The translations under genes and the position numbers were made by a program. 64,000 nt of DNA, taken from NCBI RefSeq assembly GCF_009834535.1, contig NC_045707.1:12586001-12650000 (forward strand), given 5' to 3'. Source of the DNA: Camelus ferus (taxonomy: Eukaryota). Of this stretch, positions 1 through 64,000 are shown piece after piece. The notes beneath the pieces were generated by a model. It did not search any database. It was given only the letters and a program-made list of their open reading frames with translations, and was not told the origin of the DNA. Each line of letters opens with the position of its first letter. Within the stretch, counting starts at the first letter, position 1.

Positions 1-73
1 GGGGGTGTTGGCACCACCCTGGCGGGCAGCAGGTGTGAGGATGGCTAGCTGCCTGGGACAGGCTGACACTCAC

Positions 74-2307
74 AGGTGGGTGTCCTCCTGCGGCGGCTGT
101 TACCCAACTTCGCAGGCAGGTGAGCATCATCCAGGAGGGCGGTGGTGAGCACCAGGGTGAGCAGGTTGAAGAAGTTATAGTTGCCCGTGATGATAATCAG
201 GACTTGCAGCAAGACCTGGGGAGGGGCTGGACTCAGAGTTCCCAGGGCCGCCCCCTTCCTGGGCCCTTCAGAGCCTGCTTCCAGGCCCCTCTGCGCCCCA
301 CACCCGGGTCTCTCCTTCAGGCCCCTGTGCCCTCCTCATCACCTCCTGGCCTCTGCTGTTCCCACTCCAACTGTTCTCGCCCCCTGCTCACACCTTCCTT
401 GGCTCCTCACCAAGCTCAGCATGCCTCGTGTGGCCCTTCCCCACCTGCCCCTGCTAACTTAAGGTGAACAGCCTCCAGCGAGGCTGCAGCCTTGCCCCAC
501 AGGCACAGCTTCGTACCTCAAGCTAATGTGTTCCTCTGCCCATGAAGCCTTTCTGAAACTGCTGGCACCAGACACCCCATCCCCGCTCTCTGGGCCCTCT
601 GAGCAGTGCAGAAGAAGGCCATGTCTCTCTGATGGCTGAGGACCCCACCCACCTGGGAGTAAAAGGCAGCCAAGCGCAGGCGGCGAACAGGAGCGAAGAA
701 CAGAGGGGGCACTGCGATCTCGATGAGGAAGGTGGCCACCACGCAGAGCTTGTGCAGCCAGATAGGCAGGTGGTGGGCGAACCAGGAGGCTGGTGTGGGC
801 AGGCACTGCGTCTCATAGTGGTAGGTGAGGGCTGCAGGTAACAGGCAGGTGATCAGAGCTGGGCAGAGCCCCCAAGATGGCCCCATGTCCAGGCAGGGAC
901 CCTCACCGGTGAGCCCCCACCATGCGGGGCAACGGCTGGTCAGCTTGACCACGCCCGATGCAAACATGAGACGAAACAGCAGCCAGCGTACGAGCCAGAA
1001 GGGTAGGCCTTCGTGGGGTGAGGGCCCTGCCACCCTGCCCTGGGGAGCCTGCTTGTGGTGGGGGGGCTGCCTCAGAGGGGCCACTAGCACAGCCAGGAAC
1101 CCAGTCTCCAGCAGCAGGGAATCCCTGTGGGGAGAAAGAGTAGCACAAAGGGCCCCTCCCCATCAAGACTGCTCCCCCCGGGGGTCCTCCCAGAGAGACA
1201 AGCACCCCACCCATCCCACCCACCCAGCCTCCTGAAGCCCCACACCCAACAGTCACTCACCACTGGAAATAAAGAAACACCTGGCCCACCTGCAGGGAGA
1301 AGGGCTGTCAGGGAGCAGGGGGTGTGTGTCTGCAGAGGCAGGCAAGGCAGAGATGGGGTGGGGTGGAGGATGGATGGGCCTGGACTGAGTTGGTGACAAG
1401 GGTCCCAGAGGGGCACTTGCCTGGCAGGCAGACAGGTAGGCGGCCCAGAGCAGCAGGTAGGTGAGGAGGTGGCGCAGCTGGGGCAGCAGCAGTGCACCCA
1501 GGGCCAGCAGGGTGCCCAGCAGGCTCAGAAGCTCCAGGCCCTGGGCTGTGTCCAGCCCCAGCAGTGGCGCCTCCCAGAGCAGTGTCGGGGTCTCCCACAG
1601 CTGCTGCCAGCGTCCCTTTCCCTGCGGCCTCAGGGTCCTCCGTGCAGGGAGGATGCCCTCAGGACCATATAGGCCTGTGGGAGGGCATGTCAGGGCTAGG
1701 CCCTGGACACTGCCCACCAAGGTTAGACCGCCCCCACCTCCCCCTGAGACCTAGGTTATGACAGGCAGACTGCAGACTCTGCCCCCCCCCCACCCCCCGA
1801 TCAAGGCCTGCAGACTCTCCAGATCCACTCAGGCCAGAACCAGCTAACATCCCAACCAAGGTCAGGCCCCAGAAGGCCTGCTCGACTCCGCAGGTCAGGG
1901 TCTGCCACCAGCACATCCCTGTTCCCCTTTCCTTCAGGTCAGAGCCTTCTCTCTCACCAGCCCACTAGGTCTGGCCCACCCCCACCTCAGGTCACCCCCG
2001 CCGCAGGTCAGAACCCGGAACCCTACTGGAGACGGACCATTGCACACCTTCCCACCGCCCACACCCTCGCGGCCTGCAGAACACGAACCGCAGCCCCCTA
2101 CCCCAAGCATCAGGGCCTGGACCTCACCCCTCTACCCCGGGACAGCGGAGTGTCCGGTGGGGAGATGAGGGGTCATATGGCGCAGGCTGGGGGTGTCCCG
2201 CCCGCGCCCTCACCTGGGATCTGCGTGTAGAGGGAAGCGAAGGCAAACATGAAGACGGCAGCCATGCCCTGGAGAAAGAGCTGCCGTGGGAGCCGGGAGC
2301 CCGCCAT
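74..2307 (-). CDS. LMF2: Lipase maturation factor 2, coding exons 1-6; gene continues off the left edge
   Basis: Exons 2307-2214 (94 nt), 1674-1421 (254), 1289-1261 (29), 1124-907 (218), 831-653 (179), 215-74 (142) keep one frame. Translation: [44 protein letters not shown]...[19 protein letters not shown]...[18 protein letters not shown]...[10 protein letters not shown]. Splice sites are GT-AG except intron 2 (GC-AG). Confidence 0.96.
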
Positions 2308-2629
2308 GTCCGCTACGCGGCGGGCTGGACTGGAGCCCGGGGTCACGCCCGGCCCCGCCCCGCTCCGCGGCGGCAACTGCAAACCCCGCCCACCCGTCCC
2401 CACGCCGGCACACGCCCCGCCCCCACACGTGCCCCGCCCCCCCGCGCGCTGAGGTCACTTCCGTCGCGCTTCGGCCGCTGTACGTCAGAGGTGTGCGCGG
2501 GTCGCCCTGAGCTACATCGTTTCCTGGGCGGGAACAGCAAAATGGCGCCAGAACTAGTGGCGGGCTGAGGCTACTGGCCCCCTCCAAGCCGGAGCTGTGG
2601 TCCCCGGGCCGACCCGGCCCCTCCCGGAC
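2308..2629. promoter_or_regulatory. CpG-island bidirectional promoter shared by LMF2 and NCAPH2
   Basis: Head-to-head ATGs at 2307 (-) and 2630 (+). Several CCCCGCCCC GC boxes (about 2350-2445), CACTTCCG ETS/GABP-like site (2456-2463), TACGTCA CRE-like half site (about 2480), CAAAATGGCG YY1-like site (2538-2547). Confidence 0.85.
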
Positions 2630-5600
2630 ATGGAGGACGTGGAGGCGCGCTTCGCCCACCTCCTACAGCCCATTCGGGACCTCACCAAGAACTGGGAGGT
2701 GGACGTGGCGGCCCAGCTGGGCGAATATCTGGAGGAGGTGAGGGCGGCCCCCGGGGAGTGGCGCGGGGCGCGAGCTGCCGGGCATCCCCGCCGCCTCCTG
2801 GTGTGTGTCCGTCCGGCGCTCTAACCGCACTCGTCCTCAGGCTCGTTTCTTTTATCCATTTCTGCCCCGAGAAGACATCCCTTATTAGATTAAGCTGGAA
2901 CTGTCATTACAGGTCCAGTGAGCACTGAAATTGGTTTAGTGGGTGGTGACCAGCACTTTTCTATAATAGAGTAGAATAGAATTTGTGTGCATGTTTGGGT
3001 GTGTGAGAGATCTGGATCATGATATAAGAGATTTCTTATCTTAGATTTTCAAACCAGTTTCAGGCTACTGCCATGTTCATCGCATCACTATTAATCTTTT
3101 CTCCATATTTGACAACTATGTCTAGACCTCGTTAAGGAGCTGTCCGCCGCATTTCTGTACTTCACTTTTACTCCTCAGCGCACTTGTGTTGCTCTTGCTT
3201 AGATCAGTAATGACCTCCCTCTTACCAAATCCAAGGGTCACCACAAGTGTCATCCTAGCAGCATTTGTTGGGCTGACCACACCCTCTTTTTTGAAACAGG
3301 TTTTGGTATTCTGATTTTCTTCTAATTTCATTGCTGACTGTTTCTCTCCAGTCTCAGTGTTGAGCTCCTCAGGGTGTGGTCTGAGCCATCTCTCTACACA
3401 CTTCCCCTAAACAATCTAATTTATTTCCATGACTTTAGGTATCTCGTGTATGAGGACAACTCCTAAATTGGTTTATTTTCCCCCTGCCCTCCTCCCATTT
3501 ATATTTACATTCCAGGCCTTTTCTCTGAATCTGTTTTGTGTTTACAGCTACATCTTGACGTTCCACTTAGATGTCACACAAGCATCTCAGACTTAATATA
3601 CTTAAAGGAAAGCTCTTTATTTTCCTGCTCAAATCCCAGTGTTCCTGATCCTGGTACATGGCACCACTGTTAACCAAGGGAAAGCTAAGAAAAGCACACT
3701 CCACACCAGTTCACCCATGAGTTCTGTCAGTTATGCCATCAGAATTTCACTTGAATTCACCCGTTTTCCTTTTTCTCTGGTTCAGGCCACCCTCTGGCTC
3801 AGATTCATGTAAAAACCTTCCTTCCCAGACTCCCTACTGTTGTTTTTGGCCCTATGCAATTCATGCTCCACCCAGCTACAAGTATTATTCTTTAAAGTTA
3901 AAATCAGACTACAGCACTGCCCTGGCTAAAACCTCTCAGTGGCTTTCCACTGCTCTCAGAATAAAATCCAAACTTCCTTCTCTGGGAGTGAGAGGAACAG
4001 CTCAGTGGTGGATTAGCTCTGCACGAGGTCCTGAGTTCAATCCCCGGTACCTTCATTAAAAATAAACAAGTAAATCAACCTAATACCCACCACCCCCAAA
4101 TAAAAAACAAACCTCCCTTCTCTGAATCTGGCATTGCTCACTGCTTTCGCCTTGTCTTAGGCTCTTCACCTGTTCTTTCCAGCCAGTTAGTCTACAACAC
4201 CCAAGCTCATTCTTTGCTGAGGGTTTTTATATTTTTTGCCTTTGCTGGGGAATATTCTTCGCCAGTTCTTTTTATGACTGATTCCTTGTTGTCCTGTATG
4301 TTTCACTGTAAATGCCAGCTGACCACTGTGTCTAAAATAGTTCTCTCTGGTAGTGCCTTCTGTATTTTAGAATGCTCATTACAGGCTGTTCTGTACCTTG
4401 TTTGTGGTCTGTTTCCACGCCAGCATGTAAATTCTGGGAGGACAGGGACCATGTTCATGCGCTCTTCCCTTTGCTTAATAGAACGCCTAGCACATAGTAG
4501 GTGCAGAATAAATGTTTGTTAAAAGAACAGTTGATCTGATGATGGGCCCTACATGCTTGAACGTACAATCTCCTGAGAGAATGCAGAGAACTGTGCCAGG
4601 TGGGGCTACTGCAAATTCAGGCTTCCACATGGAGCAGGGTGCTTGGGGGTGCCTGGTAAACCTACTTCCTTTCTTGGTCAGCTCCCCTCCTGCTTCGTAG
4701 GTCTGCTTTTCCAAACCTTCTCTGCCCTGTGAAGCCCTGGTTTCCCTGCCTCTGGTTTTGTTTTCCTCCTCCTTTCATTTTACACACAGCTACCAGAATA
4801 CTTTTCTTCTTTTTTTAAAAACACATTTTATGTTGTAGTTCTCTCTCATCCATTTATTGACTCATAAGTGTTGACTGTTGTGTGCTAAGAACCATCAAAC
4901 ACTGAGGAAACAGTGGCAAGCGAACAGCAGTCCCTGCTTCATTCTTGTGGGAAGTTGGATCTAATGCAGTAACCACCCAGAGTTGTAAACATAACATGCA
5001 TTCAGTGCTCACTCAAGCACTGTTTTATGTGCTTTGTGTATATAAAGTCATTTCATCCTCACGAGAGCCCTGTTAGTACAGATACCGGTTCTACAGAGGG
5101 GTAGAGAGGTTAAATGCTCAAAGTCCTGGCTAGCAGGTGCCAGAGCAGAGCCCACCCTCCTCCCCACTCGTGTGTCTTTGTGTAACCACAAACTGCTGAG
5201 AGGTTTGAAAAGAAAGTTGAGGGTTCCATGAGGAGTTTGACTGGGGGACCTAACTTTGGTTTCCTTTTTTTTGTGCCTGTGACCTAACTTTGGGATGAAA
5301 GATGTGGCCTTGTAGCGAGCTGAAAAGTGTTCTATGGTTCTGGGGCGGAACGTGCTTGGCACCGGGGAGGGCCGAGGACTGGAGGGGAGTCTTGTCAGAT
5401 GGGGGCTCTGTTTAGGGTTAGGGTTTTTTTCTAAGAGTGGCTGAAGCCTGTTAGGGTTCTGAGTGGGGTGAGGTAATCTACCTCAGATCTTAAGACAAGC
5501 GCTAGCTGGCGTGTGAGGAGGTGAGTGGAAGGCAGGAGAATCCAGTTAGTGCTGGCGGCAGGCCAGAGGTGAGGCTGGCTGAGCGAGAGTCCGGGCACTG

Positions 5601-8600
5601 TGGAGAGGAGCCGGCTGGCAGGATGAAGCGGAACATGGGATCGGCGTGACCTGGGCAGAGGTTGGACAGGGACTGTGAGAGAAGGCGAGAAGGAGCTAAG
5701 AGCCCAGGTCTCTAGTGGGTGGCTGGGCGGGCGGGCAGTGGACAGCTAGAGAGCAGTGTGAACCTGTTGAGTGAGAGTTCCGATTAAGACATCCCAGTGG
5801 AGTTTGAAGAAGGCAGTTGGACGTAAGGGTTGGGCTTCAGTGGGAGGTCCAACCTGGAGTGTGCATTTAGGAGTCGTTACAAGGTGAATGGAATGTGAGG
5901 TCCTGGGAGCGTTGGAGGAAAGGGCCACCTCCTCAGCTCAGAGCCCGGGAGGCCTGGCTTCCCTCTCCTTCTGTCCCCTCCCTGCACGTCCACACATCCA
6001 GGATGCTCTGCACTCCCCCGGACCGGTGTGCTCCTGTTTCCTCTCCTTCCCAGACTGACCTCGCAGACTCCCTCTGTCCTCAGGAACGTGTGCCAGAGTG
6101 GGGCCCCAGCCCCGCCTCTCTCCCAGCACGCCCTTTGCTTTGGACGTGTTTGCGTGATACTTGTTTTCCTAACTAGTTGAGTCCTGTGTCTGCTGAGTGC
6201 CTTTGTGTGGTGGCCGCTCTTCCCGAAAGGCCTTTCCCTCCCCCTGCCCCGGGAGCAGGCTCTCCCGTCTGTCTCAGCCCCGACACCACCACTTTGTTCA
6301 TCACACCGTGACTGGACTAGAGGCTGGAGTTACCCTAACATTGCTCACAGTCCCCTGGGGGAGGAGAGACCCCCAACAGTGTGACAGGACCACCCAGATA
6401 GGGCAGCAAGGCCTAAGGCATGTCCGAGGGAGACTGAAGAGTTTATAGTGGGCATGGCTGGGGGTGGGTGTTCCAGGCAGATGGAGATCAAAGGTGAAGA
6501 GCTTGAAAACCATGTTGGGCCTTCAAAGTATTGACCCCGAGAAGAGTAGGGGAGGGGCCAGGCTGTGGGGAAGACCCTGAGTTACAGGTGGAGATAAAGT
6601 CTGGGGACAGTGGCATCTCAGTGGCGGTACCTAGTGGGCAGCAGCTGATGAGAGAGCTGGTCTAGATGGGCTTGGAAACTGTTGGCATACAGTCGGTGGA
6701 CACAGACATTTAATGGGTGGTTACAAATGGGACTCGGGAGGCTGGGAGAGTTGGATGCTGCAGAGAACAGAGGGCTCACTTGAAAGCATTTCCTGAGTTT
6801 TTTGCTCAGAGGATTGAGATCCCAGTGTTTTATCTCTGTCTGCCTCACCCTAGAGGCTCCCCAGTCCTTCTCCCAGGGTGGGGGTCTTCCTGCCAGTCTG
6901 CCCAACTTGGCCTCGACTAGGAGGGACGCGGTATGGAGCACCTCCAGAGAGGAGCTGGTGTGTAGCTCTGGTTGTTTGTGGATGATGCACTCTAGGGGCC
7001 TCCCTCTTCCAAAACACCAGGTCTCGGAGGTCACAGGAAGTAGGGGAAATCATGGAGATCTGTCTTTCTGTCCCCCAAAGTGGACAACTCGTGAGTCCCA
7101 AACAGCCAGAGCTGTCAGTCTGAGGGCTGCTCTTGGGACCCGTCAGGGAGAGGTATGTGTAGACTCGCTTCCCACCACCCTGCTCTTGTGTCTTGCAGCT
7201 GGACCAGATCTGCATCTCTTTTGATGAAGGCAAAACCACAATGAACTTCACTGAGGCCGCACTGCTGATCCAGGGCTCCGCCTGTGTTTACAGTAAGAAG
7301 GTGGGTCCCACTGGCCCTTGGTCTTGGCATTTTAGTATCCAATGGGACCGAGGTCTGTGGTCCTGCTGGGGCAGGTGACAGGCTCCCCATCTCTGACCTG
7401 CCTCCTCTATGATTCCTTGCGACCTTTTAATGCCAAAGAACAAGCTTGAATTTAAAATCGCAGGGCTCACTTCCAGACACCCAGCAGTGTACAGGAGAGC
7501 CTCATACAACAAAGGCTCACCCAGTCCAAGGTGGCAGGAGTCCGCACTCTGTTGTAGAGTAAGGAAAAGCAGAACCACTGGGGAAAACCAGTGTTTGGGA
7601 CACGCCCACGAGAAGGAAAGGTCGGAGGAAGGTAACTCAAGAAAAGTCCAGTTGTGGAAGTCAGAGCAACAGGGAATCTCAAGGCTGAAGAAAAAAGACC
7701 AAAAAGGTTGAAGTTAATTCGATCCATACAGTAAGGACTTCCAGGTATCTGTGGGGTCTGCAGTGAGAAAGTCGCCAGGGAGTTTAGTGAATGGAGAGCC
7801 AGACTGCTGGAGATGGGGGGTAATGAGAGATGAGAAAGGACACAGTAAATGTGGGTTCCTCTTGAGAAATTTTACTGAAAGGGAGGGAAGAGATTGGGTG
7901 GTAACTAAAGCAGTGGCTCTCCACCCAGGCTCCAGTTGGGATGGCTACCAGGGCCTGGACCGCACCCAACAGAGTAAAGCAGATCCAGAATCCCGGGGGT
8001 GGGGGGCACACAGGCAGGTAGCAGGATTTCTTGAAATATCCTCAGTGACGGCCAGGAGCGAAAACCACAGAGCTAGGGGTGGCTGGCCTGGGTTGGGGGG
8101 ACAGGGAAGGGGAGCAGGGAGAGGAAAATGGGTGAGACAGAGTCCCAGGGTCAGGGATCTGGGCTGACCGGCTTGCCTTGAAGAGGGAAAGACACCTCCT
8201 CTCAAGACACAGGGGAGACGAATGTCTATGTAGCAAAGTTGGGCACCGGCTCTGGGGGTTCATGCCAAAGGTCCTGGTCTTCATGATGGAGAATGTAAGT
8301 CAACTACTGACCATCAGTGACTGGATAGAAATTTGGAGAGTGAAGTTTGGCAAAAGTTCAACATTTTTTTTTTTGCTGAGGGGAATGCAAAATAAAAGGT
8401 TAATGGAAAGCATTGCTAGTCTGGGGAAGAGCCCATGCACCATGCTGTCTGCACGGGGACCAGTGGCCACATTTATGAGACTTCCCTCCAGCAGTGCTCA
8501 GCTGCCCCGAGTATGAGAGCGAGGATTGTGGACCACAGTGCTGGTCCAAAACTGGCATCTAGTTGGGGGGTGGGGACTAAAAGGTGCCCAGGAGGGGAGA

Positions 8601-11600
8601 GTTCAGGAGTGTACTGAGGAGCTTGGTAGTGGGGTCCCAACCAGACAGGAGGGAAAGTAGCCCATGTGTGTGGGGTGGAGTGGACCTACCTCGGCACCAG
8701 GAGACATCAAGACAGTCTGAGATTTCGTTGGTGTTTGTCCTGCATAATTCCATGAAGTCAGATTCCTGTATCTTGTGCTTGTCTTAAGGAGGAGTGTCTA
8801 CAACTAACTTTGAAAGCAGAAAACGTAAGGTGAACTGATAGACAAATATGTGGTGAAACAAGTGTAGTGACACGTTAGCATGGGGTCTGCAAGGCGTGTG
8901 TGAGGTGTGCAGGCCGTAGTCAGCACTGACCAGTGGGCTTTCTGGGGGGATGGAAGTATGATCTGTGCTGTCATGTATGTGTGCTCCTGAGCCCCTGAGA
9001 CATGGCCAGTGTGACGGAAGAGTCTTGAGTTTTACTCACTTTAAATTAAACTTGAATCGATAAAGCCACACGTGGCTGAGGCTGCTGTGTTCGGTAGTGC
9101 AGCGCTGGACTCCTGCACCCCCGGGCGCAGGTCCCTGGGCTCCCACAGACCGAGGTTACCTTGTTTCCGAGTCTCAGTTGACCCTCGTGCACAGTGAGAA
9201 TAGCAAGAGCTGGTGACTCGGACAGATGAGATGAGACGAAGCAGAGGCCCGTGTGTGTCGCAGACACCTGCAGAAGCGCATGTGTATTGTTTCTGGCACG
9301 TGGGATCTGTGGGTCAGGTTTTGCTCGCTATTGTGTTAGGCATGTCAGCCTGGAGGGAGTAGCCCAGAGGCAGCCCTTATCCCTGCCCTACTGGTGAGTG
9401 CTTTGTGGTCAGGATCTGGAAAATCCCAACCCTCACCCTGACAGTGGGGCATCCCAGACTGTGGCTGGAGCTGTGCTGGGGCCAGTGGAGACTCACAGGT
9501 GCCCCTGGGAGGGGGAGGCGGCAGGCTGAGCCTGCAGGGGCAGTGCATGGGGTGCTGGCTGGGGGCAGCACGGATGCAGGCTGCAGGCAGGCTGGTTGGG
9601 GTGCCTAGAGGGAGGGCACACAGGGCTGCGTTTGGAGCGGGGTGGGTGCCATGCACTGCAGTGGCCACGCCTGCTGCTGCTGTGTGGTGTGAGGGGACAG
9701 AAGAGGAGCAGCAGGGAGCTTCGGCCCTCAGTTCTGATGAAATGTACTGGTTCAATTGAAGAAGTGCTTTTGGCAGCCAGATTGGGTGGAATTGTGCTGG
9801 AGGTTTTGGAGAGGGCCCTGAGCATTTTGGGCGGGACCCTCTGTTCTGCGTCCTCAAGTCTTACTTATGGTTGGCAGGTGGAATACCTCTACTCGCTGGT
9901 CTACCAGGCTCTCGATTTCATCTCCGGCAAGAAGTGAGTACTAGAAGCACACGGCAGGAGATGGGGCCTGCGTGTCTGCTGTGTGTGGGGCGGGGAGGTC
10001 CTGCAGCCTCAGTGATGCTCACACGCTGACTCTCTCTCAGGCGGGCCAAGCAGCTCTCCTCTGCCCGGGAAGACGGGGCCGACGGGGATGGCAGCTCTAG
10101 GGCCCCCAGGGAGGAGGATGAGGTGAGATTTTTGGGGTGCGTGGCGTTGGCCGCTGCACCTGCTGGGCACACCCCTGAGCTCTTGGTCTCCCCACAGTTC
10201 CTGTTGCTGGATGACCTCCCCGAATCCCGCACTAACGTGGATCTGAGGGGTGATCAGGCCCCCAGTGTGAGTGCCCCTCCCCTGTGGGTGGGGGCCACAC
10301 TTAGCTGATGGGGGTGTTGGAAGGTGGTGTCGTGCACATGGGCTCCCTGCCCAGATCCACGGCCCACCTGTTCTCGGCCTCTGTGCAGGACACCCTCATC
10401 GTCCCCCTCCTGCCTATGGCCCTGGTAGCCCCGGATGAGATGGAGAAGAACAGTAACCCCCTATACAGGTGGGGGCCTGAGCCCAGTGGGCGGGGGCTGG
10501 GGTATGCTGGGAGGGGGCTCTACTGCCTGTGTTTCTGCTAGCACAGCTGTCATGGGGAGGTCCTGGCCAGCCGGAAGGATTTCAGGATGAATACGTGCAC
10601 CCCCCACCCCGGAGGAGCCTTCATGTTGGAGCCAGGGGGCATGTCCCCTATGGAGGCCCTGCTGCCGAGGGACCAGAAGTGTGAGGCTTGGGCACCAGGG
10701 GCCTGGTGGGAAGGCAGGGTCTTTGGGGTGGGCTATTTGTCAGGTACCCTGTGCTCACCAGCTCTGGATCTGGGAGTCCCTCCCTCACCGGGCACCCACT
10801 CTGAAGACAGGGCCCCTTTGCCCATCTTTGCCCACAGCCAGTTCCGTCCCAGGGTGCCTGAGTCCTGCACCTGCGCTGTGCTCCCCTCCCCAGCCCTGGC
10901 TCTGCCGGGCCCCTGGGAGGGGCCTTCTGCAGGGGAGTTGGGCCTACCCCGTTCAATCCCCCGTCTTTCCTAGTGGCTGGGAGGGCTGAGGAGCAGCCAA
11001 TGGAAGTCTCTGTGTGCAGAAGTCTGGCCCCTGTACTCAGCGTCTCCCAGGAGCCAGGTGAGGAGAGAGCTCCCTGGTGGACTTGTGGGTGGGAGTAGGG
11101 GGACTCTGCTTGGGGTTGCACTCAGGCAGCCCAGCCTGCCCACCTCTGCCCCCTTGTTGAGGGTGAGGCATTGGGGCAGGCCTCTGAGGTTTGGACCCAC
11201 CCCCTCCTCTCCAGGCAGACATAGGTGGCAGCATTTAAAGAGGAAAATTTCTAACGCATAAAATGAACCAAATGAGACGCAGCAGCAGATGAGAGTGTAA
11301 CATGCTCTGCTGTTCTCTCTGGTTCTGACAGATGCAGCTGAGGGGGAGGCAGCTCCCCATTTGCTGTCTGGTCTTCAGGCTCCCTGGGACTGACCAGTTT
11401 CTTGCTTCCCTGCCCAGGCACCTCTCTGGAAGGCCCAGTGCCTGGATATAGGGATGACGAAGAGGATGCAGAGGGGGCGGCAGTGCTCCCTGAGGCCGTG
11501 GCCCCCGAGGTCCCTATGGAGCCCCAGGAGCCCAGGAGTCCAGAGCAGGTGGGACCCACAGTGAGGCCTGCCAAGCTTCAGCCCTCAGCCAGGCCAGCCC

Positions 11601-14400
11601 TGGCGGGGGGCAGCCACGCTTATCCAGGAAAGGCAATCCCATGGTCTCTGCCCCACTCTGCCTCTCTGGTCCTTGCACACCAGGGCAGTGGGTGTGTCCT
11701 TCAGCCACCCTGGACTGGTCCTGCACCCAGCCCTTTTGAGCGGTGGCTTTCATGTCCCTCCCTTCTCTGAGCAGCTGCTGCTTCTCATGCCCTCTGGTGC
11801 TCTTGGCTGCTCCTCTGAGTGGCAGCTGGCCTTGAGCTGACGCCCCTGAGGTCAGGCTGGCCGGCACCAAGGGGCCTGCCTCCCTCTCCCCCCGAGGGTC
11901 AGCTCTGTGCCCTAGCCTAGAGCTAAGAAATCTTTTTGTTCGTTATAAGAAAAAACCTTGTTACGCTCAGGAGAAACTATTAACATTTGATAACTTTGGT
12001 TAGTAGATGCATAGATGTTTATCATATTTTTTTTTTTGTATTTTTTTTGAGAAAAAGTACCCCATGATCACTAATTTACTAGTTTGTGTGTTCTCTTAAC
12101 GTTTTTCCTAGAATTTTTGCTTTAGTTTTGTCACTGAACTACTTGAACTTCCTGCCCCACCTCCAGGGTCCCTGCAGGGTTCTTGGTGTCTGGCCCAGAG
12201 CAGAGCTGCTATGGCGGGGGGGGGTGGGTGGTGGTGGTTTGCTGGAGCCTCAGGTGGAGGAGAGAGGGGAATCCAGGCATTTCTCTGCAGGGCATCACCC
12301 GGCCCAGGAAGTGCCTGCTGCGGGAGCCTGCCTCCCGGCTGAAGGTGAGGGGTCGTGGGGTCTGGACCCCAGGGAGGGCATGCGTGCTTGAGGCCCACAA
12401 CCCACCGCCTCACTGCTGCCAGCGCTCTTGGATGCCAGGCTCCTAGCCTGAGGCCCTGCGCCTGGCTTGTGAGGAATATTCCTTGCCTCATAATTGAACT
12501 TCGCTTGGGCATCTCTCTCCCTGTGTGTCCAGACTGGGGGAGGGTTCCTGTCTACCATATTCTCGTGTCTGCTTGTGCTCTGTGCTCAGGAGACCCCAGA
12601 CCCCTGGCAGGGCCTGGACCCCTTCGACTCCCTGGACTCTAAGCCCTTCAGGAAAGGTAACTGGGGGAGGGGCACTCCCTTTGGGCACCCGAGTGGGGCT
12701 CACTTGGCCTGCATGGAGGCTGGGGCTCCTAGGGCATGTGGGCACAGTGGCCTGCCCTGGGCCATGGTTGTGCTCTAAGACTGTCTGCCTGCCCCCAGGT
12801 AGGCCCTACTCCGTGCCCCCCTGTGTGGAGGCGGCTCCGGGACAGAAGCGCAAGAGGAAGGGCACGGCCAAGCTGCAGGACTTCCACCAGTGGTACCTGG
12901 CTGCCTGTGCGTGGGGCTGTGGGCCTGGGCCTGGGCCAGGGCTGAGGGTCCAGGTGTGGCTTGCGGGCCATTGGCTTAACTCCTGCTGACCCAGTCCTCT
13001 TGTAGATGCTGACCACGCTGACAGCAGGAGTCCCCGGCGGAAGGGCCCCTCCTTTGCAGGTGAGGTGGGGGCCTTCTGTGTGCTCTCCTGGGGGATGAGG
13101 GCCCCACACTCTGCCCCCTCCCCTCAGCCCAGGAATACCCGAGGCCCTGGGTGGACTAGGGTGGACCCAGGCGGGTTGTGGGAGCCCCCTCTCACAAGGC
13201 CTTTGTGTGCAGACATGGAGGATCTGTACTGGAGGCACGTGAAGGAGCAACTGGAGACCCTGCGGAAGCTGCAGAGGAGGGAGGCAAGTACTGGCCACTG
13301 TCTAGACCACACTTGGCCCCACTGGTGGGAGACAGCAGTGCCTCTCAGATGCTCTCTCTGTACAGGTGGCTGAGCGGTGGCCGCCAAGGACCGAGGAGGG
13401 GCTATGGCCTGCGGAGGAGGACCGCCTGGAGGACTCCTTAGAGGATCTGGGAGTGGCAGGTGGGCACCTACTGGGGCAGGCCAGGTCGGGACTCAGCACC
13501 TGCTGCCGGCTGACCGGCTTCCTGCTGGGGTCCTCTGCTCCCAACAGGTGACTTTCTAGAGCCTGAGGAGTATGCAGAGCCTGAGGGGGCAAAGCCCGAG
13601 GAAGATGGAGACCTAGGTAGGTCTGGGAGTGGGCTGCTGGCTGGCGGGCCATGAGGGGCTCTGAAAACGGGAGGAAGGAGAGGTTGTGGCTCACAGCTGC
13701 CCACTGTCCAGAAGCAGAAGCCATGCCGGCGTCCCTGAGCTATGAGGAACTGGTCCGAAGGAATGTGGTAGGCCCAGGTGGGAGCTGTGGGGAGTGGGGA
13801 GAGGGGCCCCTGCACAGAAGGCGATACAGCCCCTGGCCCGCCCCTAGGAGCTCTTCATCACCACGTCTCAGAAGTTTGTCCAGGAGACAGAGCTGAGCCA
13901 GCGCATCAGGGAGTGGGAAGACACCATCCAGCCCCTGCTCCAGGAGCAGGTGAGGTGGGCTGGTTGGGCCTCTGGCTGAGAACAGGAGCATCCCACTGCC
14001 TGGTGGGCTAGCCCCAGGACTGTGCCCCTCCCTTTTGCAGGAGCAGCACATGCCTTTTGACATCCACACCTATGGGGACCAGGTGGTCTCAAGGTTCAGG
14101 CAACTCAACCAGTGGTGTCCCTTTGCGGAGTTGGTGGCCGGGCAGCCTGCCTTCGAGGTGTGTCGCTCCATGCTGGCCTCCCTGCAGCTGGTGAGTGGCC
14201 TAGGAGCCTGTGTGTGGGGAGGGTGGTCCCTGGTCTCTGCTGATATGTTGTCCCTCCAGGCCAACGACCACACGGTGGAGATCACCCAGCAGCCGGGGCT
14301 GGAGGCAGCTGTGGACACCATGTCCCTGAGACTGCTCACATACCAGCGGGCCCACAAGCGCTTCCAGACGTATGCCGCCCCCTCCATGGCCCAGCCCTGA
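2630..14400 (+). CDS. NCAPH2: Condensin-2 complex subunit H2 (kleisin beta), 20 exons, 1812 nt, 603 aa
   Basis: Exons: 2630-2737, 7199-7300, 9878-9933, 10041-10122, 10198-10266, 10389-10468, 10547-10680, 10974-11057, 11418-11548, 12291-12344, 12590-12656, 12799-12906, 13006-13059, 13213-13283, 13366-13459, 13548-13616, 13712-13767, 13848-13949, 14041-14190, 14260-14400. They sum to 1812 nt in one frame. Starts [36 protein letters not shown] and ends [13 protein letters not shown]. Confidence 0.96.
3130..4520. mobile_element. Old LINE-2 remnants, interrupted by a SINE
   Basis: L2-like text (cacttagatgtc...catctcagacttaat; ctccactgctctcagaataaaatccaaa; 3' end cctagcacatagtaggtgcagaataaatgtttgtt). 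Boundaries approximate. Confidence 0.6.
3984..4108 (+). mobile_element. tRNA-derived SINE (camelid Vic-1-like)
   Basis: Pol III A/B-box-like head (agctcagtggt...gagttcaatcccc), A-rich tail, imperfect TSD aaacttccttctct / aaacctcccttctct. Confidence 0.85.
5350..5930. mobile_element. LINE-2 remnant in NCAPH2 intron 1
   Basis: Purine-rich L2-like segment (gtgaacctgttgagt...gacatcccagtggag...ggacgtaagggttgggcttcag). Boundaries approximate. Confidence 0.5.
8921..9105. mobile_element. MER3-like hAT-Charlie DNA transposon
   Basis: Resembles the MER3 consensus (ctttctg...gatggaa...atctgtgctgtc; aaagccacacgtggct...cggtagtgcagcgctg). Confidence 0.65.
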
Positions 14401-14501
14401 GCAGGGAGCACTGAGACCAGGAGTAGGCCCTGGAGCCCTGTCTGCCACGGTGCTGGGCATGCATCTGCTCACCTCGCCTTGCTTCCTGGCTGGCCCAGCC
14501 T

Positions 14502-14507
14502 AATAAA
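14502..14507 (+). terminator. NCAPH2 polyadenylation signal AATAAA
   Basis: AATAAA 101 nt after the NCAPH2 stop codon. Confidence 0.8.
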
Positions 14508-14681
14508 GTGTTGCCATCCCACCAACCCCTTAAAAAACCTTTACAAAACTGTTCTGTGTGGAGGAAAGGGCTGGCCATCTCCTGCACCTCAGGGAGCAAC
14601 CAGGTCCTGAGCCCCTTTTCTGCACTGGCCTCTGAAGGCTGCTGGTACAGACCACACGCACACACTACTGGGTCACATCCC

Positions 14682-14687
14682 TTTAAT
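14682..14687 (-). terminator. SCO2 polyadenylation signal ATTAAA
   Basis: ATTAAA on the minus strand, 8 nt after the SCO2 stop codon. Confidence 0.65.
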
Positions 14688-14695
14688 GACCCTGC

Positions 14696-15496
14696 TCAGT
14701 GCAGGACGCTGCGGAAGGCAGCCATGTGGCGCCGCACGCTGTCTGCAATCTGCTCAGCTGACCTGGCCCTGCTGTAATAGTCTGTGAAGAGGCCGTCAGG
14801 GCTGAGCAAATAGATGGCGATGGAGTGGTCCACAATGTAATCCTGGTCCTCGTCCTTGGGGCCAGCGCTGTAGTACACGCGGTAGCTGCGGCTGACCTCG
14901 GCAATCTGCTCAGCTGAGCCAGTCAGGCCCAGCAGCCTTGGGTGGAAGTCCTGCACGTAGCGGGCCATGGCGGCCACGTCATCCCGCTCAGGGTCCACGG
15001 TGATAAAGAGGGGCTGCACGGGGGGCAGGCCAGGCTCTGTCTCCAGCTGCCTCACCACCCGCACCAGCTTCTCCAGCTCATCTGGGCAGATGTCGGGGCA
15101 GTGAGTGAAGCCAAAGTACATTAGCACCCACTGGCCCCGGAAGTCGGCTTTGCAGCGAGCCTGGCCCCAGTGGTCCAGCAGGCTGAAGTCACCCTGGCCC
15201 ACAGCAGCCTGACGCAGTGCCTCTGTCCGCTGTCGCTGCCGCCGCTGCTCCTTTTCTGCCCTTGCAGCCAGCCAGGCCCCACCTAGCCCAGCCCCAAACA
15301 AGGCTGTGATCAGCAGCCTAGTTCGTAGCCCAGGACCCTGGGGCCGGCCCTGCCTGCCAGCCTCCACAGGGCCCTGCCTTGACAGGAGCCGGCACCTCAC
15401 ATGTGGGGCCTTGCCTCCTGGGGTCCTGGGGAGGGCAGGAGGCTTGAGCTGAGAGAGCCCGTGCCAAGCCTTGGGTGCCCGAGCCAGCAGCAGCAT
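14696..15496 (-). CDS. SCO2: Cytochrome c oxidase assembly protein SCO2 (copper chaperone), single coding exon, 266 aa
   Basis: [11 protein letters not shown]... with a mitochondrial presequence, one TM helix, the [12 protein letters not shown] CxxxC motif and VDHSIAIY His ligand. Acceptor ttttccAG lies 13 nt before the ATG (exon starts at 15509). Confidence 0.98.
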
Positions 15497-16279
15497 GGAC
15501 CTGGTGCTCCTGGAAAAGAGCAAAGGTTTTGGAACCAGGAGGTGCCTCGGCCTCCTGGGTCATCCTCCATCATTCTGGGGAGACTCGCCACCATCTGAAG
15601 GACCAACCCCACACGGGCTCAGCTGGGCTCAGAAGTGCTTCACCTCTGAAACTTCGCACTCTGGCCTAGGTGTTATCAAATGTCCCTGCCTGTTCCTCTT
15701 GTCCTCCAGCCTGAGACCCTCATCCATCTCATCCCACCTGGCCCCTGCCCCCTGGTCCTGCTGCTGGCTGGCCTGCCCCTGCAGCTCTAACCAGCCTAGC
15801 CCAGCGCTGCCTGTGTCTGAGTGAGCTGACTGAAAGCATTCCAAGTGCATGCTTGCTGGGATTCCTGAGCATATTAATCTGTGTGCAATAAACTCCCATT
15901 TCTTGACAGGAAGTGGGTGAGTCTCTGGCTTCAATCCCCAAAGACTGACTCCGACCCTTCTGCAGCCTTTCTCTTGAGGACCGCTCCAACCATGGAGCTT
16001 TGGTTCCCTCCCTAGGCTCAGCCGAAACCCCCCGTCACCCGCACCCAGTCTGCAGTTACCTCCTGATGCCGCTCCGCCGCCGCCCCTTCCACCCTGAACC
16101 TTTCTGGGTGGTGGTCACCTGGAAGGGAAACAAGGTTTCCACTTGTCTGGAGCCTACCTTGTCCACAGCCGGGTATCCGACAGCAGCTCTGGGCTGGCGG
16201 CCCACGCTCTGCTGTTGCTTCGGTGACCTCCGACCCTTTCTCAGGGTCCTCTGGAGGTTTGCTAGGAGGAGGTCTTAGG

Positions 16280-16960
16280 ACTCCGCCTTACCTGCTCCGC
16301 TGCTGCTGGAAGGGCCTTCTCGAAGACTACTAAATGTCCGGCCTCTGCCCGGTCCAAAGGTTCCTGGGCTTGGGCTCTGGGCTGGATGACCTTGGACACG
16401 TCCCTTAGTGTCTACATCAGCTTCCTCCTTTGCAAAATGCGCTGTAAGCGGTGCATGAAATGGGCCTGCAAGCGAAGGCAGCCTGTGGACGTTTCCAGGG
16501 CCTGTCTCCTCCAGAAGGCCCCTCTTCTCAAGGAGCCCCCTCCAGAGCGCCCTCCAGGAACGCGCCGCGCGGGGTGGCCTTCCAGGTCCTCCGGACGCCG
16601 GCGTCGATGCCTCGTGCCTGTGGATGAGACCCAGGAAGCAGAGCTTGGCGCCCGCCCTGCTCGGTCACTGGGCGTATGCGTTAACGGCGTCGCGCTCGCG
16701 CAGACGAGCGTGGAGCCAGCGGGCGCCGGGCCGTGCGCATGCGCCAAAGGTGCAGGAACCCCCCTCGTCAGAAGTCACGTGCCGGAGGGCGGTGCGAGGA
16801 AGCCCCGCCCACCCTCGGCGGCCACGCCTCGCCCGGCGCGGTCTGCACTCGCCCCGGGTTTCCACCTTCTTGCTCCCGGCCCCCGTGGCGCCGGGCACCC
16901 GCACCAATGAGCGCCTCTCGGGGTTCGTTGCCGCGTGTCGGCCAGCTCGCGGGCGCGGGG
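16280..16960 (-). promoter_or_regulatory. SCO2 CpG-island promoter and candidate non-coding first exon
   Basis: CpG-dense. NRF1 consensus TGCGCATGCGC at 16734-16744, GTCACGTG E-box at 16774-16781, candidate donor CAG/GTAAGG with the exon ending at 16292. Confidence 0.7.
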
Positions 16961-19667
16961 GGCTGGGGGTGAAAAGCTGGGCTCAGGAAGGGAGGGGCAT
17001 GGGCTACTGGACGGACGGAGGTCTCTGGGCGTAGGGCTGAGCCAGAGCGGGTGCCCCTCTACCAGTCCCCTCACCGAGCCTGGTGACGGGTGACTGGGTC
17101 CGCAGGCCCGGGGGCCTCCGCACAGCAGCGCCTTCTCCACTCCAGGGAGTGGCCTACGCTGGGGTTGTCCTTGGCGGTCAGAGCAACCGCCCCGCGCCAA
17201 CCTGCGGAGACACGGCTCAGCGTGGACCCGCCCAGCATCTTGCGTGTCGTCAGACCCCAGTCCTTGATGCATCCTTGGTTGCCAGTTCCCGTGGAGTGAG
17301 GGGATCACAGAAGGCTTGGGAGGGGACGGGAGAGACCTGAAGCAGGCAGTGTGCTTGACTTAAGCGGTGGGGGTCAGGAAAGCCTTGTACCTGGCCCGGG
17401 CGGGAGGGTTTCCCCAGACCAGATCAGCCTTGCTCAGATAAAGCTGAAGAAGGAGGAATGCCAGCACGGAGTCCAGTCCCAGCAGAGGCAGGGTGAGACA
17501 GGGCTGCTGGGAGGACTAAAAGGTTCGTGGGGACCAGGCTGCCCAAGTTATGAAGGGGAGTTTGGGGCCACATGAGATCCACACCATCAGAGAGGACAGA
17601 ACCACACGGCGACCCCTACGGAGAGGCCACACTGGCTCCAGAAGGCACTGGTGCTTGCCTGCTCCCACGCCTGTGGCTGAATAGGGACGACTGCGGTTTC
17701 CCTGAACTTCCTGTCTACCACCAGAGCAGACAGGCTGTCTGTCGCCTTCTCACTGAGGATGGGGGCTGTGGGGGAGGCTACGGGTCTGGAGATGATGGAG
17801 ATCCTGGAGCTTCCCAGGAGATGTGGAGGATGCTGAATCTCCGGTCTGTCATGAGGGGTCAGGGATCCAGAGCATGGGGTAAAGTTCCCTATGTGATGGG
17901 ATGACAGGTTGTGCATCAGTCAGGTCACCCTCTTGAGTGGGTGATCAGGTATCCTGTGATGAGGATACACTGACCCTGGGTTTGGGTCAAATCACCGGTG
18001 ATTGTGTGTGTTCGCAGCTTGGGGTCTTTAACATGCAGGAGGTGGAGTCTGGGGTGAGGTCACCTGTGATGAGTGGCAGGCTGTCGACAGTGTCTGTTAC
18101 ATCTCTTGCTTCATACAGGATTCCATCTGCAAGAACCAGCTTCCTGCTCTGACCCACAATACAGCAGCTACTTGCCCCGGCAGCCCTTGCATCTGGCCAG
18201 CCCCCCCCCCCCCCCCGCATAAGGGCTCTTGGTGACCTTCAGTGGCCTCTGATCAGTAACCTCATCACTGACCCCGACTGAAAACTCATCAGCAACCTTG
18301 ACAAAATGTTCAAAATCATGACCAGTGACTTAGGAATGATTCTGATAAGTCCTCACTAATGACTCGTCCAGAATATTGATCAATGTCCTGTGGCTCATTA
18401 ATGATTAATCAGAGGCCTGTCAGTATTTTACAAAGTCCCTATTAATGACTTCAATCAAATTTCCATTGATGATCTTGATCAAAGTCCTAGGCGCCATGAA
18501 TAACTGGTCAATATCCTCACTAATGATCTTCTAGAGAGTCTGGCCAATGTATCCATCAATAACCCAGGTCAATGACCCATCAGTGGCCCACCTGTACCTG
18601 CTCTGGGCTCTAGGTGACACTAAATCCAGAAATATCCAAGGTGCTCCCCATGTGCCCCAGACCATGTCCACTGATCATTGGTACATGCTGGACAGGGATG
18701 CTGAGTACACCTGCATAGTCACCTCCTCACCCCCACATTTCTCCTCACCTTCCCTGGTTAGAACTTCAACTGGAGTTAAATATTTACTAAGCAGTGTAGT
18801 GGGTATTCAGCTGGAGAGGGAACTGAAAACAGATTGTCCTGGTTTGGGATGGGGGTGTCAGTGGGGGAGGAGGCAAGTACCTCTCGCTTGAGGCACAAGT
18901 CTGGGGGTGGAGGGGTAGCAGTACCGGCTCTTCCTTTGGGAGTCCTGCCTGCGGAATCTAGGAGGGAGAGCTGGAAGACTTGTTCCTGTTCTTGGGGGTT
19001 GATGGGAAGGGAGATTCAGGTTCTGTCCTGGGGTCCTGTTTGGGCCAGGCTTGAATTGGGCTGCTGACCTCTTTGAGGTCAGAGTTTCTGGTCTTGAGAG
19101 GAGGCATCTTTTAACCTTGCAGCCACAGGCAGGCAGGGCAGGTGCCAAGACTCTGCCTCAGGGCACGTTTGTCCCCGAGCTATAGGCACCAGGCCACTCC
19201 AGCTGCTGCCCAGACTTGCCCAGGACGGGTCAGCGCTGCAGTCTCCACCAGATCCATGCCTCGCAGGCGGTTGGCAAGATCATGGCCCCTAGGCGTGGGT
19301 ACAGTGGTGTAGGCAGCACAAGGAGGGAGGGCGTTCCCCCTGCAGTAGGTTATCCTGAGTGGCAGTGGCAGTGGTGGGGCGCTATGGCGTCGCCGGGGGC
19401 AGGCAGTCTCTGGGCCTGACCTTTGGGTCGGAGTCAGGGGCGGCCAGCCGTCGCCACGCATGGATTTGCGCGCCCTGTGCCTTCCAGGACGGCACTCACG
19501 AAACCCCTGACTTCAGTAGGCAGTTGCTTGGGCTCCGGCCCCTCCCTGGGAGAGTTCAGCAGATTCAACTGGGGCAGCTGGGGACAGGGGTCCGCAACTA
19601 CTCCGGGCTGCGACACACTTGGAACCTGTCGCCGCCCTGTGTCCGTGTCACTGCAGCCAGGCTCACC
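16880..19667 (-). pseudogene. TYMP: Thymidine phosphorylase unitary pseudogene in the syntenic TYMP position
   Basis: Exon remnants: ex2 19607-19462 (PEPKQLP..EVRGFVSAV), ex3 19288-19116 (NRLRGMDLVET..APALPACGCK), ex4 18684-18598 (VPMISGHGLGH..TLD..*SPEQ), ex5 18192-18064 ([28 protein letters not shown]), ex6 17765-17649 (ILSEK..LSALVVD..KF), ex7 17201-17075 (ctgaccgcc.aggacaac..ggccactccctggag), start of ex8 at about 17057-17030 (gctctggctcagc). Multiple inactivating lesions. Confidence 0.95.
18240..18590. repeat. Degenerate tandem-like repeat in TYMP intron 4
   Basis: Recurrent tgatcaa/gtcct/aatgac motifs. TCCTCACTAATGA occurs exactly at 18350-18362 and 18514-18526. Confidence 0.5.
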
Positions 19668-20100
19668 TGTCCCGACCCGGTTCCCGTTTTTCTCTCGTGT
19701 AGTCCCCTCAGTCCTGTGTCTGTGTCGCCCGTGTGCATGTCTCCATGTCTGGCTCCCACATCTCGGTCTCACAACTGACCCCGGTCCGTACCTGTCCTGC
19801 ACAGAGGCCCTAGCCCGTCTTCTTTCGAATCCTAGCGGGTTCCTCTCTGTCTTGCCGGAGGCCACAGCGTGGGAGCGGCGGGATGGCGCCTCCGGCCAGA
19901 TCCACGGAGGGGCGGGGCCTCGCGGACAGGCGGGGCTCTGGGCCAATCACCGCCTCGGAGGGGCGGGTATCCCGACCAATCACGAGGGCCCGCTTGCGGC
20001 CTCTCTTGCCCGCCCGCCGCGCCGCAAGCAGAGGGAAGGCGACACGCTGCTGGCTCCCGAATCTTTTAAGAAAAACATTTGTGGGGCCGCGCCCGCCCGG
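19667..20100 (-). promoter_or_regulatory. Retained TYMP-position promoter and non-coding exon 1
   Basis: CpG-rich. GC boxes at about 19909-19965, two CCAAT boxes (GGCCAATCA 19941-19949, GACCAATCA 19974-19982), canonical donor CAG/GTGAGC with the exon ending at 19667. Confidence 0.65.
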
Positions 20101-20104
20101 CCGA

Positions 20105-22211
<2,107 letters not shown>

Positions 22212-22319
22212 TCACCGTTTCACGGGCTTCACTAGACCCATTCCAGAAATGGACAGATCTGCAGACAGAAGCTAGTGGGAGAATAAAGAAATCAAGCTCA
22301 GTTTAATTATTATGTGTAG

Positions 22320-22750
22320 AGAGAGAACTTTGCTTCTATTTAAGCCCATGGAATAGTTGCAGAAAATAACCATGTACCAGGCCACAGAAAAGCCCATTCA
22401 GGTTGAATAAAGAGCTATATATAACAGGACACATTATCTGATCACAATCCAAAACAATTCTAAGCAAACAGTAAAATATTTTTTAAAAAGTTAATTACTT
22501 GGAAATTAACAGATTCTCTTTGAAAATGCCCTGGATCAAAGAGAAACTCAAATGTGAAGTTACAAATTATACATAAAACTGCAAAGGCAGATCCCTTCAC
22601 ACCCAGCTTTAGAAGACATAGCTAAAGCTGTGTTCAGAGGAAAACATATAGCCATAAATGACTTCATTATTAATGAAGAAAAATTTTAAATAAAGACACT
22701 TAGCATTTATCTTACAAACATTAGAAAAAAGAACAGTCAAGTAACCTAAA
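22320..22750 (+). mobile_element. Ancient L1 (L1ME-like) ORF2 endonuclease-end remnant
   Basis: catgtaccaggccacaga...tctgatcacaat...ccctggatcaaagag...gctaaagctgtgttcagaggaaaa...atagccataaatg resembles L1 ORF2. Confidence 0.7.
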
Positions 22751-24859
22751 AGAATGGATCTATTCTGCCAACTTGGCCACTTGCCTACCTCCCCCTGGAA
22801 AAGAAGGGCCAGGAGGACTGCCCAGTGATCTGGTGGGAATTCCTAGCCTGTGACCAGAGCTCTCAGCCAGTGCTCCTATGGAGTGAGAACCAAGACCAGG
22901 GTTGCTGGGAGCCCCTGTGGTCTGGAGCCTCCAAGGGGCCTCCTAGGGTTGAAAGGGAGAAGCCTGCAAGGGTGCTTTGGTAGAGAGTCTTAAAACAATA
23001 CTCAAAGTGTTCCAAAGTTGACCTGCTTTTTAGCATCCTCATGAGCCCAGCAGCTCTAAAGAACGTTAGACATAAAATATTCCTCCCTTCAAATCTTTAT
23101 TGTTTTAAACAATACTGTGGTCACTACTGAGTTTTAGTAGCATATGCGTATGTTTCCAATTAGCAACTTGTATTATCCTTTCCCCTTCAGTGAACATATT
23201 GTGTATAGAAGTTAATTTAGAGGACTTCAGCTTGATGGTTGGCAGACAAGCTTTCCTTGGGAGGGTAACCGTGTCATGCTTGGGTATCACGAGTGGTCTT
23301 CAGAGCTCAGGCCTGGGCAGTTAAGGTCTCCTCTCCCTGTTACAACACATATTTCTCCCTTTAAGTAGTAGATTTGAGATGAAAAATGATACCAGAGCAA
23401 TTGTAACAGGAAGAAACAGAACTTGAGTTCTCTTAACTCTTTTTTTTCTACCTGACCACTGAGAGTCTTTGCGTCTAACATCTAAAATAGTGAAGTAGGG
23501 CAAACTGCAAAGTAATTGTTTTGTTGAAAGGTTTTGTTGGTGCAAACTTTATTTCATGTGTGAATTATTTGACTGAATTTGAATATTTTTAAGATTGAAA
23601 ATTATTATTTAGAAGCCACAAATTTAACGGCTAGTTAGAAGTAAAGAATAAGTCAATAAAGTAATCATTATTGCTGCTTATTCCATGATTATTACTGACA
23701 ATCATACTGCTCTATAGAAGAGCGGGTGCTAACAAAAGATCTACTCAGGGGCCAGATTCTTCAGGTCGGTGCAAACATTTCGTATTTCGGCATATTTTGC
23801 TTAATTGCCTGCCTCGAAAGTGCATTCTCTTAGAATGCTGGCCAGTGAGGGAAGGAACTGTCTCCTTTGTTCACTGTCATGTCCCATGAGGTGGCAAACA
23901 TTTTGTGAATAAGTAAATGAATTTACACTTTCTCCAATGGATTATGAATGTTTCTATTTCTGAAACCCTAGCCAGTGAAAGTTAAGTTCAACCTTTTATA
24001 TAATGGTAGCCAAGTAGGATTTATAAAGCCTGTGTTATATGGCAGGCATTATTCTGAATACTGATTTACCAAAATTATTTTGTTTAATCTTCACACCAAA
24101 GCTCTGAGTCAAGTGCTATTATTTATTCCAGTTTTACAGGCAAAGAAACTGAGGCACGAAGGGCTACATGTTTAGAAAGTGGTGGGGCTGAGATTCGGAT
24201 TTGGACTGTGGCTCCCACCACAGAATCTCTAAACCTTGGCCATTCTGAGATGAAAACAGATTATTGTTCTGCTGAGATTTCATTTCAGTGGTTTTAGAGG
24301 AATAGATTGTTTCATGTATTTATTGGCCACATGTATTACGGTGAACTGCCTGTTTGTGTGTTTTGGCCAATTTTTCTATTGGCTTTGTGGTATTTTCTTA
24401 TTGATTTGTAAGATATTTTTATGTTACATATGTTAACTTTTTGGGGATCATATGTTTTCTGGATTTTTTATTTTCCTTTCTATTTTGTTATTGGTAATCT
24501 TTTGCTTGTCAAAAGAATTCCATCTTTATAAGGTCTAGTATGTTTAAACTATATTGATTTCCGATAGAGTAAGTACCTTTTCTTGTGCCTTCCTTCCCCA
24601 AAATTTCTTGGTTAATTGTATGCATTTTTTTTCTAGGTGAATTTCTGAATCATTTGAAATTGACTGGGATTGCACTGATTGTATAGATTAATTGGGGCAA
24701 TGACTGGCTGGTTTATAGTTTTGAGTTTACCAATTTAGGAACAGGTTGTATTTTTTCTAGGTCCAAGTTGGAGCTGTTGTGACTTGGACTAAAACAGTGA
24801 CGGTGAAGACAGAGAAGGAAGTGGCTGGAGATATGTTTCAGAGGTAGAACTGAGCTGCT

Positions 24860-25208
24860 CTGGTGACATGTTGGACATCAGAGAGGAGGGCAGGTAGGAA
24901 TCACCTCTTGTTTTTTGGCTTGGTCACTGTGTGCCTGTTACCAATTCATGTTCTCATGTGGCAGCTGCTCTTATGCACCAGCTCTGACTTGCAGCCTCTT
25001 TCCTCATCAGCAGCTGCACATTTTTTGTGGAAGCCTTGCCCCTCCAAGGAGCTGTAAGCCTCACTGTGCAGCAGGGAGCAGGGCTCTTCCAGATTCCCCA
25101 TCCCTTCAGCCCCACAGGTAGTACCAACTGCCGGCACTGGATGCTTCTGTAACCCTTGGAGTCTCTCTTACCTACTAAGTTAACAATTCCTTTTACTCGT
25201 TAACAATT

Positions 25209-25268
<60 letters not shown>

Positions 25269-25730
25269 TTTTTCCTTTTCACATTGCCAGTGTGGTTTTT
25301 ATCTTCTGCCTGGAGCCTGATTCATGGATGTGGACGGAGATGTCATTTTCTGAGGTGAGGATGACAGGGCCAGGCTGTTTTGGTGGGTGTGTCAGTCAGG
25401 GCTCAGTGCAGAAAACAGAAACAACTCTTATGTTTTTAAGGCAGAAATGGATTTATACCATGGGATATTATAAAATTATTCGATGAGCTGATGGTGTAGG
25501 GACTGAGAGGGATGGTGAGGGGCCACTGAGCTGAAGAAGAGACTTGGTAGCTGCGACGTGAGGCCAGGAACCCGGGGTGGTGACACTTAGCTCCTGCTGC
25601 CTGCACTGCACCCTCTCTTAGCAGCTGTCTCCACTGCCTCATTTGTCTGCAGGCAAATGAGAAGACATGCTGCCTTCTCGACCTCACAAGGCTGTGCCTA
25701 ACTCAACAACTCCACTCAGAAGTTCAGCTT
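24860..25730. mobile_element. Old ERVL/MaLR-type LTR fragments
   Basis: tgtcagtcagggctcagtgcagaaaacagaaac start and gtgtggttttatcttctgcctggagcctgat end resemble MLT/LTR16-type LTRs. Family not resolved. Confidence 0.45.
25211..25273. repeat. (AT)25 microsatellite followed by T13
   Basis: Read directly. Preceded by a 12-bp direct repeat GTTAACAATTCC at 25179-25190 and 25199-25210. Confidence 0.95.
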
Positions 25731-25776
25731 CAAGTGAGAATGAAAAATTTAGTTTTTAGGTTCTAAAGTACAGAAT

Positions 25777-25903
25777 GGGGGAGGAGGTAGAGCTCAGTGG
25801 TAAAGCGCGTGCTTAGCATGCACGAAGTCCTGGGGTTCAATCCCCAGTACGTCCATTAAAAAAATAACCCAAATTACCTCCCTCCTTCACCCTGACAAAA
25901 AAA
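25777..25903 (+). mobile_element. tRNA-derived SINE (camelid Vic-1-like)
   Basis: ggggaggaggtagagctcagtggtaaagcgcgtgcttagcatgcacgaagtcctggggttcaatccccagtac, A-rich tail, TSD taaagtac(a/g)ga at 25764-25774 and 25904-25914. Confidence 0.9.
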
Positions 25904-26019
25904 TAAAGTACGGAGAGACAGAAGCGCGGGGCTTGGTGGAGGGGTCCAGGCGGAGGTGGCCTGGGAGGCATCAGCCGTCCTGGGGATTATGGGGTCATCA
26001 AATCCAGCCGCGCAGCGGG

Positions 26020-26175
26020 TTGGAGCAGAGCCACCACTCCTGTGGTGCTGTCCGCGGCCGCTTCCACGTTCTGCTACAACGGCAGAGTTGGGTAGTTGCA
26101 ACCGAGACCTCGTGACCTGCAAAGACAAAAGACGTCACTATCTGGCCCTTTACAAAAAACCTTTGCTGACCTCTG
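26020..26175 (+). mobile_element. MER58A-like hAT-Charlie element (3' part)
   Basis: gctacaacggcagagttgggtagttgcaaccgagacc...actatctggccctttacaaaaaacctttgctgacctctg matches the remembered MER58A end. Confidence 0.8.
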
Positions 26176-26699
26176 CCTTGGAGGGCGGAGCGCGAGGGCG
26201 CCGCAGCAGAGGCCGAGGGATTTGGCAGAAGGGAGCGCTCCGACGTGTGAATCATCAGGAAGTTCCAGTCTCCCAGGCTCGGCTGACTGCTTCGCGAGCT
26301 GCAGGTGCTGGGGTGCTCGGGCAGCACAGCTCCTCAAGGCTCCACCGCCCCGTGGGCGACTCTCGCGTTCGCCACCAGAGTGAATGCCGCAGACACATCC
26401 CAACCGCCTTACAGTGAAACTCCCGCATGATGAATTACCTGACGTGGTTGTTTAAAAGTGCCATTTGCAAGAAACGACACTTAGATCTGCATCCGGGTTC
26501 CTGGTGTACTTTCTCTTTATGTCGCCAGGGCCATCTCGCTGGCTTGCCCTCGGCTTACGTAATGATGGTTAGGCGTCGTTCATAGGGAATTGCGTTGCCA
26601 CCGTGTGACAGGGACTGTCCCCAAGGCTTGGCAGGGACCTGGCTCAGGCAGGTCTGGCCGGGCCCACACAGCGTCTTTTTGTAAGATAGGGGGGAGCCA

Positions 26700-27620
26700 G
26701 CAACCAGCGAGATGGAAGGAAGACCAAGAGTGGCGGCACTAGGAGGACCACGTGGAGAGTTTCAGGAGGGCTGAGGGGTCGCTGTTTAATGTCTGGAGAA
26801 GCTGAGGAAGGCCAGTCTGCCGAGGCTGGTGACATGGAGCTGTTGATGAGGAAAAAACCACGGTGAAAAGAAACAGCGCGGCCTGCGCCCCTGCACACTG
26901 AAACCCCATCCCCAAACAGCCCCTGACATGGTCTAATACGATATATAACATGCAAGCGGTTAACTTCCAGTATCTGAACCACAGCGGGGAACGGTGGTGC
27001 CAGAAACTGAGCTGGTGCCTCGGAGACCCAAGAGCAGGAAAGCCCCCAAAGCACGGAGGAAAAATACAGGGGAAGCCGTGAGGGAAAAGATAAACAGCTT
27101 GAGGAGGTATGTACCTGGCTAAACACAGGCGTTCTAGAAGGAGAAGAGGAAAGACTGGTGCTTCAGTCAACACCAGACGAGAACTCTTCTCGGCTGAAGC
27201 CAGACTGGAGTCTGTTACCTGAGGTGCTTTCTGGACCCCGGGGCGGCCTGATGGGAAAGGCGACTGTTCAGCTACAAGACAAAGATATCTTACAAGCTTC
27301 TAGGAAGAAAACCCAAATTACCTACAAAAGGAAACATCAGAGTGGAAACTGGAGGATGGCAAGATAGCAAGAAAGGTCTCCTGCAGGGAAAGACACACGC
27401 AGGGTCCTTCCCCAGGAGAGCCTCCACCTACCTGCATGGGAGGGGTGCTGGGGTGATGGGATCTCAGAGAGCAGAGCATCAGTGCCCGAGAGGAAAATCC
27501 AGGAAGAGTAGAAACAAACAGCAAATATACCAGAGCCAGACTCTGCAATGGAGTGAGAGAGGAGACGTTGTGGAGCCATGAATCTCCCCCACTTCACAAA
27601 CAGGTTCTAATAAAAATTAA
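26700..27620 (+). mobile_element. Ancient HAL1/L1M ORF1-derived remnant
   Basis: Translates DKDILQASRKKTQITYKRK (27158-27367 ORF), like the L1 ORF1p motif KEKILKAAREKxQITYKG. No intact ORF. Confidence 0.6.
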
Positions 27621-27649
27621 ACCATTTCAGTGAAACCTAGATGCTGAGG

Positions 27650-30430
27650 GAGAGGGAGACGGTAGTTCTAATTTTAGTTTTATGAGGAATTGCTATACTG
27701 TTTCCAGAGTGGCTCCACCAATTTACATTCCCACCAGCAGCGTACAAGTGTTCCCTTTTCTCCACATCCTCGCCAACACTTGTTATTGCTTAGCTCTTTG
27801 TTAATAGCCATTCTGACACGTGTGAGATGATATCTCACTGTGCTTTTGATTTACATTTCCCTGATGATTAATGATGTTGAGCATCTTTTCAGGTGCCTGT
27901 TGGCCATCCTTATGTGTTTTTTGGAAAAAAAAGTCTATTCAGGTCTTCTGTTTTTTTTTTCTTTTTCTCTTTTTTAAACTAAATTGTCACTGATTTACAA
28001 TATTATATTAGTTTTGAGTGTACAGCTTGGTGGTTCAGTACTTTCCTGCCAATTTTTAAATTAGGTTGTTTGGTTTTTTGATAATGAGTTGTGCAAGCTA
28101 TTTATATATTTTGGATATTAACCCCTTATCAGTCATACTATTTGCAAATGTTGTCTCCTTCAGTAGGTTGTCTTTCTCTTTTGTTGATGGTTTCCTTTGC
28201 TGTGCAAAAGTGTTTAACTTTAATTAGGTCCCATTTGTTTATTTTTGCTTTTGTTTCCATTGCCTTAGGAGACAGATCTAAAAAATGTTGCTATGATTTA
28301 TGTCAAAGAGTATTCTGCCCATATTTCCTAGGAATTTTATGGTTTCTGGTCTTACATTTAGATCTTTAATTCATTTTGAGTTTATTTTTGTATGCGATGT
28401 GAGAAAATGCTCTAATTTCATTCTTTTACATGTAGCTGTCTAGTTTTCCCAGTACCACTTATTGAAGAGATTGTCTTTTCCTCATTGTATATTCTTGCCT
28501 CCTTTGTCATAAGGTAACTGACTATAAGTGCATGAGTTTATTTCTGAGCTGTTTATTCTATTCCATTGACCAATGTGTCTGTTTTTGTGCCAGTAACATA
28601 CTGTTTTGATTACTGTAGCTTTGTAGCATAGTCTGAAGTCTGGGAGCATGATTCCTCCAGCTCTGTTCTTCTTTTTCAAGATTGTTTTGGCTATTTGAGG
28701 TCTTTCGTGTTTGCATACAAGTGTTAGAATTATTTGTTCTAGTTCTGTGAAAAATGCCTTTGGTGTTTTGATAGGGATTGAGCTGAATCTGTAGAGTGCC
28801 TTGGGTAGTTCAGTCATTTTAACAATATTAATTCTTCTAATCCATGAACACAGTGTATCTTTCCATTTGTTTGTGTTGTCTTCAATTTCTTTCATCAGTG
28901 TCTTATAGTTTTTTGAGTACAAGTTTTTTACATCCTTGGTTACATTTATTCCTAGGTATTTTATTCTTTTTGATGCAATGGCAAATGGGATTACTTTCTT
29001 AATTTCTCTTTCAGATAGTTCATTGCTATTGTAAAGAAACAAAACAGATTTCTGTGTATTAATTTTGTATCCTGCAACTTTACTGAGTTCACTGATGAAT
29101 TCTAATAGTTTTTTTGGTGGTGTCTTTAGGATTTTCTATGCATAGTTTCATGTCATATGCATATGACAGTTTCACTTCTTCCTTTCCAATTTCGATTCCT
29201 TTTATTTATTTTTCTTGTCTATTTGCTGTTGCTAGAATTTCAATACTATGTTCAATAAGAGTAGTGAGAGTGGGCATCCCAAGTGGACATCAGTCTTGTG
29301 CCTGATCTTAGAGGAAGTGCTTTCAGTCTTTCACCATTGAGTGTGATGTTAGCTGTGGGCTTATGATATATGGCCTTTATTATGTTGAGGTATGTTTCCT
29401 CTATACCCATTTTGCAGAGCGTTTTAATCATAAGTGGACGTTGGATTTTGTCAAAAGCTTTTTTTCTTTTCTCTCTCTCTTATTTTTTTTTAAATTGAAG
29501 TATAGTCAGTTGATGATGTGTCAATTTCTAGTGTACAGCATAATATTTCAGTCATACATATACATACATATATTCCTTTTCATATTCTTTTTTATTATAG
29601 GTTATTATAAGGTACTGAATATAGTTCCCTGTGCTATACAGTAGAAACTTGTTGTTTATCTATTTTTATATGTAGTAGTTAGTATCTGCAAATCTTTTTT
29701 TAAACTTTTTTAAAAAATATATTTTTATTGAAGTACAGTCAGTTTACAATGTTGTGTCAATTTCTAGTGTACAGCAAAATACTTCAGTCACATAGGAACA
29801 TACATACATTTGTTCTCATATTCTTCTTCACCATAGGTTACTACAAGATATTGAATATGGTTCCCTGTGTTATACAGTAGAAACTTGTTGTTTATCTATT
29901 TTATATATGTTAATTAGCATCTGCAAATCTCAAACTCCCGATTTATCCCTTCCCACTCCTCTCCCCACTGGTAACCATAAGTTTGTTTTCTATGTCTGTG
30001 AGTCTGTTTCTGTTTTGTAAGTTACTTTATTTGTGTCTTCAAAAGCTTTTTTTGCATCTATCGAGCTAATCATAGGGTCTTTATTCTTCAGTTTGTTAAT
30101 GTGCTGCATCACGCTGACTGATCTGTGATGTTGAACAGTCCTTGCATCCTTGTGATAAGTCCACTTGATCATGGTATATGATCCTTTTACTATATTTTTT
30201 GAGTTTGGTTTGCTGTATTTTGTTGAAGACTTTGGCATCTATGTTCATCTGTAATACTGGCCTGTAATTTTCTTTTTTGTGTGATTTTTTTTCTGGTTTT
30301 GGTATCAAGGTGATGCTGGCCTCGCAGAATGAGTTTAGAAGTGTTCCTTCCTTTGCAATATTTGGAATAGTTTGAGAATAGGTGTTAACTCTTCTTTAAA
30401 TGTTTTGTAGAATTCACCTGTGAAGCCAGA
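27650..30430 (-). mobile_element. Truncated L1 (ORF2 RT/C-terminal region), disrupted, with nested younger L1 3' ends at 29466-30038
   Basis: ORF 28482-29042 = L1 ORF2 ([22 protein letters not shown]..WKDxxCSWIxRINIVKM..[15 protein letters not shown].[13 protein letters not shown]). ORF 30096-30308 gives LIPKP..ENYRP..MNIDAK. Confidence 0.92.
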
Positions 30431-30820
30431 ACCTTTTTTTTTTGTTTCTGTCCATTTTCTGCTTTTAACTATTCTTCCTTTCTTTTAGCTACCTAAAAAA
30501 GTTATTTGTTAGTTTATCAGACGCTCTTATGCCCATTTTAGATCTCCTTGGGCTGATCCACCTGTAGGGACACTTGGCAGCCACCTCCTGTAGCCACTGG
30601 CTAGAGGCACCTTGCTCCTCACCTCTGTGCATTTATGTGCAGCTGTTTGTATAGACGTAAGCCTCCATTTCTCTGGGATAAATGCCCAGGAGTGCTATCG
30701 CTGGGTATATGGTAAGTATATGTTTGTTTTTTTTAAAGAAGTTGCCAGACTTTTCCAGAGTGGTTGTACCATTTTACATTCTCACCATGTGACTTGCTTT
30801 TTTAAATCACCATCATGCTA

Positions 30821-30948
30821 GGGGAGGGTATAGCTCAAATGGTACAGTGTGTGCTTAGCATGCAAGAGGTCCTGGGTTCAATGCCCAGTACCGCCTCTAA
30901 AAATAAATAAGCAAATAAACCTCCCCCTCCTAAACAGAAAAAGAAAAA
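30821..30948 (+). mobile_element. tRNA-derived SINE (camelid Vic-1-like)
   Basis: ggggagggtatagctcaaatggtacagtgtgtgcttagcatgcaagaggtcctgggttcaatgcccagtac, A-rich tail, imperfect TSD ending tcatgct. Confidence 0.9.
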
Positions 30949-32957
30949 ACTCACTGTCATGCTGCTGAGATTCACCCACACTCTTGCTGTATCTGTATTT
31001 TCACTGTTTATAGCAGAAAATACCAGCCAGTGAGATGAGGCACAGTGGGGTGTCACAAATGAATTACAGATGTGCCTTGAGCTAGTAATGGACGTCTGTT
31101 TTCTGCGGAGGTAAATTATAATCTAGTTTTTAAATAGTTACTTAAAAGTTTACTCGGTTTAGTTTACTCTTGAACAATTTCTGAGGCTCCTCCATAAACT
31201 CAAGTCATTATTTTGGAAGAAGTGGTGCATAGCACCCACCCCCAGAGGGCGCTCTGTACACGCCACGCCCCCCCAAGACTTCCCTACTGTTTGCTCAGTT
31301 TGCCTAATTATTAGCCAGGATTTGTTTATCATTGGTGAACTTTTCTGTAATATTTATCAAGGATGAAATTTAGGTTTTTAAAAAAATTTACTTTGTTCTA
31401 TTTGTCACAAATTTAAGAACAAATACATATGGTTTGTATGACTTCTACCTTCAACGCTACCACTGCTGTCATGGGAGGCACCCTCCTCTTCTCCATCTGC
31501 TCTGTACTCAGTGCTTCTAAATAAAATATAATTAATTTTATTTGTTTTCTCAACTGTTACTTCTTGATTACTTGTTTAGTTATTACATATTGGTTGTTGA
31601 TGTTAAGCATTAGCCTATTGATTATTAATGGGATTTCTCAGTTGTTGACCGCGAGGGTAGACGTTCCTTCCCTCTTCAGGTGGCTTAGCTGAGAACAGAC
31701 CCGTCGGACTGACCGTGTCTCATCAAGACCTTGGCTGCCGTCGGTGTCCAGTGCCAGGACTGTCACGTGCAGCCTTGGTTCTTGGTAGGCGCTCTCCTGG
31801 GGGCTGTTCCTGGGCCTGGATGTACTTTGACTCATTTCTGGTTACTTGGAGAAGCTAGCTATGCCTAGTCCCTCTTTGGGGAGCCTGCAGATGTGTAATG
31901 TGACGCGTGCTTCTGGTCACCCTGGCTGTTGCGACCTTACATGGTGTCTTCAGAACATCTACGACTGGCCTGTGCTGCAGAATGATGATAGTTTGGGGAC
32001 TGTGTGTTAATTTTTATCATTTTAACCATCTGTAAGGGTACAGTTCAGTGGCACTTAATACATTCACAATGCTATGTGCCCATCACCATAGTCTACACCC
32101 CAAACTATCATCGTTGCTAAGATAAACTCTGTCCCCACTAAACAGTAAGTCCTCATTCCCCTCCCCCAGCCCTTTGTAACCTCTGATCTACTTTCAGTCT
32201 CTATGAATTTGACTACATTAGGTACCTTGTATGAGGGAAGTCATGCAATATTTGCCCTTTTGTGTCTGGCTTATTTCATTGATCATGAGGTTTCCAAGTT
32301 TTATCCATGTTGTAGAGTGTGTCAGAATTTCCTTCCTTTAATGGCTGATCCAGTGTGTGCATAGATCACAATTTATTTATCCATTTGTTGAACATTTGGG
32401 CTGTTTCTTCCTTTTGACTATTCTGAATAATGCTGCTATGAACGTGTGTATACATATATTTACGTACCTGTTTTTATTCTTTTAGATGTGTACCTAAAAT
32501 TGCTGGATTATATAGTAATTTCATGTTTAGCTTTTTCAGACTCTGCCAAATTGTTTTCCACAGTGCTTGAACAATTTTACATTCCCACCAGCAATATATG
32601 AGAGTTCTAGTTTACACACATCCTCACCAATAATTTTTTTTAAAATTGTTAACTTATTTAGCTTTATTTTTTGGTATTAACTGATTACTTAACTATTCTA
32701 AGATCATGAGGGTGTAAACAAAAGTATTTGGCTTATAGCCTCCTTAATGGCCCTTTGTTTTCCTATTCATGGCTCACTCACCAACACTTTAATTTTCTAT
32801 TTTTTTAATTTATAGTCACCCTAGTGGATGTGAAGTGGCATCTCATTGTGGCTTTGATTTGCATTTCCCTAATGATGCTGAGCATCTTTTCACATGAGTG
32901 CTGGTCATTTGCATTTCTTCTCTGGAGAAATGTCCATTCAGGTCCTTTGCCCATTAA

Positions 32958-33113
32958 NNNNNNNNNNNNNNNNNNNNNNNNNNNNNNNNNNNNNNNNNNN
33001 NNNNNNNNNNNNNNNNNNNNNNNNNNNNNNNNNNNNNNNNNNNNNNNNNNNNNNNNNNNNNNNNNNNNNNNNNNNNNNNNNNNNNNNNNNNNNNNNNNNN
33101 NNNNNNNNNNNNN
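32958..33113. other. Assembly gap (156 N)
   Basis: Run of N. Confidence 1.
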
Positions 33114-33180
33114 ATTGAACCCAGGACCTCATGCATGCGAAGCATGTGCTCTGCCACTGAGCTAGGACCCCCCCCCCCCA
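33114..33180 (-). mobile_element. tRNA-derived SINE, 5' part; remainder lies in the gap
   Basis: Reverse complement ggggggggtcctagctcagtggcagagcacatgcttcgcatgcatgaggtcctgggttcaat. Confidence 0.85.
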
Positions 33181-35870
33181 CTCTTTATACATTTTGGATG
33201 TTAGACCCTTATCAGAAACACAATTTGAAAATACTTTCTCCTGTTCTGCAAGTTGTTTTGTTACTTTTTAAAATAATGTCCTTTGATGCACAAAATTTTA
33301 CATTTAGTTGGTCTAATTTCTATTTTTTCTTTTATTGCTCATTTTTGTTGATGTCATATCTAAGGATCCACTGCCAAGAATACGGGTCGTGAAGGTTTAC
33401 CCCTGTGTTTTCTTCTAAGAGTTTCATGGCTTTAGGTTTCATATTTAGGTTGCTGATCCGTATTGATTTCATTTTTATGTACAGTGTGAAGTAGGGGTCC
33501 AACTTCATTCTTTTGCATGTTGATATCTAGTTGTCCTGGCACCATTTATTGGTGATGCTATTCTTTCTCCATTGAATGGTCTTGGCACCCTTGTTGAAAA
33601 TCAGTTTTTGCCATAGATGTATGGGTTTTCTTCTTTCAGTAATATTCCATTGGTTTTTATGTCCATCCTTATGCCAGTACCACACTGTTTTGAACTACTA
33701 GTAAGTTTTGAACTTGGGAAGTGTGACTCCTCCCATTTTGTTCCTTTTCAACACTGTTTTGGCTATTCAGGGCCCCTTGCAATTCCATATGAACTTCAGG
33801 ATTGGCTTTGCCATTTCTACAAAAATGGCCATTTTGATAGAACTTGCTTAAGTCTGAAGATTGCTTTGAATAGAATTAACATCTTAATGATATTGTCTTC
33901 CAATCCACGAATATGGGATGTCTTTCCATTTATTTATGCCTTTAGTTTCTTTCAGCAGTGTTTTATAGTTTTCAGCATACAAGCCTTTTATGTCCTTGAT
34001 TTGATGTATTCCCAAGTATTTAATTCTTTTAAATAATATTGTTAAGTGGAATTACTTTCTTAGTTTTCTTTTTAGATTGTTCATTGCTGGTGTATACAAA
34101 CAACTGATTTTTATATGTTGATCTTGTATTTTGTAATTTTGCTGAATTTATTAACTCTAACTGCTTTCTTATTGATTCCTTGGGATAATCTATGTATAAG
34201 ATCATGTCATCTGTAAATAGAGTTAGTTTTACCTCTTCCTTTAGTATTTGTATGCCTTTTTATTTCTTTTTCCTCACTAATAGCTCTGGTTAGAACCTCC
34301 AGTACAATGTCGAGTAACAGCAGTGAACATGGACATTCTTTCCTTATTCTTGATTTACGAGGAATGAACATTTTCAATCTTTCACCATTATGTTAGCCAC
34401 AAGTTTTCCTTAAATGCCCTTTATGGTGTTGAAGTGGTTCCCCTTGATTTCTAGTTTGCTGAGTGTTGTTGTTGTTGTTTTTGTTGTTTTTTAAATCAGG
34501 AAAGGGTATTGGATTTTGTAGTTGTCTTTCTCTGTTGTTTGAGATGATCATGTGCTTCCCCTCTTTGTTCTGTTAATGTACTCTAGTACATGAACACTGT
34601 CTAATAATGAATGTATTCTAATCAATGTATTACATTGATTGATTTTTCTTATGTTGAAGCATTTTTGCATTCCTGGGATAAATCCCATCTGGTCATGGTA
34701 TATATAGTCCTTTTAATACGCTGTTGGATTTAGTTTGCTAGTATTTTGTTGATTTTTGCATCTGTATTCTTAAGGGATATTGGTTTATAATTTTCTTTTC
34801 TTGTGATATTTTCACCTGGCTTTGATATCAAGGGGGGTAATGCTGGCCTCACAAAATGAGTTAGAAAGTGTTCCCACCTCGTAAATTTTTTGGAAGAGTT
34901 TCAGAAAAATTGGTTTTAATACTTAAAATGTTTGGTAAAATTCACCAGTGAAGTTATCTGGCCCAGGAATTTTCTTTGTTGGGAGGTTTCTTGTTTTTTT
35001 TTTTTTTTGTATTTATCTGGGGCATTGTTTTATTTATTCTAGGATTTACATTTCAAGTGCCTTTCGCCTTTGATAAGAAATTCTGAAAAGAGAATCCACT
35101 TTCATAGAGCCAGATAAACTCAAACATTGATCAGAGCTAGACCATATAAAAGACATTTTAGGATATTTATAGAATTCACATGCTCTTTTCTAAAAGTCCA
35201 GGAACACTGGCTTCTTGGTGGGCCTAGTTTACTTTTATCTTAGTTCCTCTAGAACCTGGCTGATCTTATGTTGCATACAGTTTATAATTTAAACATATCC
35301 TAAGCTTTGTATTTCAAACTCAAAGCATGATTCAAACATAGTAAACTGTGTGAATCAGTTCTGAAATTTAACTTTCCTACTAACAGATTGCAGTTCTTTG
35401 AAATCTGAGATTCTTTGAGCTATGGACATTATAGCAGTGGGAAGTGAGTTATAGTCTTACATTCTGATTAATTCATACATCTTAAAAATAATTTGATATA
35501 ATTATTTGACATACAACAAATTGCACATATTTAAAGTGTAATTTGATATGTTTTGAAATACGTGTTGCAGAATGTTTCATTCAGTCCAAAGTAACTTCTC
35601 ATTTTTCTTTTGATACCATCTTTGACTTATGGGCTTGCTGGGAAGTTTTAAATTACTAATTCAAGCTCTTTACTTGTTATAAGATCTGTTGAGATTTTTT
35701 ATTTCTTCCGTGTCTGTTTTGGTAGTTTGTGTGTTTCCAGGAATTTGTCCATTTCATCTAGGTCATCTAATTTGTTGGTATATAATTGTTCATAGTATTT
35801 TCTTATAATCCTTTTCCTTTTCCTGTAAAATCAAGAGTAATGTTCCCATTTTTGTTTCTGGTTTTAGATA

Positions 35871-36872
35871 CAGGTGACCCTTGAACAACATAGATGTGTA
35901 CTGCACAGGTCCATTTATAAGCAGATTTTTTCCAATAAATATTTTGGAAAAAATTTTGGAGATTTATGACACTATTTAAAAACTCACAGATGAACTACAT
36001 AGCCTAGAAATATAAAAAAATAAGAAAAAATTATGTCATGAATGCATAAAATATATGTAGATATTTGTCTATCTGTAAATAGGTATAGGGAGAGTGATAT
36101 TCTACATAAAATTAGTAATGTTACTTTTCTTACTGTTTTATAACTTTGCTTTTAAAGAATTACATTACCATATAGTATTCCTCTCTCTCTCTCGTATTGG
36201 GAGAAATTGTTTGTCAGCCTGACCTCACAGGTAAGTGGTTTTCAAGCCTGTAACAAGATTCCCAGTGCTGCGTTATGAACATGACTGATGTTGCAAGCCT
36301 TAGAGGTTTTATAACGACTCGTTCATCAGTGTACAGACTGGGCTGCCGTGAGCAGTGGTGTCGATGACACTAGATGGCCATGAAGCAGTTGTATGACTGC
36401 TGCTTCATCATCAGTGCATGAACTGTTACACCCGTAAGTGTGAATTTATTTTCATATTATCTTCTCATTCGTCATGTCTAGCTTTAGTAATATGTGTAAC
36501 ACCGACAGTGTTTTGTATCGTCTAACACAATACTGATGTAAGTACTGACAGAAACGACTCATCTTGTAAGCAGATGATGACACAACTCATGATAAACTAA
36601 TGATATTGATACAGTACAGAATTCTGGATGTATTTTGTCTTCCTTAGGGTTTTCTGTATAATATTTTCTGTAGATACTTTATTGTAAGAATACAGTATAT
36701 AATATATAGCATAAAAGATGTGTTCATTGACTTTGTCTTATTGGTAAGGCTTCCGGTGAATAGTAGGCTATCAGTAGTTGTCTTCTGTTTTGGGGGAGTC
36801 AAAATTACGTGTGGAATTTTGATTGCACAGAGGTGAGTTCCCCTAACCCCCGTGTTGTTTGAGTGCCAACTG
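35871..36872 (+). mobile_element. Tigger2-like (MER28/Tigger2b) TcMar DNA transposon, internally deleted, about 1 kb
   Basis: Terminal inverted repeats caggtgacccttgaacaaca ... tgttgtttgagtgccaactg, 5' TA and 3' CA (mutated TA) TSD. The L1 text continues on both sides. Confidence 0.85.
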
Positions 36873-39800
36873 CATTTTTGTCTTTTCCGTTTTTTTCTTG
36901 GTCAGTCTAGCTAAAAGTTTGTTAATTTTGTTGATCTTTGCAAAGAAACAACTTTGGTTTCATTGATTATATATATTTTTAATTCTACATGATTTGTAGA
37001 GTCAATGTTTGTTTAGATTCACTCACTTTCTTACCATTCTCACTGCTGTGGTTGCCCATCTGTCGTTACATCAGTCTTAATCCTTTCATCTGGTATGATT
37101 TTCTTTATGCTGAAATACATAGTTTAGAATTTCCTTTAGTGAAGATTCTTAGTGTTTGTCTGAAAATGTTTTTATGTTGCCTCATTTTTGAAAGATATTT
37201 CTTTTAAGTATAGAATTTTAGGTTGGTAATTATTGTCTTTCAGCACATCGAAAGTTTCGTTGCATCATCTTCTGGCCTCCATTTTTCTGTCATTGAGAAG
37301 TCAGCTGTAAGGCTGTCATTCCTTTTAGGTAACCTGCCTTTTTCTGTGGTTGCTTTGATTTTCTGTCTTTTGTGATTTCTGTGTTTCACTTGTTTTGTGT
37401 CTTGGTATTCATTTCCTTTTATTTCTGCTTGAGATGCATTGAGTCTTTTGAATCTCTGAATTGTAATTCATCAGTTGTCATCTTTACAACATTAGGTTTT
37501 CTAATCCCCGAATGTTGTAAATAGTGGCAGCAACTTAGAACTAAAAAAATTTAAACTTACATTTGAACTGAATTTAGTAACTGGTCTCAAGATTTAGGCA
37601 GTGACTATTCTTCTTGGAATAGAGGTGACTCTTCATTATACTTTCTCTCTTTCTTCTCTCTCCCTTTTTATACTTTGTCATTATTTAAGTATTTTATTTT
37701 ATGCCTCTTCTAAGACTCCCTGTTAATAGTTGTATTGAGCTTTTCAGCCATATTATTAATAACTATTTAAATTCATATTCAATACCACACTTTAAAGTCA
37801 TGAGCATGTTTTCCTAATCATTCCCATATTGTTGAATGCTTACATGTTCTAATTTTTTTCCATTATAAATCATATTGCATTGTCCTTTTTAAAAACGTTT
37901 TTGCATAAGCCTTTTCCCACATCAGCCAGATTCCTTAAGCGGTATTCCCTGTTGGATGTAATTATTAAATCTGAGATTTATATTTTTTAAGCCTTAAACA
38001 TTATTCTAGATTTGTTAACATATATATAAAAATAATATATGCTTTTAGCATAAATATGATTATATATTATAGTCCTTGTTTTATATCATTTCTGATTATG
38101 TATTTCCTACCTTTAAAAAATTCCAATAGAGAAACTCTTCATTAGGCGGGGTTTGCTGCTGTCTACTGTCTTATTTATATCAGCTGTTCACTTGTATTTA
38201 GCACTCCACGTGGAATTACGTCTTCATTTCACTAGGCTTTTCCTCCAGTATATGTTTCAGGAAGGGCACAGTGGGGGCCAGGGTACCGCCCAGCTTTGTT
38301 GGGGTTCAGTGACCAGGCAGTGGGGGTTCTTTTTCTTGTGGGTGCTGCAGTGGACCAGCTCATATGTGGATGGATTTCCCCACCTCCCAGGCCCCCAGTG
38401 TCCATTGGTGTTGGCTGCTGGCAGGCAGGTGACTGCCTCCACTCCTGCTCTGCTTGTGTTGTCTCTGAGGAAACAGTATCTTCAGGTACATAGGCACAGG
38501 TCCCTCTCTCTTCCTTGTATAGACTGGAACAGGATTCCTGCCTCAGCAGGCAATCGGAAAAGGAGCTCTAAGGAGGCCACTAAAGTTTGGACGTTCCCAG
38601 GACCCACTTTCTTGATTTTAATTTTTACCTCAATGGGAATTTGTGATATTTATGCCATCATAGCATAACCAGGACAATTACTTATGTCTCACAGTTTCCG
38701 TGGGTGATCCTGTGTGCTTCTGAAGTTCTGTCACCTTTCCATCAGTGCCACATTTTTACTCTCTCTGGAAAGTTAAGACGGCAGAAGTCCCACTATTTCA
38801 GGAGGTAACATGTCTCTAGTCACCTTCCCAGTAGTGAGTTTCTCCATGCAGGGCTGAGGTTGCCCTCAGTCTGGGTTTTGACAAGGTAAGGTGTTTTCTC
38901 TCCGTAGAGAAGGGGACTAGACCCTTCCTTGGTCACCTGTGTGTCTCTAGGACCCATCACGGTCCTTGCACCTTGTGAAGTTGGTTAGGGTGATCTCCCC
39001 ACCAGGATGTCCTAAGCTATCTCAAGTGGACACTTCTGCTCTCTGACAGCAGCCTGGCACTCAGACAGGTGATGCTGCAGGGAGACACATGGCCAATGGG
39101 GAGGTGCATCTCCATCCTCTCAAGGTCTTTGGATCCCAAACTTAACCAGGAGGCAGAGCCTGGGACAGGGACAGAATCAGGGCAGTGTCCAGAAAGCTGG
39201 CCTCCAGCTTGAGGTCCACCTTAAGGCAGGGCCCCTTCCATCCTTTACTGCCATCTGATACACTGGGCAGGGGGTGTTGGGAGGAGCAGGTAGGTGAGAT
39301 ACCTGAGGATAAGCAGAGCCCAGGCTGGGAGCCAGGGGTGTGCCTTGGCCAGCCTGCTGCCTGCGTCAGGGAGCACCTGTGTCCCAGAAGAAGAAACAAG
39401 CATGTGTTGTGGGGGGCCTGCCTCTGTCCCAGGAACTCCAGGCTCTTTTTCATGTCTGGGCCCTATCTGGCATCTGTCCCAAGACTGACTTACTCCTCAG
39501 CTTAAGTGAGAAGAAGATGCAGGAGACAGGGCTTGTCCCTGGGAAACCAAGCACTGAGAGGAGGCCAGGCGTATGCACCCCCAGAAGCATCTGCACACAG
39601 GCCTGGAGGGGCCCGAGTCCTGGCGAGGAGGGGTTTGGATGAGGGAAGGCCGAGAACTGAGATGAGACACCCAGGATGACTCCCAGGCTTTCCGAAGGGC
39701 CCAGTGACGGCAATGGGAGCCGGCCGGGTTCCCCACCGGTGTGAGTGGCACCTGGCAGTCAAGACTTTCCAGAGGGCACAGGGGGAGGCCCAAGAGGCCA

Positions 39801-40689
39801 GGCCAATGAGGAGGGAAAAACAACTTTTGGATTTTCTTTATTTCGTTCATTTTTCACTCTCGATATCTCTGCTGAACTCGGGGTAAGAAGGTCCAGGGGC
39901 TGCTGGACGAGGGTGTGGGAGGCTCAGCCTTGGCCGCTCGGGCTCTGCTGTGGACCCTGGGAGGGGAACAGTGTTAGCCTCCACGTCACGCATGTGGTGA
40001 CGGGAGGGCACAACTTCCTCAGCAGCCCATCCCTGTGCTGGGGCGGACAGATGCCCCTGACCCCTGCACGCCCTCCTCAGGGAGACCAGCCCCCTCCTCT
40101 CCTGTTAGCTCACAGTGGAATGGTCTCCTCAGGTTTCTGGTAATTTCATCAGGGCCGCATCATGTTGCTGAAACTACAGAGAACATCTTCCTGTGGGTAA
40201 CTCTTCCCTGCCGGAGCCCCCTGAGGCTGGACCCGAGCTCAGAGGAGGGACACGGGGCGTGGGGGACGAGCTTGGGGGTGTGAGGTCTGTTAGGCAGAAG
40301 CCAGTTGGCTGGGATGCCCGAACAGTGTTGAGAAACACTGCCATTTGCCACTAGAACCTACGGAAAAAGAGAAGGGGCAGGAGCTTGGTGGGGGGCCTGA
40401 GCTCCTGGAGCTGCTGTCGACTGTGTTGTCTCCTGACACCTCCAGCGGGGGGCCTCCTGACAAACCCCCAAGCCCAGGCACAGACACAGAGACCCACCCC
40501 TCCCAGGACAGCAGAGCACTGCCCCAGCCCAGGTCCACCTTAACTGGGCAGCCCTCTGGGCGGGGCAGGGTGCGTCACTGATGCCATCTGCATGGAAAGA
40601 GCCCAGGCCTGAAGCAGGAGTGGTGCACTCAGCGCTCGCGGCCTCCAGTCTCTTGCCTGGCTCCTCACGCTGGGTCAGTGGCCCAGACC

Positions 40690-43600
40690 ATGATCCAGGG
40701 TGCCTCAGAGGCTGACGGCCCCAGCTGGGGCTGGGACGGGGACGGGGACGACGACTGGGATGGCGCCGTGCTGACCCTGCTGGCGCTGGCTGTGGTGGCC
40801 GCCACCGCACTGGCCTTGCACTGGTTTGGCTCTGGGCAGGACCAGGAGGCAGCAGGACCAGCATCCACAGCCCCTCGGACCCAGACTTCTCAGGTGGGAG
40901 GAACTGGGCCAGCCCTGCCCCCAAAGTCCAAGGTCAGTGGTGGCATCAAGGGGCCCAGCTCAGGGCAGGGGAAGTCAGAGCCTCCAGGATGTGGCCAGGG
41001 GAGCCTGGCGGCAGCAAGGGCACAAAATCAGGAGCTCCTGGGAGGTAGAGGTCTGGCTGCCACAGCCGCACCTCCACCCAACACACGTGGTGAGGTGACC
41101 AGTGGAGGGGCCTTGGGACAGCAGCATGGTAATGCCACCCCGGAAGCCCCCCGAGGAAAAGGAAGGGAGCCTCGCAGGCCAGGTGCTGCCCTCCTGGGTA
41201 GGAGCAAAGCACAGGGGGCATCTACACCCCTCCTGATACACTTCACCCCTCAGAGTCCTGGCAGAGAAGTGGAGGTGCAGGTGAAGGCAGGAGGCATCCG
41301 AGCCAAGTCACCAGCTCACCAGGCCCCAGTCCACACAGTGGAACAGGACACCAGGCCCTGGCAACAAGGTGTAGGGTCACCTGGCTCACTGGGGAGGGGC
41401 CCGGGCAGCTGGCGGTGGCAGGTGGGCCACAGCTCAGGAGGCAGAGCCTGCCTGGGCACTGTGGTGAGCGTGTGGGATGCTGTGGATGCAGCCGGTAGCC
41501 TCCCTGCAGGCTCCCAGGGGCTCCCTTTCCTCCGGGAGCTGCCCCCATCACACACTGCACAGACTGGGCCCCTGAAGGATGTCTTAGAGAGGGGGCGTGG
41601 GAAGAGCAGACCTCAGCCAGCCCCAGTCCTAGTTCTGGACTCAGAAGCCAAAGCTGGTGAGAGCAGGGAGGCTGGGACCCTGGCCCCCAGGGAGTCTCAG
41701 GGGTCCCCAGCCTCCATGGAATTCTGGCCCTGGGCACGGAGGGAGGTGGTCATGAGGAGCTTCAGCCAGGCCCCAGGCTCCATTGGCCCATCACCAGAGG
41801 GGCCACAGTGGGGACGCCCACTCTTGTCCCAAGGGCAGGGGACCACAGAGGCCTGCAACGTGGGAGAAGCTGGGGCTAATGGCGCTGGAGACGACGCTGT
41901 CTTCAGTTCAGGGCCTGGAGGGACAAACAAGCGAGGAGGCCACAGCATCGAAGGGAGAGGATCCCTGCAAGGTCAGGTGGCTGGTGGTTCCGACAGAGCT
42001 AAGCTAGCTCCAGACATCCGCAGCTGCACCCCTTTGCGGGGCCCCTCAGTCTTGCCCCCTCCATGCATCTCTAAACCCCTCCCACCCTCAGCTTCCCCAT
42101 CCACAGCACATCCCCACCAAGGTCTCTTAGCTGTATCCCCAACTCTTCTGACCTTGTCTCCTTCAGACTCTTTGCCCCTCAGAGTTAACCAGAGTCCTGC
42201 AGAGGATGAAAATCTCAGAGCAGTGCCAGCCCCTCCCCCAACTGCAGCGCCCACTCCAGCCCCAGCCCCTCCCACAGGTGCAGCCTCTCCCCCAGCCCCA
42301 GCTGCAGCCCCAGCTGCAGCCCCTGCCCCCGCACCAGCCCCAGCTGCAGCCCCTGCCCCAGCGCCAGCTCCAGCCCCAGCCACAGCCCCTGCACCTGCTG
42401 GTGGGTCAAGGCTAGCATCTCGGGAACCCAGTGTTCTCTGCAAGGGCAACCAGGAGGGGCAGTTCTCAACTAGCTGGGGAAACCTTATTTCAATGGTTCT
42501 TAGGAGTCACCCCTTCCCCAGGCAAGAGAGGCCCCAAAGGAGAGCCCCAAGGGCAGCTCTGGAGAGACCTAGAGATCCTAGCACTTCCACATCCTCTGAG
42601 AACAAAGAGTCTGATTCTCCCCTTGAAGAGGCTGTCCACAGCTGTGAGGACAGGCCAGGCTCAGCCGGACTGGTCACAGGGCCAGGCACAGGGGGCCTGG
42701 CTGAGGTTGGAGGTCAACCACAGCAGAGCAGTGCGGAGACCAAGGAGTCTCCCACCACAGTCCCTCCCTCAGGCCCAAGAGGGGATAGAGCTGAGGAGGA
42801 CTGTCCAGACTTGCTGCTGCCCAGAGCCACAATGCCCAGGGCCCCCTCATGGCCACCTGCACAGACCCAGGCTGGGCCTGTACCATCCCCTGCTACAAGG
42901 CCTGTCCCCCGGCCGTGGAAACGCAGCATGTGCGAAATATCCGAGAACTCTGAGCAGGAGGTCAGTCAGGTGGCCTCAGGGCAACACCAAGCACAAGCAC
43001 CAGGGGAGAGGCCCAGCCCAGCAGGCAGCAGAGAGGTCCTCATGGAGAAGCAGAAGGAGGCCCAAAAACTCATGGTGTTTCTGCAGAAGCCTGGGGTCTG
43101 GGGGGTGGTGGAGGGGCCCCAGAAGCCCAGGTCCTCCGCAGGGGACCCAGCTTCCACCGCGGCAGTGGCTCTGCCACGGTGGCGGGACCTGGGCAGCTGC
43201 CTGGATGTGTTGGCCTTCGCCCAGCAGCATGGGGCGCCCGGCCTGGCCCAGGAGACCTATGCCTTGATGAGTGACAATCTGCTGCACGTGCTGGGAGACC
43301 CGAGCCTCTACCGGCAGCTGAGTGGGGCTGACCGGGAGCGCATCCTGAGCCTTCGCACTGGCCGGGGCCAGGCTGTGCTGGGGGTCCTCGTGCTGCCCAG
43401 CCTCTACCAGGTGAGCCGCTCGGGACTCACAAGGCACCCTTGTGCTGCCGAGGCTCCTGCGGTGGGGCCTGTGCCCCCGCCTCTCCACACATACCTGCAC
43501 GTGTTCCACCCCAGAGAGAACACCTGGCGGCCCCTGACCCAGGTTCCCCCAGAGGTCCCGCTTCGGGGCTGCGGTCTCTGCACCCTGCACAACTACCTGT

Positions 43601-44316
43601 TCTTGGCGGGGGGCATCCGTGGATCAGGCGCCAAGGCCATCTGCTCCAACGAGGTCTTCTGCTACAACCCTCTGACCAACATCTGGAGCCAGGTGCGGCC
43701 CATGCAGCAGGCCCGTGCCCAGCTCAAACTGGTGGCACTGGACGGGCTGCTCTATGCCATTGGGGGCGAGTGCCTGTACAGCATGGAGCGCTACGACCCG
43801 CGCACAGACGCCTGGACTTCCCGCGCGCCCCTCCCCGCAGGCACCTTCCCGGTGGTTCATGAGGCTGTGGCCTGCCGTGGGGACATCTATGTCACTGGGG
43901 GCCATCTCTTCTACCGCTTGCTCAGATACAGCCCCGCGAAGGACGTGTGGGACGAGTGCCCCTACAGTGCCAGCCACCGGCGGTCCAGTGACATGGTGGC
44001 CCTGGGGGGCTTCCTGTACCGCTTCGACCTGCTGCGGGGTGTGGGCGCTGCGGTGATGCGTTATAACACGGTGACGGGCTCCTGGAGCCGGGCTGCCTCT
44101 CTGCCCCTGCCCGACCCGGCCCCGCTTCGCTGCGCTGTGCTGGGCAACACCATCTACTGCCTCAACCACCAGGTCACGGCCACCTTCACAGTCTTTGAGG
44201 GGACTGCCCAGTTCCAGGCCAAGGAGCTACAGCCTTTTCCCCTGAGGACCAAAGGGGTCCTCTGCCCATTCATCCTGACTCTGCCCCCGGCAGACCCGCT
44301 GCAGACAGAGCTCTGA
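40690..44316 (+). CDS. KLHDC7B: Kelch domain-containing protein 7B, intronless, long form 1208 aa with N-terminal TM helix, Pro/Ala-rich linker and C-terminal Kelch repeats
   Basis: Uninterrupted ORF, first in-frame ATG in accATG context. C-terminal Kelch motifs (NYLFLAGG, LLYAIGG..MERYDP, DIYVTGG, YNTVTGSW). Second in-frame ATG at 42493 (MVLRSHPFPRQ). Confidence 0.96.
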   Translation: MIQGASEADGPSWGWDGDGDDDWDGAVLTLLALAVVAATALALHWFGSGQDQEAAGPASTAPRTQTSQVGGTGPALPPKSKVSGGIKGPSSGQGKSEPPGCGQGSLAAARAQNQELLGGRGLAATAAPPPNTRGEVTSGGALGQQHGNATPEAPRGKGREPRRPGAALLGRSKAQGASTPLLIHFTPQSPGREVEVQVKAGGIRAKSPAHQAPVHTVEQDTRPWQQGVGSPGSLGRGPGSWRWQVGHSSGGRACLGTVVSVWDAVDAAGSLPAGSQGLPFLRELPPSHTAQTGPLKDVLERGRGKSRPQPAPVLVLDSEAKAGESREAGTLAPRESQGSPASMEFWPWARREVVMRSFSQAPGSIGPSPEGPQWGRPLLSQGQGTTEACNVGEAGANGAGDDAVFSSGPGGTNKRGGHSIEGRGSLQGQVAGGSDRAKLAPDIRSCTPLRGPSVLPPPCISKPLPPSASPSTAHPHQGLLAVSPTLLTLSPSDSLPLRVNQSPAEDENLRAVPAPPPTAAPTPAPAPPTGAASPPAPAAAPAAAPAPAPAPAAAPAPAPAPAPATAPAPAGGSRLASREPSVLCKGNQEGQFSTSWGNLISMVLRSHPFPRQERPQRRAPRAALERPRDPSTSTSSENKESDSPLEEAVHSCEDRPGSAGLVTGPGTGGLAEVGGQPQQSSAETKESPTTVPPSGPRGDRAEEDCPDLLLPRATMPRAPSWPPAQTQAGPVPSPATRPVPRPWKRSMCEISENSEQEVSQVASGQHQAQAPGERPSPAGSREVLMEKQKEAQKLMVFLQKPGVWGVVEGPQKPRSSAGDPASTAAVALPRWRDLGSCLDVLAFAQQHGAPGLAQETYALMSDNLLHVLGDPSLYRQLSGADRERILSLRTGRGQAVLGVLVLPSLYQVSRSGLTRHPCAAEAPAVGPVPPPLHTYLHVFHPRENTWRPLTQVPPEVPLRGCGLCTLHNYLFLAGGIRGSGAKAICSNEVFCYNPLTNIWSQVRPMQQARAQLKLVALDGLLYAIGGECLYSMERYDPRTDAWTSRAPLPAGTFPVVHEAVACRGDIYVTGGHLFYRLLRYSPAKDVWDECPYSASHRRSSDMVALGGFLYRFDLLRGVGAAVMRYNTVTGSWSRAASLPLPDPAPLRCAVLGNTIYCLNHQVTATFTVFEGTAQFQAKELQPFPLRTKGVLCPFILTLPPADPLQTEL
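42225..42400 (+). repeat. Coding Pro-Ala low-complexity repeat (CCAGCC-type units) in KLHDC7B
   Basis: [58 protein letters not shown]. Confidence 0.9.
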
Positions 44317-45400
44317 GTGTTTGCGGGAGGAACCTGACTTCAGTGCTGCTCTCCAGGGAGACACTGGGGCCTCGGGGGATCTCAGGGCAGGTGGGGCCCA
44401 GGGAGGAGGCTGGGATCCAGAACTTTCTGCTGTTGTTTCTGGGACAACTTTCGTTTTCTGTTCTAATCAGCCTCCTGACGCCTTTCCCCTCCCCTCTCTT
44501 GAGCCCTCTCCGTGTCTAAGCCCAGGCTCCCTGCACCTGGGAGCTGGTCCTTGGTTCCCTAGACTGGTTCCTCACCTCCCACCAAACCCAGGCTGTTTCC
44601 TGCCTTTGTGACTTCCTTCCCTCCCTGGTTACACAGCACCTCAGCTGGCTCACACACTCCTCCAGGCAGAGCTCTTCTCTCACAGTACCATCCCACTGCC
44701 TGGAAATAATCTGCACGTGGGACTCCTTGGGCTCCGAGAGCCTGATGTGTCCCCGGGGGCCAGAACTTGGCTCACCAAGGACCTTGGGGACCCCTGAGCC
44801 GAGGGAAGGAGATGACTGGGAACACATTCGTGTTCTGTCCCTGGGGCTACAGGCCAGGCAAGGAGCCCTCACGGGGTGGGAAGGGGGAACAAGGAGCAAA
44901 GAAGTCCCCAGGAAAACATCCTTGCCTCTGGGACTGCCTGCCTGTCCCAAGGCCTCTGGGACCCTGCTTTGCTCTCCCCTGGAAGCAAAGCCCTCCTTTG
45001 TCTGACCTCAAGGGCCTCGAACCCTTGTCTGTGAAAGCATCCTGCTGCCCAGAGCCCAGCCCAGACTGGCCAGGACCACTCAGCTCATGCCCCTACGCAG
45101 CCTTGTGGGGTCTCTGCCACCTGCTTAGCCCCTCCAGAAGCCTGCTCCACTTCCCACCAGTCCTTTTCCTAGGTGAGGCCTGGGTTTTGCCCTCACTCTG
45201 TCCCTTCTTAGCTGAGTGGACTTGGATGAGACATCTAACATCCCTTCTCTTGTCTGTGAATCGGGGCTGGTGGACACCTGCCTCTCAGGAGAGTTGTGAA
45301 AACACAGGGACATACTGAGCACCCAGCAGCGCGCCCAGGACACAGAACTGAATACATAATGTTCCCTCTCACCCACTTTGGAACTCCCTGTAGGAAGGTA

Positions 45401-45406
45401 AATAAA
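45401..45406 (+). terminator. Candidate KLHDC7B polyadenylation signal AATAAA
   Basis: First AATAAA after the stop, about 1.1 kb downstream and before the convergent SYCE3 3' end. Confidence 0.55.
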
Positions 45407-45712
45407 TCCGACTGAAACCGCTGCCTGTCCCACCCTCTGACCTGGTTTGTCCCCAGCTGGCTTCTTTTTCGCCCTTTATTCTGTTCGGCACCACTGGCAC
45501 TAAGTACATTTAATTCCTCAAGAGCATCTTGCACTTCTCATGTGTTGTTCACGAGGACTGATGTGCAGCTGGTGGGACAGAAAGGGTCCTCGGGCTGTGC
45601 TTGAAAATAGGTTTACTGAGAAGTAAGTTCTGCGCCAAAGGCCGTGCACTGGGGTCGCCCTCCCTCTGTGAAGCTTCTGTGCGCTGTGGTGCGGCTGGGT
45701 GGCGAGTGGGGG

Positions 45713-48700
45713 CTACTGCTTGCGCTTGGTCTCACTGAGCAGCTCCTGCCAGTTCTTCTCCATCTCCTCCTTGCAGTTGAGGAAGGCGTCCTCCAGCCGC
45801 CGCATGGACTCCGCCAGCGTGGGGTTGGTGCGCATCACCACCATGTCGTAGGCCATCCACGTGGCCTGCACTGCAACAATCAGAGAGGCCCTGGTCAGGC
45901 CGCGGGGCGGCTGCAGCCCTGGGCCCCCATGGAGGGCTGGGTGCCTCCAGTCGTGTCCAGGGTCCTGGGGTCCAGAACCCCTGAATCGCCCAATTACTCT
46001 AAGGAGAGAAAGCTGGTAGGCCATGCGTTATACAGGCCTCAAAAAAAAAAACACCAAAAACAAAAACAAACTCTATTAAAACTCCTCTCTACACAGAGCA
46101 TTAATGACACCTCCTTAATCTCACACAAGTCTCTACTTCACCAACCCACAACACTACAAGGCTGAAGCCCAGACTGACAGTAAGTGTGAGGAAAAATTAG
46201 AGCAAACATGCCTATCTGCAGCTCACAATTAGTGGTTACAGGATGATCCCCCAAGAAGTCATAACACCCCCCCCCCCCGTACACAGGTAGGGCTGACCAC
46301 TCCCACTCCTGCAAGGCCCTGAGCCTCGGGTTATCTCATGCCGATTGGCCTGGGATGCCTGCCCACCTCCACCTGGGCACCTCTGTGCTTTCATTAAGGC
46401 CAGTCCAGGGACTCTTCCTGAGGAAGTTTGCTGTGTTCCATGTTAGGCGTCCTTTGGTGCCCACCGCTACACTGTGACCCACTTTCTCACTCATTCCCTT
46501 TGAGAAGAACTTGAGGGCAATGCTCCCTGGGCCTACAGGGGGACATGTGCTTCCTGTACAAATCCAGTGGTTGTGTGCAGAAGCCCCACCTCCACACCTT
46601 CTCTCCGCGGCTCCCGCACCACTGGCATGGTTCCCCCTTTAGAACCATGAAGAACAGGGTCGTCTCTCCGGGCAGTAAGTATATCTGCTTGAACTGCTTA
46701 CGCCTGGCTGGCTACTCTGGGAAACTATGTCCTTAAGGAAACTAAGCAAAAAAGAGACAAAACGATCACTAATAAATGTACATGTATGTCTGCAGACAAC
46801 CGAGGTCAGCAGCATGGCAGACTTGAAGATTTACAGAAAGTGGCATCTGTTTGGTTAGAGAAAATTGTTGGAAAAGACCTGTGCCATACACCCCAACAGA
46901 TAGAGGGCACATGACTATACAGCCAGCACAAGAGTTCTCCAGTTTTTAGAAGCATGAGCGTCATCTGGAACACTCGTTAAAATGCAGACTGATGGCCCCT
47001 CCCAGAACTCAAAGAGGTTCTTGTGTAGCAGGTTGGGAATGCTGCCCAGGAACCTGCATCTTAATAAGTAACCCAGATAATTCTGGTGCAGGAAGCCTGC
47101 AGACCACCTGGATAGCAGGTGGAGCCCGGACCTGGAAGTGAGAGCACTGTGCTTCCCAGCTCCCCACCTGCTGGGAGTGTAACCTGGAATAAGTGGCTAA
47201 ACTTACTAACCTCAGTCTCCTCATACGTAAAGGACAGACAATGTCCTGATCCCATGGCTTTCTGTGAAGATTGAGCGGATGATATATGTAAACTGCCATG
47301 CACATATTAGGTGCTCAGAAATAAGAAACTCTTACTAAAAAATAAATGAGGTATTCAGGGCAAGGAATTAGGGTGGGTTTAAAAAAAAAAAAAAAAACAG
47401 CTCACAGAAATGAATATCATATAGTCCGTCCTACACAGCAGCTGGAATTCTAGCCCTGAGTTTCCTGAGGCCAAAGCAGAGAAGGAAACATGCTTAGTTA
47501 TACGACTCAGTGACCATAAAATAAAAACAAATCCATTGTTCCGTTGTTTAAGACCCAAGAATTTTCCTATAGGCATAGCTTATGGGAGGTATGCAATATA
47601 GCTGAAAATGCCCTTGACAAATCCCTGCTCTAAATACAAGGAGACTCTTCTATGTCTATAGTGTAACCACTGGTGAAAGAACCTGGTGGCACAGCAGCAG
47701 AGCACAGCTCAGAGAAGGCGGTTCAACGAGCACCGAAACACGGCACCAAGGCACAGCTCTCCAGTGACCTGATCCAAGGGAGAAAACCAGAATACACACA
47801 GAATAGGACGGACGCACATTTAGAAAACTCTACAGAAATACATGCCTCCTGAGGTTTTCGTTCATCTAGTGTTTACTGAGCACCTGCTCTGTGTTGGCAG
47901 TTGCTAAGACAGCCCTGCCATCTGTCTGCTACAGGATGGACACATCCTGCCCTCATGAAGTGTCTCTGCCAGCTGTAGTGGGAGGCGACAGATCATAAAC
48001 ACACAAGACGACTGCAGGTTGTGAACAGTGCTGTGAAGGAAATAAGCAGTGTATGTTGTGACAGAGAAATGTGGTAGGAGAAGCCTTATTTTAGAGCAGG
48101 TGGCGAGGGCAAGACTTCTCAAAGGGCTTTAGGGAAGGCCTGCACAGTAGCAAAGCCAAGGGCATAATCTCCAGAGGGACCTGAACAGCAGATATTCTGA
48201 GATGCTAATTAGGACTCACCCCACACACTTTGTGGCTTTACCTGCTGGGTAGGGCCAGGTCTGCACACAGAAAGAAATTTTAAAAAATGGTCAAGATGTG
48301 CACCTAAATGCCGGGTTCAGTAAAGAATGAAGATAAAGTGTTCCAAAAATCTGTATGGGAGAGGGGAGGACTATGGGATGCAATAAAGTGGATTTATTTT
48401 GAGCCTAAAAGGGGGAAGCAGAGAAAAAGGAATGAAAAGAAGGCCAGCTGACCAGGGATAAAGAGATGAAGATAAGCCAGCCTGGAGTTTCCAGCCCACA
48501 GACAAACTCACATCACTTGCAAAACAGAATAATCAACGTTGTAAAACGCAAATGGTGACGTTCTATCTTCTCAAGTCTCGGGTCCCAGGTCCTTTCACAG
48601 AGGAGTTCTGCCAGACATTGAAAGAACAGTTAATTCTTATCTAATATAAGTGATTTCAGAAACTAGAGAAAGAGAGAAGACTGATAAGCTCACTGTATGG

Positions 48701-51700
48701 ACTGGTGTAACTTTTTAAGAAAAGGATTTTATAGAAGCATTCTATTTACACTGTAGAAGATTTGAGAACAGAGATAAGCAAAAATAAAAACATAACTTTC
48801 CCTGAGCTGGTTTATTTTGAAATCAGACAAAGAGTATATGAAAAAATTATAGGTCTGCCTAACATGAATATAGATGTAAAATCCTAAATATGATATTATC
48901 TAATCAAGTCTAACAATGTGTTAAAATAATGTTATGATCAAGTAGAGTTTATAAAGAAATTCAAGGATAGCTGAGTGTCAGAAAATCAGTAATAATTAAC
49001 CACAATAAAAGGGGGGAAATCATAGGAATATCTCAGTTAATGCAAAAAAAAAAAAAAAAAAAAGGCAGTTAATGCCCATACCTATTTTTGACTTTAGAAA
49101 ATCAAAACTCTCACAAATTAGGAATAGAAGGAGACATTTTAACTTAGTAAAGGTGATATACCAAAAACTAATAGCAAACATTATACTTAATGGAGAAACC
49201 GTGGCTATACTCCTTTTAAGATTGGGATCGAAACAGATTTTCCGGTCAAGATGGCGGAGGGGTAGGACCATGAGCTCACCTCGCCTCATGACTACAATTA
49301 AACCACAACTGACTGCTAAACAACCATTGAAAAAAAGACTGGAACCTAGCGAAAAAGATCTTCTGCAACTGGAAGCATAAAGAGGGAACCATAGCAGGAC
49401 GGTAGGAGGGGTATGCTTGAGATAAAATTGGGCCCCATACCCCTTGGGTGGGCGACCCACAAGCTGAAGAATAGTTAAGTCGCAGAGACCCTCCCATAGG
49501 AGAGTTCTGAGCCCCACGTCAGGCTCCCCAGTCCGGGGTTCTGGCATTGGGAGAAGGAAACCCCAGGACATCTGGTTTTGAAGGCCAGTGGGGTTTGGCT
49601 CCAGGAGCCCAACAGGACTGGGGGAAACAGAGACTTCACTTGCTTGGGAAGCATACATGGAAACTCATGTGCTCCAAGTCCAAGGGCAGAGGCAGTGATT
49701 TCATAGGAACCTGGGCCAGGTCTGCCTGCCTATTTTGGGGGGTTTCCTGGGGACGCGGGGGATGGCTACAGCGCACCCAGGGGACATAAAAGCTGGTGGC
49801 AGACATTCCAGGAGTGTTCATGTACATGAGCTTTCCTGCAGAGCCCCACCCATCAGCAGACTTCCTGAGCCACAGAGGCCTCTAGACACGGCCCTTCTCA
49901 CCAGAGGTCCAGGACCAAGCTCCATCCAGCAGTGTGCAGGCCCCGGCTCCTCCTGCCAGGAAACCTGCATAAGCCTCTAGTCCAGCCTCACCCACCAGGG
50001 GCAGATGCCAGAAACAAGAAAACAGCAATCCCAAAGCCTGTGGAAAGAATCCACAAACACAGGCCAGACTCTACATTAGGACCAGCTGGACCCTGGCCCT
50101 TGGGTGACAGGAGAGGAGTGTACTGCTGGGACGCATAGGACCTCTCCCACAGAGGGCCACCTCTCCAAGGTCAAGAAATGTAACTAACCTACCTAAAAAT
50201 ACAAATAGAAAGATAAACAATATGAGGCAGCAGAGGAATATCTTCCAGGCCAAGGCGCGAGATAAAATCCCAGAAGTGGTGTAAAATGATTATAAATCAA
50301 TAAAAAATGTTTAAAAAAAATCCCAGAAGAAGAAATACGTGATGAGGAGATAAGCAATTTATCTGAGAAAGATAAATGATGGCAAAGATTTTCAGAGAGC
50401 TCAAGAGGAGTATAGATGCAGAGAGTGAAGTTTTTAGCAAAGAGCTGGAAAATATAAAGAATACCTAAACAGTTGAGATTTACAAATGTTAGTCACTATA
50501 TATAAAAATAGATTTAAAAAACTTTTTTTGTATAGCACAGGGAACTATGCTTAATATCTTATAAGAACCTTTAATGGAAAAAAATATGAAAACAAATATA
50601 TGTATGTATATGCAAGACTGGGACATTGTGCTGTACACCAGAAATTGATACATTGTAATTGACTGTACTTCAATTAAAAACAAAACAAAAAAAGAATACC
50701 CAAACAGAATTGAAGAATAAAATCATTTAAGTGAATAATACACTAGAAGGAACCAAGAATAGATTAAATGAGGCAGAAGAACGGATCAGTGAACTAGAAC
50801 ACAGACTAGTGAAAATCACTAGTACAGAATAGAAAAAAGAAAAAAGAATGAAAAGAAATGAGGATAGTTACGAGAACTCTGGAACAACATGAAGTGTACT
50901 AATATTTGCATTACAGGGGTCCCAGAAAGAGATGAAAGAGAGAAAAGACCTGAGAAAATTTTCAGAGAGATAATAACCGAAAACTTCACCAACTTGGGAA
51001 AATAAACAGTCACCCAAGTCCAGGAAGCGCAGAGTTCCACACAGGATCAACTCAAAGAGGAACACACTCAGGCAAACAATAATCAAATGGACAAAAATTA
51101 AGGGTAAGGAAAAAATATTAAAATTGGCAAGAGAAAAGCAACAAATAACATACAAGGGAACTCCCATAAGGTTATCAGCTGATTTTTCAGCAGAAACTCT
51201 ACAGGCCAGAAGGGAGTGGCACGATTTATTTAAAGTGATGAAAGGGAAAAACCTACAACCAAGAATACTCTATTCAGCAAGGCTCTCTTTCAGATTTGAT
51301 GGAGAAATCAAAAGCTTCACAGATAAACAAAAGCTAAAAGAATTCAGCACCACCAAATCAGCTTTACAACAAGTGTTAAAGGGACTTCTCTAGTCATCAA
51401 ACTGCAAGAGAACAAAAAGAAGAAAGAGAGAGAGAGAGAAAAAAAAAAGACCTACAAAAGACTGCTTTGGCAGTTCGGGGTCTTTTATGGTTCCATATAA
51501 ATTTTGGAATTGTTTGTTCTAGTTCTGTGAAAAATGTCATGAGTGTTTTGACAGGGGTTGCATTGGATCTGTGGATTGCTTTGGGTAATACAGCCATTTT
51601 GATAGTGTTGAGTCTTCCAATCCAAGAGCACAAGATATCTTTCCATTTCTTTGTATCATCTTCAATTTTCTTCATCAATGTTTTACAGTTTCCTGAGTAT

Positions 51701-54700
51701 AGGTAACCTCCTTGGTTAAGTTTATTTCTAGGTATATTATTGTCTTTGATGTAATGGAAATGTTTATGCCAGTTATAAAATTCTGGTTTTTGAAGTGGGA
51801 AAAAAAAGTGAATGAACGGCTGCAAATGGCAAAATATCCTTCTTTCTTATGGGTGAGTTGCATTCCATTACATATATATGCTGCATCTTCTTTATCCATT
51901 CATCTATTGATGTGCACTGATGATGCTTCCATATCTTGGTAATTATAACAACTGTTGTTGTTAATAGCAGGGTGTATGTATCTTTTTGAATTATTATTTT
52001 GTGGTTGGCTTTATTCCTTTGATAACGATGTAAGTTTAAAAAGCTAAAGCTCTAAATGTTCTTAGAAACAATGAACAGTACATATATGTCAATTTTAAAA
52101 AATATGTGCAGTATATTGTGTATATGTATTTACATGTGATATATATTTATATGTGCAAATTGTAACAATTCTACCTAATAAAACTGAAAAATGAAAAAAA
52201 AGAAAATAATTATACACCTAACCAAGTTACCACCCAGTTATAAACATAGACATATTCTTAAGCATTTATGAATTCAAGAAACACAATGTCTATAGCTATA
52301 GTTACTAGGGTAAATGTTTGAATTATTTGAATACAGAACGTGAATCTCAACAACCATAGGAATTATGACTACAGAATAGAATGTAAATATTGTAAATGCT
52401 GTGAATGTAAACATTACTTGTACTTGACAATATACAAATAATAATATAATGAATGATGGTTGTGTCTTAGTCTCTTCATTTTTAAAATAGGGATAATAAG
52501 AGTTCCTATAATCTCATAAAATTTTTGTGAGGATTAAATAAACTAATTCACATAGTGCTCAGAATAGCACCTAACTAGAATAGAATAGTAATCTAGCAAT
52601 TACTAAGTACCGAATGAACATTACTGATTAGTATTATTAGGTCCTGAATAAAGATAAAAAAGATATAACTGAAGAAATAACACTAGATTCCTTATTGTTT
52701 TCCCACAAACTTCCTTAATTTTGGAACAATCTTATAGGAGCTAGTGTATTTTTTATCTTGAAGAAATATTTATTTTAAGTGAAGAATTTCTTCATTTCAA
52801 TTCAATTTAAATTCTTAAGTAAAATTAATGGTAGTACTCTTTATTTTAAAAGTAATTTGTATGATAGCCAATAGGCTCATGAAAAATGCTTAATATCACT
52901 AATTATCAGAGAAATGCAAATCAAAACTACAATGAGGTATCACCTCACAATAGTCGGAATGGCCAGCATTCTGAAGTNNNNNNNNNNNNNNNNNNNNNNN
53001 NNNNNNNNNNNNNNNNNNNNNNNNNNNNNNNNNNNNNNNNNNNNNNNNNNNNNNNNNNNNNNNNNNNNNNNNNNNNNNNNNNNNNNNNNNNNNNNNNNNN
53101 NNNNNNNNNNNNNNNNNNNNNNNNNNNNNNNNNNNNNNNNNNNNNNNNNNNNNNNTAATTCAGTAAGATACATGCATCCCCATGTTCATAGCAGCACTAT
53201 ATACAAGCCAAGACATGGAAGCAAACTGAATGTCCAGTGACAGATGACTCAGATGACTGGATAAAGAAGCTGTGGTACATTTATAAAATGGACTACTACT
53301 CAGCCAAAAAAAAAGAATAAAATAATGCCATTTGTAGCAACATGGATGGACCCGGAGATTGTCATACTAAGTGAAGTAAGCCAGAAGGAGAAATAAAAAT
53401 ACCATATGATATCACTTACATGTGGAATCTCAAAAAAAAAAAAAAAAGACAAATGAACTTATTTACAAAACAGAAACAGACTTACAGATAGAAAACAAAC
53501 TTAGGGTTATCAGGGAGGAAGGGGGTGGGAAGGGATAGACTGGGAGTTCGAGATGTGCAGACAGTAACATATATAAAATAGATAAACAACAAGTTTATAC
53601 TGTATAGCACAGGGAACTATATTCAATATCTTATAGTAACTTACAGTGAAAAAGAATATGAAAATGAATATATCAATGTTCATGTATGACTGAACATTAT
53701 GTTATACACCAGGAATTGACACAATATTGACGCAAACTGACTATACTTCAATAAAATATATATATAAAAAATAAATTAAAAAGTAACCTGTATGATTCAA
53801 TTTTAATTAAACTGTATCTTTCAAAAAAAATTATCCCTCCATGTATCCATGCACAGGTCCATCATTCTATTTCTGCAGAGAGAGACTTGGAAGAGTGTTC
53901 ACCAATGTTAACGGCTAACTCTGAGTGACTGGATTGTGCTGATTTGAAACTTTCTTTGTAACTTTCTATTTTAATTTTACTTTGATTGGATTTTAAGAAC
54001 AATGTACAAGTAACACTTCTTTAAAAATCATTATTTAATAATTATCAATTAAACAATTACATAATGATGTTTATTAAATATAAACAAGATAATTATTCAT
54101 TATAATAATTTAATAGTTACTCTTTATTTTAAAATGCTAATAATCACACCTGGAAAATTCTGCTGTATACAATAATAATCTAATAAATTAATAAATATTG
54201 ATAAAAATGGATGATTTGGGAGGAAAATGAAATATCCACATTGACATAATCTTAAAGCAATAACCAAAGATGAAATTGAAAAAGTTATCAGGAGTTATTC
54301 CCAGTAGTCTTACCATTAAATGTTCAATAAAGAATTGTCTCCAAATACTGCACATATAATTTCAGAATGTAGAAAAAGAAGACTCTAGAGGTTGAGTAGA
54401 CCTGGACAGTTTAAACTCTCTAAGCTCTAATTTTCTCATCTATAAAGTGGAAATAACAGTGTCTTTCACTCATAAATCTATTACGAAGATTAAATGAGAT
54501 AATGTGTGTAAAGCACACGGTAAAAAGACCAACACCTGGGAGCTGACACACAAGCTGTTAGGGACAATATCAGAGTGACACTCAATGCCCGGACAGCTGC
54601 AGCCTTCCTATACCCTGGCATTAATTATTCAATAAATAAAACAGAAAACCTCCCATTTATAATGAGAACAGAAACACAGAAGTTAATGTATTAAAGAAAT

Positions 54701-57700
54701 CTGGAGAGGCTCCCTTTGGTAGCACATATACTAAAATTGGAATGATACAGAAAAGATCAGCAAGGGCCCTGGGCAAGGATGACATGCAAACTTGTGAAGT
54801 GTTTCACATTTATGTAGTGAACAGTATGACGACTATAGTTAGGAAGACTGCGTTACATATTTGAAAGCTACTAAGGGAGTAATCTTAAAAGTTCTCATCA
54901 CAAGGGAAAAATAACTTGTAGCCAGGTGAGGTGATGGATATTAACTAAACTTCTTATGATATCATTTCACAATATATACATATATCAAATCATTATGTTA
55001 CACAACCTAAACTTATACAATATTCTATGTCAATTATATTTCAGTAAAATTGGAAAAAATAAAACTGAAGGCAAAAAAAATCTGGAGAAAAATATTGCAA
55101 AACCCTTTGAGACATGTTAAAGAACATCTGAATAACTGGATTCACAGACATGGAAAACAAACTTATGGTTACCAGAGAGGGAACGGGGTGGGGAGAGATA
55201 AATTGGGTGTTTGGGATTTGCAGATAAAACTTCTATATATAAAATAGATAAACAGCAAGGTCGTACTGTATAGCACAGGGAACTATATTCAATATCATGT
55301 ATTAGCCTATAATGAAAAAGAGTATGAACAGGAATATATAAATATTATGTACAATTGAATCACTGTGCTATATACACCAGAAATTCACACAATGTTGTAA
55401 ATCGACTATACTTCAATTAAAAACAAAGAACATCTGAATAATTGGAGAGAAATACCATATTCCTGCATGAGAGTACTTAAAAAGATATTATTCTTTCCAT
55501 ATAAATGTATAGGTTTAACACAATTCCAAACAAAATATTAAATGAATCTATTATTTATCTGGGAGAATAAACATGTGAGAAAAGCTAAAAAGAGAAAAAA
55601 GAAAGAAAAAGGAATAATGAAGGGGGACTTACTGATTGATAATGAACTAATGTTGATATGCCATAAAACCTCACATATTATGAAATAGGTTAGCTATCTC
55701 TGCTCTACTATATGCACAAAGTTCACGAGTAGTTTAGAAATCACTTCCAAACTAATAGGATAAGATGGGATAGATTTTGGGGGGAAAAAGTTGGAATCTC
55801 TCCTTGTCCTGAGGAATTTTACATTCTCAAGGCTCATTCCCACACAAGGCATACTACAGCTAAACTTGTACTAGGAAAATCATCCTAGGTCATGTTTTGA
55901 CTTAAGTTCAAGAGCATGGAAAGAGAAACTTGAGGCCTTGGAGTCAAGAGGATTTTACCTTTTTATAATCGCTTAAAATAGGCATATATTTATGTATATA
56001 TAAATATGCACACTTATTTGCTGGTTGATGATTATAATAGTTGATGACTGCTTCTTTGGTGATTTTCCCTGCCCTGTGTGGTCACTGGAAAAATTGGCAA
56101 AAGCCTTCCCAGGGGCAACAGAGAGCAAGGACTCACATGTTGGGCCTCACTTTAAATTCAGTCTGAAGGGTCAGGGTGTGAGATTCATGTTACTTCTGTC
56201 AACAATATTTGTCCTAACTTGTTCTAGGACTGTGAAGAAATAAATAGTTCTGCTGCTTACACATCAGGTAGAAAAATATTTTACTGTTTCCAACCATTAG
56301 ATCTGAGTCCATGAGCCTAAAAACATATAATTTGCTTAAGAAATTACAAAAGCTAAATTTTACAAATTATTTTAATACTATTTAATCTGTAGATGCTTAT
56401 ATGTTCAATAAAACATTTACCAGCTGATAAACTGCTAAAGAAAAATTTTTAAAAATTTATATTACCCCCCAAATTAGGCAACTGTGCAGAACATTTATAT
56501 AAAAATATAATTATAAAAAAGAGGAAAATATGTACAACTAAAACTAAGAAAAAAATAAGCTAAAGGGAAAGTAATGGACCTTACGCCAAATCAAGGAATG
56601 TGACATGGAAGAGCCTGGGGAGGGGATGTGGAATCATGCACGACAGAAGCCTCATTCATGCCAAGGAGATGTAGGCTGTTTGTTTTATTTGTTTTATTTT
56701 GTGGGAAAGAAAGTGCACAAGCCTAACATGTGTAGCTGCTTAAATACAATAGTTGCATGTATTAGACAACTTCAAGTTTACTGAGAAAACTTTAAAAGAC
56801 AAATTTTAAAAATTGTCAAAGCTGAGTCTTTTATGACTTGTTTCAATAAAAACACCTGTCAACCTTGCCTCTAATGTGAGAGAGCAGAGAGAGCATTTTA
56901 AAAATAACAATATTACCTTAGTAATATCATCTTAGCAATATTAACTTCATTATGATTACTTAATAACTTACTTAACTATTACCTGAATTATTGTTGGGAT
57001 ATTTGCCAAAAAGAAAACCTCTAGTGGATCTAAATAAAAATGTAGTACGCAGCCTGGTTCCTTTGGCACACCAGATAGTTTAGAATTAAATGATTAAAAG
57101 AAAACACAGGTAGAAGTAAATATTTCACTGATCTTGGATTATGGAAAGATTTTCTAGGCATCACAGCAATGGTAATAAATCAGAAAGGAAAATATTGATA
57201 CATTTTTACTACATAAGACTTCTGTTTACCAAAGCTTCATGTACAACATCAAAAGGAAAATTATAAACTGGGAAAAACATTTACTACAATTTTAAGCAAG
57301 GACCTTATGGTCTTACAAATCAATAAGAGATTCTATCACAGAAACCTGCTATTCCTTTCTTGTTTTCAGTGCCATGCCCAAGTTAAGGCTAGCCCCTTTT
57401 CAGCCTTTAGTTCTGCAAAAACTTTCTAATATGTCTTCCTGCCTCTAGCCTTCCCTCTCCAACCATCTCTCACACTGTTACCAGAGGTATCTTTCTTAAA
57501 TACAAGCATCTTCCTTGAAATCCCAAATGGCTCCCTTTCACCTAGACAAGAAAGGTAAATCTCCTTAGCTTGGCACTGAAGACCATTCCTCTCACCTCTT
57601 CAGCCTCTTCTTTCTTTGGCCTGCCACCTTGTGACTCTCATGCGCTAATGTGGCTTCTTGACTGTGCCAGTCTCTCCACAGGCACACAGCCTTGGCTATC

Positions 57701-59013
57701 TCTCCTGCTGGACTGCCCTTCCTCTCTACCCAAAGGCCCCTACCTCACCTGTCCAGTCTCTGCTTCCTTCCCAGACTTGGTGTACACCATTATTAGCATT
57801 TGCCAGATTATAATTTTATTATAAAATTAAAATGTGTACATTTTAATTTATATATTTAAATTACAATTAGTTATCTTGATATCTGTTTCTGGCTCCCACT
57901 CACTTCTTCCAATGAAGGAGCATCTCTATTCAACTGTGTATTCCTAGAATAGCATATAGTAGGTGCACAGTAAATACTATTACATAAGAGAATATTTAAT
58001 TAGATCGAAGGAATTATGTAACTTATAGTATAAAATGAATTATATAACTTTTTTAAAAAGGTAGTTAAAATATATATAAAAACTTTCAAGTACATAGGCC
58101 CCCAAATTGCAAACATTTCTAAGTAGAAATTTTCTGAAGACTGTTGCAATAAGTGGAGATTATTTATAAACCAATAATGTCGTTAAAAACAGTTTGTTTT
58201 CATTTGAGTAGAGTATGCAGGCTATCTAAAATTTGTTTTACATTATGATTTTCTCTAGCAAAACTTGGGTTCACAAATTATAAGAATTATACATATTCTG
58301 AACTAGTAAAGAACAAATTTTAAAAATTATAATGGTATCACTACCACTGCAGTTACCACTTAGTGGAAACGTGCTGAATAAAATAACATACTAACATTCT
58401 TTTCTTAAAATGGAGAAATGTGTTCAACTCTATTGCTGCCTTATTCCACTGAGCCACTGAGCTATACCCCCCATTTCAGCACCTCACCAGTCTTAGCACT
58501 ATTACTCTAAACTCTTTTTATTTAAATGACTCACAGAAAGAAGGTTCCAAGTCTGTTCACAGGTGTTATAGTAACATCATTGGTCATTTGCTGAGTACCT
58601 GAGCTTGGGTATGGCACTATGTACCCCATTACAAAAGAAGTCACTATTTCTACCCTCAAGAAGATAACAGTCCATTTGCAGAAATAAGATGCAAACACAC
58701 ATAAAATAATCAAAAAAATAATTCAAGGAAACATTCAATGATCAGTGTAAAACTTTATGGTACAGTAGTTACCTAGTATAGAAGTTGAAAAGTGGTCAGG
58801 GAAGGCCTTGTTAAGAAGGCACTTGGTTTGAGCTCACAAGTGAAGCAAAGATTTGAACTATTGGAAAGAAGGGTAAAGGCACTCTGCTTAGGAAAACATC
58901 CTACCTGAGATTTTTTCCATCTCTTCCAATAGCTTTTCCAAGTCTTTATTTAGGTCTGACAGCATTTTCAGCATGTTGTCATAGTTTCTTTCCCCAGGGT
59001 CAGAATCAGCCAT
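45713..59013 (-). CDS. SYCE3: Synaptonemal complex central element protein 3, two coding exons, 88 aa
   Basis: Exon 59013-58905 (109 nt, [36 protein letters not shown]) plus exon 45870-45713 (158 nt, [52 protein letters not shown]) = 267 nt, GT-AG. The non-coding first exon was not located and is probably off the right edge. Confidence 0.97.
46930..47125. mobile_element. MER5A-like hAT-Charlie element
   Basis: agttctcca..ttttagaagcat..tcatctggaa..ctcgttaaaatgcagact...ggaacctgcatcttaataag..cccagataattctggtgcag. Confidence 0.7.
49243..51460 (+). mobile_element. L1 5' half (5' UTR promoter plus disrupted ORF1), antisense within SYCE3 intron, carrying two nested insertions
   Basis: Begins ccggtcaagatggcggag (YY1 motif typical of L1 5' ends). 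GC-rich 5' UTR to about 50220, ORF1 from ATG 50222 to TAG 51393 (..[46 protein letters not shown]). Confidence 0.9.
51460..51990 (-). mobile_element. Inverted L1 ORF2 fragments joined to the L1 5' half
   Basis: Minus-strand ORF 51397-51825 = L1 ORF2 ([43 protein letters not shown]). Confidence 0.85.
52866..53778 (+). mobile_element. 5'-truncated L1 3' end with TSDs, containing an assembly gap
   Basis: L1 ORF2 end (MRYHLT..RMA) and 3' UTR with A tail. TSD aaaagtaa(tt/cc)tgtatgat at 52848-52865 and 53779-53796. Confidence 0.88.
52978..53155. other. Assembly gap (178 N)
   Basis: Run of N. Confidence 1.
54708..54811 (+). pseudogene. RNU6: U6 snRNA retropseudogene, 5' part of a U6/L1 chimera
   Basis: ggctccctttggtagcacatatactaaaattggaatgatacagaaaagatcagcaagggccctgggcaaggatgacatgcaaacttgtgaagtgtttcacattt aligns end-to-end to U6 with many substitutions, including in the ACAGAGA box (acagaaa). 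Confidence 0.93.
54812..55077 (+). mobile_element. L1 3' UTR fragment fused to U6; the whole chimera is bounded by TSD aaatctggaga
   Basis: L1MA/MB-like 3' UTR (ttaaaagttctcatcacaag...ggtgatggatattaact...tgtcaattatatttcagtaaa). TSD at 54697-54707 and 55078-55088. Confidence 0.85.
55141..55424 (+). mobile_element. Short 5'-truncated lineage-specific L1 3' end with long TSD
   Basis: ttcacagacatggaaaacaaacttatggttacc... with A tail. TSD aaagaacatctgaataa(c/t)tgga at 55119-55140 and 55425-55446. Confidence 0.88.
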
Positions 59014-59349
59014 CTAGACAGTGCACAAAAAGATGCAGTGAGACAGACCAGTGTTTCAATTCCAGCTCCACTACTCACAGCTCGGTAGCCCATGCCAGAA
59101 AACTTAGGTCATCTTTAATTCCTTATCTTTTCTTCCTGACCTAAGGGGTCACTGGAACTTGCCAATTTTAATTATTTTTGGAATAAATATTTAATCATCT
59201 ATGCATCAGGTAGGCCCAGTGCTTGAGAGCCACCAGTGAACTGAACCTTACCCCTGTGGAGCTCATAGCCCGGCCCAGCTCTTTAAAGTCTCTCCTATCA
59301 GTCCCTTCCTCCCTCTCTCCAAGGCTGCTGCTTTAATTGCGGTCCATTC

Positions 59350-62100
59350 CATTATCCATCATTGATTACAGATTTACTGAGCATCTGTTATGTACCAGAT
59401 ACCTACTAAGGCTCTGTGGATATTGCAGTATATCTGTGGGCCCAGACAGACTGGATGCTGTCATGGAGCTTCTGTTCCAGGGGGAGAGACAGATAATGTC
59501 AGTTTGTGGTCACTGCTACAAAGAAAATAAAAAGGGTGGCATAATAAAGAGGCTCTTTCATGAGGAGGAGTGGTTTGGCTTGTAAAGTCAGAGAGGTCCT
59601 TTCTAATGACATGACATTTGAACTGCCACTTGAATGACAAAAGGGAGTTGTCCTGTGAAGATCTAGGGGAAGTTCTAGACAGAGGAATGGCTCAAGGAAA
59701 GTTGGGTGTAGCCATGGTGTGCTGTAAGGAATAGCAGAAAGTGTAGAATGGGGTTGAGGAGAAGAGTGGTATAAGAATTGATCAGCTAAGTAGGCAAGAA
59801 CTTTGGTTTTATTTTGAGTGTAAGGGAAAGCCACTGGAGGTTGAGAGAGCAGGGGATTATGTGATTGTGTTTTTAGATAATAACTTCAGCTGCTGTTTGG
59901 GAAATGTACTGTTGCAGAAAGTTGAGGGGAGGAAAGAGTGAGAAGACCATTTAGGAGACTACTAGAGCAGTCTAGGGATAACAGTGGCTTGGACTTGGGT
60001 AATAACATCAATAGTGAGGAGTGGAAGGGTTTGGGCTGTATTTTGGAAGATAAGCCAAGAGAATTGGATAGAGGACTTGATGTATCAAAGTTTGCAGGGG
60101 CTAATTATGGGAAGAGAAAAATCAAAATGACTCCTACTTTTGTTGAGAACAACTCAATGGATGATGGTGTTGTTAACTGAAATGGGGAAGACCAGAAGAG
60201 GAGCAAATTAGACAGTAAACAGGTTCTCTATTTTAAACATGTTAACATGAGATGCCCACTGGTCCTCCAATTGGAGATATAAATAGGCAGTTGAATACAT
60301 GGACCTGGAGTTCAGAAGAGTTGGAGCTGAAAATACAAAGTTTGAAACTAATGGTAAAGGCTCTCTTCATCTTTCACTTGGACTACTGCCATAGACTCCT
60401 AACTGGTCTCCCTGCTTGTAGCTTCCTCTTGCCCAATCCATTTTCCAGTTCACCCCCAGAGTGACCTTTCCTAACATGCAAATCTAACTATGTCACACTG
60501 TTTGAAACACTTCAATAGCTCCTATTTCTTTTAGGATAAAATATAGTATCTTTACTATAGATATGAGATCCTTCATAACCTAACTCTTGACTGCTCCTCT
60601 TCTCAACTAGTTCTGAGTTGTGGCCAAATAATTGAAAGCCTTGAGAGATCCAAAATTTAATGAGACATTACCTAAACTCTACAAGAGTTGTGTATTTCCA
60701 AGAGGTATAATGAAAAGATATCCATTAAAATAACATGAAACTCTGTTAAAGTTAAGAAATCTCTACAGTTTTCTTACAAAAGAGTTAAAGAAGTACAAAA
60801 TGGAATAAAATAATTCTATCATGTGGGTGGCTATAAAAATCTGTGTGAAGGCAAAGAAATAGATAATGACATAATTCATACCTAAGTTGTGTGGACTACT
60901 TGCTCAATTCATTAAGTTATAAAGTTCCACTTACATTCTTTTATTCATACATTCAACACATATTTATTGAGAACTATTTAAGATTCTGAAGACAGAGCAG
61001 TGAACAAAACAGATGAAAATCCTTGGTCTCGTGGAATTTATATTCTAGTGGGGAGAGGAGGCAATAAACAAGATTAATAAGTGAAATAAACATAAGGAAG
61101 GGATAAGCACTAAAGGAAAAAAGTGAACCAGGATGGAAGGTGGGAGAGAGTGTACAGTGGCTGCAATTTAGATAAGTGTGTAGGGAAGGCCTTACTGAAG
61201 TGATTTTGTGGAGGAAGTGAGAGAATGAGCCATTTGGATATCTGGGGAAAGTGCATCCCACGCAGAGGAAATAGTAAGAACAATGGCCCTGAGCTAGGAG
61301 CCTGCTGGATGAGCTGGAGGGAGAGCAATGAGTGGTATAGTTGGTATAGAGTTAAGGAAGAGTTGCAGAAGATAAGGTCAAAGTGTGGTGGGTGGAATTG
61401 TTGTGGGTCTTACAGGCCACTGAAAAGATTTTGGCTTTTTCTTTGAGTGAGATGGGATCCTGGAGAGTGATAATCTGATTTACATGTTAATAAGTCACTA
61501 GACTGAGAGTAGTTTATATGGAAATGGTGGAGGCAGGGAGACTAGTTAGGAGAGGCCACTGGACTAGTAACAGCTCCCATCAGCATGGGAATGATGGAAG
61601 TGGTGTGAAGGAGTTTGGTTCAGGGCATATTCTGAGGCCAGGGCTGATGAAGTCAGTGTGAAGTCAGGGAAAATGCTAAGGTATTTGGCTGGGCAACCAG
61701 AAATGCTGGTACCATTAACTGAGATGGGGAATGCTGGAAGAAGCAAGTTTGTGTGGGAAAGAAAGAACTCAGTTTTGAACATACTAAGTTTAAGATGCTT
61801 ATGAGGCATCCAAGTGGGAATGTTGAGTAGGCAGCTGAATAAATGAATTCAGGGGAGAGGGTAGGCTAGAGATAGAAATTTGGGAGTCATCAGCATACAG
61901 ATGATATTTAAAGACATGAGAATGGGTGGGATCCAGGGAGAAAACGCAGATGGAGAAGAGGCCCAACATCAAGATTGGGGAGAGGAAAAGAAACCAGCCA
62001 AAGAGACTGAGGAAGAGGGACCAGAGAGGCAGAAGGAGAACCAGGACAGTCATGTTCTGGAAGTCAAGTGCAGGCTCTCAGAGAGTCACTGAACCCCAGT
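59350..62100. mobile_element. Fragmented LINE-2 remnants
   Basis: L2-like text (gagcatctgttatgtaccag; tgagtgtaagggaaagccactggag; ttcaacacatatttattgag; gaaatttgggagtcatcagcatacagatg). Boundaries approximate. Confidence 0.7.
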
Positions 62101-64000
62101 CAATGTCCTCTGATCATTATGAAATCTCAGCAAGCTGAGAACACAACTCTAAAAATTATAACAGAAGGAAACTCCAAAAATTGTGTGGGACAATATAGGT
62201 GTTTCCTTAATGCTGAGAAGGCAGGGAATTAAGATAGGAAACTTTAAGTGCATAAAAACTGGAATTACAGGTCTCCTCCACTAGCCAAATGTAAAACTCT
62301 TCATAAGCCAAAATGGCATAAAGCAAAGAAGCAATTACCTTAGGATACATCTTGCTAACAGATGCACAAAATAAATCAGGAAAAAGCACAGATGCTTACA
62401 GACATAGTTCAAAACTATGGCAGCTTGATGCTGAGATGCTGAGTGTAGTTCCTGGGGAAGGAGCTTGGTGGTGCCACTCTCACTGCTTGGGGTGTTGGCT
62501 GCCTCTATAAGCTTACTGCAAAACAAATGCTGGACACTATTTTCATTTGTCACTTTTTTTCATAAGTGAAAATCCTCTTCAGATTTCTTTTGGTTAGTGA
62601 AAATAGGTACTAATGTAGATCTTTTGTAAAAGCAAAGGGATGTAAAGTGAACTTTTGAAAAGCAGGGGACACCTGGTATTATAGGCATTTGAATGTTTAA
62701 GAGATCATTCAGTAGCAGATCAGCTTTGTCATTCTAGTTAAAAATGTGAAATTAATTATGGGTTGTAATTTGAGGTCAAAATCTTAGTAAGTTTATAAAG
62801 ACTTTTAGGACATTTAAGAGAAATTGAGGTTTACCATATTTATAAGTTTGGCTTGTGATATTTATAAGAATTGTTTAAGAAGGTGGGAAGGTTTGTTACT
62901 AAGACAACTTAAGTACTTAAAGAAATGGAATACATCAAGTTTCTAATTAAGAGTTTAAGTTTGTAAATGGAACAAAAACATTAAGTTACTATTAAAATTT
63001 GCTAAACCTAGAATAAGACTGAGTTTAAAATAAGATAATACTATTTAGAATGAATAATCCAATACATAATCTTACTTAGGATAAAATTTACAAACTAAAC
63101 TTAAATGCTCAAGGAAGACTAGAATTTTAATTAGTAACTTTAATAAAATAAATATTAATTTTTAAAACCAAAGTAACATTCAAATAGTCTTTCCTCTGTT
63201 TAAATAATGCCTTTAAAGGCATCAAAGCTCACACTTAGTTATCTAGCCATATCATCATATACACCCTAAATTTAAGTCATATTAATATCTAATTTGATAA
63301 ATTTAAGTGCCTACCATACACCACACAGTACTACCAAAACTATGGATTAAAAAATAAATACACAGTCCCTGCCATCAAGGAAATCAGTCTGGTAAAAAGA
63401 AACTTGTAAAGCAAGATCCTTTGAATTTCAATAGCCATTCATCCAAATATCCCTACTCAGCTTCTAACCAAAGCCTTCTCATATAAAAAGGGCCATTATA
63501 GCCACATCACTGAGAACTCTGAAAACACCATGCTCTCTCTTGCCTCCATGCCTTTACGTGTATCATTATTCTACTGCCTAAACTGTCCTTCCCTTGCTCT
63601 TTCTTGCTTTTTAATTTAAGACTCAGCTCAAGGCTCACTTTTTTGAGAAGTCTTTCCTTCCTTACATTTCCCACCAGCCAACCCTAAAGGTAGACCTGCA
63701 TCTCTTTTATGATCCCACAGCTCCTCTACCTACATCCAGCCAGACACTGTTTTAAGAAGGTAAATCTCTGTAAGAATCATTGAAGGAAAGTACAAGGATT
63801 ATTCCAATTTACAGATGAGGAAACAAGGCTCAGAAAAGTTAACTAACTTGCCCAAGGTCAGACAGCAAATATACACATACCTGGCAGTATGGCTCCAGTT
63901 TGTGCTCTCACACACATAGGTATTCAATAAATTGTTGATAAATATGTGAGTGGAAAGAACTGATGAAATGTAGCAAGCAACTGGAGAAAAGTTCTGTGTA

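Follow-up and report, generated by a model that had tools for sequence, protein, structure and literature searches.

A decayed unitary TYMP pseudogene between ODF3B and SCO2 in Camelus ferus, with lesions shared with cetaceans

Introduction

TYMP is the gene for thymidine phosphorylase, and its loss causes MNGIE, a human mitochondrial disease. In humans, TYMP is intact and biallelic loss leads to disease, whereas the camel locus described here lacks an ORF, the phosphate loop, and the C-terminal domain. The remnants of camel exons 4 to 6 align, in order, to residues 139–269 of the human enzyme (PDB 1UOU, 2J0F, and 2WK5/2WK6).

Common loss of TYMP in Cetartiodactyla has been described by Sharma and Hiller (2019, NAR Genomics and Bioinformatics; PMC7671337). 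The passages of that paper that deal with TYMP attribute the finding of the loss in cow to the report on the cattle genome (Elsik et al., 2009), term the species with the loss "natural knockouts," and explain their tolerance by a broader substrate range of uridine phosphorylase (UPP1), for which mouse data are cited. In the same passages alpaca belongs to the Cetartiodactyla set, and camelids are covered for TYMP by implication only. As far as the relevant part of a second source goes (PMC8021847, citing Ferone, 1975), thymidine phosphorylase is absent from the blood of sheep and present in that of horse and human. The closest experimental system is the Tymp/Upp1 double-knockout mouse (Lopez et al., 2009, as cited in PMC7671337), which shows that, where thymidine is a substrate of UPP1 as well, an organism can make up for losing only TYMP. 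In the mouse the loss was engineered and the specificity of UPP1 was measured, whereas the loss in camel is natural and is known here from the sequence.

The camel locus agrees with the system of Sharma and Hiller (2019), as presented in these passages, in the gene, the syntenic locus, and the kinds of lesions (frameshifts, stops, splice-site mutations, and exon deletions). In both cases the conclusion is that the whole clade inherited an ancestral loss, with compensation by UPP1 as the hypothesis; nothing essential differs. Beyond that work, we provide a per-lesion list for a camelid, a division of the lesions into shared and camel-specific ones, a comparison of the rates of exon and intron divergence, and a residual splice junction.

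Materials and methods

The window, that is, the whole stretch of DNA that was analyzed, comprises 64 kb of the genome of Camelus ferus, and all coordinates refer to it. The reference for lesion calling was an intact mammalian TYMP protein (P0024; 487 aa, with the three Pfam domains of thymidine phosphorylase), the CDS of which was taken from an mRNA contig (L003); lesions were called by nucleotide-level alignment of the camel locus to this CDS. A library of 1.84 billion representative proteins was queried with the exon 5 piece, which yielded intact TYMP as well as ORFs predicted on the remnants of other species. The cetacean loci were a scaffold of Lipotes vexillifer (baiji; L001, with P0009) and a fin whale scaffold (L002, with P0004).

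Results

The locus and its neighbors

Two neighboring genes frame the region of interest:

14699–15523, minus strand: SCO2 coding exon, intact, downstream neighbor (Pfam SCO1-SenC, E 3e-47)
20309–20851, minus strand: ODF3B (CIMAP1B) exon with SHIPPO repeats, upstream neighbor (Pfam SHIPPO-rpt, E 2e-13)

The window also contains the last exon of NCAPH2 (Pfam CNDH2_C), on the strand opposite to SCO2. Three-frame translation of the interval between SCO2 and ODF3B, the latter extending from about 20300 to 21800, revealed pieces resembling thymidine phosphorylase. Matches in the PDB were obtained for three of them: the exon 5 piece corresponds to residues 180–218 of the human enzyme (E 2e-12), the exon 6 piece to residues 214–269 (E 5e-5), and the exon 4 piece to residues 139–156 (E 6e-3). 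Together with the matches to the intact CDS, these hits establish homology to thymidine phosphorylase (TYMP; Pfam PF02885, PF00591, and PF07831) over its helical and alpha/beta domains. Pfam searches with the stop-free pieces returned nothing relevant, because these models do not recognize single pieces of such short length and advanced decay. Similarly, a phmmer search of the PDB with the exon 2 piece did not find thymidine phosphorylase, and this exon came to light only when the locus was aligned with intact TYMP at the nucleotide level and by tblastn.

Alignment to the intact CDS bore out the arrangement that a sequence-only reading of the window had proposed: exons 2 to 7, probably followed by some 43 nt of exon 8, lie in their original order on the minus strand, between ODF3B and SCO2. 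The remnants are as follows:

19462–19614, minus strand: TYMP exon 2 remnant (tblastn E 1.6e-4 and alignment to the intact CDS)
19460–19461, minus strand: exon 2 splice donor, GT changed to AT, specific to the camel lineage (GT kept in both cetaceans at the aligned position)
19116–19288, minus strand: TYMP exon 3 remnant, 173 nt compared with 203 nt in the intact exon (tblastn E 4e-10 and CDS alignment)
18598–18686, minus strand: TYMP exon 4 remnant (exon 18684–18598; with the acceptor to 18686; PDB match and CDS alignment)
18064–18192, minus strand: TYMP exon 5 remnant, 129 nt compared with 130 nt (91% identical to the intact CDS)
17648–17765, minus strand: TYMP exon 6 remnant, 3' end 1–2 nt short, frame shifted (PDB match and CDS alignment)
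17075–17201, minus strand: TYMP exon 7 remnant, 127 nt compared with 163 nt (CDS alignment)
17012–17055, minus strand: probable start of TYMP exon 8, CDS 937–979 (score reached by 7 of 1000 shuffles)

The gene order NCAPH2-SCO2-TYMP remnant-ODF3B corresponds to the conserved position of TYMP. Given this syntenic position and the retained introns, the remnant is not a processed copy.

Elsewhere in the window, two tRNA-like elements (25783–25855 and 30824–30896) are SINEs derived from tRNA-Ala, which we take to be the camelid type of SINE. Consensus fragments of pig, ruminant, carnivore, horse, primate, and rodent SINEs had no matches in the window. Scans of the TYMP region for tandem repeats and for bacterial promoters and terminators were empty and have no bearing on the locus.

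Lesions in the remnant exons

Each of the lesions listed in the sequence-only reading was found in the nucleotide alignment to the intact CDS at the position claimed for it, and several further ones were added. In exon 2, GTC (19614–19612) stands in place of the start codon, and an in-frame deletion of 42 nt (11 + 31) takes out ELIRLKRDGGRLSEGD. Newly recognized in this exon were a frameshifting deletion of 22/23 nt and a deletion of 5 nt. Exon 3 carries deletions of 1, 2, 7, and 20 nt, among which the 7 nt deletion had not been listed before; the 20 nt deletion removes the phosphate-binding loop (K-H-S-T-G-G-V-G-D-K, including STGGVGDK). In exon 4, a 12 nt deletion is accompanied by an in-frame TAG (18612–18610), and the acceptor is changed from AG to AT (18686–18685), a lesion likewise added here. 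Exon 5 has lost a single nucleotide near 18170. In exon 7, an initial deletion of 22 nt brings a TGA into frame (17180–17178), and further indels of −9, −1, −10, and +6 nt complement the earlier list. The donor of this exon (GT, 17074–17073) is intact.

The 3' part of the gene is largely gone. That an exon 8 start follows exon 7, as the sequence-only reading had it, can be upheld with modest support from the alignment of CDS 937–979 to 17055–17012, its weak side being the seven shuffles in 1000 that equal the score. With this probable assignment, intron 7 would have shrunk to about 19 nt. Neither tblastn nor shuffle tests located the rest of exon 8 or exons 9 and 10 (CDS 980–1464) at a significant level in the interval from exon 7 to SCO2, and the C-terminal PYNP_C domain, encoded by exons 9 and 10, is thus missing. 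Two candidates for this part of the gene were rejected. A match noticed by eye, of 16617–16300 to exons 8 to 10 ("ARGIDAGV" versus "AQGVDPGL"), was unsupported by tblastn and by shuffle tests, and a weak blastn match of CDS 1220–1267 to 16855–16806 was no better than shuffled sequences (20 of 200).

Altogether, the remnant contains at least 10 frameshifting indels and in-frame stops, plus two mutated splice sites. An uninterrupted ORF does not exist, as there is no ATG, the frame is closed by a TAG (exon 4) and a TGA (exon 7), and the exon 2 donor and exon 4 acceptor are non-canonical. With the start codon, the phosphate-binding loop, and the C-terminal third (most of exon 8 to exon 10) gone, a frame broken by frameshifts and stops, and mutations at two splice sites, no enzyme can be encoded.

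Comparison with cetaceans and the age of the loss

Mapping of the lesions in two relatives, baiji and fin whale, revealed that several of them are shared. The loci of both cetaceans have the same gene order of ODF3B, remnant, SCO2, and NCAPH2. Common to camel, baiji, and fin whale are the loss of the start codon, the 22 nt deletion in exon 2, the 20 nt deletion in exon 3, which removes the phosphate loop at the same position in all three species, and the AG to AT change of the exon 4 acceptor. The exon 7 indels of −22, −9, −1, and +6 nt are common to camel and baiji, the fin whale scaffold having an assembly gap there; the GT donor of exon 7 is kept in camel and baiji. The locus is colinear between camel and baiji throughout, with 78–81% identity, including the interval from exon 7 to SCO2 that lacks exons 8 to 10.

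The identity between camel and baiji was 83.8% for the exon remnants (n = 752) versus 83.9% for the introns (n = 1668; Fisher p = 0.95), so that no purifying selection on the former TYMP exons is discernible in this comparison. Since the exons are no more similar than the introns, they have been unconstrained in either lineage since the split of camel and baiji. The shared lesions and the decay of the exons at the rate of introns indicate that TYMP was already dead before the camelid-cetacean split, that is, in the ancestor shared by Tylopoda and Cetacea, in stem Cetartiodactyla. This agrees with the claim of an old loss in the sequence-only reading. The camel lineage then added deletions of 42, 12, and 10 nt, those of 1, 2, and 7 nt in exon 3, and that of 1 nt in exon 5, together with the in-frame TAG of exon 4 and the GT to AT change of the exon 2 donor.

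Alternative explanations

The lesions might be errors of assembly or sequencing in a GC-rich region, with the gene being intact in reality. The region is indeed GC-rich (57–64%), and an intronic poly-G run (18201–18214) differs in length by 2 nt between sequencing runs, a change that touches no lesion. The stretch is contained in 20 public runs from nine studies (share of sampled words 0.47–1.00), 14 of which, all labeled as DNA or unlabeled and carrying two organism labels, hold 97–100% of the sampled 31-mers. In contigs of two independent DNA runs the stretch recurs over 16700–19900, with no difference at any lesion, and one contig of 18 kb covers the whole of it. This read evidence consists of assembled contigs, from which rare alleles drop out and in which they may be hidden. 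Between runs, SNPs were found at 16758, 16765, 16855, 17728, 18727, and 18810, and one RNA run has a 1 nt insertion at 16758. More than 20 separate lesions recur in contigs of independent runs and studies, many lesions occupy identical positions in the assemblies of baiji and fin whale, and the sole length variation that could be adduced is intronic. The explanation by errors is thereby effectively refuted, in line with the claim made from the sequence alone. It is also highly improbable, if not quite to the same degree, that the enzyme is made, in place of the dead locus, from a functional duplicate or retrocopy of TYMP at another site of the genome: the passages on TYMP in PMC7671337 state that the species with the loss were checked and had no functional duplicate, and the activity is missing from the blood of sheep, according to the part of PMC8021847 cited above.

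A different possibility concerns the use of the remnant rather than its decay, namely that SCO2 transcripts receive alternative 5' leaders from the TYMP promoter and the exon 7 donor and that part of the remnant has been kept for the regulation of SCO2. It derives from one RNA contig of run X19 (442 nt, mean depth 146.6), in which the following intron is removed:

16618–17074, minus strand: GT-AG intron of 457 nt, removed in one RNA contig (run X19)

This contig ends in 30 nt of exon 7 (17103–17074), and its next 30 letters match 16616–16587 exactly. The borders of the spliced intron are canonical (GT at 17074–17073, AG at 16619–16618), and the donor of the dead exon 7, which is intact in camel and baiji, is joined from 17075 to an exon that starts at 16617 and precedes the coding exon of SCO2. 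This exon at 16617 lies downstream of a CpG island that holds the palindrome GCGCATGCGC (16735–16744). The junction suggests that some transcripts enter SCO2 by read-through or as alternative leaders. However, no more than one contig shows it, and the exon 7 side of this contig measures just 30 nt. The remaining RNA contigs that cover the pseudogene follow the genome colinearly and may represent DNA or unspliced RNA, transcription and DNA carry-over being indistinguishable in them. Moreover, the exon remnants evolve exactly like introns, with no sign of constraint. A retained role in SCO2 expression is therefore unlikely, though clearly less so than the two explanations above; if true, the pseudogene would be a regulatory appendage of the neighboring gene for a mitochondrial copper chaperone.

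Discussion

The conserved ODF3B-TYMP-SCO2-NCAPH2 position and the many independent disabling lesions, which are confirmed in independent runs and shared with sister lineages, support the view that the stretch is a unitary TYMP pseudogene at the normal chromosomal position of the gene, the absence of a second copy being taken from the TYMP passages of PMC7671337. We assign a probability of about 95% to the explanation as a whole, that is, to a locus that cannot encode the enzyme and to which the camel lineage later added lesions of its own.

The loss of TYMP and the explanation proposed for it are already published, in 2019 and, for cow, in 2009. The interpretation of the locus as a natural knockout, put forward in the sequence-only reading, is thus supported by the disabled syntenic locus, but the loss had already been catalogued in the TYMP passages of PMC7671337. 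As both the loss and the mechanism have been in the literature since 2019, the camel window adds confirmation and detail at the level of single lesions, not a discovery. In keeping with established knowledge and with the published hypothesis, thymidine and deoxyuridine would be cleared by UPP1 in these animals. The sequence-only reading had suggested that UPP1 or UPP2 may compensate or that the animal may tolerate thymidine; the genes for both phosphorylases lie outside the window.

The gene underlying MNGIE has been knocked out naturally in camelids, as it has in ruminants, pigs, and whales. In all these animals its loss bears on thymidine homeostasis, on the maintenance of mtDNA, and on the pharmacology of fluoropyrimidines or trifluridine.

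Decay and possible transcription between ODF3B and SCO2

In a single RNA contig (sequencing run X19; 442 nt, with 30 nt on the TYMP exon-7 side of the junction), the span 16618-17074 on the minus strand had been removed by splicing. The donor in this contig is that of the dead TYMP exon 7 (17075|GT), the acceptor lies at 16619-16618, and the exon joined to this donor is located upstream of the SCO2 coding exon. The junction may represent read-through from the TYMP remnant into SCO2 or, alternatively, an alternative SCO2 leader.

The former place of TYMP exons 9-10 is occupied by a CpG island upstream of SCO2 that contains the palindrome GCGCATGCGC (16735-16744). The palindrome resembles an NRF-1 site, and on the strength of this likeness the site is probably part of the SCO2 promoter.

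Within the remnant, exon 5 (18064-18192) is 91% identical to the intact orthologue, the mammalian TYMP coding sequence used as reference, compared with 72-84% for the other exons. This excess is probably due to chance because, between camel and baiji (Lipotes vexillifer), exon 5 shows 88% identity, which falls inside the intron range. In the former intron 4, a poly-G run (18201-18214) differs by 2 nt between independent DNA sequencing runs; the run may be polymorphic in length, or the difference may be a homopolymer error.

Other features of the window

25783-25855, plus strand: tRNA-Ala-derived SINE, copy 1
30824-30896, plus strand: tRNA-Ala-derived SINE, copy 2
32958-33113: run of N, 156 nt, within AT-rich repeat DNA
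52978-53155: run of N, 178 nt, within AT-rich repeat DNA
54709-54813, plus strand: full-length U6 snRNA match, 84.5 bits

Both SINEs are of the camelid type and thereby hint at the clade of the host. The U6 match is surrounded by AT-rich, LINE-like DNA and probably represents a dispersed copy of U6 or a U6 pseudogene.
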